64,000 nucleotides of DNA from Leidyana gryllorum EB-2025a (taxonomy: Eukaryota; Protista; Apicomplexa): contig JBLWGC010000230.1 in the NCBI GenBank assembly GCA_048772705.1, positions 1,116,001-1,180,000 of the forward strand, in the 5' to 3' direction. Of this stretch, positions 1-64,000 are shown in pieces. How positions within the stretch are numbered: the stretch's first letter is position 1; each line of letters starts with the position of its first letter. The notes under the pieces were generated by a model. That model saw nothing but the letters and a program-made list of their open reading frames with translations. It ran no database searches and was not told the DNA's origin. Both the position numbers and the translations under genes were made by a program.

Positions 1-122
1 GTAGGAACAGGTGGAATAGATGTAGGCTGGGAGATTCGTGGAAGGAGCCTGCGGCTGCGTTGCTGAAGCCAGTCCGCCTCTCGATAAAGCTCTCTGAGCA
101 GACGCTTCCTACTTTCGCCCAT
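1..122 (-). CDS. 5' end of a gene running off the window (MGESRKRLLREL...), weakly like an E2 ubiquitin-conjugating enzyme N-terminus
   Basis: ATG at 122 and an open frame to the window edge; KRLLREL resembles E2 helix 1. Confidence 0.3.
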   Translation of the reverse strand, partial: MGESRKRLLRELYREADWLQQRSRRLLPRISQPTSIPPVP

Positions 123-146
123 GGTGGCAGCTAAAAAGAAAAAGGG

Positions 147-2033
147 CTAGTCTACTTTGACAGCTCCATAAATGGCACGAACAAACCAAAAGCTAGCGAT
201 GAAGCCAACTGCTCCAGTGACCAGGAAGAATGTGTAGGCCATCAGGGCAGTGTAGCCAAAGTACAGCAGGACTGACGCGAAGCGATCGATTTCTAGTGCC
301 ATAAAGAAGTATGCGATCGAGAAGGCGAACAAGAAGACTGCTGAGAACGCCGAGACCAGGTAGGAGCGCCACCACCACTGGTAGTCCTCGGCCGCCAACT
401 GGAAGTAGGTGAAAACAATGGAGGTTTCGGCACAGGTGACGACCAAAATGATCACCACCAACGTCAAGAACCCGAACAGGTAGTAGAAGCGGTGTTGCCA
501 GACGGAAGCCAAGATGAAGGACAGTTCCGAAAAGACCGCGCCGAAGGGCAAGATGCCTCCTGTCACCATGACAAACAGAGGGTGGAGGATAAGAGGAGAT
601 TTCGGGATCTGGCGTGGAATTTGATTCGTCCGGACTGGCAAGGATATGGCCGGCTTGCGATACCCCATGTAGGCTCCGACGAATACGAGGGGTACTGAGA
701 TACCCAACCACAAGAGTACCAGTTGGAAAATGTACTTGAAGGGAATAGCTCCGCTCGACCCCTTGAACCACAATACCAAGTTGAGACACAGGAAGGTTGT
801 AAAGCAGACTCCCGTGTACTGGAAGGCAGTCCATAAAGTCACAATGAAACTCCGGTGGGTCTCGTCGCCTTGGAATAGTTTATTGAAGCGCGCCGATACA
901 TAGCCTGCGGGACCTCCCATGAAGGCGAACAAAATCAAGGCAACCTGTAACATTGCTCCTCTGTTCGCGGGGCTCAACACTCCCAGCATGGCGAAGCCGA
1001 GTGTCAGACCTATCATAATCAGCACTTGTACACCCGTACCAACACACGCGGCCAGAAGCTTGCTGAAGTTGGGTCTCCGGAACACATCGCCGTGAATCAA
1101 CTTCCATCCGCTCTCCTCTTGAGCTTCTTCTATGTCGTCCAAATTATTGTACCGTGCAATGTCTCTCAATAGCGTCCGCAGCAAGATCGTCGCTACCACC
1201 GCCGAAAGCATTAGCACGACTACAAAAGCATTCACGATGGAGAACCATCGAATTTGAGCTGATCCTTCGCTCGCACGGAGGTAAGCATCCCAACGGGTCG
1301 CCCAGCTAATGTCGGAATACTCAAACTTGACCGAGTAGGTGAAGGCAATTTGTGTACCCGCCGGAAGCCGTACTAAATCCAGCCGTGGCAGATTCGCTCC
1401 GCAGTCCATTCCGGTCTCGTTCCTCAGCAACGACAAATCGTGGGCAATCGACCGCGGCTCTACTTCGAACCCGACCACACGTACTCCTTCGTTGGTGGGA
1501 TGATACAAAATCTTCATGTCCAGATGATTCATCAGGTAGGCATGGACCAGAGTTCCTTCGGCCTCCTCTTTGAGCCCCACTGGGTATCCGCTGACAATGA
1601 GTTTGTCTGCGTCGCTCCGTGGGTCTATGTTTCGCCCAAGAGCCATCGGTACAACCAGCGCAGCGGGTAGATCGTCAGCCAGCAAATTAATATAGTACTC
1701 GTCTTCTATCATTCCTTTGAACTCGTTGAGAGACTTCTCAGAGAGTGTTTTGACACACAACACTCGACAGCTATCGTCCACCTTCATTCGGACATCGTAG
1801 GGGGTGTTCTGAATCAGATCTCCCTTGAGTATCTGGCCGAGGTTCTCTTCAACGGTCTCCAATTTCTGGGGCTGACAGTAATCCAGACTGTAGTACCCGT
1901 ATGGCACCTGCGTCTTCACCGAGGTCATCTTGTTCACCTGGATCGGTACGGGTGCCCCCGCGTCATACGCGTTGGGCGCATTCCCAGGGATGTAGAAGGC
2001 TCCAGCCACACCAAATGCCAGCAGAGCCCACAT
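147..2033 (-). CDS. Transmembrane 9 superfamily (nonaspanin/EMP70) protein
   Basis: Signal peptide then FYIPG; ENLGQIL, GWKLIHGDVFR, PVRTNQIPRQIP, EDYQWWW motifs; C-terminal KVD; intronless; ATG at 2033. Confidence 0.95.
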   Translation of the reverse strand: MWALLAFGVAGAFYIPGNAPNAYDAGAPVPIQVNKMTSVKTQVPYGYYSLDYCQPQKLETVEENLGQILKGDLIQNTPYDVRMKVDDSCRVLCVKTLSEKSLNEFKGMIEDEYYINLLADDLPAALVVPMALGRNIDPRSDADKLIVSGYPVGLKEEAEGTLVHAYLMNHLDMKILYHPTNEGVRVVGFEVEPRSIAHDLSLLRNETGMDCGANLPRLDLVRLPAGTQIAFTYSVKFEYSDISWATRWDAYLRASEGSAQIRWFSIVNAFVVVLMLSAVVATILLRTLLRDIARYNNLDDIEEAQEESGWKLIHGDVFRRPNFSKLLAACVGTGVQVLIMIGLTLGFAMLGVLSPANRGAMLQVALILFAFMGGPAGYVSARFNKLFQGDETHRSFIVTLWTAFQYTGVCFTTFLCLNLVLWFKGSSGAIPFKYIFQLVLLWLGISVPLVFVGAYMGYRKPAISLPVRTNQIPRQIPKSPLILHPLFVMVTGGILPFGAVFSELSFILASVWQHRFYYLFGFLTLVVIILVVTCAETSIVFTYFQLAAEDYQWWWRSYLVSAFSAVFLFAFSIAYFFMALEIDRFASVLLYFGYTALMAYTFFLVTGAVGFIASFWFVRAIYGAVKVD

Positions 2034-2051
2034 CTCGACGAAAATTCTGAA

Positions 2052-5000
2052 ATGTCGGGAGACCCACCTGCTTACGTTCCCGACCCCGACTGGGAACCAG
2101 GCTTCATCACCTACGAACCCGAACCATTCGACTTTAGTGGTGATGAAGACGATGCCGAGACGGAGGTACAGAGCATTAAGGTGAGTCCGTCTACGTTTTG
2201 TCCGTGAAGTGAGTCCCTTCCCACCCACGGCTGTGGAAAGACTTCACCGGGCGTCGGGCGGTCTCGTATCATCTCGTGTCCCTCCCCACAGGTGGACGTC
2301 GACCAACTACTCGTCTTTCTAGCCCAAGTTCAACCTATCCTCGATGTGGGCTTCGAACCCGCACTGGACCCTTTGTATAAGCGGAAGAAGGTTCATAGAC
2401 GCCGAGAGAGTGAGAAGAAACGGGGGGACTCGCATCGACGGAAGAGCGAGAGAACTCGGTCCAGCGGTCGAGAAAGTCGAAAACATGCTCGAGACCGCAG
2501 TCGAAGTCGAAGTCGCGATCGGCATCGGGACCGTCACCGAACGCGAGACCGTGAACGAGACCGAGACAGAGGTCGCGATCGGGACCGAGACCGGCACCGT
2601 GAGCGAGACCGTGAGCGAGACCGTGAACGAGATCGGGACTCACACAGACACCGGTCGTCGCGCCGCAGGACCCGTTCCGATAGTCTTTCTGGGGAAAGGA
2701 GAATGGAGCACGGATATGCACTGAGACCCCCCCGTCCCCCTCACCTCATTACCGCGCCTCATCTCCTCCCGCATCAAATGCTGCCTCCACCGGTGGTTCT
2801 GCGGCCACCCATATCGCTGGGTCAGGGTGTGCATCCGGGGCCGCCAAACCCACATATCGAATTGAAAGCCCCCGAGTATCCGCAGGAGATATTGGTAATA
2901 AGCAGCGACTCCTCCGATGAATGTATGTATCGCAGGGGCTGGGTGAAAGAAGTGGGCATCGTGACTTACCGCTGAACTATCCACCTGGCAGCAGCAGTTG
3001 GCGTTCGTTGGTGTCGGATGTGCCTAAGCGGATGTTGACAGTGATGGGAGCGATTGCGCTGTTGTCGGGATTGGAGCCGCAGAAGCCCTGGAAGCATTTG
3101 GATGAGCTCATAGCCAAACAACGTAAAATCTCATACTCTCGGGAATCTGGAGACTTGGTCAGTAAAGCTCATCTTGCCTACCTGGAGTCTATCAAAGGCT
3201 TAATTGACTTGAGCGAGATGCTGGGGGCCGAAGGTTCGTTGAGTATGGACGAGGCAACAAGCCAAGAGGCCAAGGTGACCGGCTTTTACCCTCGGGAGGA
3301 CAGACCAGCGTACGAGCAAGAGTGTAAGTCTACGAATCAGTGCACCTCTGCTTTGCTGAACCATCTGCGATTGATACCGAGGGTAATCGAAGTCGCATGG
3401 CGAAGTGATCCGTCTGATCCGCGGCAGGCGGCCCTCAGACGGGCATATTCTGTGCCCGGAAGTTTGGTGTTAGTTAACACAAAGTTTGCGGGAGAGCGTA
3501 GTACTTCGCGGGGTTTGATAATCTGGTGTGACTGTCGCAGCACTAATCTTACGCTCCACCTTCTGATGATGTTTCCTCATGTTGCTGCGAAGCAAACCGA
3601 CCAGCGGGTTCTGTCTCTCAACAATCTGAATGGGGAAGCTGCCAACGGTGCAGAGCCAAACATGAAGTTGCTTCACGAAGTTGTCACCGTCACTGCGACA
3701 TCGAGCCCCAGCCGCTGCTCGGCGATTCTCGGCGATATACTGGACGGTTTGAACTGGATGAATGTGATGCAGGACATTCGGGCTAAGAATCTCACGGGGT
3801 TGACGGCAACTCAAGCTTCAGCCGTTCTACTCTCGATATTGTTCCCGCTGCCCTTGTTACCCTCGATTCTGGGATGGTGGCCGAATGGACTACCTCACCT
3901 GAAAAACCCAACTAACCCCCCAGCTGACCGCTATGACACTTTCGTGGACGACCTCATCAAGACGAGCGTTGAACGGCACAGAGACCTGCTAAAGGCAGAC
4001 AAGAAAGCCCCCGTCGAGTTGCCCGAGTACATGAAGAAACTTCGTGCCTCTCAATTCGGCCGCGTGGATATCAGGAAGCAGCCTTTGGCCGTGGCGTGGA
4101 AGCTGTGGACAAAGAACTACCGCAAAGCGCTTAAGGACCTCCAAGAAGAAAACTCTGTATTCGTGGGCTCCGCCTTCCGGAAAGAGGACATTTTAGAGTC
4201 CAAACTGGACAATCTGGTTTTCGGGAAAGTGATCGCAGCCCACAACTCCGTCCGGATCATTGAGGATTTGAAAGCGGCGGTGAACTATATCGCACAGGAG
4301 AAAAAAGATGGAGTCAAGACTACAAGAGGCTTCCCAGTAGTTGTCGCTGAGGACCCGGATTTCCGCAGTGGCCCAAGATTTGCTGTGGTAAGTTCTTTGA
4401 ATACTGTTGGGCTGACTTGAGACGGGATCAATTTTTCTCTCTCCACAGAATTTGGCTCTGATCCTAAACGCCTGTGTGGTGGGTGGTGTCAATGTGCAAG
4501 TGCACTTCCGGGATGTTGAACGGCACTTCCAAGCTTTGGAGTATCTGAGAGTTCTATCGTGGGAAGATCCCTTGAAGTCCTCGCCTTCTCCGAGCTACGG
4601 CAAACTCTCTCCCCACCGAATCCTCTCACTGGCCATCGGAGGAGTCGTCGGGAAACATGTCAATAGCGATCCGGTTCCCATCCATCACATTATGCTGCCC
4701 GAGAAATTCGGGCCTAATCTCCAACCCGAAGTCTGCAGACCCATAATTGAATGGTGGCAGGCCGCCGTGGCCACCGGATCCATATGGCACCTCGGGATTC
4801 GCCTGCACGCCACTCGGGCCGCTGCGAACATGTGTCTGAATCTCTTGAAGAAATCTGAAATGAGATTTAGTTTGCCTGTTGTGGGCAGCTTAGCGAGTGG
4901 GAAGGCCACCGCCGGGACCGTCGAGAAATTGACGAATGCCGAGAAACTAATGTCCATCTGGTGGCTTTGCTATATAATCCGAATGCTGGGTCCTACAGTC

Positions 5001-5672
5001 AAGTCTTACAAGGATCTGGGACCGGGCTTTTACAAAGTCTTCAAAGGTTGCCGAGACATACTGATGTTCATCAATGACGCTGGCGACGATCTCAAGAATT
5101 GCTCGAGCTCTCTGTTCGATCTGTTGGTCTCAGGACCGGATTGGGAATTACAGTCGGGGTTGAACGAAATTGTGAAATACACCGATACTCAGGTTGCACA
5201 GTTTATATTACGCTCTGCACACGTACTCCTCACGTCTCCAGCGTCCCAATTCGAGGATTTGACTATTGCCTGTGACAGTATGGTGGTTAAGGTTATGATA
5301 TACGACGAGGCTCCTCCGGACTGTCTGGTGACAATGCCTCGCTCCCTTATCTTCCGGCCCACAGTGACAAGCACTGTTTTCATCAACGGGAAGGATGTCA
5401 TCTCGAAAGGCCCGGATGCACAATTGGTGACTAAAGAGATCGAAGAACGGCGATTGGCATTGCTGAAATTGGGTCCCTGGGCCAAAGCGTTCGCGAAAGT
5501 CGAAGAGCGAGACGGCAACCCCATTACTGCCTCCGCGCCCCCAATTGCCAATCCAACTTACATCCCCCATCCGTGTAATTTCACAGACATTCAGTGCAAC
5601 ACAGGACTCATCAGTGGCGGGCAAGTGACTTCGACCCAATGGGTGGATGAGAGTGTTGTCACCACTTCATGA
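2052..5672 (+). CDS. Large multi-exon hypothetical protein with an N-terminal RS/RD-repeat and Pro-rich region
   Basis: Exon 2052-2180, intron 2181-2291 (GTGAGT..CAG) in frame with ORF 2292; intron 4388-4448 joins ORFs 2921 and 4452 in frame; the junction near 2925-2990 is unresolved, so this could be two genes. Confidence 0.6.
2480..2680 (+). repeat. Coding low-complexity repeat (GAGACCGTGA-like units encoding RD/RE/RS dipeptides)
   Basis: Degenerate 6/12-nt periodic repeats within the ORF. Confidence 0.8.
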
Positions 5673-7428
5673 GAAGCTGCCCTCCTTTGACCACCATGGA
5701 GACACAGGACCGAGCGTTTGTTCGACATTGGTGGCACTCTTCAGTGTCACCTCTTTTGCCCACAGTCCTAAACGCTCTGTTACTTTCCATTGAGCCGGGC
5801 GGGACTTACCGAGCGGATGTGATATCTTTTGGGCTCTGTCCATGAGACTTAGCAGACTGTCAGATGGGAAGATCCGTTTGTGGGGCTTCTCAAAGACGAG
5901 CTCCGCTCCGCTCGACGGTGTGCCGCTGTCCTTGTTGGCTATGACCTTTTCCAGGAAGGTCTCAACAGCAGCGCGTTCAGCTGACTTGTCGGCTTTGTGC
6001 AGCTCGGCGCATCTGTTGATCTCTTCACATGAGACGCCAGTGTACCGCTTCAAGGGCTCATACTGCGTGTCGAAAAGCAAGGGGTAGCCCAGGAGAGCCA
6101 TGACTGATCGAATTTGATGTCTCCGGCCAGTCGGTATCACAATCTCCCATTCCAATAAGTCAACATCTCGAGGGAGCACCTCACAAACACTCGAGTACCA
6201 CTTCTTGGCCACAGAATCTGTGGCCCTCGCAGCGTTCTCCGAGCAGTTGGACAAAAACTCATTGACCGACAACTGTTGGCAGCTGTTAACGATTGTCGTG
6301 CAGCTCTTCCACCCGGCGATCTCGGTGGTGCTGGACGGCAGAGGATAGCTCCGGTCGTACAGATTACCTGCGCACAGATAGATGTGACGGCGGCATTGAG
6401 GGATACCTACTTGGTGGCATAAATGTGTTCAGAGTGAAGGGGAAGTCAGCCGCAGCATTCTCAGTGTCAAGACTTTTCAAGCGGGCCAGAGCTTCAGTTT
6501 CCGTACCAATTGAAATTGCCGAATATACTTTGTTAGAGAGGTCCACATGGCTTTTGCATTTGGGCTTGCACGTGATCGTCCGCTTGGCGTAAACTAACAT
6601 TACTCCCCCAACCCACCCATCCAGTCTGTGCACAGGGTGATACATTGGAGTCGTCGCCGTGGCGGCGGATTCAAGCTGACGACGGTCATTGTCGTCTGAT
6701 TGAGGAGGGTCATTGTCGTCATCTGGGTGGTGACCAATAAAAGTAGCGACTTCCTCTGCCACACACTGCCTAGCATTGGAAACGTGAGGTTCAGCTGGGA
6801 GATTGGGCGGTTTGACGACCGCTACAATAGAATTGCATTGGTTTGGGCAAAGAGAGAAGGTGTTTAAGGGCTTTCGGATCTTGGGATACTCATATGCCAT
6901 CGGTTTCAGGTGAACTCGCAGAAAGGTCAGCGTACGTCTGCTGGAAACATCGATAATGCGCCGTTTCGATGCGTTTTTAGGCTTAGCGCCCTCACGCCAC
7001 GGACAAGTGGCATACAGACAATCCTGATGCTGTTGCCTGAGCGCATCATGAACATTGGATTTCTTAGGCATGCGGGACTGGCGAAAGTCTCCCACTAGGG
7101 CCAGCTCTGGAAAAACTCGTTCCATCCACTCCCTTGATGGGGCCGCAGCTCCGATCCATTTCAAGGGAGCCGAAGGAGAGTGGGTGGCATCTGATCTGGC
7201 ACGTTTGGCTATTGGCTCCTCGGCCTGATCCACTGCATTGCAAAAGCTTCGGAGGTACACCGCCCTTGCAGAGACAATGGAGTGAACATCGCAACCTGGA
7301 AGCGTTTGCGCCAACAGATCGGTCCATGAAGTTGGAAAGTCGTCGTCCAGGAATTGAACGAAAAGTACGTCCTCCCAAACTTGGCCATAGTAACTGATGT
7401 AAGGAACCACTATTGGTGGTGGTCCCAT
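5667..7428 (-). CDS. RluA-family pseudouridine synthase
   Basis: VVKPPNLP, PVHRLD (catalytic Asp), TGRRHQIR, GYPLLFDTQY; ~37-nt intron starting at 6367 joins the two ORFs in frame. Confidence 0.88.
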
Positions 7429-7517
7429 GCTTTGAGAATTTTTCGTAGAGGAGACCACAATGTTGAACTATTGAAACTTTATTTATGTACAGACGGACGC
7501 TGTTGTGCATCATTGTG

Positions 7518-10500
7518 TCACCGCGAAGGGGACGTGGCAAACACTCGAGTGGAATCAGGAAAGAAATCCTTCAGAGGCGTGAATTGAGCAGTCATCTCAC
7601 ATCGAACTGGCAGTGTCTGGGCAAAATACCCCTTCTCCCACCAGGTGCGCATCTCGCGACCAGTGAAAGGACCCTAATTGCGCGTGAAATAAAGATCCTG
7701 CGATAATTAAAGTGTCAAACTCACCTGTATGTTCCCTTTCGGATCCACATATTGCCAGATCTTCTCATCCCCTCGAAGTTTGCGGTCTTTATTTGGCGGA
7801 GCCGGGGGTCCATTGTTGTTAGTACGCGCTGGAGGGCGGGCCTGCTGCTGCTGGGGCTGGGGCGGGGCCTCCACTCGACGCTTGTTGTAAGCGGCCTTCA
7901 TCCCAGAACTGTCCAGAGAGCCGTATCCTTCCTGCTGAGACTTGGCGGCCAACGCGTTCACTGGACGCATTGCGGAGGCCGAGAGCATTTCCAGCAGTTG
8001 TTGTGGTGACGCCCAATCTTGAGATGAGTTGTCCAAATTTCCTTGGGAACCATGTTGTCCCATACGATAGTGATCGTTGCCTTGACGATACTGTTCGCTC
8101 GTGCCTTGACGGAACTGCTCTTGCAGCTGACGATATTGGTCTCCTGCCTGACGATACTGGTCCCCGCCATAAGTATTACGATCTGCATATTGCGGAGCAC
8201 CGCCGTACCCACGATCGCCCCGATATTGATTCTCGCCGCCAAAACTCCCATAACCTGCGCGGTCGTCCCCACCTTGACTACCGCCGAACTGTCGGTCGTG
8301 CCCATAACGAGGGTCGTGGGAGGGTGGTGGTGCCGCCGGCTGGTTCCCGGAACCATATGACCGGTCGTTGGCCCCAGCAAACTGACCGCCATAAGGCCTC
8401 TCAACTCCATAAGAGGGCCTCTCATTGCCTGATTGGGCAGCATATTGGCGAGAATCACTCGTTTGACTTCTGCTGTCGTTTCCTGGATACTGATTAGGCT
8501 CGCCCATCGAACCGAACGAGCGAGGACCTGGTTGACTGAGAGGGGGGCTGGGGTTGTTATCCATCATTAAGGGGAGACCCGCTTGTTGGATAAGTCTTAA
8601 CAAGTGTTGTTGTTCTTCAAGCGGTGCAACTGCGTTAGGTGGTGGTGGTGGTGGAGGGGGAGGAGGCTGTGGTTGGTTTCGTCGACCCGCGGGGAAACGA
8701 TTCGAATTCCTCCTTTCGAGCCCGTCAAAGGCTTCCGATACGGCAGGAGGCGCCGGAGCAGCAGTGGCTGAGCCGAGACGGTCATGTTCAACCTTGACTG
8801 TCACATGGGGCAACATATTCTTGAGAAGCTGGGCCACAGAAGAGGTGTCTGCAGCAGCCGGAGCAGGAACGGGCGCCGGCTCAGCAGGAACCGGAGGAGC
8901 TCTTGCCTGCGGTGGACCATATTGATGTTGGGGGAGCATCTGATGACCCCGCATCACCCGCTCTTCTATGTCAAACATCCAGGGCATATCAGTCTTTGAA
9001 CGTGCATCTGGCACTGGATACCCCTGGGGCATGGTCACTTCAGATACCGGCGGATGATGTGGCATCGTAATCACCTCAGGCTCCTGCGGCTGAGCGGGCG
9101 GTGGAGGTGGCGGCGGTGGTGGGGGTGGGGGTGGAGGTGGAGGAGGTGCAACACGATTAGCTGGCTGTTGCGTATAGTATGGGGGAGGGATATTACTCCT
9201 CGTCGAGGGCGCTTCTTCGGTTTGAGGGGGCAGCTGGGCTGGAGTCGGATCGACTGCCGGGACGACACCGGACACAGTTTTGTCTTCGGCAGGTTGTTTC
9301 CCGCCTTGTTTCCGACTTTTTGGCTCGCTTGACGGCGGTTGCGAAACAGGCGGACTGTGAGTATCGTGAGACTCAGAGACAGACTCCGAGGGACCGGACC
9401 GCCAATCGAGGGCAAAGTCGACATCCTTTGCACCACTTCCTTGACTGTTGGCCGCATATCTACTCTTGTCGAATGGTCGCTGGCCAGGTTTGCCCTTCAT
9501 GCGCTTCTGTAAATCCTCTGGAAGCTCTTTATCAGTGATCTCTCCAGCCAGATACCGCGAGATTAGTTCGGTATTACGATTTCTGTTCTTCAGCCGATAC
9601 GTGTTGACCTTGGAGGTGGCTAAGTTTGCACGTGGTACGGGTGGAGGTCTGTGCGCATTTGTCAACGATAAATTTCTCTCTGGGGTAACTTACGGGAAGT
9701 TGGTGACTTTGTCGACTTGCCATGCCACTTCGTAAAGTTCATCGAAGGGCATGTCGAGGATTTTGATGCCCTCTCGAGTCCAGATTTTGACAACATTGTC
9801 CACGTTCATTCGAGGCCGCGTGGACGCTGTGAAGAAGTATCGGCCACACGGTGACCAGTTGCAGACGACAGTGCACGCTTCCCGCCAATCAGCAATCAGT
9901 GTAATGGCTCCGTTTGGTGCTCGGTAGTGGAATGTTAGATCGCCCGCGAGGTTACCGAAACCTCCGATGGCTATCATATCACCAAATGGACCCCAACTGA
10001 CGGTGTTTTTATAGCCACGAGGGAAACTGTGGAGTCGCTGGGCAGTGTTACCGTCGATGAGAAAGATGTCTGTTGAAGTTTATAGAGAGAGAGTCAACAG
10101 CACCGCAAAGTGACCTTACCCGAAGGAGCTTTCCCTTCGATCAACACCAACTCATCAGTAGTTGGAGACCATTTTGCGTCTTGAGTCACTCGTGTATTGA
10201 TCTTTGTGAGGAGAAGCGTAGCGACAGACCCGGTGTGCAGACCCATAGTGTCTTTGAGCGTGTCGGCGCTCTCATCGCTGGTGGTTACTTCATCGCGATT
10301 AGCTTCCAGATCGCAGAGCCAAGCATCGCCAATGCTACCGTAGTTCTCGCCGGCTGAGTCCACCAACGTCGAGGTGAGAAGGAGACACTTTCGACGGGAA
10401 GGGGCCCACAAAAAATCGCAGCCATCCACGTCGGGAAGCTCGCTGACACCAATCTTGCACCATCCGGGGCCTCCTTCGCTTCCTCCCAAGAACAGCACTC

Positions 10501-11379
10501 GAACCTCGCCCGGCTTCCGAGGTGTGGACTGTGTTGCCGGAGCGAACATTGTGACCACTATTGCTTCAGGATTCGTTGGACACGCTGGAGCGATTCCAGC
10601 GGTGAATCGTGGTGGCAAGGGAAGAGCGAACAAAGGCTTTCCGGAGAAATCGTGTCCCCTACTGACCTCGAGCTTGTCGCCATTGGAGCATAACCGATAC
10701 TTTTCATCGTCTCTCCATTGTACGGGGCCCGGTTGAGACGCTCGTGTGAGTCTTAGCGACAGCAACACCTCAGCGCCAGTCACCTTGGTGTCCTTTCTGT
10801 TGACGCGGTAAATATGATAGTTGGGGCCTGGAGGTCATTTGTGTTGAACACAAGCGGTTGACGAAAGGTGGTGTTACCTGTAATCTCAGTGAGTTGGTGG
10901 CCCGATGGAGCCCAATAGGCATAGAAATAACTACCCTGCGGCGAGAAACCGAACCACTTCAACTGTTTTGCCGGAACATTCGCGAGCCCTTCGGGAACGG
11001 GGAGCGAGCACCCCTGATCGTTACCCAGTGCGTTAGCCTGACACTGTGTTGCGGGGTCGAACTCGGCGTCCCAGCTCACCCCATACAAAACCAAGCCGCG
11101 GTCTGCGAGGTTTATGGCCAATACGGAGCCATTAGGAGCCCAAGCTGTGGCGAGAATCTCTCCCTTTACTTCAGCGATGGTCTCAGGGGCTTGCGAGCTC
11201 TCATACACCGGAGCATCGAGCGGCAAGTCCCACACTTTGTAGACATTCCGGCCACGCAGAGACAAGAAGCTGTGCTTCTGCTCCTGATTCATCTGGTCAC
11301 ACCCATTCATGCGCCGGCTTTTGCAAAGGAAGTGAGAGAAATTAGGAGGAAAAAATGCTACCTGCGGAGCAACTATCAT
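7518..11379 (-). CDS. EIF2A: eIF2A (WD40 beta-propeller) fused to a Pro/Gln/Gly-Tyr-rich tail and a C-terminal GYF domain
   Basis: eIF2A motifs ENYG, GFGNLAGD, WSPCGRYF, PRMNVDN; frame-preserving introns 10070-10119, 9649-9693, 7674-7724 and ~10752-10783; GYF motif WQYVDPKGNIQ|GPF..MRTWWEKGYF; exact start uncertain. Confidence 0.8.
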
Positions 11380-11409
11380 TTTTAGGTCATCCAAGGTGCA
11401 CCCTGTGCT

Positions 11410-12419
11410 ATGTCAAGAGCACCTTCCAACCCCAGCCCATACTCACCTGATCTGCAGGCTTTCATAGTAACGAAATACGATCCACTGTTGGGTGTGGTAC
11501 AAACACTCAATGATCGGTTACACGCCACCAACAGAGGTAGGTCTCTTTGGAACCAGTTTTGATAGGAAGCGCTACACCACCCAGACCGCTTCAGGCTGGA
11601 ACGCCGGGTGGAGAACTTAGAACGAGAGATCAGAGAGCTGACCGACTTTGTCGTCAAAGGAACCAAACCCATCTCACCAATGGCAGATGTGGAGGAGGAA
11701 TTGAAACGTTCAGGTAGACTTCTGAGATGCACAGTGTTCCTAGTAGTAGTACGTTAACATCAGAGGTTCGCGATCTCCTCCGGAGTGAACAACAGCTAGC
11801 AGCTCCTTGGCTATTCTCCTGCAAGGTGATCTCAGTCAGCCATTCTTCAACTGTTCTCATATCTCTCTGTGTCAGTCGGCCACTCCATTGACGTCCATTC
11901 AACAACTTTTGAACTTCACTCCTGATCAGACAGCGGAGTTGGAGTGTGCAGAGTGGAACTCTGAGGAGGAAATGTGGACTGACTTCCTCGAAAACATTCC
12001 TGATGGCACTCAAGTCATTCCGCCCAGCGCAGCCCTCACTGATCTCCGAGCAGCGGGTGAGTCACTCCTTTTTCCAACGACCCATTCTTCGCGTGCCCCG
12101 CAGCTGCCAAGGCTTTGAAAAGTGTGGTTTGTGCCGAGGTCCTTATTGTTGTACGCAACACTCCCGGACGCGACGCTCAAGGCCAATACGCTGCGATTCT
12201 GCTCGTCTCCACTCTATGCGCTGCTGTGGGTGATGCCTGGAGGGTGAGTGATTCTCGCGACTTGAATCGTCACCACAATGTTATTAGCGAGTTGAAAAAC
12301 ATTCGCCCAACAGCCTAGGAAGAGTGGCAGTTGTACTAGACGGGAATAACGTCGGAACCAAATTGGTTGCGGGACCACAGAAGTTCATCATCGAGCCTCT
12401 GACAGTGGACAAGGCTTGA
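11410..12419 (+). CDS. Multi-exon hypothetical protein
   Basis: Series of protein-like + strand segments with GT..AG gaps (e.g. donors at ~12057 and ~12244); exon structure not fully resolved. Confidence 0.4.
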
Positions 12420-12432
12420 GTGTAGCGCGAGT

Positions 12433-13305
12433 ATGAAAGTTGATGTGGAGGATAAAGGGAAGTATGATGTCGGCATCCGTCGACGTGTAGGGCTCTTTTG
12501 GGTACCATATAGCTGGATATATTTCCTACACCGCCGCTCTGAGCTGCTCTACGACTGGCTTTTATGCGCCGGGGCCCATATCCTCATCAACCTCTTCCTT
12601 TCGTCGAGCTTCGTCCATCAATACCTGGGCGCTGATGGTGGATTCGTGACTACTCTGCGAGAAAGCTGGGCCTTATGGCCTCTCTATTTGATGATCTACA
12701 TTCGTGTCAGAGGAAACTGGTTCCTGCGAGCAACCCAGAATCATCTCATTGTCAGCATTGTTATGCGCAAAGTTCGACAATACTGGCGGAGACGGGTCCG
12801 TAGCCTGGTTGAGCGAACCGAGGGGCCCGGCTATGTCCATCTACGCTCTGTTCCCCCCAAGGCCGCGAAAGACATGATGGGGGATATACGCAATAGCTAT
12901 GAAGTGGTGAAAAGTAGTTCCATATGGCTCCAAACCGGCCTTATGCTCATGTCCACCCCAATACACGCAGTTCCAATCGCAGGACCAGCAATCTATTTTT
13001 GGTTGTACTCTGGACTCAGAGCTCAACGAATGTGCACCATTGTGACAGACTCGGAGAAGACTTGGACACGTGGTTTCAGAGCCATATGGAAAAGACACCA
13101 CTACAAGCGCGTACAATTGCTAGCTTGCGTCCTAGAGATCCTAGAATTGACGCCATACATCGGAGAGGCCATCACACTACTCAATGATATCACCATCTTC
13201 CTGTGGGCGGCCGAGGTCAAGAACCGATTGCGCCTTCATGAACTCACTGTAGACGATGTACGTGCAACTTTGAATCTAAACACCCCGAGGGCTAGTTTGA
13301 CGTGA
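12433..13305 (+). CDS. Membrane protein, EI24/CysZ/Rrt8-Lds-like
   Basis: 290-aa ORF with hydrophobic helices; repeated VPIAGP and LELTPYIG..N....LWAAE pattern resembles the EI24/Rrt8 family. Confidence 0.5.
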   Translation: MKVDVEDKGKYDVGIRRRVGLFWVPYSWIYFLHRRSELLYDWLLCAGAHILINLFLSSSFVHQYLGADGGFVTTLRESWALWPLYLMIYIRVRGNWFLRATQNHLIVSIVMRKVRQYWRRRVRSLVERTEGPGYVHLRSVPPKAAKDMMGDIRNSYEVVKSSSIWLQTGLMLMSTPIHAVPIAGPAIYFWLYSGLRAQRMCTIVTDSEKTWTRGFRAIWKRHHYKRVQLLACVLEILELTPYIGEAITLLNDITIFLWAAEVKNRLRLHELTVDDVRATLNLNTPRASLT

Positions 13306-13466
13306 CTCTTTTCATTCTCTCAGAAGATCGACAGACACTCGTTCTCCATTCGATTCATCTTTTCAGCCCGGAATCGATTTACTCCCAACTCATTTTGCAC
13401 TGTCCAGCAGGTTCGATCAACTCACCACAGGAGTAATTCACACAAAAACTTCCACTTTTCTATACT

Positions 13467-17106
<3,640 letters not shown>

Positions 17107-18349
17107 CTAAAGCAGATCGTTCACTGAGGGCTGTTTGATACCAGTTGCTAAGCAGGAAAGAACAGCCTGATGAACTGCCAATTCACGTCTCATCTCATTC
17201 AGCCCCTCAATGGCTCTTTGATCTGAGTTGAGGAGTTGAATACCTTCAAAAGCACAATCCCACAAGACGAGGCCCTCCGGACCCGCCATTGTGTAGCTTG
17301 GCTTGTGGGGCGTTTTATCTATGTCCAGCCAGTCGCTAATAATGACGGAGGGGCGAAGGTGCTGTCCCACGAGGTACAAGGCTCCCATCATACATCGGAC
17401 CTAAACAGTGGTTGTGAGTGCTGAGGAGCGAGATGTCCCTTTACCTGATGCCACAAAAAGGCCGGTCCCACGACTGTTGCAACAGCGAGCTGGTCGCCTA
17501 GGGTGTGGATGTCGAACTGCAAAACGCGTCTGCGGAAAGTGCGCTGCGAGTCGGGATCTATTTTGCAGAAGTTTCGGAAATCGTGTTCCCCCACAAAGGC
17601 AGAAGCGCCAAGTCTCATCTCGGATATGTCCAAACCCTCAGTTGAGAAGTAATATTTGTAGTGCCTCAGGGAGCAGTGAAACCTAATAAGGTATTTATGT
17701 GGGACGAAGCGGTTGATCTGCCTGCTTACCGAGCGTCGAACCAGAGAGGGACTCGGCCGCAGGCCAAGACACGTACAGTACGTGGGAGCATTGAGTTTAG
17801 AATTCGAACATAGTCATAGTCTTCGCCATCCTTTGCAAGTCGGAGGCGAAGGCAGACATAATTAGAACGTGCGTGCACGCCTCGGTCAGTCCGACCACAT
17901 CGAGAAAAGTTACTGACAAGAAACCGTCAAGTATGGTCAGAGTGTCTGCTGGGGCCCGCTTACCATTCCTCGCGACTTTTGACTAAGTTTGCTCGCAGCA
18001 AGCTGTCGAATAGTACTCCTTCGACGGTGGGGACTGATAAGCCCAAGTCAGTGTTAGTTGCGTGGGACGTGTCCGTGGGGTTTGGGATCCAATCCGGGAG
18101 ATCAGCTCCTTTATTGGGATTAGGCACGACGATCGCCCGTCTCCGTTGCTTCTTAGGGGGCTCTCCAGACTCTTTCTGTTCGAAGAAACTTTGAGAGGCG
18201 CGTGCTGTTTGCCAAGCGAGACCCTACGGCACATTTTTGGGCTTGAGGGTCGGACTTACGAAATAGTGAGTTCCTACATAGGCAATCCTGAGTAGGAATT
18301 GGTCAAAAGTGGCCGTAGACCAGTCGACTCCTTGCCTGCGCTTTGACAT
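17107..18349 (-). CDS. tRNA pseudouridine synthase, TruA family (Pus3/Deg1-like), multi-exon
   Basis: Spliced reading gives IAYVGTHYF|GLAWQ, PTVEGVLF, FSRCGRTDRGVHA, GEHDFRNFCK, AFLWHQV, YTMA. Confidence 0.88.
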
Positions 18350-18406
18350 CAAAAATTTCCCCTTACGCGATATGCCCTGGCGTCTATGCGCTATTTTTGA
18401 TGAACT

Positions 18407-19652
18407 ATGATGCAGCCTGAGGATCTTCTATCACCGCCTGGGAGTGCAAGTTTACTATCACCTTCATCGCCCGGAACGCGCATTCGCGGTCGGAACAATG
18501 ATTCGCTCTTCTACTCACCATTCATATCGCCCGGAACTCCCTCTGTTCAGCGATTAAGATCGGGATCGAGCGCCGCTGATGTCATTCAGAGGTTTGAGTC
18601 AACTCAATCGGCCACTTTTAAGGAGTATAGGTCCTGGAAAGTAAGTGTTTCCGTGTCCCAAATATGTGTCGCGACGACATCCCGCTACTTGTGTACTGCG
18701 ATCATTGAATGGCTCACACTGAGAGCTGGGAGCCTCCCCGAGCCGAGAGACGCCATCTGGAGGGTCGTCTTGGGGGGCGGAGTAGTGGTGAGACTGTCGT
18801 CAGATCGTCAGTACGCGTCGTCCTTTCTTTCAAGTGACAATCCAACTAACCAAAATCTATCTACTCGCTGTGTTATGACTCACTCACATCTGTCTCTCTG
18901 TTCAGGAAACAAAGTGGGGTGAGGACTTGTTGGATGAAGTTGAGTTCGAAGATGACGACATGAACCTGGAACTGTCTCTTCCAACCGTATTTTCGAATCC
19001 TATCATGCCTTCATTAAAGGATTTCTCCGCTGCGTTGGGCTCCATGTTGGAGAGTCTCCAAGCACGGACAATTGCCGTGGCCCTGTCTTTGTGCGACTTG
19101 GTGTTCAGCGCCGAATATTATCTGAGCAGACCGCGCGAGCTTCTGGCGGCTTCTGCAGCAATGGTTGGAGTGTGGATACAGCAGCCACCCACTTGGTTTT
19201 CTCAAAACCTCATGCACTGCGTGGGTGACCCCGCAGAGAAGAAGATCAAAACAATATTGGAGTCACCGAGTTGGCGTGAGGATGATGAGCTGATGCGAGA
19301 CGACGAACAGGATGAAGATGCATGCTCCGTTCGGTCAGCCGGCTCTCAGTTCGCCCGCCACGTGACTCAAGAAGCTGGACGCATTAGGAAGTTGGTATTC
19401 GGCTTCGCATTCGGAATTGCTGCGACAATTTCTTTCGCCCTTGTTTACGTCTTCGCGGCCCTCAGTCTCATGGGCAACGCGTTGCTGCGGTTCCGCCGTT
19501 CTGCGCACACAACCAGCAACACCGTTTGGATCACCCCTTCCCCGCCAGAAACGACAACAGACTCCACTCCCCGTCCCAAGAGGTTCGAACCACAGGTTCA
19601 GAGTGTTTCGCGACTAACCACCCAATGCACTCCACGCCGCCGCGTGGACTGA
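18407..19652 (+). CDS. Hypothetical protein with a C-terminal transmembrane segment
   Basis: ORFs 18407 and 18927 with GTAAGT donor at ~18641 and TTCAG acceptor at ~18905; hydrophobic stretch LVFGFAFGIAATISFALVYVF. Confidence 0.5.
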
Positions 19653-19775
19653 CTGTACTCTCTATACAATCTCCTGAGCGGAAATGTTTCCTATTCACTT
19701 TATGTTGAAGGCAATGATCGATCACACCCTGCTCGCACACTTTCTCTCTGCTCGAAGCGACTATGCACAGAAAAG

Positions 19776-21974
19776 TTACAGCATACACGGTCGGGCTGGA
19801 ACGTCCTCCGGATTCTCTTTTAGGACCACGCGAGCGTCCAAAGCGATAATGCGATCCGGAAGAGCCAGCAGGGGGTTGATCTCGCACTCGACGACATGCT
19901 CGTACAAGTCACAAATCGCAACGGAGAACTTCTGGAGCGTGTCTTCCAGATCCTTCATCGGGCAGCCCTTGAACCGCTCGCCGTGCCCGGGAACCAGAGC
20001 TTTCGCGATCTTGGTCCGCTCAATTAGTCTCTTGCTCTCCTTCTCGTCGAGCGGAGGCACTGACATGGCAGCGTCCTTGAAGACTTCTACGAAGACACCG
20101 CCCGCGCCGAAGAGGACAATCGGGCCGAATTGTACATCGCTGCTGGACCCGGCGAGGAGCTCGACTCCTGACGCAATGTCAAGCATTGGTTGAACGGAGA
20201 CGCCCTGGAAATGATGGGCTCCCAACTTATCCACATTGGTCTTGATATCATTCCACGCTTTCCTCACGCCCTCATCGTCCTTAATGTTCAACTTGACCCC
20301 TCCGACATCAGATTTATGCGTGATTGTCTCGGAATTAAGTTTGATCACACACGGGAAGCGCACTTCGTGTGCAGCTTTAACCGCCTCGTCCGCCGATTGA
20401 CAGACAATCGATTCTGCCACGTCAATTCCATAGTGCTTTAACACAGCTTTAGATTCTGACTCTGTCAAACACTGTCGTTTCTCGTTAGCCGCTTTCTTGA
20501 TAATTTCCAAACTTGCTTCTTTGGCCTTGCCTGTCGCGACTTCAGCCTTGCCAGCCAAATTCTGAGCGTTAACCACTTGCTTGTAGATCAAACCCAAAGC
20601 TTGAGCGGCAATATCGGGCTGGGCAAAGCACGGAATACCGGCATCAATCAAAACACGACGGGAAGAAGCCACTTGATTCCCGCCCATCCACGCACATACC
20701 AAAGTGTGATGACCAAACTTCTCCTTGTTCTTCTGCACAGTCTCAACAATCGCCCGAGCGGTCGGTTCCGGCTCAGTCACGGACTGCGGAGAGAGGATAA
20801 CCAGCATAGACGCGCCTTCGGCCGCGTGGTCGCAGCAAGCCTGGACAGACTTGGCGTAAACATCGGCTTTCGCGTCTCCCAACACATCGATAGGGTTGGC
20901 GTGAGACCATGCAGCAGGCAGGAACCCATTCAGATCTTCGATCATCTTCTCGGACAGATCAACAATCTTAAGACCCGCAATGTCCGCAGCATCAGTACAC
21001 AACACACCGGGACCACCCGCATTTGTCACAATGTAAAGATCGTTGTTCTTAGGACGAGGTTGCATTGCACTGATCAAAGAGATGTTCTGGAGCTCATCAA
21101 TTGTATCCACCACCAAAACGCCAGCTCGCTGCATCACAGCGCAGAATCCATCATGAGATCCCGCCAAGGAACCCGTGTGAGAAACTGCTGCTGCCGCGGC
21201 TGCTGCGGTCTTTCCAGCCTTGATCACGACCAAAGGCTTCTTGTGAGCAACGGCACGAGCGGCCCGAACGAACTCGGCCGCGTTTCCAATAGTTTCCATA
21301 TACATAATAATACACGTCGTCGCCTCGTCATTCCCGAGGTACTCAATCAGATGAGACCACTCAACGTGAGCCATCGAACCAATCGACACAAAAGCGGAGA
21401 ACCCTTGGTGAATGGCTTGAGCCCAGTCCAAAACCGCAGTACACATAGCGCCGGATTGGGAGATAAAGGCCACCGTGCCTTGCTGAGCGCTGCCCGCCGC
21501 AAATGTTGCGTTCATCTGCCAGCGAGGAGCCATCACTCCCAAACAGTTCGGTCCCACAACGGCGATGCCTGCCTTCTTGGCTGTAGCCACCAACTCGTTC
21601 TCCAGTCTTAATCCCTCCTCGCCAACTTCCTTGAACCCGGCAGCAATGACGATCACCACCTTCACAGACTTGTTCTTCGTGCAATCCTCCACCACTGCAT
21701 TGCACTTCGCCGCCGGTGTGATGATGACAACCAACTCGCACTTCCCAGTGTCAATAGCTGACACTGATTTGTAGCACTTCACTCCAAGTACGGTTTCGCG
21801 TGTGGGGTTAACGGGATATACTTCGAACGGGTTGGGCTTCCCAGTAGATTGGTACCCATGCAAGCAATTTTCCAGCGTGGTCCTGCCAACGGAGCCAGCA
21901 CGCTCAGTTGCTCCAACGATTGCCACGCCGGTGGGCTTGAAGAGGGCACGCATATGCTCCTGAGTCACGGCCAT
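19776..21974 (-). CDS. Acetate--CoA ligase (ADP-forming), fused alpha-beta NDP-forming acyl-CoA synthetase
   Basis: CoA-binding GATERAGSVG, GPNCLG, SQSGA, phospho-His SHTGSLAG, TNAGGPG, NPIDVLGDA, ATP-grasp HKSDVGGV, EINPL, ALDAR; intronless. Confidence 0.93.
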   Translation of the reverse strand: MAVTQEHMRALFKPTGVAIVGATERAGSVGRTTLENCLHGYQSTGKPNPFEVYPVNPTRETVLGVKCYKSVSAIDTGKCELVVIITPAAKCNAVVEDCTKNKSVKVVIVIAAGFKEVGEEGLRLENELVATAKKAGIAVVGPNCLGVMAPRWQMNATFAAGSAQQGTVAFISQSGAMCTAVLDWAQAIHQGFSAFVSIGSMAHVEWSHLIEYLGNDEATTCIIMYMETIGNAAEFVRAARAVAHKKPLVVIKAGKTAAAAAAAVSHTGSLAGSHDGFCAVMQRAGVLVVDTIDELQNISLISAMQPRPKNNDLYIVTNAGGPGVLCTDAADIAGLKIVDLSEKMIEDLNGFLPAAWSHANPIDVLGDAKADVYAKSVQACCDHAAEGASMLVILSPQSVTEPEPTARAIVETVQKNKEKFGHHTLVCAWMGGNQVASSRRVLIDAGIPCFAQPDIAAQALGLIYKQVVNAQNLAGKAEVATGKAKEASLEIIKKAANEKRQCLTESESKAVLKHYGIDVAESIVCQSADEAVKAAHEVRFPCVIKLNSETITHKSDVGGVKLNIKDDEGVRKAWNDIKTNVDKLGAHHFQGVSVQPMLDIASGVELLAGSSSDVQFGPIVLFGAGGVFVEVFKDAAMSVPPLDEKESKRLIERTKIAKALVPGHGERFKGCPMKDLEDTLQKFSVAICDLYEHVVECEINPLLALPDRIIALDARVVLKENPEDVPARPCML

Positions 21975-22316
21975 CTTCACACCTTACAATTATGTATATA
22001 TCAGTAGCAGCTACAAGGAGACGAAAGCTGTGTGCCACACACGTTCGAAGGGAGACATCGTGTCTCAATGGACCTTGAGAGAAGAAGAGCGGTCGCCTTG
22101 GGCGTTCTCGTTGGACGTCTTGCAAATTGCCTCCGAAAGTGAGACATTCTAATGTATCGGCTCAAAACTAGACTAGACTGGACACCCGTGGGGCTTTGTC
22201 ACGCTGGCGTCAAGTGCTGCTGCGTCCACGTCCCATAAGTGCGCCTATTGTTTTCACGCGCGGCGGATCTAAGTTGGTGGCAGCAAAGCTCATCTTCTTC
22301 ATCCTGAGACGTCAAC

Positions 22317-25300
22317 TTGTCAGAAATCTGCATTGGGGGCTGGCTAGTCTCCTGGTTCGAAGTTTTTTCACTGATGCTGGTCATAGGGCGGAAGCGCTCG
22401 CAGGTGGGAGAGGTCTTTCTGAGAGCAGTAGTTCGAACTCGGAAGAATAGCTTAGGAGATGCAGTATTCTTCGACTCCGAGCTCCAACCGCTGCTGCCAT
22501 CTGAGGCATGTGATGCAGTCTGCTGCTGGTCATCAGGAGTTGCTTCCCTGGACCTCTTCGACGCTTGCCACCGCATTCTGGACGGCACAGAAGATGAAAG
22601 CGCGTCGGAGTCAACGCTACCCCTCTTCTTGAAACTCATAGAAGAACGGAAGAGCGTAACTACCCAGGAAGAGTCTGAGAGTGTCAGGTCCTTCAAGATA
22701 TTCATGCTTCATCTCAATGATATGCGGAAACAAGGGGATATACCAATACTGATGCCTGCGGCAGCCGCTGAGCGGTGTGAAGAGCTAAGAAATCCCGATA
22801 CCTCCCTGGAATCGTGCAGCTTTATTGAGCTGGTTATCTTTAGGTGAGTTCATCCTGCCACCTGAAAACGATATGCTGATATGCAGTGTGCTGGCCTCCT
22901 CGAGACTGTTCCATGAGTATACTTTTGCCCATCGTAAGAGTCATATGTTGACTCGGAGATGGTTTACCCTGTTGTTTCAACGCATCTTCTCCCCCACCGA
23001 AGGACGGATGTGGGGTGAAGGGGCAGCTCCGTACCCAGTCAAAGACTTCATGAGTAATGACGCTATGCCGGACGTGGATTCGGAGAAGGATTGCGCTTTC
23101 AATGAATGGCTACACCGCGAGTGCAATTGGACATTCGAGAGCGAACCAGTTCAGTTGAGTGCCGAAGATCGCATTCAAATTGCCAGAAGTCTGCCTCCTT
23201 GGTGCTTCCGACCTGAAATCTCAGAGGGGTTCAAGAGAGCTCGGAAGCAGGTCGACTTCCAAGTGTACCGACGCTTCCGGCTCGACGAGCTCCCAGAAGG
23301 CAATGCGCCCTCCAATGACACACCACTGAATCCATATCTATTCAAAATGAGTTACTGTTGCATTGACTACTCCGTCCCGGCATCCAAACAGCGACTGGGT
23401 GCGCTGGTCAGCCACTTCAAACCTGTGGACCGCTGTCCAGTCTTTGCTGTCTTATATCAATTGTTGAGGAACAAGCAAACTGCGGTGGCAGCGCAAATAC
23501 TGCGCTCAATCCGGACCACTCCCGACATAACTTGGCGTGCGTGGGCCACTGAGTGGGTACTCCCTAGAGAGGAAGCTCTGTGGGGAACTGAGCACGGAGG
23601 TAAGGCTGCAGCAGCTATCCGTTCTAAACGAATATGATGGTTCCAGATGTCGATAGTATATGGACTGCGCACCGGTGGACGAGTCGTCAGCCCTTGGACG
23701 CTGTTATGAGATGCGATCTGGGAGATGTGGATCTCTACCGCAGCGCCGAACACAATGCTGCCGGTTTTATGCACCTGGCAGCCTCCTTGTGTCGAATACC
23801 AAACAAGTGGGGAGAAGTTCTAGGGGTTCTTCTCGGTCACACATTTACTCTCTCCTATAGATATCGAAACTTGGCTGGGTTGGAGGACTCGAATGTTGAA
23901 ACAGATGATCTCCTTCCTGTGGCCGAGGGTGAATGCCATGGAATAACAATGATGAAGGTGAGTCTTGTGGGCGCTCTCACTCTCAATCCTTGCGTCGCAG
24001 CTCTTACGGGATGAATATGGGTGCTCTGTGGCTGCCATTGACAGAGATGGCTTGAATCCTTTCGTCTATGCAAGTGTTTCCGGCTGCACAAAGTGCATGG
24101 CCTGGCTATCGCAGAATGAATGTCCCTCAGACACCTTTGACGTCCAGCGCCGCTCGGCGGTAAGTGTGTTTGATTGCCCAGCATTGTCCGGTTTCGCTCA
24201 GTTTTATTGCGCCGCGTGCGTCGGAGAGCTCCGGTCTTGTGAGTGGATTGTGAATAACGGTTTCGAATTCCGTGAGGATCGCTCTGTTCTGGATAGAACA
24301 GCCCTGTGCAAGGCGACGTGGGGAGATTTCGAGGACGTTGTACGGTAAGACTGAGTGGCACGGAGTCGAGACTTTTATCGTTCTTTGTCTCTTGACAGCT
24401 TCTTGTTGAAACTGAATGTGCCGCCCTGTCCATTGGACTCCAAGAATCGTACCCCACTACATACAGCTGTGTGGGGGAACTCGGGAGGCCGTTCAGGGTC
24501 AAAAGTTGTGGGAGCAGAGGCTGCAGCCGAGAGTATTGGGTGTGCCAGAGCCCTTTTGGAAATAGAGGAAGGCCGCAAAGCCTTGTTCATGTATGACATT
24601 GATGGCTGTGCTCCCATCCATATCGCATCGTCCACGAATGCTTACCGGTGTCTCTCACTTCTAGTCGAGCACGGTGCTGATATCAACATGGCAAGCAAGA
24701 CAAGGCTAGGATGGACTGGGCTGATGTGTGCAGCATACCGCGGTCACTTGGAGGCCGTCAAGGAGTTTATCAGACTCGGGGCCAGACTCGATCCTGTTGA
24801 CAGGCACGGACGAACATGCTATGCGTATGCTGTGAAAGGAGGTCACTTGGACGTGCTCGAGTATTTGCTGTCGTTACCGACCCGGCCATTCGACGGTTGG
24901 CAGTGGGCTGTAGATCTGCTGCATTTCGCGGCCATCGAGAGTCAAGTAGATATGACAGAAGTGATTCTGAAGGAACTTCAAGCGGTTGCACCTGCAGGCT
25001 GCAATCTATGGAATCTCAGTCTGCTCGCCTGTGAAGGCTATGTGGACAGAGATGTTGAGACTTTCGATGACAGCGACGACACCGGAATGAAGCCGATCAC
25101 TTTGTCTCCCTTGCACTCTGCTTTCTTTGGACAGAAGATAATTCCGCTGTGTCGCGGCTTATTCAGATCACTGCCCTTCCCACCCTTCCAGGTGTATGAA
25201 GAGGGCGAGACTGAAGAGCCTCCCCCGGACGGTAGTCTGGCCGCATGTGGTATCAGCAGCTTTGTGGCTCTGGACTTCCAAAGCCATGTGCTGCGGTGGA

Positions 25301-27693
25301 AGAAGCGGAAGTTCAGTGCCATCAAAAAGGAAGGTCGATTGGCATTAGTGGCCTCAGGGGACATGCTGTCTACCATAAACCTTCTGATGAAGTTCTACAC
25401 GGACGAGGCTCGAACAAGAGGAAGTGCAGATAACCATCTGGATCTGAGCGAGGCTTACACAGAGATCTGGAACATGGTGACGGCTGCACTGTTGTCGGAT
25501 GAGAAGCGACGTACCGACCAGGATGCGGGAATGATTGTCAGACCCGTCACTTCACCCACTCCCAATGCGACCCAGTCGGGGTACAAGAGCTCCAGTTGTG
25601 CGGCCATAGTGCAGCGACTCGGGATCAGTTATGACTTGTCTCTATGTTCGCCGTCCCGAATGGTCGCCAAAATGTTGTATGCGGGCCCGTTGTACAGTCA
25701 TGAGCTTCAAAAGTTGTCTCGCAACCTCTTTCCGCCCACGAGCTTTGTGCTCAAGACAATGGCACTAATGATCGAGAGGATCAAAGAGGTGCTGCACACT
25801 GAAGGAGGCAGTGGAAGGGAGACCGCGATAGCAAACACTATCTTACGGAAAGTCATCCTCCTCTTTTCAGCTCTCCGCGCACAACAACCTGAAGCATTGG
25901 AGTCTGAGGAGCATGCGCAGGTCTTGTCCAGCTTGAGACATTTCCATACGATGACCGGGGTGGAAGATCAAACGTTACCCAGTCGCTTCACAACAAGCCT
26001 ACGGGACTGCGTTGGTATCTGGGAAGCGCTGGAGATTCAGGGAGAGGCGTACGTTCATCCTTTGTTGGACGCTGTGCTTATGGACAATGAGAATCTGTTC
26101 TATCTCTGTCATTTTGTCTTCGCCGAAGACTCGCACACTCTACGAGAGGGTTGGGCGGATATATTATTGAGCGAAGTGGACGTTTATGACCTCAGCGTCC
26201 CGTGGCAGCGGAAGGCTCGGGAGGCTTGGCTTCAGAAGCAGTGCCTCCCAGCAGAATTGAGAGGGGCCATGCCACTCAACCTGATCAACGTAGCTGCTTG
26301 TCTGGGCAGTTCGCTGGCAGGACATTTGCGAGCGCGGTGCATTGCTCCTGATGAAGTCTGGACCACTGCTGGAAAGGCTGCGCATTTTCTGGGATACATT
26401 GATACAGCAGCTGCATTCGGATACACCACCGACCAGCCAGTGCATCTCCAGCAGCTATTTTGGGCTTGGGATCGTGAGGGGTCTGCTAAGTCCAGTGCAA
26501 GCGACTGGGCTAGTGATCAGGCCAAGCCGGAGATTGTTGTGCGCCGAACGGGAGTTTCTGGTGAGAGTTGGCAGATGGGGAGTCTGGAAGACTGCGAGAT
26601 ATTTGCAAAGACTGCCCGCGAGAACTTCGACCTCCCTGCCTGGAAGATGGATGATCGTCAACATCAATGTACATATGTAGCGGATGCAGAGGCGCTGGAG
26701 ACCGCGGTGGAGCGCATGGGCCAACTGCTTTACTCATCCCGGAGTAAAGTGATGGCTGAGCCAATGGAGCGTTTCTATGAGTCGTGTTTGGGTATTGACT
26801 TGGAGTTTCATGTGGCACCGATGCTCAACAACGACCACTTGGCGCCAGCTTTGCCTCGATCGGCTCCTGGGATGGAGGGCAGTGGAAACACCGAAAAGTC
26901 TACGGATACGAGCGAGTTGCACGAAGAGGAAGCGCGAGCAGTCACATGTTTGATTCAATTTGCAGTTCAAGGGGAGGTGTTCCTGCTCGATCCGTTCTAC
27001 ATCTACAAAGAGTTAGTCGGATGCGACCGGCTTCGAAATATCCTGTCTGACTCTCATATAGTTAAGATAGTTCACAGTGGGAATATGGATCTTCGGAGGC
27101 TATTCGAGGATTTCGACTATCGTTTGTGCAATGTTTTCGACACCTATAGGGTCACAGAGGCATTGAAGGGATGCATAGTGCCGGATCAAGTGGTGGTTCC
27201 CAAAGTTGGGTCGGCGGGGCCTTCTTCTTCGTCTGAAGGACTACGCAGCGGAAGTGGCGAGAGCTATGTGCGGTTGACTCGTGATCGCTGGCAGTGTCTG
27301 AGTGGTATGAGTCAGGGAGACGGCAGGTACGCGTCCTTGGCTGGGTTATGTCGTATGATTCGACCTGGACTGGAGTTGGATAAGACATTCCAGAAACGAG
27401 ACTGGAGAATGAGGCCGCTGCCTCAGGCCATGGTTGAATATGCCGGGCAGGATGCCTCTGTGTTACCGTTCATTGCTTCCCGGCTGATGTATGACATAGC
27501 GGTGGTGTGCGGTGTACGAGGTGATTTGGTGGCACTGGAGACGGCAACTCGATCGTGTGCGAGAATGATTGAGTTGGCCGAGAATAATTCACGTAAATTG
27601 ATGATGGAGAAGCACATTCCTCATCCCTCACTGAGAGATCTCCGCGTATCTATGCCGTGTTTGACTACTGCTCCCAGTCCTGCCAGTACTTGA
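22317..27693 (+). CDS. Large ankyrin-repeat protein with a C-terminal DEDDy 3'-5' exonuclease (RNase D/RRP6-like) domain
   Basis: Ankyrin motifs (RTPLHTAV, APIHIAS, TGLMCAAYRGHLEAV); ExoI GIDLEF, ExoII HSGNMDL, VFDT, ExoIII DWRMRPL..YAGQD; 5' exons and start uncertain. Confidence 0.8.
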
Positions 27694-27745
27694 CGCTCTT
27701 AAACCTACAAGGTGAAAAAAACTTCTTAGGGACCTCCAAACGAGG

Positions 27746-29379
27746 ATGCTCCAGTTCGAGGTTTGCAGCCAGAATGTTGCCTTCAGAGCGGGACGGTTGA
27801 CTGTACGTGATGCAAAGTATGATACACCAGCCCTGGTTCTGCCCCTCAAGCGGTGAGCAACATAGAGTAGTAGCGAGGCGGTCTGAAAGTTGTCATGCAG
27901 AGCTTTACCCCAGTTCATGTCTGCGGAGATGCTGGGTTCATTCGAGGGAGACGTGCCCTGCTGTGGTCTGTCACTGTGCGATTGGATTGAGCCCGGCTGG
28001 TATGAGGCCACTCGCAGCCCGGCGACGGGTCGCGAGCTGAGTTGGCTGCCGACGAAGATGGGCAGAATCGTGATGCCCATTGACCCGTTCGGCCCTGCCC
28101 CGAAATCCAGTGCAGCCATCACGATGGTGAGTTTAAAGTCTGTCAGAACAATTAGTGTATTTCCCTCCGCATCTTTGCAGCTGACTGATGTTGGGAAGCA
28201 TTCTCTGAGCCCTTCTTCGTGGAAGGTGTTCTTGCAGAATTCAAAGGAGCGTGTGGATGCGGTAGTGATTCCCACAGAGACCGTGCCGTACAATGATATC
28301 AAAGCGGGAGCAAAGCGATGCCGTCGGAGCGTCGATAATGCGTTCAATTTCTATCCGGAGCAGGCGGAAGCCGAAGGGCTCACATTGTTGGGCACCTGCA
28401 GTGGCGGTAGCAACGTCATGAGTCGGTCAGTCTGTATGGAGAAGTTGGCCCTCCGGTCACAAGAGATGGGAGGATTGTACTTGGGTGGCTTCGAGACTGA
28501 ATTTGCCGAAGAATCGTTGACTGCTGCGACGATGTTGGCTCCTCGGGACACTCTTCTGAAGACCATCTTGCAGAAACGCATTTCTGCCGAGGGCGCCGAC
28601 GGAACAGAAGGCGTGCTGAAAGACAAAGTTACCATTATCTGCACTTCTGGATGTTTAAGTAAGTCAAAATGTCATTGGAAGAACTGTCCCACATTATATG
28701 ATGTGTAGAGGAGACACTCCAGTCACTGTTGAGAGGAGTTGACCTCCTTTATGCGTGGGGGCCATCAAAGATGGCAGATAAAGGGCTCCAGTTAGATCTC
28801 AAGTTGTGGCCGGCAGGATCTGGAGCCTTTTTGGAGGCAGTGGGACTGCCGTCCAACGGGGGCGAAGAAGTGCAGCATTTGACTGATCTGATGGAACAAT
28901 GGCTCAAAGAAGGCGATTTGGAGAAGCTAAAGGAGGACTTAGCCGATAAGCTCGCGAGTGTGGAGCACCCCTTAAATAGCTTCAGATGCTGTGTGTTGGG
29001 TGACCGGAAATATGCGGAGGATACTGAACCGTTCAGCAACCGTTATAATGTCCCTGCGGGCTTTGAAGTGAGCGGAGAGGTCAAAGTTATGGGACAGGTT
29101 ACCGCGCCTATCGGTCAACGGTACACGCGGGCCTATGTTCATCACTTGTTGAACTGCCGGGAGCCAGTAGCATATCAGCTGTTGGAGTGGGAGAACTATC
29201 AGATCTATGCATTGCTGTTACGGGTGATGCGGAAAGTGATAGAGACGAAGGGCGAGCGAGGTGCAGTTCTATACTCTCTGTGGTTGGTTGAGGCCAATTT
29301 GAGGGACGAGGGGGAACATAATGTGAACCCCTTCGCCTATGAGTTACCAGAACCCTACACTAATTTCACGGCTGTGTGA
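27746..29379 (+). CDS. Queuine tRNA-ribosyltransferase accessory subunit-like (QTRT2-like, TGT fold)
   Basis: N-terminal FEV..RAGRL...DTPA; KRCRRSVD; GVDL; Y.EDTEP; YTRAYVHHLL..E; introns near 27853-27900 and 28660-28710. Confidence 0.75.
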
Positions 29380-29386
29380 AAAAAAA

Positions 29387-30465
29387 ATGGAAGTGACCCC
29401 TGTGGGGGTTGTGGTGGAAGCGGACTTCACTGAGAAATGGTCAACTCCAAGACAATCGCAATGTGTGCCAGAGTCATCAGCCGTTCTGGAGATGGTTGAG
29501 GGGTTCGATATGGCCATTGAGGGCGATACCGTATATGTTACAGTGATCTTTGTTTTTCATCTGAATAATAGCCACGCTATCAAGCTTGGCGGTCAACTGT
29601 TTGCCAAACGCAATGCCAAGGTACTGTCGTTGACACCCAGTGCACAACGCTCGCCATCACACTTGTACAGATAAGAGCCCCAAAGTTGGGTCCCAATGGC
29701 GGATCCGTTGGTTGCTTTGCCACTCGGTCCCCGCATCGACCCAGTGAGTGATATATCTCGAACATAAGAGAGCGAGACTGACTGACTGATTGATTGCACA
29801 GATCCGATAGGTTTATCCGTATGCCGTCTGGTCGGAGTGGATGCTGCTCGTCGGCGTTTCCAGCTGTCGGGAGTCGATCTCGTACTGGGTACTCCGATAC
29901 TCGATGTTCGACCACATTCCATAGTCCAGCGTAAGTGTCTGTTGTCATCAGCCGAAGGCAATTTTGGTACACAGAACCTCCATTGGAGACATTGAGATGG
30001 CCGTCGTGGGTCGAGAACACAGCAGCGGGTGCCGGACAACTCAAAGTCGTAGTATCCTTAGCAGTGATGCTGCAGATCAGAGGCCACAACTTTGAAGGCG
30101 GACTTGAGCACCTGAAAGTAGCGAGTCAGGCATTGGCTTTGGACCCACGCAGCCGTCTTTCTCAACGGAAACATCCACGAGGTGTCTTCGCACATCAAGT
30201 TGGATTGGACGGATTGGTGAGTGTACAACAACACCGTAATCATGTCAAGGCTTTGCTCGGTACGCAGATTGTCTACACCTTCGACGCTCAGTCTTCGGTG
30301 TTGATTCTGGGCTTCTGGCCGCTGGACAGCCTTCCACCTGTGTTGCGGCCTCCGGCTGGTACTCACGCAGTAAAGTTTCGGAGTCCTCAATACGTTGCTC
30401 AGCTGAAGGAGTTTCTCCGACTGATTGGCCGAGGCGATGATGAACCACTGGAACATTCTCGTTAA
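29387..30465 (+). CDS. TRMO: tRNA m6t6A37 methyltransferase (TrmO/TsaA/YaeB family)
   Basis: EKWSTPRQ, IFVFHLN, IRAPKLG, GCFATRSPHRP|NPIGLS, GVDLVLGTPILD, LALDPR; several short introns. Confidence 0.88.
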
Positions 30466-33400
30466 GATCGCGTTTTTGTCTCTTCTTGGGCGACGCAGAT
30501 CAGATAGCAGGATAGCCATGATTCCATCTCTTGTGCTTTATTCCGCTGAAAGAATCCCTATATTGGAGTTGGCCAGAGATATCTACTCACTGCTTCACTT
30601 TTCCGTTTCTCAACATGGTATATCAGACTTGTGAGCGCTTCGGAAGAATACATTTTGGTGTTCTGTTTGCACCAATCGATTACTTTACTTTCCTGCCAAA
30701 GCGGTGAATCCGGCTTACGAACGTGCGATCTACACTCACTGTGATTTCATGCGCCTGCCAATAGTCCTCGAAAGGTTTGAGCGTTGCTTGGTCAATACGA
30801 TACTCCAAATTGTCGCTCAAAGTACTCCACATCCGCCCGAACACCTCGGAATAAAAGTCCATGTCACTGGTACTCAGATAGCGCGGGTTTGTGACGTTAC
30901 TGCCAGCCGAAGAACCTGTCGTACCCGGCCGAGTCGGACGCCTGAACGGCGTTGCCCTAGCAAAGATAGCTATCGCTTCCTGTTAGAAGTAGAAAGGTTA
31001 GCCTTTGACACGCCCCGCACACACACGAGCTGTCACTTACCTCCACGAAATGAGCGTGAACTTTTCTGTAGAACCGCGCGAGAGCTGAGCGACATATGCA
31101 TCCTGCCGACGCCACGGTAAGCCGACTCTTATTATCATTGAGCTGGCGCACCAAATCTTGTTCGAGTAATGCCAAAAGCTCTTCCGGCGGCCGTTGTTCC
31201 AAGTCTTTGACCAATCGTTGGAGGGGATCTCCCCAGGCGGTCTGCAGCTGACAGAATCTCTCGGCAGCTCTGTGTAAGAGGCAATCTGCAACTTTAATCG
31301 TCACATCAACGTCAGACTTGAGGTTGGTTAGTATAGACTTGAAGGACCGCGACTGCTCGATGGCTTGATTGCCCATTAAGGGAGTGTAGCACCTCTCCTC
31401 AATCACTTGGGCCAGAGACCGAAGCGCATGGGCACACACTATATGTTCCGTGGCACCGAATAGATAAAGTTCGGACTTGGCAGTTGCCAGTCTCTTGGGT
31501 CCCCAGTGACTCGGAAACTGCATTGTTGAACTCGCAGAATTCATTCGTCTTGACCTTATCTTCCTCAGCAGATGTCTGACATATCTGAATTTGATTTGGG
31601 CTCGATGAACGGAGTGGGCTTGATGCAAGGTGGGACCCCCAACGCAGTCAGGACTTGTGTGTGCCAGCTCCTTAGCAAAGAACACGGTGTCGAGGGTCTT
31701 TTGGTCAATGAGACTGACCAGAACAGAGTAAACGACCAAATCCCAGATCTCTAATATGCCCGATAGAACGTCCTTGGCGATGCAGGGGATGAGTTGAAGC
31801 GCCTGGACATTGTCATGTATCATGGCCACAGCGCGCTTAGTCAAGGTGGTGTCATAGTGGTCGTTGACTGTTGGGGTGATGACGGTATCCAGGCCAGTGT
31901 CGATATCCTCGTCAATTGAAGTGTCGCCCGGTTCTCCAATGAGATACCCGACAACAGTCTGTGCCCTCGCTATCCACAGTTCCGGGTCAAAGAAAGGACT
32001 CTGTATCCGGGTGGAAGACCGATCATTGGCAGTGAGTTTGAGAAACGGTTTGCGGACTGCCAATTCCATCAAGTGTTCGAGGAGGAAAGGTATATATGAG
32101 GCCTTCTGCTGGCCTTCAAAGCGTTTGGGCGGCACTCTGGTCCATTCTTCCATGGCCACCAAATCTGTGAGCTCCTGCAGACACTCGACCCGAGCCGCTT
32201 TGAGGATGCGGCGACATCTCAAATGGAAAGCAGATTCCAGGGGTCTTAAATCTTCGAGCAGACTCGTATGCCCTCCGGGCGTCTCATTACCGGGAGACAC
32301 ACTTTCCATACCCCGGCGAAACCGCACACAAAAGTGGGTGAATACGGCTACAGCAACGGTGGGCTGATAACCGTTTATTGAGATCGAGGGTGAGAATACA
32401 ACGAGAACTTACGATCTCTATGGCATAGTGACGCAGCGTCACAGGGGGGGTAGGAGGAAGGGGCAGATTCTCAAGGATGGAGGCCAAGAGAGTGGCAATC
32501 TCGCCAGCGCAATAGGGGACAGCGTCCAGCAGATGTTTGGCAACAGCCGCTTCGTTGAACCCCAACTTGTTGCCGGGCTCATTGGTCATTTGCGCGGCCA
32601 TTGAGATTACCATAAACAAATACTGGAATGCGCCCAGAATGGAGCACGTGACATTCAGAACTCTGGCGATGTGTTTGAGCGAGGCGAAAGGTCATCGTCA
32701 GCTTACTCTACAAAGGCCAGAACGACATCATCTGTGACTCCTTTGGCGGCAGAGACCATTTCGTCATCAGTCAATTCCCGTGGGGCTTCTGAAACCGGGA
32801 AAATGCCGCGCTTCAGATTGGATGGAGCCTTACTCTGAGTTTTGGTCAACTTGGCATAAGCCGTTGTCCGTATACATCGAATGAAGGCGTCTCGGATTGT
32901 GGAGCTGAACTTTTCATATATCTCAGGATCAGTGGGATCCACCGAAGGGCTGAGATCGTCTGGTCGATCACTCATCAGCTGGAGACGAGTCGACAAGAGT
33001 TGACTGCGCCACAGATGAAGAAGTGTTTCTCGGGCGGTGGCGGCAGACACTTCCGCTTCGGGGGCGCGAAGAAACTTTTTCAAGATCGACTGTTAGAGGT
33101 ATCACATAACTCTTGGGGCCTCCCCGGCAAATGATGGAATCTCACCATTGGCAGCAGCTCGGCCTGTAGCCGGGCGTTCTCGAAGAGCGGAGCGAAAGAT
33201 GGGAAGCGTTCGAATGTGGCTGCCGTCTTTGGCATCAGGACCACTTCTATCTCTTGGAGGGCCCTCTGGAAGTCGCCAGTCCGTCTGGAGGCGCAGGCGA
33301 GGCCGGTATGTGCGCCGATACTCTGGGCATTCCGTAACACACTTTGTACCTCGCGGAGACGTTTATACAATTGGCGTTTGCGCAGCAGCGAATGTATAGC

Positions 33401-33832
33401 TTGGATTTGTTGGCTTTGAGTCTGAAGACTGTTTTCGTGGATGAAAAGAGGAGGCGCGATTTACCTTCAAAACCTCATTCGTAGACACTATTCGTGCGCG
33501 TAGAGTGTGTATATCCGAGACACGCATGATTACATCACGAGTGGCATTGAATAGGCTGTCAGCATGGCTACAGACGAGAGCTTTAATTTTGGCTTCCAGC
33601 CCTTCGATTACACGTTGAAGCTCATTTACTCCTGATGGACAGTAGATGAATCATTTCTTAGACACTATTTATATGTGTTCGTACTCTTCGTCAGATAGGC
33701 TTTTCCACAGATGGGTGGGTCATATTTGCTTAATTCAGCAACCAATAAGGCATCTGGTCCGTCATCGAAGCACTGTACACTCACCAACCCCCCAAAAGCA
33801 TTCACAAGACCCTCCACTTGGCCTCCCTCCAT
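30462..33832 (-). CDS. CATCHR-type vesicle tethering subunit (Vps50/syndetin-like), multi-exon
   Basis: Long helical ORFs joined by short introns; N-terminal coiled coil (EGLEAKIKALV..F.AT), GDFQRAL, C-terminal KCSSEA and EMESW; family call tentative. Confidence 0.45.
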
Positions 33833-33888
33833 TGTCGCTCGTTTTTTCTTGTCGCTGGGTTCACAGCCCTGAACATCTGTTTGATGTT

Positions 33889-34974
33889 TCACACAGGGGT
33901 TTTGAAGCATTTCTCGTGCATCATACTTCTCCAGTCAACACGTGTGTTCCACCGTCTGGGTGGTGACGGTGTCGGATACATTTCTTCTTGGAATTTGGCT
34001 ACACACTCTTCTTCGAAGGTAGCCTCTCTGAAAGGTCCATCAGGATGATCACTAATGAGCGTTATGCTGGTAAGGTGCTGCCTCGGAGGAATCACAACCC
34101 GCTTGAAAGGATCCGGTCCTATGGCCTTCCTCCTCAACGCCTCCCACTCAGCAGAGCGTTTTGGCTGTTCCCCGACCGTGAAGTCCCCGGCAACTGAAGT
34201 AGCTGAGTGATGTCCACAACCGGCTCCTTCGAGGACGTTCAGGGCTCCCTCTCTCAAAGCCGAGTTGAGGGTTGAGAGGCTCCAGTTGTCCGGTCCGTCG
34301 CCCTGGGGCGTCATGTTGCCCATCTCCTCGAAAACCTTGGAGTCGAAGGCTGCATACTCAGGAGGGAACCGATCGTCCTCCTTGGACGTGGGAGGAGCCG
34401 GCTTTGTCCTTCTGGTATTCACCGGACTTGGAGGTCGGGAGGTCACCTGAGTGACCTTCTTGGTGTACACCCGTCTGGTAGTGTAGTCGTCCTCGAATGT
34501 CGGAATCGGTCGGCGGAACAATTGGGGATATGTCTCATCGTAAATGGGATGTTTGACCCGTCTATAGGGTGAAAGAGGGCGGTATGCATTGGTCTTTGAA
34601 TCGTCGAAGGCCATTGGAGCTTTTTGAGTGGTAACTTGAGGAAGATCTGATTTGATGGTAGGAGTCTGCTGTTGGGTTTCTTTAACTTCAGAAACTGAGG
34701 TATCATCACTCGGAAAAGTCTGGGCGTTCCTGCGCACGCGCGGAGGTTCTGAGGTGTCACTTTCCGCGTGAGGCGAGTCTTGGGGTCGAGGAGTAGATTC
34801 CGGAGGAGCAACAACTCTCTCCGGGCGCGTTTTGCGCCTTCTCAAACACACGGAGGGTGTGAGAGCAGTAATTGAGAGACATTCATCGGCGCAGGATAAC
34901 ATCCTGTTGCGACTGGTTCGCGAGGATCTTCGTCCAGTGGAGTTGATCTGCTTCGTTTTCATCTCAAGAGTCAT
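33889..34974 (-). CDS. Hypothetical, largely disordered S/T/P/R-rich protein
   Basis: 361-aa ORF, no recognisable domain. Confidence 0.55.
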   Translation of the reverse strand: MTLEMKTKQINSTGRRSSRTSRNRMLSCADECLSITALTPSVCLRRRKTRPERVVAPPESTPRPQDSPHAESDTSEPPRVRRNAQTFPSDDTSVSEVKETQQQTPTIKSDLPQVTTQKAPMAFDDSKTNAYRPLSPYRRVKHPIYDETYPQLFRRPIPTFEDDYTTRRVYTKKVTQVTSRPPSPVNTRRTKPAPPTSKEDDRFPPEYAAFDSKVFEEMGNMTPQGDGPDNWSLSTLNSALREGALNVLEGAGCGHHSATSVAGDFTVGEQPKRSAEWEALRRKAIGPDPFKRVVIPPRQHLTSITLISDHPDGPFREATFEEECVAKFQEEMYPTPSPPRRWNTRVDWRSMMHEKCFKTPV

Positions 34975-35029
34975 GATGGTGATGGGTTCTAAACTGTTGC
35001 TGTTGTTGTTGTGATGGTGATTGTGAAGA

Positions 35030-35220
35030 ATGCCGCGGGTCTTTCTTTATCGCGGTTTTCCGCCCGCGTGCCTTCACGCGTAGTGAAGAGTGGCCTCGCG
35101 GTTCCGCTATTTACTTGGCGAGCTTCTCGTCCGAACGCGCGCGAGCGTGTCTGAATGACGTCAGCCATGTCGCTGGGTCTAAAGCTAGAGATCGGAAGAT
35201 GGCAACATTAAGTGCGCGTT
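35030..35220. promoter_or_regulatory. CGCG-rich putative promoter (E2F/MCB-like boxes)
   Basis: About seven CGCG sites plus TTTTCCGCC and TTGGCG within 190 nt of an intergenic region. Confidence 0.35.
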
Positions 35221-35272
35221 GGATCTGTTGCTGGGCGGTTGATCAATCACTCTTTGAGTTAATGGGATTTTA

Positions 35273-36919
35273 TCACGCGGCCGAAGGTGTGTTTGTCTGC
35301 CACTCCTGGGAGTCAGCATTATTGACCATATCTTCTCTCTCTTCCAGATCTGAAGCTTCTTCCCTCGTCACGCGCGAGTACTGACGCACCCTTTGCTTGA
35401 CTCGGAGTCCATGGAACTGGCTGGATGTGGCGATCAGACAAGTTAGAATGAGGAGTGTGGCAGTGAATAAGACGTTCTCGGTGGTCAGCTCACTCTCGGT
35501 TAAGGGCAAGAAGAACAAGACCGGATCAGTGACTATTGGAGTCCAGTGGACTGCTGTACTGTAGAGGCCGACCGTATTGCACACATGGGCTGCCGCGCCG
35601 ACAACGCCAAAGGCAACGTTCAAAGCCGCACACCACAGTGCAACTTGACAAAACTCGTCATAGCCCTTCCCCACTGCGGCTTTGACTGTGTATCTGGAAC
35701 AGACGTAGGCCATCACGTAGATAACCACAAGACAGAGGCCGCTGGCGAGCGTGCGGTGTTCATTTATGAGAAATACGACCCCTATGAAGGCTGGGATGGC
35801 TCCTAGAATGGCACAGATGACTTGAACCAGTAATGTGCTGAGAATGAAGAGACCTGTTCGGATGGCCATGATGGCGTGCAACGAAGCATACTGATCGGCT
35901 CCTTCGGCCCACCACGAGAGAATCGGAGGGACAGCCAGATTATATGGTATCAGACAGGTCGCAAAAGTGGCAACTGCGGCTATCCCAAGGATGGCATATA
36001 GTTTCGTGGTCAGATACAGCATTGGCAGAGCCACAGTGAGTGCCATAGTGTAGGCGTTCGACCCCACCAGGATTAGATCCAACACTGGCAAAGTCCTGTG
36101 TTCGTCCCGCTCGGTGACCAGCCCGAAGAGGTGAATGAGAAAAGGCCCCAAACCCAACAGTATGACCATCATTAAGATTGCCGGGAACGCGGCAGAATGT
36201 GATCGGAGCAGAGCTGACTCCATATCATAGATTGAGGTCACTCGTTCCCGTCCCCCACCAAGCTTCAGCCTTTTGCCCAACCCAATGTCAGCTCCACCTC
36301 CCTCGCTTCCCAGCGGCATTTCCCCCGCTTGAGGCCCAATGAGAGCAGTTTCCGGGCTGTTGGGATCGGCCTCGGAAGTAGGCATCCGATCAAGCTGTGA
36401 ATCCCCTTTGCCCAGTCCTATACTTCGTAACAGACTCGACCAAACCCCCTTCAAGTTCCATCCACTTTGTGCCTTAGTGCCTGATTGGGCTTGGAGGTTA
36501 GCCTCTTTAGTGCCACCAGCGGCCGACTCCAGTTTCGCCGCCTCCTCTGCGGCCAAACGCTCAGCCTCAGCTTCTTCCTGGGCGCGACGAGCTGCTTCGA
36601 ACTCAGCCTGTGCTTCAGGGGAGAGGTGTTCGGTGCTGTTCTTAGCCATGTCGTCGGCTACGTGAGAGGCCTGTGCACTGATTCCACTAACTGACAAGTG
36701 CTCCCCGAGTGCGTTGTCTTCCCGTTCCAGTTTGACACCCTCCGCATCCTCGGGGTTGAGCAACCCTTCTGAAATCTTGATGTGGCGTTGAACCCCAGCC
36801 TCAATGGGCTCAAGACCATATGAGGGGATGCCAGTGAGGCCCACCTGGCGATACCACGGTGGAGATATCTGACTGGCGACACAACCCCAGATACACAGAC
36901 TAACCTTAGGGATAACCAT
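35273..36919 (-). CDS. Polytopic membrane protein with a signal peptide and hydrophilic N-terminal domain (weakly DUF4203/TMEM198-like)
   Basis: 548-aa ORF with ~8 hydrophobic helices in the C-terminal half. Confidence 0.65.
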   Translation of the reverse strand: MVIPKVSLCIWGCVASQISPPWYRQVGLTGIPSYGLEPIEAGVQRHIKISEGLLNPEDAEGVKLEREDNALGEHLSVSGISAQASHVADDMAKNSTEHLSPEAQAEFEAARRAQEEAEAERLAAEEAAKLESAAGGTKEANLQAQSGTKAQSGWNLKGVWSSLLRSIGLGKGDSQLDRMPTSEADPNSPETALIGPQAGEMPLGSEGGGADIGLGKRLKLGGGRERVTSIYDMESALLRSHSAAFPAILMMVILLGLGPFLIHLFGLVTERDEHRTLPVLDLILVGSNAYTMALTVALPMLYLTTKLYAILGIAAVATFATCLIPYNLAVPPILSWWAEGADQYASLHAIMAIRTGLFILSTLLVQVICAILGAIPAFIGVVFLINEHRTLASGLCLVVIYVMAYVCSRYTVKAAVGKGYDEFCQVALWCAALNVAFGVVGAAAHVCNTVGLYSTAVHWTPIVTDPVLFFLPLTESELTTENVLFTATLLILTCLIATSSQFHGLRVKQRVRQYSRVTREEASDLEEREDMVNNADSQEWQTNTPSAA

Positions 36920-36970
36920 TTATTGTGTCTCAGTAGGGTGTCTGCTGCCTTTTTCTGCATAGTTAGAACA

Positions 36971-38160
36971 ATGAGACCGTTTGCAGTCTTGTATGCTTAT
37001 TCTGAAGGCCACTTATTGCCTGCCGTGTACTTCCTGCTATTTTCCGAAGTAAAACTGGAGGCTGATGTCAGTGGAAGCCTGCCAACACCATTTCGGCTTG
37101 GGCCCTTCTTATTCGGGAAGAATCGAGTATCTATATTGACGTTTGGACCACGGGAACTCAAAATCGAGCGCTGCTCCGACCATCCTATAGACTGGAGTTT
37201 TGTTTTAACGCAAGGCGATGAGGAGACGGAATTGAACGCTCAGCAACCATTTGCCCTATACAACCTACAAGGCCACAAATTCGAGCCCTTAAGCGAAGCA
37301 CGGATCTGTAGAGGCAGTCAACTGATGAGTCTGACCCGCCGTGCTGCTGAAGTTGTGTGCCAGGTCGATCCCAAGCTGGTGTGGATACCTGAAACGTCCG
37401 CACGCTTTCTACTCCTTCTGGCTTGCACATCTCCCTCATCTGTTTCAACGATAAGTGACACTGCATTTTTCAAGTTGTTGGACTCCTTAAGGCCGTACAC
37501 GGCAGAGTTTTTACGACAGGTTCGTATATGTTTGATTGCAGCTGCAACACTTAGGAACAGCAGGACCCTCACCTCCGCCCTGACAAAGGCACGTTTGACG
37601 ACGTGGCTACCCGTGCTCGCGTGATCTTCGCCGTGCTGGCTCGACTCGTTCATGAAGCTGGACTCGATGGGGGCCTTGCTGCCCCTGATGTCCCGCTGTC
37701 GTCGGTTACTGCTGCCGTCGAAAGCCCTGTTGAAGGTCCCGATGAGCATGGCCCTCGCCTTCCCTGGCTGCCCGACGAGGCGGCCATTGAGATCCCTTCA
37801 GTCGCGGCCAGCGAGACCTTCAGCCCTGCCCCGGACTGGGCTCGAGGCTGCAGTAGTGCCAGCATGGCCAGGCTCATTCGACATTCTAATTCTCTACTCA
37901 GTCCAGGCTCCGCTAGTACAACCTCTGAGATAACGCTTACCCCAGTCCCGCTCAAGGGTGATCTCTTATCCCCTCCTCCATCCGCCTTCCATATTTCCAC
38001 AGACGCTTTTGCTCGGTTGGCTACTATCGACGCGACGCCAACTTTAGATTATAGGAACGAGTGCAAAATACAGCTCGATTGGTCTCCTGGGGTGGATTCC
38101 TCAGGTACGTCGTCTTTGGTGCGAACAAGCACGGTGATGTGTGTCTGCGCGTGTGTGTGA
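36971..38160 (+). CDS. Hypothetical protein, probably spliced
   Basis: ORFs 36923 and 37603 with a candidate intron at ~37519-37565; 3' end uncertain. Confidence 0.45.
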
Positions 38161-38509
38161 GTCTAAAATGCCGGTGTCTCGTGTGTGTGTTGTGCCGGTG
38201 TGAGGCTCTTATGGTGTGGGTCTAGAAAGACTGTTGAGTAATTTGAGCGGAGGACGGCGTGTGGTATGGTTGATGCATTTGAAAGGACCATTACATTTTG
38301 ATCATATATGTTGATGGATTTGCTGTCCGGGAATAGTATCACTAAGGAAAATTGGCAGGGTCAACGAAAGGAGAGTTATCAGCTGATAGAACCGTTTTTC
38401 GGATGCTATGATTTGAGGTCCGCCCTGTCTTGTGTGCGCGATCTGGAGGCACTACATTTTCTAACTTTCACAAAAATATCATAATAAGGTCATTTTTTCC
38501 ACTGCTACC

Positions 38510-40078
38510 ATGACAACTGCAGGGGAGGCCGTGCTCTTCTTCGTGGAGCTGATCGTGATGCTTACATGCATCTGGTTGGGATCCCGAATGGGTGGACTTG
38601 GTATCGGTTTCTATGGTGGAGTAGGCGTTGCGTTATATGGGTTCGGATTCCAGATGGAGCCAGGAAACATCCCATTCGACGTCATATCGATCATTATGTC
38701 TGTTGTTTCTGCGATCGGCTGTATGCAGGTTGCTGGAGGAATGGACTATATGGTTCATCTGTGTTCAAAGGCATTGAGGAAGTATCCTCCTGGAATCACC
38801 TTTGTGGGTGCAGTCTTGGTATTTGCACTGACAGCTTTAGCTGGCACCGGTCACGTGAGTTATAGCTGTCTGCCGGTTATCGCGGAAGTGGCAAAGGAAA
38901 GCGGTATCCGTCCGAGTCGAGCTTTGGCTTCTGCCGTTGTCGGTTCCATGGTCGGTATCGTTGCTTCTCCTATATCAGCCGCTGTGGCATGGTTCTCCAA
39001 TGAGTTGGAAAGTCGGCCTCTGTACTCCAAGGCAGGATACGCCCAGATTCTAGCTGTGATGGTTCCTACTACATTTGTTGGGTTACTGGTCGGTTCTTTC
39101 GTGTCGAGCTTCCTGGGGAAACAGCTGTACAAGGACCCAGAGTTCCTTGCTCGAGTTGCCGACGGGCGCTGTGTATTGAAGAACCCTCTTCCGGCCGACG
39201 TCCAGGCCCAGGTTGACGCAATCAGAGCTGGGGCTTCAGCTGGTGCAATAGTGGCTGAGCTTGAAGCTGTGGAAGCGGCCGAGAATGACGCAGTCGACAA
39301 TGGCTTGTCGGAAAGAGAAGAGGATGGAGACCTTGAGAGACAAAGCATCAAGAGCTCCGGAAGTTCTGCTGACCAAATTGAAGCAGTCGTCGACGAGGAG
39401 AGGAAAGAACCAGAGAAAGAACATACCTTTAAGGCTAAGATGAGTGTATTGCTCTTCCTGGCGGGCATCATCATTGTCGTCATCTACTCATTGTGTCTGA
39501 GTGAGACCATCGTACCGGGATGGCCCGAGGAGAAGAAGAAGGTCGGCCGCAATGATGCTATTGTCTCGATGATGATTGCAACTGCTGCCATCATCGCTCA
39601 GTTCTGTAAAGTCAATATCCTTGACGTCTCGACATGCTCTACCTTCCGAGCTGGTATGAACGGGTCCCTCTGTATGCTCGGTGTGGCCTGGATGGGTAAC
39701 ACGTTTATCACCGCGCAACTTGACGTCATCAAGGAGGCTGCTGGCGGTATGTTCGAGAGTCAAGCTTGGCTGCTACCTCTCGTTCTATTCGTGGCCTCGT
39801 GTCTCCTATACTCTCAAGCTTCCACCGCCTCCGCCCTCTACCCCTTGGCCTTTGACCTCGAATTGAGCCCACTGACGGTTCTCGCGAGTTATCCAGCGGT
39901 GTGCGGTCTCTTCATCCTTCCCACTTATCCCACTGTCGTGGCCGCGTGCGCCATGGACGACACCGGCACTACCCGCGCCGGCAAGTGGGTCTTTAACCAC
40001 CCTTTCATTATCCCCGGTACTGTTTCTGTGGTAGTCGCAGTGGCCTTGTCGTTCGCCCTCGGCGCTGCGGTGGTGTAG
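38510..40078 (+). CDS. dcuA: Anaerobic C4-dicarboxylate transporter, DcuA/DcuB family (bacterial type)
   Basis: GGLGIG, PGNIPFDVISIIM, MQVAGGMDY, AGTGH, LPVIAEVAKE, ASPISAAV, LGVAWMG, LLYSQA, GLFILPTYPT, MDDTGTTR.GK.VFNHPF.IPG; intronless. Confidence 0.95.
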   Translation: MTTAGEAVLFFVELIVMLTCIWLGSRMGGLGIGFYGGVGVALYGFGFQMEPGNIPFDVISIIMSVVSAIGCMQVAGGMDYMVHLCSKALRKYPPGITFVGAVLVFALTALAGTGHVSYSCLPVIAEVAKESGIRPSRALASAVVGSMVGIVASPISAAVAWFSNELESRPLYSKAGYAQILAVMVPTTFVGLLVGSFVSSFLGKQLYKDPEFLARVADGRCVLKNPLPADVQAQVDAIRAGASAGAIVAELEAVEAAENDAVDNGLSEREEDGDLERQSIKSSGSSADQIEAVVDEERKEPEKEHTFKAKMSVLLFLAGIIIVVIYSLCLSETIVPGWPEEKKKVGRNDAIVSMMIATAAIIAQFCKVNILDVSTCSTFRAGMNGSLCMLGVAWMGNTFITAQLDVIKEAAGGMFESQAWLLPLVLFVASCLLYSQASTASALYPLAFDLELSPLTVLASYPAVCGLFILPTYPTVVAACAMDDTGTTRAGKWVFNHPFIIPGTVSVVVAVALSFALGAAVV

Positions 40079-42867
40079 AAAGGACTACACCTTTCCACGA
40101 CCACCACCCCGTGGACAGAGACCAGGAGCAGAAGAGCTCTGCTGCGCACCCTCCCTCCCACTCAATCACCCGAATCATACCGAACAACAACCCTCCCAGT
40201 CGAATGATCACGCTTGAAGCGAGACACACATATGCCGCCGTACAAATCGATCCTCCCACCTATAAGCCCGGAAAGTTCGTGGTCACTATACCACTTTTCC
40301 CGCCAATACACCCAAGACGGCATCTCATTTGTTCCTCAAGTGGTTCAATATGAAAAGACAATCGACTGGGATAAATCTGTTAAAGGCCCAACCCGCCAAT
40401 TCTTCCCAACGAGCACAACAACAATCCTTATACATCGCCCAAGGAAGTTTTTACCTCAATGTATCCGTATTGACTCATAATACATGTTCAACTACGCATA
40501 CGCACACACGCATCTACTCACTGCCACTGCTTGCTGCTGCTGCTATTTCTATTGCTCCAATACTAATGATCGCAGCTCGCGGGTAGTTGAGAAATATCGT
40601 TCTCAGTTCGGACACCCACCTATCGTCCGCAAGTGACTTTTTGCCTTTGGATGGTTTGAGTGATCATAAGTTGTCCTGCAGGACTCTCTCGCCCAGAGGA
40701 TCACTGCGCGCACGGTGTGAGTGAGCATTCTGAACACTGGTTCTTCTACCGAACGCAAAACAGAACTAATCTCCGATGAAGACAGATGGGATCTGTCTTA
40801 TCACTTCGCCGGTACAGTATCTTTCGTAAATGTTTCCCAAGCCTTCTGTGGCGACGATATTTTTTCCTCCCGTCTTCTGACGCTCAATCAGTCGGTGATA
40901 CGCGAGCCACTTGTTGCAAAAGGCAATTATCTAATCTTCGATCAAAAGTTGATGGCTCGCAAGCAACGCACCTCGATTTGGGTGGTCGAATTGTCGTGTT
41001 GCACCTGGTCAACACGTCTTGCCCGTACTTCACATCCTCCGTTTCCGAGGGCAACCCAATTTCGGGTTCGTCCCTCCGCACCCCGAATGTATTACAACAA
41101 TCAACGTCTCTTTCATGCATTCCTTCAGTATCGCCCCGCCATCAGCACGGCTTGGCTTTGAGCTATGGTCGGCTTAAGTAGAGTTTGTGATCCGAATTAC
41201 GTAAATCCGCCTCTTCTGGTCTAACAACCACAAAGAATACGGGAAACGGTACATCGACCCACTTGAAATTGAATGATACCGAGCTGAAACTTCAAGATAC
41301 ACACATAATGTTTACATACACAGGACCGAACACACCGACTGATTGATTTATTGACTATCGATTGTTCGACCATTGTAAATAAAGTGCCGCCGACATCCGG
41401 AAAGTGATCTGTGAGAATGATCCCGATCACCAACTCGTATATCCATACAGTACGGCCACAAAGGAAAAAGCGAAAACTATTTCGGGGTCCAAGACGCATA
41501 TGTGTGTGTGTTTGTATGTGCGCGGGAGTGAGTGATCGACACCCGCAGGAGTCCATTCGGCGCTCTTTCTCTATTGATTGCTGCCGTTTGGATGTGTTAA
41601 ATTCCAGAACTGGTCGGATTTCTCGCTGCATCCATCTCAACACCAGCATTTTCGAGTTGCCGATGAAAGTAAAATGGGAGGCCACATGGAAACCCGCCCA
41701 AACTGGAATATATCACCTTCTACGGAACTTTTCCCGCGGAGAATTATTCTATTATCAGTCAATCGCATAATAAGCTCAAAGTCTTGCTTCCCGTTGTTCG
41801 AGAAAGAAGAGACGGTGGTTATTCGCAGCTTCTCGTGAAGAACGTGGACGCCACTCTTAGCAAGTTTTGGCCTTTGGCCGTTGAATTTTTCCTGCAATTC
41901 TTTTCGTCAGTGTCGTTCTGTATTGCAGACACTTATCGAAAGTATCGCTGTACCTTTCAAATAGTGCCGCTAGCCACTGCTGCTTTGCCGAACGAATAGA
42001 CAGTGTCTCTCTCAGTCTCTCCACAAGAAATTCGTAAGAGAACATCCCCCTCCTCGCTTCTTGCAGCCAGTACTCCCTCCGGGTGGGCTTCTCGGGTTCC
42101 AGGCGGTGGTGTCTGTTGCGATCGTCTTCCGCAGGAGACATATCTTAAAGTGTATTCGGTTCTCCTCAAATAGCGTGTGACGAGTGTGGAGGGGGAAGTG
42201 TGCTGTGCTTATATATATGTATGATGAACAAATGTGTACTTATCATTTCGCTGCACCACCCCGATGCGATGCTCCGACACCAAAACCTATGGTGTCACAT
42301 CGTTCCCAGTCAGGGGGTGGATAGCGAGGGAAGGGTATTATTAGGGATTCCAAAGCAAAAGTGAATGCCATTCTGGCACTAAAGAAACTTGTGGTCATCA
42401 ACTCTTCTCGATGGTGGTGGTGCCTTCGGTCTGCCTCATATGACAGTGCCTTTAAGTGTGTAAGTGTGTGTGTGTCTGTGATGATCTTGAACAATGTCTT
42501 AGTCTTCTTCTAATGCTTGGCCGATCACAGAAGCTACCATTTCCTCATTGTGTCTTTCGGTCTCCCATACTGTTGATGGACCGCTCGTCTCGCGAACCAT
42601 CGCATCCAATTGAGCAATCACTCGACTGGCCACGCTGTTCTCATTACCGCCACCCCTGTGCGGCCCCATTGCTTCCTCTTCTCCCCAAAATCCAGCACTC
42701 CACAAACTCTGCCGTGTGACACTGGCAAGCAAAGGGCTAGCGGAGAAAACGCGAGCCGAGTACCTGCTCCATTTATAGAGAAAGCCGGCTCATGGGGGGA
42801 GACACACACGCAATCGCACACTCAGGACTTCCAGTTGGGCCCATCGATTCGGATCGGTGCACTTACT

Positions 42868-44440
42868 TTAGCCTAACTCCACAATGCAAACACGAACGAC
42901 ATTGTTCAGCGTCGTGCATTCGCTCTCGTAGACACGATAAACCTGACGACGCGATCTATCACTTGGCCTCGACAACTTACAGATATATGCCCCACAGCAT
43001 CTCCAAGTCAGTGGGGCCAAGTGGTGATGACAAGACTGACAGGTTGACGCTTGCACTACACCACTGATCAACAGACTGATGCGCCGTTGCTCCGTGTGGA
43101 CTACGCGAGTCAGCTCTGTCATTGTGCCAGACTTGAGTAAACCTGTGAAGTGGCCAAGTGATATGGCCAAACTGGTGAATACTGTTTGGAGCTGCGACAC
43201 AGTGACATTCCGAAGGCGAAGAATTTGCTGTAAACTCACCAGACGGACGTGCTCTGTGTCCATGTCCTCCACTTCGAATTCAGCACATCCTGATAGAATT
43301 CGATCTATCAACTCGTCTAATTGGACCAACTCCTTTGGTATGTTGGCAAACTTTCTCCTATCACGACAAAGCCACATGGGTAAGGTGTGTCTCAATGAGG
43401 AAGGGGGAACACTCAGTCGGGGAACACTCAGTCCGGGGGACACTCGCTCGCGCGCTCTGGAGACACTCGCTCACTCACTCGCACGCTGGCTCAGTCGGGA
43501 GACAGGAGATTCGGGGAAACAATAGGTAGGAATGGTAGAGCACTAATGAAGGCTTACAAGGTGTTGCGAATCCGATTGGCTTCGACCCACACAGCCACCC
43601 AAGTTTTGTACACGCTCTTCTCGTATGCAACGTGTAACATCAATTCGTTGACAATTGGGAGGAATTGGGCGCGAAGATATGGTGGTGTGAGGGGTTCGTC
43701 TGCTGATAAGAGCTGTTGAGGCCGATCGTCATCGTATGAATTGTCAGACTTGGCCTCTCGTCCCCCGCGCCCGCCGCCAAATACTAGTTTCCCAATGTCG
43801 CTAAGTACACTCGAAGTCGAGGCCGCAAAACTGGCTTTCGTGCTTTGAGCCGATCGCCTTACAAAAGAGAGGCCCACGTCTGTTAGACATTGTCCACACG
43901 AGAGTTGAGAACTGACCAGAGCCCGTTATAGCGCCTCCCTTGGGAGCACTCTTTTCAGTTCTCAGGAGCTGGAGGACGGTGGGGTCGTTTACGAATTCGC
44001 TCAGCAGTCGTTGCTCAAACTTCTGTACCGTGCTGACCAGGGCTTGGAGTCGCTGGCGATCCCACCAGTGATGCTCCTCGATGTACCCGATGACAACTCG
44101 CAAACTCGCGTCTACAGCATCCAATTCACGCAAATCCAGAGTGTCCTTCTGGCTGTGTTGGCCGTGCAGCGTAGGTCAACGACACTTACTGATGACGTAA
44201 GGTGAGTTCCTTTACTCTCTTCCGAGACGACTCGAGAAGGTGTGGCAGGGCTTTGAGGGTGGCGTGTTGTTGATCATCTTCAAACATCTGACCATCGACC
44301 CCAAAAAGAAATTGGTGTTTGTTGGCTTTGCATGGAAAAGCTGCGAGTAATGAGGCGATCACAGTCGGCCACACTGCAGCCATTACGGCACCAACATCGC
44401 CACCTTGGTACCGCATCAGCCGGGCATCTTCCTTGGACAT
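42868..44440 (-). CDS. Multi-exon hypothetical protein
   Basis: In-frame intron GTAAGT..ACAG (~44152-44188) joins ORFs 44186 and 43801; further exons to ~42900-43000. Confidence 0.6.
43404..43503. repeat. Short degenerate tandem repeat (ACACTCAGTCGGGG / ACACTCGCTC), probably intronic
   Basis: Four to five imperfect copies visible. Confidence 0.55.
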
Positions 44441-46224
44441 GAACGACACATTCTACGCTCCACTACATGACGAGGAATACTACCCTGATCGCTCAACAGG
44501 ACCACAAAGTGGAACTGACGAGGCAAGCAGCCGAAAGTACAAAGAAGTCCGTCAGACACTTCTGAGTTGGCCCGAAGCCACCCCAGATGCTGCATCTGCT
44601 CGCATTCATAGGCTGATCCGGACCAAGAGGCTCTTGGTAGCCGCCTTTCTGGGAATGTCCTTTATTGCCTTATCCCTGGCATACCTCCTCTTCGTCGCCG
44701 AAACCGCCCTTGTTCGTGCAGGCATTCCGCCTCCACTTTTGAAACTTCGTCGAGCAGCCACTGCAGCAAAGAAGGCAAATAATTTCTTCACAGTACCCGT
44801 GTCTCGCAGCTTCTCTCTTCAGTCTGCCGAAGTCCAAGAACGTCTCTTCACTGGAGTCCGTCATCTCCATGATGAGGTCCTCTCCACTTCCTCATTCAGC
44901 AACAAATCGGCCCCTCCCAACTTTCTCTCGGTCGATTGGTCAACTGTAACACTTCAGCAATGCGCAACTCTCAATGGAGACATCGATGTCACATGCGTTC
45001 TCCAACGTCTCGCCCAAGATATTCACCCCCCGAGCCGAGTGCAACAAGCCATAGCCAACTCCACTGCCCTGGAGTTGGCCCACTACGAGTTGGCGGCTGT
45101 CTCTCCTGCCGTCGATCACGGACTACGCGGTTTCACCACCGTCGTCGAAGAGATCATCCACGACTTCGAGAACGCCCAGTACTACGGAGTGATCGGAATC
45201 GGCGATCCGGTTCAAACTTTCAACGTTGTCTTTGATACTGGCAGCTCTAATGTTTGGGTACCCTCCAACACTTGCGGGCTCAGCTGTCTGGGACACAAAA
45301 AGTACTCTCCCAAGAAGAGCTCTCACTTCAAACCAGACGGCCGTCCGTTCAAGATTACCTACGGCAGCGGATCTGTCGCAGGTGATCTCGTCTCCGATAC
45401 TCTCCAACTTGGTGAGACAGCCCTGCCCCAGTATACCTTCGCTGAGTAAGTCACCTTATTTTGCTTCTCTCCCTCATATCATTCATTCCCTTTGCAGAGT
45501 CAACGATGCCAGCGGGCTGGGCGTCTCTTTCATCATGTCCAAATTTGACGGAATCTTCGGTCTCGGCTGGCCCAGCATCAGCGTTGATAACGTTGAGCCT
45601 CCACTTCTGGCCTTCGCGCGCGAAAACATGATCGACCAACCCGTCTTTTCATTCCATTTGGGCACCAAAAATGGCCAGGATGGAGAGCTCGTCATCGGAA
45701 CGTACCCCGAAGACGAATCTAAACTCAACTGGTACTCCCTGGTGGAAAAAGACTACTGGACCATTGAGATGAAGGGTATCAGACTGGGCCATAAGGGAGG
45801 AAATCTCATCGAAAAGCCTCTCAAAGCCATCGTAGACAGTGGAACCTCTCTCTTGGCAGGTCCGAAACCTGTGATCGACAGCATCACACATCAACTCGGC
45901 GGCTTCCATCTGCCATGGCTCACTTCTGGGTACTTTATCTCCTGTGATAGGAAGGACAGTCTGCCAGACATAGAAATCAACCTGGGAGGAAGTGAGACGT
46001 TCACCCTTAGTTCTGATGACTATGTCGTCGATCTCAGTCAGAACACAGGCCACCCCAGCAACACATCCAATATGCCATGCCTCCTTGCCTTCACAGCTAT
46101 AGAAGTCCCCCCTCCCAGAGGTCCTCTCTTCATCCTCGGCGACGTTTTCATGAGGAAGTACTTCACAGTGTTCGATTACAAGAAAGCCAGAATTGGGTTT
46201 GGCGAAAGCACACCTTTCTCCTAG
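44439..46224 (+). CDS. Pepsin-like (A1) aspartyl protease with an N-terminal type II membrane anchor (ASP1/plasmepsin-like)
   Basis: NAQYYG, FDTGSSNVWV, YGSG flap, FDGIFGLG, VDSGTS, ILGDVF; intron 45446-45497. Confidence 0.95.
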
Positions 46225-46254
46225 ATCTCACCAAAAACAAACATAGAGCTTCCC

Positions 46255-47867
46255 TTAATAACTTCGTCCCCACAGACAGTAAACTTTGGCGTCTCCGCAA
46301 CCGTTAAAACATTGGGTGCCAGCGGCCATTTCTGGTTGCTCGAAGGGAATACACAAAGTCTTCATCGCTCCTGCCATACCAGTCTCTTCTTCAAGCTCCT
46401 TGGACATCACACCAGTCTGCTTCTTCACCACTTCCTCACACTTCTCCTCTCCACACCATGGGGCTAATACGAGCTTCCGGTTGTTCAGCTTCTCCAAACA
46501 CTCGTCCAATTTGCTAACAGTCACAATATTCTCGTTCATCTCATGTCGAGCGCGGTCCAACATGCCCTTCTGAATACTATCTAATGCCTCTTGGACTGAC
46601 ACAGCAGTAGTTTCTTTGGCGAAATCGATACTGCTCGCCTCTCCATTGTAGCGCTTCACCATCCGAATGGTGTTTCCGGTCAGTTCACGAGGACCGACCT
46701 CCAAGCGCACCGGGACACCCTTAAGCTCCCAATGGTTGTACTTCCAGCCAGGGTTGTACTGAGCTCTGTCGTCCACAAAGTTAGAGATACCGGCATCATT
46801 CAACAATTGGCCAATTTCGTGGCAACGGGCGTTGAGAGCCTCCACATCGTCGTTCTTCCGTACGATCGGGACCACAACAGCTTGCAGGGGAGCCACACGG
46901 GGTGGCATCACCAGACCCTTATCATCACCGTGTACCATGATCATGGCGCCAATGGATCGTGTGGTGAAGCCAAAACTGCACTGGGGCGCAAACTTGAACC
47001 CTTCACCAGGCTTCTCTTCGAACTTGATGTCGAACATCTTGCTGAAGTTGGTACCAAGATAGTGAGAGGTGGCAGCCTGGAGTCCACGACCATTGGTGGG
47101 GATCAGACCTTCGACGGTGAAAGAGGTGTCACCACCAGCGAACTTCTCCATCTCCGATTTGCGCCCCGGGATAACTGGTACTGCCAACAACTCTTCATAG
47201 GTCTTGCGGTACACTTCCAACATATCCTTGGCAAACGACTTGGCTTCCTCGGCCTCCATGTGGACAGTATGGCCCTCCTGCCATAAGAATTCGCGGGTAC
47301 GGATGAAGGGAGTGGGTTGCTTGAATTCCCATCGAACAACGGAGTTCCTGATCGGAAAAGTGTCGATACCGCAGCAAAATAAATCAACACCTACCATTGG
47401 TTCAGCAGCAACGGCAGATCGCGATGGGAGCGAACCCATTTCGAGTAGGCCGGGTACATGATGGTTTCCGACGTTGGGCGAATGGCAATTGGCTCAGCCA
47501 AATCACTCTGACCACTCTTTGTGACCCACGCGACTTCAGCAGAAAAGCCTTCAATGTGACTTTCCTCAGTTTCCAGCCGAGACTTTGTGACGAAAGTGGG
47601 GAAGTAGCAGTTGCGGATGTTGCGTCTTTTGAAGGCAGTGTCGATGAATTTCTGGATACTTTCCCATACTTCATAAGCGTTAGGACGCAGAATGTAGCAA
47701 CCGGAAACGTCATAGTACTCAATGAGCTCGGCTTTGACGATGACTTGTGTGTACCATTCAGCAAAATTGTCCTTCTTGGTGACTGTCAGTCCAATAAGAG
47801 CTTTCTCATCCGCCTTTTTGCTCTGCTGGTTGTCAGACTTCTTGGCACCGTTCCCTTTGGGCGCCAT
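46255..47867 (-). CDS. Prolyl-tRNA synthetase, eukaryote/archaeal type
   Basis: [24 protein letters not shown]|[25 protein letters not shown]-terminal GRSY; intron 47348-47394. Confidence 0.97.
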
Positions 47868-48475
47868 TTGTCGTAGTACTTTTTTTTTTAACTCGCCAGC
47901 GGCAAGGAAGAGTGTTTGTAAATGTGTGTTTTATGTTCTACTGCTGGTTCCACCTGCCTATCCGCTCTCAGTCACTGTTCGGTTATGGGCTGATCACGCC
48001 AAAAGCGACATGAATGTTAGGGTTGCGCCAAGACCGCACTTCGCCCGTGTCACACACACACCGAAGAACCGAGGTTCCGGAAGCAGTGGTTGGGATGTTG
48101 GTGTCTCGATTTGGCATTGTCGTCAGCAGAGACACGAAATTCACGGCCAACGGACCATATGTTGTAGGTTTGTCTACAGTATTTGCTTAGTTGTTCGATC
48201 TCCCGCGTTCCTCCCGCGTTTCTGCATTTGCGTGAGATCATGTTTCATTGGTGTGTTCTCAAAAGTTTGGCCACCGGGTGTAGATTGGTAGGCAGAAGAT
48301 CTAACTGAGTGTGAATACGTTTTTGTTCTGTGTGTTGAGCTCACTGGATTTTTTTTGCTTCGGCCCTGGACAGCCCCTCGATATCCGCTCCGGACAGTCA
48401 GATGGCCGTTATTGGGTCCTAACACCCCAGGAGACCAACAAAAGGAAACTATATTGAATTCGGGGAAGCTACCTC

Positions 48476-48483
48476 TATAAAAG
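48476..48483 (+). promoter_or_regulatory. TATA-like box TATAAAAG upstream of the cyclin gene
   Basis: Canonical match ~50 nt before ATG 48535 in an unusually long intergenic region. Confidence 0.3.
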
Positions 48484-48534
48484 GAAGCGCACAGGATAGA
48501 GCGGGCTTTCTGATACAACCCCCATATATACAAG

Positions 48535-49996
48535 ATGATGGCGACAATCGGAACACAATTACCAACATCGAAAGGCGTGCGGGCGGCTGTGTCCCCATAT
48601 AATGTGAGCACTGCCAGCACTACAGCCTCCAGGCAATCTCCGATCGAAGCTGAGGTTCCCACGAGCAAGATGAGCGCTGGGCGGGATTTTCTCACACCGG
48701 ATGATTCGCCAGCTGTATGTGTGATCTCCACGAGTGAAGTTTCGAGCACAACTTCGGTTTCGACTCTGGACGGTCCGGAAGAGGTTCAACCAGTCCATAT
48801 TACAACGTGTAGCCATCCCACGTCGACACTGACGGGAACATCAACCTCATCTTCAGCGCACAATGTAGTTGTGCAAGTAGAGGCTCCCACTAAAGATCTG
48901 CAAGCTCCGCAGAGGGCCAACCTGGCACTGCGGAGTCGATACAGCCATTACGAAAACGCTCTTGTGTTCGTGCATTTGGCACTCCGGCTGGTTGAAAGAG
49001 ACGGCAAGATGTCTGACAAGCAACCGTTTGCCGTGTTTCAACCCCAGCCGGGGGAGGAGGTGCCTCAACCGAGTCTCTTCCCAGAAAGGTAAGTGTGCTG
49101 CACACGTTGACCGTACAAAGGCATCACCATCCTGCAGGCTATCGAACGCTTTACGTTGTAAATATCCATGTTATGTACTGGCTCTGATATACTTATCACT
49201 GATCAAGAAGAAACACGGAGCCAATATTGCGCTGACAAAGACTACTTTTCATCGGTAGGTGGCCAGACGGCGTTATTGAGTAGCTAAGGGCTTATTTGGC
49301 ACCCTCCTCGCTTCTGCGTGTTTGTCTCTGTGCGCGAGTTTCCGCTCGTTCGCTCGTCCTTCCGGGGACGCACCAATTTGACTTGATGACATTGATATCT
49401 CCAGGCTCGCTGTGGCAGCAGTTGTGGTGGCGGCAAAGTTCTACGACGATTTGTACTTCTCGAATGAGCATTACGCCAAGGAATTGGGGTTCCCCTTGGA
49501 GACATTAAATTCTATGGAGATATGTTTCTTGGTGTTGTTGGACTTTGATTTGAAGGTCTCGCCAGCGGAGTTCAGGCCCGTGCTGGCGCACTTCGACAAG
49601 CAGCGAGCAGAAATATGTACCCCCGTGTGGTGTGGTCTTGGTAATGCTCCGTGGCCCCCGACGTTGAGACGATTGGGTGCCGAGTCTGCTGCCGCTTTGG
49701 CGATTTGGACACCTTTAGCGGCATCAACGGCTCTGAGTAGTCCACCAATGGGGGATCGATCACTTAACCAAGCCGTACTGACGTACTTGGCCGCTCGGGA
49801 AATGCGTGGGAGTAGATTCGAATCTGAGGAAGAGAGTTTGCTAAAGTCTAAAGTCACTGGTCGTTCAAAGCTGGTGCACAAGCTGCTGTTACAATACCAC
49901 GATGAGGTCCGTGCTCAGCGAAACTCACAACCGGCTGTTGCTGCGGAAGTCACTAAGCCCAGGATGGCGAAGTGGTCGCAGCAGCAGCGGTGGTGA
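48535..49996 (+). CDS. Pho80/cyclin U (CYC2-like) cyclin
   Basis: Spliced: CYVLALIYL...TFHR|LAVAAVVVAAKFYDDLYFSNEHYAK.LG..L..LN.ME..FL..LDFDL. Confidence 0.9.
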
Positions 49997-50164
49997 GCAT
50001 TTTGTTGTTAATCAACTCTAATCCCCCCTGAAGTTTGTCCTGTCACTTGGCTTCGATAATTTTGACCTCACCGAATGAAATACCAGCCCACCACATAGAC
50101 CATATGACTTGTGTAGATATCCAAGGTAGCCTTTACAACCCTATCTAGACCCCAAGTGCTGTCA

Positions 50165-53100
50165 ATGGGCCAAGGTAAAAACAAAAATCCTGACTTGTGA
50201 CAGATATGAGGCGCCCCGAGCCGCCCCTACAGCTGGCTATGGCTGAGGTCTACGAAAGCCGAGTGTGGGTAGAACATCCTGAACTTGGCTTCGCTCCTGG
50301 TAGAATTGTTCGGGATGTCGCTTCTGAACAGGATGTTGTCGTCGAAGCACTTGACGGTACTCAGTACCGTGTGCCGCGCGGAACCTGCCCTCCCATCCAC
50401 CCTAATAGTCTCTTAGGAGTCCCTGACCTTCTGGAGCTGGGAGAGTTCTCGCTTGCGGCCCTCTTACACAATGTGCGTGTTCGTTACGAAAAAGGGGAGT
50501 ACTACTCCTCGATTGGACTTCCGATCTTGATCTCTGTGAACCCCTACAAGCCATTACCGCACCTGTACGATGCTGCCACTCGTAGACGGTACCAGTCGGC
50601 ACAGTTCTTGTTGCTTTCCCCTCCCAGTACTCATAGGACGCCCAAATCCAATTCGTCCGCCCCGTCTCCTAGGTCGCCTTTGCTCTTCGCCGACAATCCC
50701 CATCTCTTCGGGACCGCTCAAATGACTTATAGCTCCCTCATGCGCAATAATCAAGCCCAATCCATTGTAGTATCAGGCGAATCTGGAGCGGGCAAGACAG
50801 AGGCGACCAAGATTCTCTTGCGATACTTCTCCGAGTTAGATGATGGGAACGGTATGGCTACTCCGAAAGCCACAACTGTATCACCGTTCGTGCTGGTTGG
50901 CCCTAAACTGAGATCATCCGCGGGCTCGGCGGGCCGGTCTCCCCTGGCGCTCAGTAAGAGTCCGACATCCCAAGCGGCACCTCACGAGCACATTTCGATT
51001 GAACTGCACGCTTTGCGCTCGAACCCCATCCTGGAAGCTTTTGGCAACGCCAAGACGCTGCGCAACGACAATTCCAGCCGCTTCGGCAAATTCATTCAGA
51101 TCTTCTTCGATCTCAAGAACCGGCGACGCATCCGCAAAGCCAAGATCTCTCATTATCTGTTAGAAAAGTGCCGACTTGTCAGCTTGCACCCACAAGAGCG
51201 TAACTACCACGTTTTCTATGCACTGCTCTATGGTGGCCGACAGTCGTATTACGACAAATTGGAGCAATGGGACCTTCTCGATGACACGGTCTTCTGCAGA
51301 ATGTTGGGTGACGAACCACTGGGTAAGTGACCAAACACGTGTGCTAATGTCTCCCACAATGCTCTATGTGTGCAGATGTGTCGGAAGTTGAGGTCTTTGA
51401 CGAGCTGGTGTCCTGTATGCTGAGCGTTGGTTTTGACCAGGAGGAAGTGGATCAGGTTTTCGAACTGATTGCTGGGCTATTGCATCTCTCTACGCTGGAG
51501 TTCGAAGACGTCCATTCTTCAGCTGCGACTTACAATGCTGACGTTCCGCTGACGCGGCCTGTGGAGGGCAGAGTCGTTGAGCGGTGTGCACGTCTCTTCG
51601 GTTTGACCAAAGCTCCTCCCTACGGTCTTCGGGGCCCCAATTCTGCCCCGCGTAGTCCTCTTGAGAGCTTTTTGGACATTTTCTTGTGGGGAAGAGTGCG
51701 CGACGCAACTGGAAGTGGGAGTATAATCCCGACCAAACGAGATGCTAATGGCGCGCGGTATCTTCGCGATGCCATCATCAAAGAAGCCTATTCGCGCCTC
51801 TTCGAATGGCTTGTCCGCAAGATCAACCTCACACTGTGTAGTAAGGAGGAAGCCGAGCGTAGAGCTCCGCGGAAGAGCACGGCCCGTATAATGGAAGGAC
51901 TTAGAGAGACGCCCGGAATGAGGGGGGCAGCCGCGGCGGTCGGCGGTCTTTTGGGACGCGACATTGGAATGACGAGTTCCTCTCCCCCTATTGGACTGCT
52001 TGATATTTATGGTTTCGAAGTGTTCGAAGGACGGAACTCCTTTGAACAGTTATGTATCAATTACGCCAATGAAAAGTTGCAGCAGCACTTTAATCACCAC
52101 GTGCTCAGTTTGGAGCAGAAGACTTACAAGGAAGAAGGTATCCAATGGAATGACATAGCATTTGCTGACAACAAGCATATCATTGATGCTCTTGAGAACA
52201 AATTAGATGGCGTATTCAGTTTGCTGGACAGTGCGACACTCGCTCCTCAGGCTGATGAATCTTGGTTCTTAAGAGAACTCGAAGGGACTCGCCACCGCGA
52301 AGTGGTCGGTCTTCCGTCTCTCAAGTCTGGACGGCGACGGTGTATGGTGGTCCGTCACTATGCTGGAGATGTGGAATACACAGTCGATGCCTTTGTGGAG
52401 AAGAACAAAGATAAATTGAGCCATGATGTATCATATTACTTTGGAATGTGCAGTACTTCCCGCCTCCTGCAGGCCCTGTTTCCGCCCGTTAACACTCACT
52501 TCAGCACCCGTACCAATTCTCTGAAGGCGACTGTCAGTCTCGAGTTCAGAACTCAGCTGTCGGGGCTGCTGACTTCGTTGACATCCACAACACCCACCTA
52601 TGTTCGCTGTATTAAGCCCAATGGCCTTAAGCAACCCCATCTGTTTGATAGTCTCGATGTGCTTCGACAGCTAAAGTATGCTGGTCTGCTCGAATCTATC
52701 AGAATCCGTAACAGCGGGTTCGGTGTGAGATGCACTTTCGACGAGTTCTTGGACAAATATGCCCTCCTCGACCCAGTTGCACGAACAACATGGCGAAAGG
52801 CCCGCCCTGACCTCAGCTTGATGGACAAGGCCCGCTTGTCAACCCGGATTCTGGATTCGATACTGCCGCAATCCTCTGCCCCTGAGTCCACCACAGTCAG
52901 CGAAACCCACAGCAGCGCTAATCGGTCCTTGCGTAGCTCTTCACCCCAAGCGCGTGCATGGCAAACGGGTCAAACGCGGGTGTTTATGAAGGAAGAAGTC
53001 CAGATCCATCTCGAAAAATGCCGGACTCAGGTGATGAGCGACAATGCCATACGTATCCAAGCCCGTTGGCGGTCTCGCTACACTCGGCTTATTTATCTAC

Positions 53101-55499
53101 GCAGTCGGGAAGCCATAATCCGACTACAACGGAGCTGGCGTCACAGACGTGCGTTCAAGAGGATCATGGCTGTACTGCGATACAATCTGGCCTACATCAA
53201 AGTGAAGCGATGGCTGAGATGGATGATCTTGCGGAAGCGACGGCTGCGGGCCCGTCGTGGCGCCGTCCGGATCCAAAGGTTCTGGCGTCGCTGTCTGTTG
53301 GAGCGTCAGATGCGAGAGATGCTTTCGGCCGAGGGTGACGAGAGCGGCTTGGCCGATGAAGATATTGCCTCTGCGGGTCGCGATGAGGACAGACGTACGG
53401 ACACTAATGTCAACGGCAAGATGTCCGCTCACGGTGGAGGCAGAATCTCTACCAATGCTGGGGGAGGCTCCGCTCAGACACGGCGTTCACCGCGCTTCCA
53501 GGCCGAGGATGCAAGTTTGTCGCCTCGGGAGCGGCAAAACCGGTCCCGTGGGATCAGTCTGGAAGAGTCGAGTCTGGCGAGTGTGGCAGCCCGGCACCGC
53601 CACCGCAGTTGCGAACGTCGCAAGAGACGCAACACTATGGCCGAGGGCCGCCTGCGAAGACTGGACACGGCCACTCACGCCAAACCTCGTCGTGAACGCA
53701 ACCCCGAGCTGGATCTGTTCAACCGAGAGCGAGAGAATCAGCGCACGATAACTTCACTGAGGGCGCAGGTGAGTGATTTTTGCCTCTGGCGCTGGATCGT
53801 TGTCATATATCAATCGTAGAACGATGCACTCGCCTTGGCCCTGAAAGAGGCACAGAGAGATTTGGACCGCAAGAAGAAGGAGGTTGAGAAGCTGAATACA
53901 GATGTGAAACGTGAAGCTGACCTGGCAGATTGTCTGACCCGGATGCACAACGAAGCCGTCACCAGCAACGGGGTGCTACAAAACCGTTTGAGGAAAGCTC
54001 GACGCCAATTGGACGACTTGGCGAGGGTGTTGAACGATCTTTACGTAAGCGACAACCTGAATATCTCCCCAATTTAAATCGTCTTGGCTCGACAGACTAT
54101 CTCGTATCAAGACCGATGGCGCGCGGCTGCATCGTGTTGTATAGATGTGGCCAACTTTCTGAAAGTGGTGCGACTACACGCAACACGCATCAGAGAACAT
54201 CTTTATGAGATCGACAACATCTTCGAGGAGGCCGTCTATCCAGCCTATCCAGCAAGTGCATCCCGTGAGTTCGGCACGAGCGCTGTGCACACCTGTTCAG
54301 GCGGGGGGGGCGGTGCATACCCTGCGATGAGTCCTGAAGAATGTTACAGCGACGGAATGTATTGTGATGGCTATGCTCGCCCATGCGATCCCAGCATGGG
54401 CTGTGAGTACGATGCGCCTTACACCACAGAGTTTCATGATGCAGGCCCGATGGTGCCTCCCACTATGTATCCTCCTCCACAAGTGGGGTGGAATAGCACG
54501 ACCATTCGAGCTGGAAGCCCCATGTACCCACCAATGGATATGGTACAAGACTATGCCTATCAGAGAATGCAAAGACCCCATCATCGACACAGTCTCAGCC
54601 AGAGTCGTGGATACGATCCAGGTGTAAATCCCGCCGAAACCGAGTACTTGGGCCACGTAACTTCTCAGTGCGGCAGAATGCAAGCCGATATCCAAAGCAG
54701 CGGCGCAGGTAGCGCACGTCTTTGCCAACACGGCAGCGAGCTGCCGACGCACCGTGGATACTCCTCAACTTCTACTCGTTTCGGGCAGTACCAGGCCGAG
54801 CATCAGGGAGTCGTTCTGAGTGATGCGAGCCGGTATGGGATGGGCAGCCGAGCTTACCACCAAGCAACTCTGCCGCGATCCTCCAGCCGGGGCAGCAGAG
54901 AAGATCTCACTCCCAGCCAACACGACCGAGTACTCAGCTGCAATCTGCCTTCCATGGACCCGTCTCGAGCCTATCATCCGCAAGCGAGCTCTGATGAAGC
55001 CCCCAACCCGCACCACAGAGTCTACCAGACCGGAAGCGCCATGACAATGTCCAAACCTCCCAAATCTGCTCGCCAAACACCTTCCCACCGCGTCTCCAAC
55101 TCAATGAGACTGCCTCAACAACGATATGACGACAGCGCACAACCTACTTCGCGACTTCCTCCCTCCTCTCGAACCTCGCGTAAGTCGCTCCAGACTTCAC
55201 CGGGACGCAAATCCTCACCTCAAGGTCCCATCGTGGTCCAACCCCTCAAGGCCAACAGCCCGTTCAACTTCCTCGATGGCAAACTACTCGCAGGAGAGAA
55301 CTCGGCCACCAGCAGCACCATCTCTCACACCAAGCGCTGCATACAAAGGGGAGTTCACGGTAATATGTTCCTCTCCAATCTACCGTCCCCCATCGATCCT
55401 CCTCCTGACTTGGAGTATCTCAAGCAGGCACGCACCTCCAGCGATCCAGTCAGCTCTGACAGTAGTAATTCCGATGTAGGCCATCCCGATATTAAATAG
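50165..55499 (+). CDS. Myosin heavy chain (motor, IQ motifs, coiled coil, low-complexity tail); class undetermined
   Basis: ISVNPY, GESGAGKT, LEAFGNAKT..NDNSSRFGKF, LDIYGFE, FEQLCINYANE, RCIKPN; IQARWR/LQRSWR/IQRFWR; several short introns. Confidence 0.95.
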
Positions 55500-55585
55500 T
55501 TAGTTGTTACATCTCCGATGCATGGGAACACTCAATGTAGAAGAACACCCTCTCAATGAACCCAATCGGAACTCTGTAGTTTTTC

Positions 55586-56260
55586 ATGCTGGCGCGCAAG
55601 ATCCTAAATCACATAAGGGCCGCCTCAACGCTGCTGGCTGGGCCCGTAACCTGCCCAGGCCCGCTGGAGTCGGACGAGCCCCCTCCGCCGCCCTCAACAA
55701 CTGCTGTGCCTCACGTCACCCCGCCACCAGTACCCCCCAAAGGCGATGATATCTTGAGCTCAAGCAACACCACAGAGATCCCAGATCGATCGAGTGTCCA
55801 ATCTTCAAACAGTATGCTGCAGCTGCTGCAATTGGTATGCCCACACCAACACACAAACTCTTATGCAACTCATTATAACCACTCAGGAATCTGATCATCT
55901 AAGAGCTGAACTGAAGTTACTAGACAAACTACACGCTCAACTCGATAAGCAACGAAGCCATTTGGAACGATCCGCACGCCAAATCAAGTCACGCTGCCGC
56001 GAAGTAGAGGCTCAACGTCGTGTCCTTGCGTGCGAAAATGAAGGATTGGCCAATCGGCTAGAAGCTATCGAGGATGGGATCAACAGAGTTACAGCCACGT
56101 ACAACAAACTCGAGGTAATGCCGGCCCTTTTCTCATCCGCGAGAAGCCATCACTGCAGGATGCCGCTATCTATGAGGCACTGAATTCAAGTAGCAGCACT
56201 GTGCGAGAGCAAGCAGCGTATGTCTGCGGTGCACTGCGTCGCAGCACGTAAACATCAATT
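55586..56260 (+). CDS. Small coiled-coil hypothetical protein, multi-exon
   Basis: ORFs 55586 and 55794 with a likely intron at ~55835-55887; heptad-rich segment; end uncertain. Confidence 0.45.
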
Positions 56261-56346
56261 GTAGTTAGACATAACATCAGATTCCAAAATTTTTTCCACA
56301 TTGGAGGTCTTTTGAGCGTCCAGACGTACCTACGGCAGGCTAGAAA

Positions 56347-57004
56347 ATGAAGGGCAAGACTGTGATGACCGATTCTTCGATGCAGATGAAGGTAAGCTTC
56401 AATATTGGATAACATACACATCTTTCGTACGCTCTTCAGCTGCATCAGTACATCGTGACTGGCCGTCATCTGCCCACCGAGGCCAACCCCGAGCCCGAGG
56501 TCTTCCGTATGCGAGTTTTCGCTCGTGACGAGATCGTTGCCAAGTCTCGCTTCTGGTAAGAATGAAAGGTATCCTGTCCTTCCACACGATTCTTCCCCCT
56601 ATAGGTACTTCATGAAGAAGCTCCAGCGGGCTAAGAAGGCCAACGGTGAGGTCCTCGATGTCCAGCGCGTCCAGGAGAAGGGCAACAAGGTCAAGAACTA
56701 CGCCGTCTGGCTCCGTTACGATAGCCGTACCGGTACCCACAACATGTACAAGGAATACCGTGACATCTGTCAAGAGGGTGCCATCAGCCAGATGTACTCT
56801 GAGATGGCCGGCCGTCACCGTGCTGCCAGCTGCTCCATCCAGGTCATCAAGGTTGCCGCTATCAGACCTGAGCAATGCCGTAGAACCCACATCACCCAAC
56901 TCCAGGGTAATGTGAAGTTCCCTCACATCGCCAGACTCCCCATGGCCCCCAAAGCCCTGAAGAAGACCTTCGTCGCCACCCGCGCCAAGACCTACTTCAG
57001 CTAG
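56347..57004 (+). CDS. RPL18A: 60S ribosomal protein L18a (eL20)
   Basis: Spliced MK|[19 protein letters not shown]...AKSRFW|YF; [24 protein letters not shown]. Confidence 0.96.
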
Positions 57005-57099
57005 ACACTGTCTTCAATCTTCGCCGTCGTTGGTACTCGTCAGGGAGAAAACTAAGCACAGTATATCGCTCGCTCATTCATCTATCCCGCTCGCTCACC

Positions 57100-58227
57100 T
57101 TCCCATCCATGCACTGGGCCGAAATCGTCCGCGTACAGAGTGGTATGTTTCGCCAGAGCGTCACGTTCCAATGCTTGTTTCTCGGCCGTGATGGACGGCA
57201 TCATTCTGGAGGCGATTTTGGGGTAGCCCCTACTTTCGACTCACAAGTTCAAATGCGAAAAGCTGCCAGTGGCTACGTCATCTATACTCACCACCGACGG
57301 TAGCCCGCTGAGCATCGATCGTAAGCCCAGAGCCAAACCGCGTTGGTAATCGGGGGTCGGTTCTTTCCTGGCCAGTATCTGGCATACTAATGAGGTTCCC
57401 AGAACTGCAGCGAAACCGCTCTCATCAGCACAATGGTTCTTTCACATACCCTGCATAGCTTTCTTGCCATATGGCCGGGAGTATAAAGTGTGCAGGTGCC
57501 GGAGAGCAAATGTGGCTTTTTGACCTCCGGAAAGCACTCTGGTATTCATGTTGAGAACATCTGCAACCGTTCGAGAAATCTCAACCATTCCTAAGGAAAG
57601 CTAGATGCCATTGACGACGTGCCCCTACTGAAGAGTTTGTCAAAGGCGCAGCCAGCAATATTGATAGCTGTATCTGCCACGCACGTTGGTCCCTTCCCTA
57701 ATTTGAGACCGAGGCCGGTAACTATGCCTTCTAAGGTGTTCGTAAGGCCTTCGATTTGGGGTACCCATTTTGGATCTAACTAAGGCTTTAGTCGCAATTG
57801 GATCTGTGCTCTAACTCACTGGGGCCACCTCCTCTTCGACTTCTGGGACGGTCACTAAAGCCATCGTAGGAATCGTGAAAGACAAAGCTGCAGTCGTTGT
57901 AGTTGTAACCTTCGGTTTAGTTGTAGTCTTGGTCGTGGAGACAGGCGGGGCCTTAGTGGTTGTCGTGGACTTCATCATCGGCTGTGGATGCTTAACAGCT
58001 ATTTGAGGAGGATTCATCGGCTGGGGTCCCGGCACCAAATCCGGAGCGTCTTCCAGGAGCTGTTGGGCTGCCTGAGACATTTCTTGCCGCACATAGGCAG
58101 GGGGCGCTGTCGAGCTTTCACACTCAACGGTCCCATGAGGCACGAGTGAAGACGGGGTGAGTGGGTACCGAAGGTGGAGACAAGAAGCAGGAGCCACTAG
58201 AAAGCACCATAGCAATGAAGCCCCCAT
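57100..58227 (-). CDS. Secreted protein with a Thr/Pro-rich mucin-like stalk, multi-exon
   Basis: Signal peptide; poly-Thr tracts; GTGAGT donor at ~57819 splices in frame to LDPKWVPQIEG...; 3' end approximate. Confidence 0.55.
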
Positions 58228-58323
58228 TCATCAGGAGACACACGATTTCGCGCACACACACATATAGGCATAACCGATTGGGGAATGGACAGAGTTGAAT
58301 GTTAGTCAGACGTGGTGTTGGTC

Positions 58324-61300
58324 TCAGCGCAGCTCCTTCCCCGGAGCTGGTAGAGTGAAAAACTCACTCAGGTAGCAGCCGTTCGATCGGAGAGCATCGA
58401 ACAAATGCCTCAGTGTCATCATGTGAATTGAAGTAAGAAAGATGAGATGATAGAGTGATAATGAATCTGGTATTTTTTGTGCCCGGTTGTTCGGCGACAT
58501 AACGGCCACTCGGTCATACGACAGGTACGGGTACTTTAACATTACCCATCGCAGGGAACATGTCTACGAAAGCCTGCGAGTCTATGTCTGCAGTGCGTAA
58601 GAGTGCTTCTTCTTGCAGAGTGGTGGTAGTTGCTTTTGGATAAGGTGCATGGTCGTAGACCGTATGGCTTTGTGCGACTGGATCTGTGTGGATCTTGGGT
58701 GTTTGCCAGGTGCCAAAGCTCAAAGGATTAGGGAAGATTCCGGCGATGTAGCCTGCACACGGCCATGGCGCACTGCATTCGAGAGCAAAGGCTTTCTTCT
58801 CATCAAAGCTCATGAGATCTGTTGAGGCAGGTCCTGGACACGGTCCCTGCAGTCGGTGAATGCTAGAGGTTTGAGTGGAGAGCTGTTCATACCTGGTACC
58901 ATTTGGGTGGCCAACAAAGTTTGGATTGATACTCTGAAGCCCCTTTCTTAAATTTCCATTTCCAAGGACAAGGCTGAGACCAGTCCATCTCACAATGATC
59001 TACGCACGGCCATGGCAGGCCACATCGTCTACCATAGCTTCTACGGGTTTTAGCACTCCACCCGGCCACGCTGAATTCTGTTACACCACAAAGGTTGCCG
59101 AGATGGTCAGGAGGAGCGACGCATTTGGACTTTTGATACGTCCAATCCATTGGACATTTTGGTTTGAAATTCTCAATGCATTGACCATTACAGGGCCATT
59201 TGACCCCACATAGATCTTCCAGCTGCATTCTTCCACTAATATCAGTTGGTATGTTGAGTACTTTGAGATCTTTCCGTTTGATAGTTTTGTTCAATACCTC
59301 GTCCGCGGCTTCCACCATCGCATCTGCCATGTGGGAATGGGAGGTGGTGAGGTCGGGACATTTTGTTTTCCAGGATGTGGACGCACAGAGATGTCCTCCA
59401 ATCAGTTCTGCGGGGGTCTCAATGGGGAGTAGGACCCACTCAATTGGGCATGCGGCGGAGTAATTTGGTTCGCAAGAAGCAACGTAGCACGGCCACTCCT
59501 GACCACACATGGCGGCTGTACGCGACAAGTTGTTTCAAGAGAGGGGAGCTCAGTTCTTTGTCACTCACCGTGAGCTCGTCGTTGCCCGGGACTCATAGAT
59601 CCGAAATCGATCTTTCTCTCACATCCCTCCGGAAGCTCCATCCAGGGGGGTGCTACGCACATTCCATCAAGTTGGCGGAGCCACTCCTATGCGACAGTGT
59701 GATTGGGCCCGCTGTTCTCCCCCGCTCACACTCACCTCGGGGCAATACGGTCGAACAAAGTCTCTAACGCATGTCAGACAGGGCCAGCGGTATCCGCAGT
59801 TGATTTCTGCTTGCCTTTTATCTGCTTCTGACCAATCTGTAGTGTCCATAATGGGTGTGTCACACTTGGGCAGTGTTGGTGTCATGACTGAGGTGGGTAC
59901 ACAGAGTGTCCCAGCGAGAGTAGTATCTGTTCAGTCAAAGCTTTGTGTCGCATGTGAGACTGTTTATAACTTACCTAAGGGGCAGGGGGCGCTGTAATCT
60001 CTTTTGCAGCTGAGTGGTTTCAGATGATTGGATTCCGCTTCTTCCGCGAATATTCTCTCCATCCATTCAGCTTCCTGTTCAGTACGTTGATCTATTTCCT
60101 TGGGCAAACCCGATCCGATGAAGGGTAAGGCGCGCTTTAATTTCTGCTTGGCTTTGGTGGTGGAGCTGAACAGTCCTAACTCCTCCGGGGTTGGCTGTCC
60201 TTCAGAGCCTCGCCACTGTTGAGTCTTCTTGGAGCCAAACAAACCTCCAATAAAGCTGCTATCCAGCTCGAGAAAGGACTGTGGAAGGTGCAAACCCTCT
60301 GGTGGGAGAATAATCGCAGGATCGGGTACAATTGAACCGTTCTCGCTACTGACGGGACCATAAAGGTAGGGATGGGGCCCGCGATTGAGATGAGGCGTGA
60401 TGGGAGCTCGGTGGGGTGCCACTGGCTGAAGACTCTGGGGAGGGCTTGGGGCCTCGGGAGGTCGCGCGTTTGGTTGGGGTTTGGGGATGGGGGCACAGGG
60501 CCATGGGGCTTCGCACGCAGCTGCATACACCATCTTGACCGTCGAGTTGGGTGGCTTTGGGAGTAAACGGGAGCATTTGCCGGAATATGACGGCGGGGCA
60601 GCACAAAGGTTTCCAGACTCTGACCAGTTGAGAGGACATGCCTGGGTCAAGTTAGCGGGGCATTTTGAAACCACGTGTAGACCCACGACTGAGAGCCAAT
60701 TGGTTAGAGCATTAGCGGAGGCGATCAAGTTGAATTTCTCCGGGCTCGAAGCGGTCTTCCACTTTCCAGTGTCAATTGTGTTCAGTGGTCGGGTGGCAGC
60801 GTTGATCATACCATTGATTTGTCGAAGAAAGGAGTCTGAGCGATCTCGAAATCGATTGCGTCGACGATCGCAGTCGAATTCCAATTTGCATTCATTCGCT
60901 AGTTCACAGCGTCGGGCAGGGTTACGTAGCTCAGCAATTGAGATCTGGGGAGCACACGGAGTCATATCGTACAACGGAGCCACACATAAAGATCCTCGAA
61001 CTTCCCACTTCAACGGACAAGCTGTAATATCATTATCGTCACATCGGCAAGGCTCGGCCTCTGGCCATACGACTTGACAGATATCGGCAACAACTCTCCT
61101 TCCACCTTCAGTGGCCAGCTGGAGGTCAATTTGATCACCACATACTCCCCGATAGCTCGTGGGTGCCTTGCATTGTTTTTGTGTAAGTGTCTTCCATTGC
61201 GCTGGACAGGATTGACGCCATTCTTGCCGCCCTGGCCGTTGGCATGGCCACTTCAGATCACACTCAAAGGCGATTCGCAACTTCTGCGAGGGCGTCATGT

Positions 61301-61607
61301 TTTCAGCGGGCACAGTGTCTCCACATCCACTCGACTGCGCCCACTCCGACAGAGTGCAAGTGACATTGTCCAGCATAACGCCGCCCCGCGGACATGCTTC
61401 ATCCAGAGCATACGGACATACAAACTCCTCCGGATTCAATACGTCCAGGTAGTCAACGGCGTCCTTGACGGCCGCTCTCAGCTGATCTTCCATCGCCGTC
61501 CGACTGATACGCGGGTACCACCATCGATAACGACGAACCAATCGTGGCACATTGATGAACCCCCACACCTCGGGAAACAGGGCCAGTAGGGTTAGCAATA
61601 CCCACAT
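58324..61607 (-). CDS. CPW-WPC family protein (about nine repeats), secreted or surface
   Basis: Signal peptide; repeated CPxxW...C.AP..Y.G.C...C...WPC units across exons. Confidence 0.88.
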
Positions 61608-61630
61608 TCACAGCGGATCCAAAAATCAAT

Positions 61631-62275
61631 TCAGCCACAACCCAATAACGCCAATCCTGCAGGTATTAGAAAAACAAGCAAGACGGGCACGGGCTCGGGG
61701 ATTGACTCGATCCGTATAGTCACACTCTTGTCATCATTCGGCGACTCATCAGCCTCCTCACTCCCTACCCAAACCACCTGCCCGACAGGATGTATCACAT
61801 CATCTACAACTTCCAACAATGAATTGCTCAATTGTCGATCTGCCCTTCTCGGCGACAAAGCTACCACCACCTTTTGATTCAACTTGTTACACCACTGAGT
61901 AATCTCTTTCAGACACCCAAGTAGCGTGTGTGATGTAGATAAATGGGTACGTAAGACAACTCCCGTGTAGTCTCGGGCGCTGGAGTGAGAACAAAGTAGC
62001 GAACCGAGTAACTTGGGATCACCGTCACACAGCAGCAGCCGTTTCGACTCCATGAACACCGCGACGCGCTGTTGCGCCTTCCAATTCCGTCTCTCAGCAC
62101 CACTCAACTTGTCCCATTCCTCGCTGCATCCTCCAGCTTCCACCATCACCACAGCGTCCTCCTCGAATCCGCGGGGAATTACACACTCTTCAGCAGACAG
62201 CCTCCTGTAGGCCTTGACACGTTTGCCGTGAACCCCCACTATCCACACCAGTACCACCCACCCTAACCACCACAT
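61631..62275 (-). CDS. Hypothetical surface protein (signal peptide plus C-terminal hydrophobic anchor)
   Basis: MWWLGWVVLVWIVGVHG start at 62275; C-terminal VLLVFLIPAGLALLG. Confidence 0.6.
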   Translation of the reverse strand: MWWLGWVVLVWIVGVHGKRVKAYRRLSAEECVIPRGFEEDAVVMVEAGGCSEEWDKLSGAERRNWKAQQRVAVFMESKRLLLCDGDPKLLGSLLCSHSSARDYTGVVLRTHLSTSHTLLGCLKEITQWCNKLNQKVVVALSPRRADRQLSNSLLEVVDDVIHPVGQVVWVGSEEADESPNDDKSVTIRIESIPEPVPVLLVFLIPAGLALLGCG

Positions 62276-62339
62276 ACTAAAAATATGTACTTCAAGTGCC
62301 CATCTCAACCATGCGAACTCAATACTTAATTTTTGCTCA

Positions 62340-62950
62340 ATGGACTGCCTTGTCAACCGCTATCACTACGCTATCAATCGGGCCCTTGCTTGGACTGATG
62401 CCAAACGCCAACTTCGGAAAGGTTGCCGACGCTGCGAGAATCAAGGGAATGAGGAACCCGAGAGACCACTCATCGATGCAGACACCAGGAATGTGATTTC
62501 CAAGATTGTTGCGACTGGAGCGGCCAACGCCACTGTTGCTTTTGCTATGCGTTTTGGGACCGATATCGCTTTCAACTGTCGAAGCGCTCTCAAAAAGCCC
62601 AAGGTACTGGTTCGCTCGGCCACTCGAGCTGCTAATGATGCACTCTTCATTGGCGTCGCCACGTCGGCCATCGATGAAGTGCTTCTCAAAGTAAGTAAGG
62701 ATGGGATTGATGGATGTCGACCGTCCCTTTTCCACAGTACCGAGGTAACGAGCACGCGAAGAGTAACTCGATTCTGTCGGGCGGATTGGCCGGAGCCTTG
62801 GAGGCCCGTAAAGGTGAGTCTATCCCAGCATCCTGTCATCCTCAGTCAGAGGGATTGTCATCAATGATAATCGGGAGTGGCCGAGGAGCGGCCACCGCTT
62901 GGCTTCTGTACAGTGTGTGGGGTGCGAACATGGATCCTTCAACAGTCTAG
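62340..62950 (+). CDS. Tim17/Tim22/Tim23-family membrane protein
   Basis: Spliced YRG...NSILSGGLAGALEARK|EGLSSMIIG matches the family R..ED..N...GG..GA pattern; introns at ~62691 and ~62814. Confidence 0.7.
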
Positions 62951-64000
62951 ATGGTTAGATATGGCTCGGCTGAATCAATTCGGTGTTGTTTCAAGCTCTC
63001 GGTCACCTCCTGTCCGGTGCTGACAGTGGGAATCTTCATCATCGCTGATAGCTCATCTGGCTGACTGGTGGTGAGGACCAAAGTCCACAAGGGCACGATT
63101 TTGATGGCGAGCATCACCATCACTTCAACATGTTTGATGGGCGGCGTCCAGAGGCACAGAGCGAGAGGAGCCCAATAATACAGCATAGCACTAATGCATA
63201 GTTTCACACAGATCAGAGCGTCATGACTTACATTCCAGACAACCGTCTCAATAATTGCTTCTGACCGTCATTGAACTGGTCCCTCCCGCGCACAAAGTTC
63301 AAGCGGTACTGGAAAAGGATACCACAAACAGCTCTAATAATGACGACCAAGACACCCATATCTGAAATCAAGTCACAAAAGATACATTCCCGCCCACAAC
63401 GAAACTCACATGTGCCAAACAAGGCGCAATAGGGGCTGATGCCGAAGCCACCTAAGCGGTCTCCTAATCTCAATCGCATTATGTATACAGATTGATATCG
63501 AAGTTCTTCCCAAAACAGAAAGAAGAAGGTGCTCCCGCACATGGCACGAGTGATGATCGTAAAGACTTTGTCATCTGATCCAACTCGTGACCGAATCAGT
63601 CCAACGCCTTCCATGTAGAAACACATTAGCACTGTCAGAAACGCTCCAACTGTGGTCTCCAACAGCATGGACACATATTTAACCACATTCACGCCTAGAC
63701 CATCCAATCCATAGATTAGATAATGACCTGTTATCAGCCAGGTACTCAAACACTGAAGGAGACCAGCAAGATACAAGCAGACAAGCTCTGTGATGTTTGC
63801 GTGAGGCGCCAGTCAAAGGTACTTACGGACGTTAAGATAGCCTCCACTCAATGCTCTGTAGTACCGCAGTGCTCTTTGAGCAAGAATGACACAGATGAGA
63901 GAGAAGATGAGGTAGACCTCAAGGATCCCGCGATCTTGACAGCTGAAGTGCTTGATGAAAAGACCTCCTGGGTTTTCGAAGGACAAGCTGTATTCGACAT
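62947..64000 (-). CDS. GPR180/TMEM145-like multipass membrane protein, 3' part
   Basis: HFSCQDRGILEVY, H.LIYGLDGLG motifs and 6-7 hydrophobic helices; truncated by the window edge. Confidence 0.65.

Follow-up and report, generated by a model that had tools for sequence, protein, structure and literature searches.

A predicted eIF2A-type propeller joined to a GYF domain in a gene of Leidyana gryllorum, a member of a myzozoan family

The window (the whole analysed stretch of Leidyana gryllorum DNA, 64,000 nt) harbours a real minus-strand gene, 11379/11310..7518, whose product, as predicted from its sequence, consists of an eIF2A-type propeller, a long disordered linker and a GYF domain; its identity and gene model leave hardly any room for doubt. 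Judging from the sequence comparisons, the eIF2A-GYF fusion is an old, widespread and annotated family of apicomplexans, chrompodellids and dinoflagellates, of which the window gene is a further member. Since databases already contain the fusion and the literature mentions it (PMC10746186), it is not a discovery; the practical gain for the window is the corrected, five-exon model. On the whole, the gene is best explained as a myzozoan eIF2A-GYF paralogue that would act as a ribosome-tethered adaptor, a reading to which we assign a probability of about 0.6.

Gene model and exon structure

The gene is composed of five exons and four GT-AG introns (50, 50, 45 and 51 nt), and its predicted spliced product is ~1200 aa long. 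P0001, referred to throughout, is a 1228-aa protein of Blabericola migrator, taken from a EukProt record whose contig name is in the style of an assembler.

10878..11379, minus strand: exon 1, N-terminal propeller blades, open frame; residues 36-167 align with P0001 16-136 and P0002 14-138
11310, minus strand: likely start ATG (Met24), matching orthologue N-termini better than ATG 11379
10828..10877, minus strand: intron 1, 50 nt, GTAAC...CAG, phase 1; its excision joins two frames
10120..10827, minus strand: exon 2, middle propeller blades, 44-47% identity over the whole length to P0001-P0003; the Pfam eIF2A match begins at its end
10070..10119, minus strand: intron 2, 50 nt, GTAAGG...CAG, phase 1
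9694..10069, minus strand: exon 3, last propeller blades, PF08662 core, 63% identity to P0001
9649..9693, minus strand: intron 3, 45 nt, GTAAGT...TTGAC...CAG, phase 2; joins CC to A (Pro)
7725..9648, minus strand: exon 4, post-propeller helices, disordered linker and first GYF strand; 641 stop-free codons, 16% Pro
7674..7724, minus strand: intron 4, 51 nt, GTGAGT...TAG, phase 0, within the GYF domain
7518..7673, minus strand: exon 5, remaining GYF domain and a short tail; TGA 7520-7518

Introns 10877..10828 and 10119..10070, 50 nt apiece, are additions to the sequence-only reading, which had proposed the other two, and both of those hold. The 45-nt intron (9693..9649) is in frame, restores a Pro codon and has a junction colinear with P0001, while the 51-nt intron (7724..7674), likewise in frame, completes the GYF signature W-x-Y-x8-GPF-x4-M-x2-W-x3-GYF. 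All four splice junctions are exactly colinear with P0001 and free of gaps, with one residue over for each split codon: residue 167 of exon 1 falls on P0001 136 and residue 1 of exon 2 on 138 (intron 1), residue 235 of exon 2 on 393 and residue 2 of exon 3 on 396 (intron 2), residue 124 of exon 3 on 518 and residue 2 of exon 4 on 521 (intron 3), and residue 641 of exon 4 on 1180 and residue 1 of exon 5 on 1181 (intron 4).

Retention of intron 3 leads to an immediate in-frame stop (TAA 9692-9690), and the locus might be read as two neighbouring genes, of which one, eIF2A-like and with the propeller only, ends at this TAA, and the other, a GYF gene, starts from the first ATG of exon 4. The coincidence of the stop codon with the intron 3 donor, the presence of an in-frame ATG ~150 nt downstream and the very compact genome are in line with such an arrangement. 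The ATG in question encodes residue 50 of exon 4 (near 9500) and is preceded by no other in-frame Met, in keeping with the earlier remark that there is no ATG near the 5' end of this exon. However, the 48 residues lying between the acceptor and this ATG are conserved (E 1e-10), extending the P0001 alignment without a gap. In intron 3, moreover, the donor follows the consensus, TTGAC resembles a branch site and the length is of the same class as in the other three introns, and in many relatives both domains reside in one ORF; several such ORFs are EukProt/MMETSP entries, either transcript-named or on contigs of 2-3.6 kb, and are taken as transcript assemblies. Two genes at this locus are thus very improbable. 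The single-gene fusion of an eIF2A propeller, a low-complexity tail and a GYF domain, as originally proposed, is borne out by the colinear junctions and the conserved residues preceding the Met, the support for it being comparative.

Domains and linker of the predicted protein

Within exons 4 and 5 the following features were delineated:

9351..9644, minus strand: conserved post-propeller island with YR-type, R-Y-x-x-G-E-I...L-P-E-D and DWRS motifs, mostly 5' of the first Met of exon 4
9096..9146, minus strand: poly-proline run of 17, absent from P0001-P0003
8790..8849, minus strand: linker island LL-x-x-[MI]-LP-H, conserved among gregarines
8637..8666, minus strand: poly-proline run of 10
8568..8615, minus strand: linker island L-I-[QE]-Q-A-G-L, conserved among gregarines
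8043..8510, minus strand: G/Q/R/Y/S-rich segment with YG and [YF]RQ repeats, a species-specific insertion
7536..7757, minus strand: GYF domain of Smy2/GIGYF type, starting with W-Q-Y-V-D and interrupted by intron 4

Exon 3 matches the Pfam eIF2A model PF08662 with an E value of 2.5e-29 (103 bits against a cut-off of 20.5), and the solved structures closest to it by sequence, 3WJ9 and 8DYS, are both eIF2A. The fold was tested on orthologue P0001 as a proxy for the window protein; its model (pTM 0.76) gave a TM score of 0.83 to both structures, which ranked above eIF3b. By this modelling, the N-terminal part is an eIF2A-type nine-bladed propeller.

The propeller is followed by the conserved island, which aligns with P0001 521-616 (BLASTP E 1e-10), contains an invariant Tyr in alignment A1 and whose HMM matches Besnoitia too. 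In the orthologue model it forms two predicted helices with pLDDT of about 80-88. As the sequence-only reading had noticed, the usual C-terminal coiled coil of eIF2A (KKLRxIExLK...GxxLxxxQxxK) is not detectable: when the tails are compared profile to profile, the alignment covers no more than the first ~50 columns (W-R-P ... Y-R-P-P), and BLASTP of the start of exon 4 against the canonical eIF2A tail of the same genome returned no match. The YRPP-type segment directly after the propeller is kept, and hhalign of the start of exon 4 against the canonical tail yields a weak match over it (E 7e-4, probability 27%). The place of the canonical coiled coil is occupied by two family-specific helices, followed by a long disordered linker, which evolves fast apart from a few short conserved islands, and by the C-terminal GYF domain.

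At the other end of the protein, exon 5 alone matches Pfam GYF (PF02213) with 36.1 bits against a cut-off of 25.7, and the general signature W-x-Y-x6-11-GPF-x4-M-x2-W-x3-GYF is found when reading across the exon 4/5 junction. The Smy2 subtype is reportedly distinguished by Asp instead of Trp after W-x-Y-x and by a short first loop (Kofler and Freund; Ash et al. 2010); the window protein has Asp at this position (W-Q-Y-V-D). Likewise, the GYF domain of the orthologue finds its best matches in GIGYF2 (7RUP), GIGYF1 (7RUQ) and Smy2 (3FMA), not in CD2BP2. The ligands of Smy2/GIGYF-type GYF domains are PPG-hydrophobic motifs, and no PPG is present in the window protein or its three closest orthologues. 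Hence the suggestion that the protein regulates itself through GYF-polyPro binding is unsupported, the long Pro runs also being missing from orthologues. A search of all exons for the 4EHP-binding motif Y-x-Y-x-x-x-x-L-hydrophobic found no Y-x4-L-hydrophobic match. A separate, Q-rich GYF protein is encoded at another locus of the same genome (C140).

The Pro/Gln/Gly/Tyr-rich linker in exon 4 is about 640 aa long. Its polyproline runs (17 and 10) and YG/YRQ repeats (four [YF]RQ) are as first described, but the YG/RGG/YRQ region turned out not to be a family feature: in the orthologues, the G/Q/R/Y/S-rich segment is mostly faced by gaps or by sequence that is not related to it, and by this alignment both the polyPro and the YG runs are species-specific low complexity. 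One might nevertheless regard the low-complexity region as the functional core of the protein, a scaffold of prion-like or phase-separating nature through which it enters RNA granules, given that a 156-aa stretch consists of 56% Q/N/G/S/Y with the four [YF]RQ repeats and YG and RG dipeptides, and that the linkers of all orthologues are long and biased in composition. Yet neither the YG-rich stretch nor the long runs of Pro occur in the closest orthologues, the bias itself varies greatly from lineage to lineage (towards Asn/Lys in Plasmodium and towards Ala/Gly in Besnoitia), and conservation in the family is limited to the two terminal domains and short islands, so that such a scaffold seems improbable.

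Family distribution and paralogues

Relatives were sought with individual exons of the window gene or with orthologue proteins as queries. A C-terminal GYF domain was found in 28 of the 150 best eIF2A relatives, its bearers being gregarines, Besnoitia, Chromera, Colpodella, Amoebophrya and Polykrikos; each of P0001-P0004 has both eIF2A and GYF. Further searches added proteins of Plasmodium relictum and Neospora in which both domains are present, as well as a partial Toxoplasma record that bears the name GYF domain-containing. In a tree built by a 'quick' method with SH-aLRT support only, where P0001 stood as proxy for the window protein, 20 of 22 GYF-bearing rows fell into a clade (SH-aLRT 95) apart from canonical eIF2A. 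The window protein has the propeller, the conserved post-propeller helices and the C-terminal GYF domain of the myzozoan eIF2A-GYF family and is colinear with its members. The architecture, taken as unusual by the sequence-only reading, proved to be conserved across Myzozoa, annotated in databases and already in the literature (PMC10746186), which is what that reading had said would speak against it. For a second, short eIF2A-GYF group of 523-701 aa (P0104, P0088), the matches came from metagenome contigs only.

The same genome also encodes a canonical eIF2A with the coiled coil (G000:C213), to which exon 3 has a local match of 31 residues as against its 63% identity to P0001; the third PF08662 locus is eIF3b (C126). 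As the canonical eIF2A has been kept, the window gene is a specialised paralogue, and the coexistence of canonical and GYF-type eIF2A in one genome is new here. In piroplasm relatives the GYF domain seems to have been lost, so that the propeller part has a function without it, a point against the adaptor mechanism proposed below.

Proposed function and comparison with known systems

The role of eIF2A is disputed, the candidates being initiator-tRNA carriage, 40S sequestration and 40S turnover (PMC10570035; bioRxiv 10.1101/2025.05.22.655611). Human eIF2A binds Met-tRNAi and, directly, 40S, and its inhibition of translation requires the propeller together with part of the C-terminal helices (PMC10570035). 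In yeast, both eIF2A and the GYF proteins Smy2/Syh1 have been captured near the 40S head (PMC8583833), and the Toxoplasma gondii orthologue appears, in non-specific data, in a proximity list with DDX6, NOT1, PABP and Puf1 (PMC10746186). A link of the window protein to repression or RNA-granule machinery may reasonably be inferred.

According to the proposed mechanism, the eIF2A-GYF protein would not be a plain initiator-tRNA carrier. Its propeller would dock on the 40S subunit like that of human eIF2A, and the flexible linker would allow the GYF domain to capture PPG-hydrophobic motifs on other proteins, so that mRNP, repression or surveillance partners would be brought to small subunits by a ribosome-tethered adaptor. 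One candidate for a protein with a PPG-hydrophobic motif lies in the same genome at L007:2650-4026. The poly-Pro and YG/RGG-like stretches may add multivalency outside the core of this mechanism. Since the coiled coil is undetectable while human inhibition needs the C-terminal helices, 40S binding by the window protein is an extrapolation, and the adaptor mechanism as a whole, linking 40S to a PPG partner, is tentative, with somewhat less than an even chance of being right.

Alternatively, the protein might function simply as an initiation factor of the eIF2A type, delivering Met-tRNAi or serving alternative initiation, with an accessory tail whose GYF domain modulates localisation only. This would agree with the clearly eIF2A-type propeller and with the name eIF2A given to orthologues in databases. 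Such a role seems unlikely, however, because a canonical eIF2A is encoded separately in the same genome, the canonical C-terminal region is not detectably conserved in the window protein and conservation of the GYF domain extends over a deep clade.

That the fusion to a GIGYF-type GYF domain is conserved throughout a branch of a eukaryotic supergroup, Plasmodium and Toxoplasma included, is a hint that propellers resembling eIF2A cooperate with mRNP partners bearing PPG motifs. A bolder and rather doubtful extension of the adaptor reading regards the paralogue as a ribosome-tethered functional analogue of GIGYF with a single origin at the base of Myzozoa, a 'Rosetta-stone' fusion. If true, eIF2A and Smy2/GIGYF-type GYF proteins would share one 40S-surveillance/repression pathway in eukaryotes generally, and gregarines with both paralogues would reveal the division of two eIF2A roles.

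Canonical eIF2A (human 8DYS, Schizosaccharomyces pombe 3WJ9 and the copy of the same genome) shares with the window protein the nine-bladed propeller and the Tyr-Arg-Pro-type segment right after it, but has the K-K-L-R-x-I-E-x-L-K ... G-x-x-L-x-x-x-Q coiled coil where the window protein has none, lacks the GYF domain and, as tested via P0001, forms a separate clade. The nine-bladed propeller of eIF3b is matched by the same Pfam model, yet it scores below eIF2A, and the eIF3b of this genome is a different locus. GIGYF1/2 and Smy2/Syh1 have the same GYF subtype and provide the best solved-structure matches, whereas the window protein carries an eIF2A propeller in its N-terminal part and the GYF domain at its very C-terminal end, and lacks the 4EHP-type motif of GIGYF. 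The closest known systems are T. gondii TGGT1_204160, Besnoitia besnoiti XP_029218490.1, the putative eIF2A of Plasmodium relictum and Chromera velia Cvel_12504, annotated as 'GYF domain-containing protein' or 'eIF2A, putative'. Among the orthologues compared, the Pro runs of 17 and 10 residues and the insertion with YG/YRQ repeats are confined to the window species, and linker length and composition differ without any difference in kind. The order of parts (propeller, YRP-type motif, conserved helices, disordered linker and C-terminal GYF domain) is identical in the apicomplexan and myzozoan orthologues, and the gregarine members of the family have exons colinear with those of the window gene.

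Gene model and fusion of the two domains

According to sequence reading, six-frame ORFs and a frame check, the window gene consists of five exons on the minus strand:

11379..10878, minus, exon 1
10877..10828, minus, intron 1 (50 nt)
10827..10120, minus, exon 2
10119..10070, minus, intron 2 (50 nt)
10069..9694, minus, exon 3
9693..9649, minus, intron 3 (45 nt)
9648..7725, minus, exon 4
7724..7674, minus, intron 4 (51 nt)
7673..7521, minus, exon 5, followed by TGA (7520-7518)

All four introns have GT-AG borders and lengths within one narrow class; close to the 3' end each has a branch-like element, TTGAC, TTCAC or TTCAAC. Introns 3 and 4 had been placed correctly by the sequence-only reading, to which introns 1 and 2 are added here. 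The stop codon TAA of an upstream minus-strand ORF (11382-11384) lies only 2 nt before ATG 11379; a better match to orthologue N-termini favours ATG 11310 (Met24) as the probable start. Since the intron 3 donor CC|GTAAGT (9690-9693) sets TAA in frame, retention of this intron would give a propeller-only product of ~528 aa.

Support for the model is comparative, the exons having been searched one by one. The top matches of exon 3 among 1.84 billion representative proteins were the following:

P0001, Blabericola migrator, 1228 aa, 65% identical to exon 3
P0002, 1420 aa
P0003, Gregarina sp. Poly1, 1340 aa
P0004, Besnoitia besnoiti, 2019 aa

Each of the four has an N-terminal eIF2A and a C-terminal GYF domain. 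The window exons align in order to P0001, with precisely one residue remaining at every junction to account for the split codon (exon residue->P0001 residue: E1 167->136; E2 1->138, 235->393; E3 2->396, 124->518; E4 2->521, 641->1180; E5 1->1181). This exon-by-exon colinearity supports the single-gene eIF2A-GYF fusion proposed earlier. A separate GYF gene starting within exon 4, the first in-frame Met of which is residue 50, is very unlikely, because conservation with P0001 (residues 2-99, E 1e-10) and across the family, an invariant Tyr included, reaches upstream of that Met. The probability that the single-gene model and its family assignment are correct is estimated at about 95%.

Domains, linker and paralogues

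Pfam eIF2A (PF08662) matches the end of exon 2 as well as exon 3 (E 2.5e-29), while Pfam GYF (PF02213) is found on exon 5 with 36.1 bits, over the cut-off; the complete signature W-x-Y-x8-GPF-x4-M-x2-W-x3-GYF spans the exon 4/5 junction and is of the Smy2/GIGYF type (W-Q-Y-V-D). The polyproline runs and YG/YRQ repeats noticed previously are present in exon 4, where Pro accounts for 16% of residues (runs of 17 and 10); in a stretch of 156 aa, Q/N/G/S/Y make up 56%, and YG dipeptides occur there together with four [YF]RQ repeats. The composition of the linker varies widely between lineages, its conservation being confined to short islands among gregarines only, and the three closest orthologues have neither the long Pro runs nor the YG-rich stretch. 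Ligands of Smy2/GIGYF-subtype GYF domains are PPG-hydrophobic motifs. As no PPG occurs in the window protein or its three closest orthologues, the suggested self-regulation by GYF-polyproline binding finds no support.

A survey of the genome (15.5 Mb, 237 contigs; according to its best matches probably that of a gregarine) revealed three PF08662 loci, namely the window gene and the first two of the following, and one other GYF protein:

C213:40249-43716, minus, canonical eIF2A (ORFs 2619-2972, 2138-2638, 1462-1992, 692-1432 of locus L001)
C126:98602-102141, plus, eIF3b (ORFs 751-2046 and 2072-2533 of locus L003), 173 bits to solved eIF3b chains
C140:259241-262372, plus, second GYF protein (ORF 70-2814 of locus L005)

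The C213 gene is interrupted by short introns, encodes the Lys-rich stretch and coiled-coil tail typical of eIF2A, scores 105 bits against human eIF2A, and its listed matches are canonical ~600-aa eIF2As only. Together with the window gene it therefore makes a pair of eIF2A paralogues in this genome. The C140 protein (914 aa, Gln/Pro-rich, GYF domain mid-protein) may be a GIGYF/Smy2-like factor. A 458-aa protein encoded elsewhere (locus L007, C230:374000-382000, ORF 2650-4026, plus strand) contains a hydrophobic stretch resembling a membrane span and a C-terminal PPPGF, a GYF-ligand-like PPG-hydrophobic site; it is a candidate partner of one of the two GYF proteins.

Spread of the architecture

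Of the 150 best eIF2A relatives, 28 carry a C-terminal GYF domain according to an HMM made from four such domains, and Pfam agrees for those checked. The bearers include gregarines (Blabericola, Gregarina, Digyalum), the coccidian Besnoitia, Chromera velia, Colpodella angusta, Amoebophrya and Polykrikos. A word search added a 2051-aa Plasmodium relictum protein ('eIF2A, putative') with both Pfam domains, a 1961-aa Neospora caninum protein with both domains on record, and a partial 1560-aa Toxoplasma gondii 'GYF domain-containing protein', 76% identical to that of Besnoitia, with eIF2A as its sole domain on record. Several members, single uninterrupted ORFs on 2-3.6 kb contigs or with transcript-style EukProt/MMETSP names, were taken for transcript assemblies.

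A tree of 74 full propellers, built by a quick method only and with P0001 representing the window gene, places 20 of the 22 GYF-bearing rows in one clade (SH-aLRT 95) that is separate from canonical eIF2A. The rows without GYF inside it are probable truncations and piroplasm proteins, in which the absence looks like secondary loss. GYF was not detectable in the piroplasm members P0010 (Babesia ovis), P0011 (Theileria annulata) and P0014, one of which is named 'GYF domain-containing protein'. The two remaining GYF-bearing proteins come from a group of short proteins, 523-701 aa long, encoded on metagenome contigs. This group (L008, from an ENA metagenome contig, P0104, P0194-P0197 and P0088) resides on intron-poor eukaryotic contigs, outside the main myzozoan clade.

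Being widespread, and with its proteins already named in databases, the architecture is common and already described, which the sequence-only reading had itself named as a ground for refutation; a literature search found no paper devoted to the eIF2A-GYF protein itself. The window gene is thus a further member of a known, functionally uncharacterised family, and of the sequence-only reading the gene and domains stand as observed, the interpretation holds in part, the novelty fails and self-binding lacks support.

Possible role and relation to known factors

Beyond the domain anatomy, paralogy and conservation pattern, which are established, a tentative mechanism, somewhat less probable than even, may be put forward: the propeller would dock on the 40S subunit, and the linker, being flexible, would allow the GYF domain to catch PPG-hydrophobic motifs in other proteins. 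The window protein would then serve as a ribosome-tethered adaptor to which mRNP, repression or surveillance factors attach. Direct binding to 40S is known for human eIF2A, although its inhibitory effect also requires some of the C-terminal helical region (PMC10570035). In yeast, labelling places eIF2A as well as the GYF proteins Smy2/Syh1 close to the head of the 40S subunit (PMC8583833); a connection between human eIF2A and the turnover of 40S subunits during quality control has been described (bioRxiv 10.1101/2025.05.22.655611); and a proximity list that contains the T. gondii orthologue also includes DDX6, NOT1, PABP and Puf1 (PMC10746186). These three observations are consistent with the adaptor mechanism but do not prove it. 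The family merits experimental attention in Toxoplasma or Plasmodium.

When the orthologue is modelled with AlphaFold (pTM 0.76), its propeller is best matched by S. pombe and human eIF2A (TM 0.83), with eIF3b behind. The segment directly after the propeller (W-x-P ... Y-R-P) is common to the window family and canonical eIF2A, whereas the coiled coil is found only on the canonical side, its loss from the window gene, noted before, being borne out by comparison of the tails. In the family this segment is followed by the specific motif R-Y-x-x-G-E-I ... L-P-E-[ED], modelled as two helices (pLDDT ~80-88), and by a D-W-R-S motif. With GIGYF1/2 and Smy2, the best solved-structure matches of the orthologue's GYF domain, the window protein shares the GYF subtype.

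Follow-up and report, generated by a model that had tools for sequence, protein, structure and literature searches.

The stretch of DNA analysed here (the window) comprises 64,000 nucleotides of contig JBLWGC010000230.1 from the gregarine Leidyana gryllorum EB-2025a, and positions are counted from its first nucleotide. On the forward strand, at 38510..40078, lies an open reading frame (ORF) that begins with ATG, contains no internal stops and encodes a protein of 522 amino acids, in agreement with the initial annotation, which had described it as intact and intronless. The surrounding genes encode a CPW_WPC protein, a myosin head, a pepsin-type aspartyl protease, ProRS and an ankyrin/3'-5' exonuclease protein, such that apicomplexan genes lie on both sides of the ORF within a contig of more than 1.2 Mb. 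The apicomplexan-like surroundings noted previously could thus be narrowed to a gregarine other than Gregarina niphandrodes, as the best named match of the neighbouring myosin, which is from that species, has 44% identity. Immediately upstream, a possible 5' UTR or promoter at 38386..38509 on the same strand is about 92% conserved in a sister species, where a contig running into the coding sequence differs at 13 of 158 positions over 38386-38543. A search of Rfam with the region from 36 to 45 kb gave no match.

The encoded protein scores 409 bits with the Pfam model PF03605 (DcuA_DcuB; cut-off 27), in two stretches (profile positions 1-206 and 202-368) that cover both halves of the profile, and also exceeds the cut-offs of the NCBIfam models TIGR00770 (Dcu; 477 bits, cut-off 331) and PRK09412 (515 bits, cut-off 369). 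It is collinear from end to end with DcuA (b4138), the L-aspartate/C4-dicarboxylate antiporter of Escherichia coli, with 49.3% identity over 432 aligned positions, which bears out the collinearity with DcuA that had been proposed from four motifs. Each of these motifs, namely PGNIPFDVISIIM (residues 51-63), LPVIAEVAKE (residues 121-130), GLFILPTYPT (residues 466-475) and MDDTGTTR (residues 482-489; 39953..39976, forward strand), is present in the translation. Identity to E. coli DcuB is 33.7%. The nearest database matches are bacterial proteins at 42-50% identity, with none closer than about 50%. In an alignment of 52 sequences, all invariant or nearly invariant residues of the family were found in the window protein, including S153, P154, S156, A158, P471, G491, H497 and P502, as well as the invariant D483 and the nearly invariant G486 and T488 of the MDDTGTTR family signature. 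The motifs SPISAA, LPTYPT and MDDTGTTR are common to E. coli DcuA and the window protein, which fall in the same subfamily clade. Judged by its sequence, the ORF is clearly a gene for an anaerobic C4-dicarboxylate transporter of DcuA type, belonging to the Dcu family (TC 2.A.13).

The N-terminal half of the transporter spans residues 13-222 (38546..39175, forward strand; Pfam positions 1-206), with AlphaFold2 (AF2) pLDDT values mostly above 90, and the C-terminal half, delineated by the second profile match (Pfam positions about 202-368) and the AF2 model, spans residues 300-522 (39407..40075, forward strand). Between them, in the central loop, the alignment places an acidic, eukaryote-specific insert of 74 amino acids (residues 226-299; 39185..39406, forward strand), whose site lies between residues 213 and 214 of E. 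coli DcuA. Members of the Dcu family have been described as 434-446 amino acids long with a short central loop (PMC10634366). The window protein is outside this range because of its 74-residue insert, and as the membrane core is otherwise collinear, we regard the long loop as a variant that leaves Dcu membership intact. Inserts of 54-138 amino acids occur at the identical site in 9/9 eukaryotic copies and are missing from E. coli DcuA, which has 433 residues, and from three further bacterial proteins of DcuA type in the alignment. With pLDDT values below 50 at residues 263-289 and 295-297 in the AF2 model of the window protein, the insert is predicted to be disordered in the eukaryotic copies. 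As a eukaryotic marker by itself the insert was rejected, since the protein P0132 also carries one in its central loop, and this protein is bacterial given that its gene is flanked by those of a LysR regulator and an M20 peptidase. A second candidate for an insert-bearing bacterial protein, P0002 from Serratia entomophila (512 aa), was discarded, as a duplication within its own sequence accounts for the additional length. A low-complexity insert was also observed in P0192, which belongs to the DcuB-side clade.

The AF2 model of the window protein (pLDDT 89.5, pTM 0.87) has the predicted fold of the ion-transporter superfamily, with two repeats and two hairpins. We found no Dcu structure in the PDB, and Foldseek searches with the model returned elevator transporters of the DASS/INDY, ArsB, Pho90, TRAP-M and AbgT types, the top PDB matches being INDY/NaDC/NaS1, ArsB, Pho90, TRAP-M and YdaH/MtrF with TM-scores of 0.41-0.53. 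The DASS/INDY proteins (SLC13, VcINDY), which are the usual eukaryotic relatives within the superfamily, share the predicted elevator architecture with its two hairpins and are the top structural matches (E-values of 1e-4 to 1e-5), but at only 10-14% sequence identity they constitute another family, the members of which act for the most part as Na+-coupled symporters rather than obligate exchangers. In the model, DSSP assigns helices to residues 135-151 and 157-167, and the loop between them bears at its tip the SPISAA motif (residues 153-158; 38966..38983, forward strand), in which S153, P154, S156 and A158 show almost no variation across the alignment. By analogy with elevator-type relatives, this tip would form the first substrate-site hairpin. 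The second predicted hairpin consists of helices at residues 461-468 and 474-482, with the LPTYPT motif (residues 470-475; 39917..39934, forward strand), including the nearly invariant P471, at its tip.

A bacterial-type ORF in a parasite assembly could derive from a gut bacterium whose sequence was stitched into the contig, as contamination or a chimeric join. The bacterial identity of the nearest database proteins and the lack of introns are what such an artefact would predict. Against it, no bacterial protein comes closer than about 50%, the ORF sits between eukaryotic genes on a contig of megabase length, and its GC1/2/3 and RSCU values are indistinguishable from those of the neighbouring genes; the codon use of the Dcu gene has become entirely that of the host. 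Moreover, a profile search recovered four Dcu paralogues on four contigs of the genome (the window gene, C205, C208 and C51), so that the DcuA gene that had been described as embedded in an apicomplexan-like genome does lie amid eukaryotic genes but is one of four rather than a lone copy. Eukaryotic neighbours were identified at two of the three other paralogues, with PRP3 and TAFII55 at C205 and Pol-epsilon at C51, and all copies carry the eukaryote-type disordered insert. We also observed that C51 is situated 31 bp behind an MscL gene.

Orthologues were found in transcriptomes assembled from trophozoites of Gregarina sp. Poly and Protomagalhaensia sp. Gyna, the methods for which have been described (PMC8051059), and further orthologues occur beside eukaryote-only genes on two contigs. 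One of these is the 4-kb contig L001, where the orthologue P0001 is followed, two genes downstream, by an IMCp (alveolin) gene; PRP3 adjoins Dcu on the eukaryotic contig L019 as it does at C205. The window protein is 38-49% identical to its gregarine relatives in the alignment. No orthologue from G. niphandrodes was among the best profile matches, and the distribution of the gene among gregarines may therefore be patchy. Contigs from the sister species, short ones of which cover the upstream flank and extend into the coding sequence, are about 86-90% identical to the latter, with 148 differences in all and no alignment over 39167-39363. Among the 40 differences listed out of this total, 38 affect the third position of a codon (binomial p about 3e-16), a pattern by which the Dcu gene is shown to be under purifying selection. 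A search of sequencing runs returned related sequence in one run only, at 5% of the sampled words, and this run, stored as contigs, is of uncertain type, its RNA label being a guess. Collectively, these data confirm the ORF as a genuine gregarine nuclear gene, while contamination or a chimeric join, which orthologues in other gregarines and a sister-species gene whose differences lie mostly at synonymous positions likewise contradict, is close to refuted and in our judgement hardly credible.

How the gene reached gregarines was addressed with a careful maximum-likelihood tree, rooted on DcuB-type sequences, that contained the eight placeable eukaryotic copies and for which 200 bootstrap trees were calculated. 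The paralogue C51 was left out of the final tree because of its very long branch (length 10) and lack of a stable placement, as it either took the position of the midpoint root or joined a polytomy next to the eukaryotic copies. All eight included copies group together in a single eukaryotic clade (99/99) that was recovered in 100% of the bootstrap trees and is nested, with short internal branches, within the bacterial DcuA-type clade (97/96), and the DcuB clade is separate (100/99). Together with host codon use and eukaryotic flanks, this topology upholds the horizontal transfer put forward in the initial annotation. Two very large protein searches yielded eukaryote-type copies only from gregarine or alveolate/eukaryote contigs among the best matches listed. 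A scan of metagenome contigs yielded 36 loci with best-segment identities of 36-54%, among which no eukaryote-type copy stood out.

That the gene is instead an ancient eukaryotic one, inherited vertically and lost nearly everywhere, is compatible with an age sufficient for sharing among divergent gregarines. We consider this very improbable given the confinement of the listed eukaryote-type matches to gregarine or alveolate/eukaryote contigs, the position of the clade on short internal branches inside bacterial DcuA, and the fact that Dcu in eukaryotes is unreported in the literature searched. Somewhat less improbable, though still poorly favoured, are repeated transfers, in which gut bacteria would have passed similar DcuA genes independently to different gregarines, followed by convergent gain of the inserts. 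The window protein is about as close to E. coli DcuA as to its gregarine relatives, a central-loop insert is also present in the bacterial P0132 with its LysR and M20 neighbours, and with fewer gregarine sequences the support for the eukaryotic clade is only 68/95. With eight eukaryotic sequences, however, the clade appears in 200/200 bootstrap trees, its members share one insert site without exception, and PRP3 adjoins Dcu in two divergent species. At the level of sequence, we conclude that a gregarine ancestor gained a DcuA-type gene once from a bacterium and that this acquisition is old, being common to at least two divergent gregarine lineages.

The origin of the donor was previously suggested to lie among gut Proteobacteria. 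This is possible, in that a link between the eukaryotic clade and Enterobacterales (Erwiniaceae/Cedecea) was recovered, but with a support of 81/57 Proteobacteria are a weakly supported candidate donor. A scan of genome contigs gave almost only matches from Actinomycetota, an excess explained by a bias towards this phylum in the peptide patterns employed (GVAWM etc.); Actinomycetota are not the sister group of the eukaryotic copies in the tree.

The metabolic setting of the carrier was reconstructed from the remainder of the genome. It encodes a soluble fumarate reductase, which scores 317 bits with TIGR01813 and has yeast Osm1 (5GLG, 249 bits) as its best PDB match, a class II fumarase, SdhA and one LDH/MDH-family enzyme. 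An aspartase was not found in the genome, in which the sole strong Lyase_1 match scores as a class II fumarase (653 bits, versus 488 bits for the aspartase subfamily model on the same gene), nor was PEPCK-ATP. Neither cytochrome c1 nor F1-beta was found in the genome, which agrees with the loss of the electron transport chain reported for gut eugregarines (PMC8051059).

Bacterial DcuA catalyses L-aspartate/succinate or L-aspartate/fumarate antiport (PMC10634366). In E. coli, DcuA has AspA as its partner, and this pairing, the basis of the preference for L-aspartate, has no counterpart found in the gregarine genome, which differs further in having four diverged paralogues. As no aspartase was found, the DcuA-AspA logic of E. 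coli is not directly transferable. The partners of DcuB, an antiporter that like Actinobacillus DcuE exchanges L-malate or fumarate for succinate in fumarate respiration, resemble the gregarine context of fumarase and fumarate reductase more closely than those of DcuA do, and these proteins share the family and predicted fold of the window protein even though DcuB is distant from it in both identity and clade.

The carrier may have a role in fumarate respiration or aspartate uptake, in which aspartate, malate or fumarate is probably swapped for succinate by parasites that lack a respiratory chain. We favour, as a likely account, a native DcuA-type gene that was acquired once, duplicated, kept under selection and now works as a surface exchanger of C4-dicarboxylates. 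In this account, a gregarine ancestor took up one DcuA-type gene from a bacterium, which then shifted to host codon use, gained the disordered acidic loop insert and was duplicated to the four paralogues under purifying selection throughout. The carrier would operate as an elevator-type exchanger as in bacteria, with a substrate site formed by the SPISAA and LPTYPT hairpin tips, and would be placed in the surface membrane of the parasite, where it could take up L-aspartate, L-malate or fumarate present in the host gut in exchange for internal succinate or fumarate. It would thereby feed a cytosolic branch from malate via fumarate to succinate, comprising the MDH/LDH-family enzyme, class II fumarase and soluble Osm1-like fumarate reductase, through which the parasite may re-oxidise reducing equivalents despite its lack of respiratory complexes III and V.

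A location in the mitochondrion-related organelle rather than the surface membrane is unlikely, although none of the evidence against it is decisive. The retention of SdhA would allow fumarate/succinate conversion within the organelle, and polytopic inner-membrane proteins frequently lack presequences. Conversely, only 8 residues precede the first bacterial-type helix of the window protein, with no presequence-like extension, and the fumarate reductase identified belongs to the soluble Osm1 type. Organellar exchange of this kind is, moreover, normally performed in eukaryotes by proteins of the mitochondrial carrier family. For the surface exchanger that we favour, a more far-reaching proposal is tentative, namely that the four-member family supports exchange across the eugregarine surface, with aspartate, malate or fumarate entering and succinate leaving, that soluble fumarate reductase is the main electron sink, that the transfer was key to adaptation to the hypoxic gut, and that C208 and C51 have acquired new substrates or membranes. 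The LPTYPT and hairpin motifs are degenerate in these two paralogues, which may accordingly do something else.

We found no published report of Dcu carriers in any eukaryote in the literature searched, where they are handled as purely bacterial proteins with roles in gut fumarate respiration and aspartate use; the gregarine gene therefore appears to be an unreported instance of an already known transporter family. As gregarines do not count among the medical pathogens, its value is evolutionary as well as physiological. Selected, expanded and with orthologues in transcriptomes, the gregarine Dcu family offers a clean case for the adaptation of a bacterial polytopic transporter to a eukaryotic cell, by way of a disordered acidic loop insert and paralogue divergence and with no targeting extension. 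It also provides a candidate route for C4-acid uptake and succinate disposal in gut gregarines without complexes III-V, a matter that the published gregarine transcriptome study, in which the word 'dicarboxylate' has 0 occurrences, does not address (PMC8051059). Prokaryotic genes whose transfer to gregarines or apicomplexans has been published encode ADP-forming acetyl-CoA synthetase, a proteobacterial malic enzyme and MQO (PMC8051059). As with Dcu, these are bacterial metabolic genes that became fixed in apicomplexans which inhabit the gut and have a reduced mitochondrion, but their products are soluble enzymes, and to this short list of bacterial genes that have reshaped apicomplexan energy metabolism Dcu adds a polytopic membrane carrier. 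A gene for ADP-forming acetyl-CoA synthetase is located within the window itself, at 19776-21980 on the reverse strand.

The Dcu-family coding sequence at 38510-40078 on the plus strand starts with an ATG and continues uninterrupted and intronless for 522 codons. All four motifs quoted in the initial annotation, which had reported an intact DcuA-like ORF here, were found in the translation. The protein scores 409 bits with the Pfam family DcuA_DcuB (PF03605; cut-off 27), passes the cut-offs of the NCBIfam models PRK09412 (515 bits), TIGR00770 Dcu (477 bits) and PRK12489 (442 bits), and shares 49.3% identity with E. coli K-12 DcuA over 432 aligned positions (reference sequence from the annotated record) and 33.7% with DcuB. 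This first observation was therefore correct in full. When the PDB was searched by sequence with the window protein, no relative was found.

Contig C230 carries the window at 1.116-1.180 Mb; the assembly totals 15.5 Mb in 237 contigs. Long ORFs near the Dcu gene encode a CPW_WPC-domain protein (59964-61607, minus strand), a myosin head (51366-53819), a pepsin-type aspartyl protease, the C-terminal part of ProRS and a protein with ankyrin and 3'-5' exonuclease domains. Also present is an intronless ADP-forming acetyl-CoA synthetase (19776-21980, minus strand; ATP-grasp_5, Succ_CoA_lig and CoA_binding), a family with a published prokaryote-to-apicomplexan transfer (PMC8051059). The closest named relative of the myosin is from Gregarina niphandrodes (44% identity), followed by dinoflagellate myosins (33-35%), and we take the host to be a gregarine. 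Whole-genome searches gave no match for cytochrome c1 (PF02167) and, for F1-ATPase beta, only a weak 94-bit match below the cut-off of 463. Both results would fit a gregarine without respiratory complexes III-V, whose loss has been reported in gut eugregarines (PMC8051059).

Composition, paralogues with their flanks, and a sister species argue at the sequence level that the window Dcu gene is native, and the reading of the gene as a contaminant was rejected. GC content is ~52% across the whole window and shows no shift at the gene. At codon positions 1, 2 and 3 the gene has a GC content of 0.58, 0.45 and 0.58, values within the spread of 13 neighbouring ORFs, and its RSCU correlates with the pooled neighbours at 0.65, the neighbours themselves spanning 0.32-0.77. 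Four Dcu-like genes, all intronless and encoding 504-530 aa, are found in the genome, one each on contigs C230 (the window copy), C205, C208 and C51. Upstream flanks are eukaryotic for C205 (PRP3, TAFII55 and a class I/II aminotransferase) and C51 (DNA polymerase epsilon thumb domain), and the ORFs flanking the C208 copy have no Pfam match. Short contigs from the sister species, in the public sequencing run X1, are 86-90% identical to the Dcu coding sequence and 90-93% identical to pieces of its upstream flank, with one of the latter continuing into the coding sequence; they fail to align over the region of the central insert (39167-39363). Among 148 coding differences in all, 38 of the 40 listed fall at third codon positions (binomial p ~3e-16), a pattern that marks the Dcu gene as protein-coding and subject to purifying selection in the sister species.

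Compared with E. coli DcuA, the one large difference in the window protein is a 74-residue insertion (226-299; window 39185-39406), which falls between positions 213 and 214 of DcuA and contains 19 acidic versus 6 basic residues. An insert of 54-138 residues occupies this site in all nine eukaryotic copies; E. coli DcuA and the three other aligned DcuA-type bacterial sequences have none. An AlphaFold2 model built from a 52-sequence alignment has a mean pLDDT of 89.5 and a pTM of 0.87, with low pLDDT confined to residues 263-289 and 295-297, both inside the insert. Foldseek placed the model against PDB structures of the elevator-type ion-transporter superfamily at TM 0.41-0.53 (INDY/NaDC1/NaS1/VcINDY, ArsB, Pho90, TRAP-M and YdaH/MtrF). 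Two helix-loop-helix hairpins in the model bear at their tips the most conserved motifs of the family, SPISAA (153-158) and LPTYPT (470-475), and from the comparison with these structural relatives we infer that the tips would form the substrate site. The first bacterial-type helix starts after just eight residues, and therefore there is no targeting presequence. Both motifs are kept in the C230 and C205 copies, in the database protein P0001 and in the cockroach-gregarine copies; the second is lost in C208 and C51.

The C51 copy, the most divergent paralogue, scores only 63 bits with Pfam Dcu; it shares 17% identity with the window protein and has an insert at the same site. On its contig, 31 bp upstream of the Dcu-like ORF (L008:1468-2982) and on the same strand, lies an ORF with a clear MscL domain (L008:786-1436, plus strand; 216 aa; PF01741, 101 bits) and a Cys-rich low-complexity tail, which places two bacterial-type membrane proteins back to back on a eukaryotic contig. 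A few kb downstream of the C205 copy are three tandem two-gene units on the minus strand (L084:4001-9533; C205 ~157000-162500), each comprising a 353-aa ORF without a Pfam match and a 257-258-aa F-box ORF.

Among 5.8 billion proteins searched through a word index, bacterial DcuA proteins matched the window protein at 42-55% identity, and P0001 (499 aa) matched it at 47% identity over 98% of the length, central extra segment included. P0001 lies on a 4-kb Logan contig whose last gene, two genes downstream, encodes the alveolate inner-membrane-complex domain IMCp. Four further eukaryote-type copies came from two profile searches, first an exhaustive one of 1.84 billion representatives and then one with names: P0121 (Gregarina sp. 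Poly1, EukProt EP01054), P0392 (Protomagalhaensia sp. Gyna, EukProt), P0391 (Logan) and P0122, found on an 8.3-kb Logan contig between a WD40 beta-propeller gene and a spliceosomal PRP3 gene. PRP3 also directly adjoins the C205 paralogue, the two PRP3 proteins being 33% identical, and this adjacency is a trace of conserved linkage across very divergent species. The EukProt sets are trophozoite transcriptomes from SmartSeq2 or TruSeq mRNA libraries (Salomaki et al. 2021; PMC8051059), from which it follows that both species transcribe their Dcu orthologues (P0121 and P0392). As lateral transfers the study gives ADP-forming ACS, malic enzyme and MQO; it makes no mention of a dicarboxylate carrier. 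The 120 best hits of the profile search included none from G. niphandrodes, which suggests that Dcu is absent from its annotated proteins.

In a quick tree of 96 rows, six eukaryotic copies grouped together (SH-aLRT 90) inside the DcuA-type clade, and a careful tree of 43 rows recovered the eukaryotic group at 68/95. The final careful tree (45 rows, 435 columns, LG+C20+F+G4 PMSF) added P0391 and P0392 and excluded the very long C51 branch, which had no stable placement; bacterial sampling was modest in all three trees. In the final tree, in support of the proposed horizontal transfer, the eight eukaryotic copies form one clade (99/99; 200 of 200 bootstrap trees) nested within a DcuA-type clade (97/96) of E. 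coli DcuA, other Proteobacteria, Thermodesulfobacteriota and Actinomycetota, with the DcuB-type clade apart (100/99). Within the eukaryotic clade, the cockroach gregarines P0121, P0391 and P0392 form one group (100/100) and C230, C205, C208, P0001 and P0122 a second (91/77), in which C230 and C205 pair at 94/58. A sister link to Erwiniaceae/Cedecea was recovered at only 81/57, so that the suggested source in gut Proteobacteria is no more than possible. On the DcuB side, P0192 is a 519-aa protein with a Gly/Ala/Ser/Thr low-complexity central insert, from a contig of JGI metagenome 3300042655 (L020, 41% GC) whose neighbouring gene has no Pfam match; this protein could be either an unusual bacterial Dcu or another eukaryotic one of independent origin.

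Bacterial DcuA brings in external L-aspartate against internal succinate or fumarate; in the case of DcuB, L-malate or fumarate is exchanged against succinate (PMC10634366). The gregarine genome encodes an intronless, 620-aa soluble fumarate reductase of the Osm1 type (C194:53044-54906; L010:1303-3165; TIGR01813, 317 bits), whose closest solved relative is yeast Osm1 (5GLG, 249 bits), as well as SdhA, one LDH/MDH-family gene and an intronless class II (FumC-type) fumarase (contig C185, L017:1129-2526, minus strand; 653 bits). Class I fumarase is usual in apicomplexans, and where this FumC came from may merit a tree of its own. Aspartase was not found in the genome, and a whole-genome search gave no match to ATP-dependent PEPCK (PEPCK_ATP, PF01293). 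The presence of the four metabolic genes is observed directly and we infer their use: in the most economical reading, the putative gregarine Dcu carriers would swap gut C4-dicarboxylate for succinate derived from fumarate reduction. A literature search pairing Dcu with apicomplexan, gregarine, Cryptosporidium or eukaryote found nothing relevant. The Dcu family and its mechanism are already known, as is the general phenomenon of anaerobic gut protists carrying metabolic genes from bacteria; what is particular to the case described here is the loop insert specific to eukaryotes and the expansion to four copies.

The region 3' of the window gene (40079-42867) is gene-poor and single-copy in the genome, with no Rfam match. 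Two X1 contigs (41256-41447 and 41768-41948) are identical to it and all others differ by 7-14%; the run may include a small amount of sequence from the window's own species in addition to its sister, or the two identical pieces may be unusually conserved.
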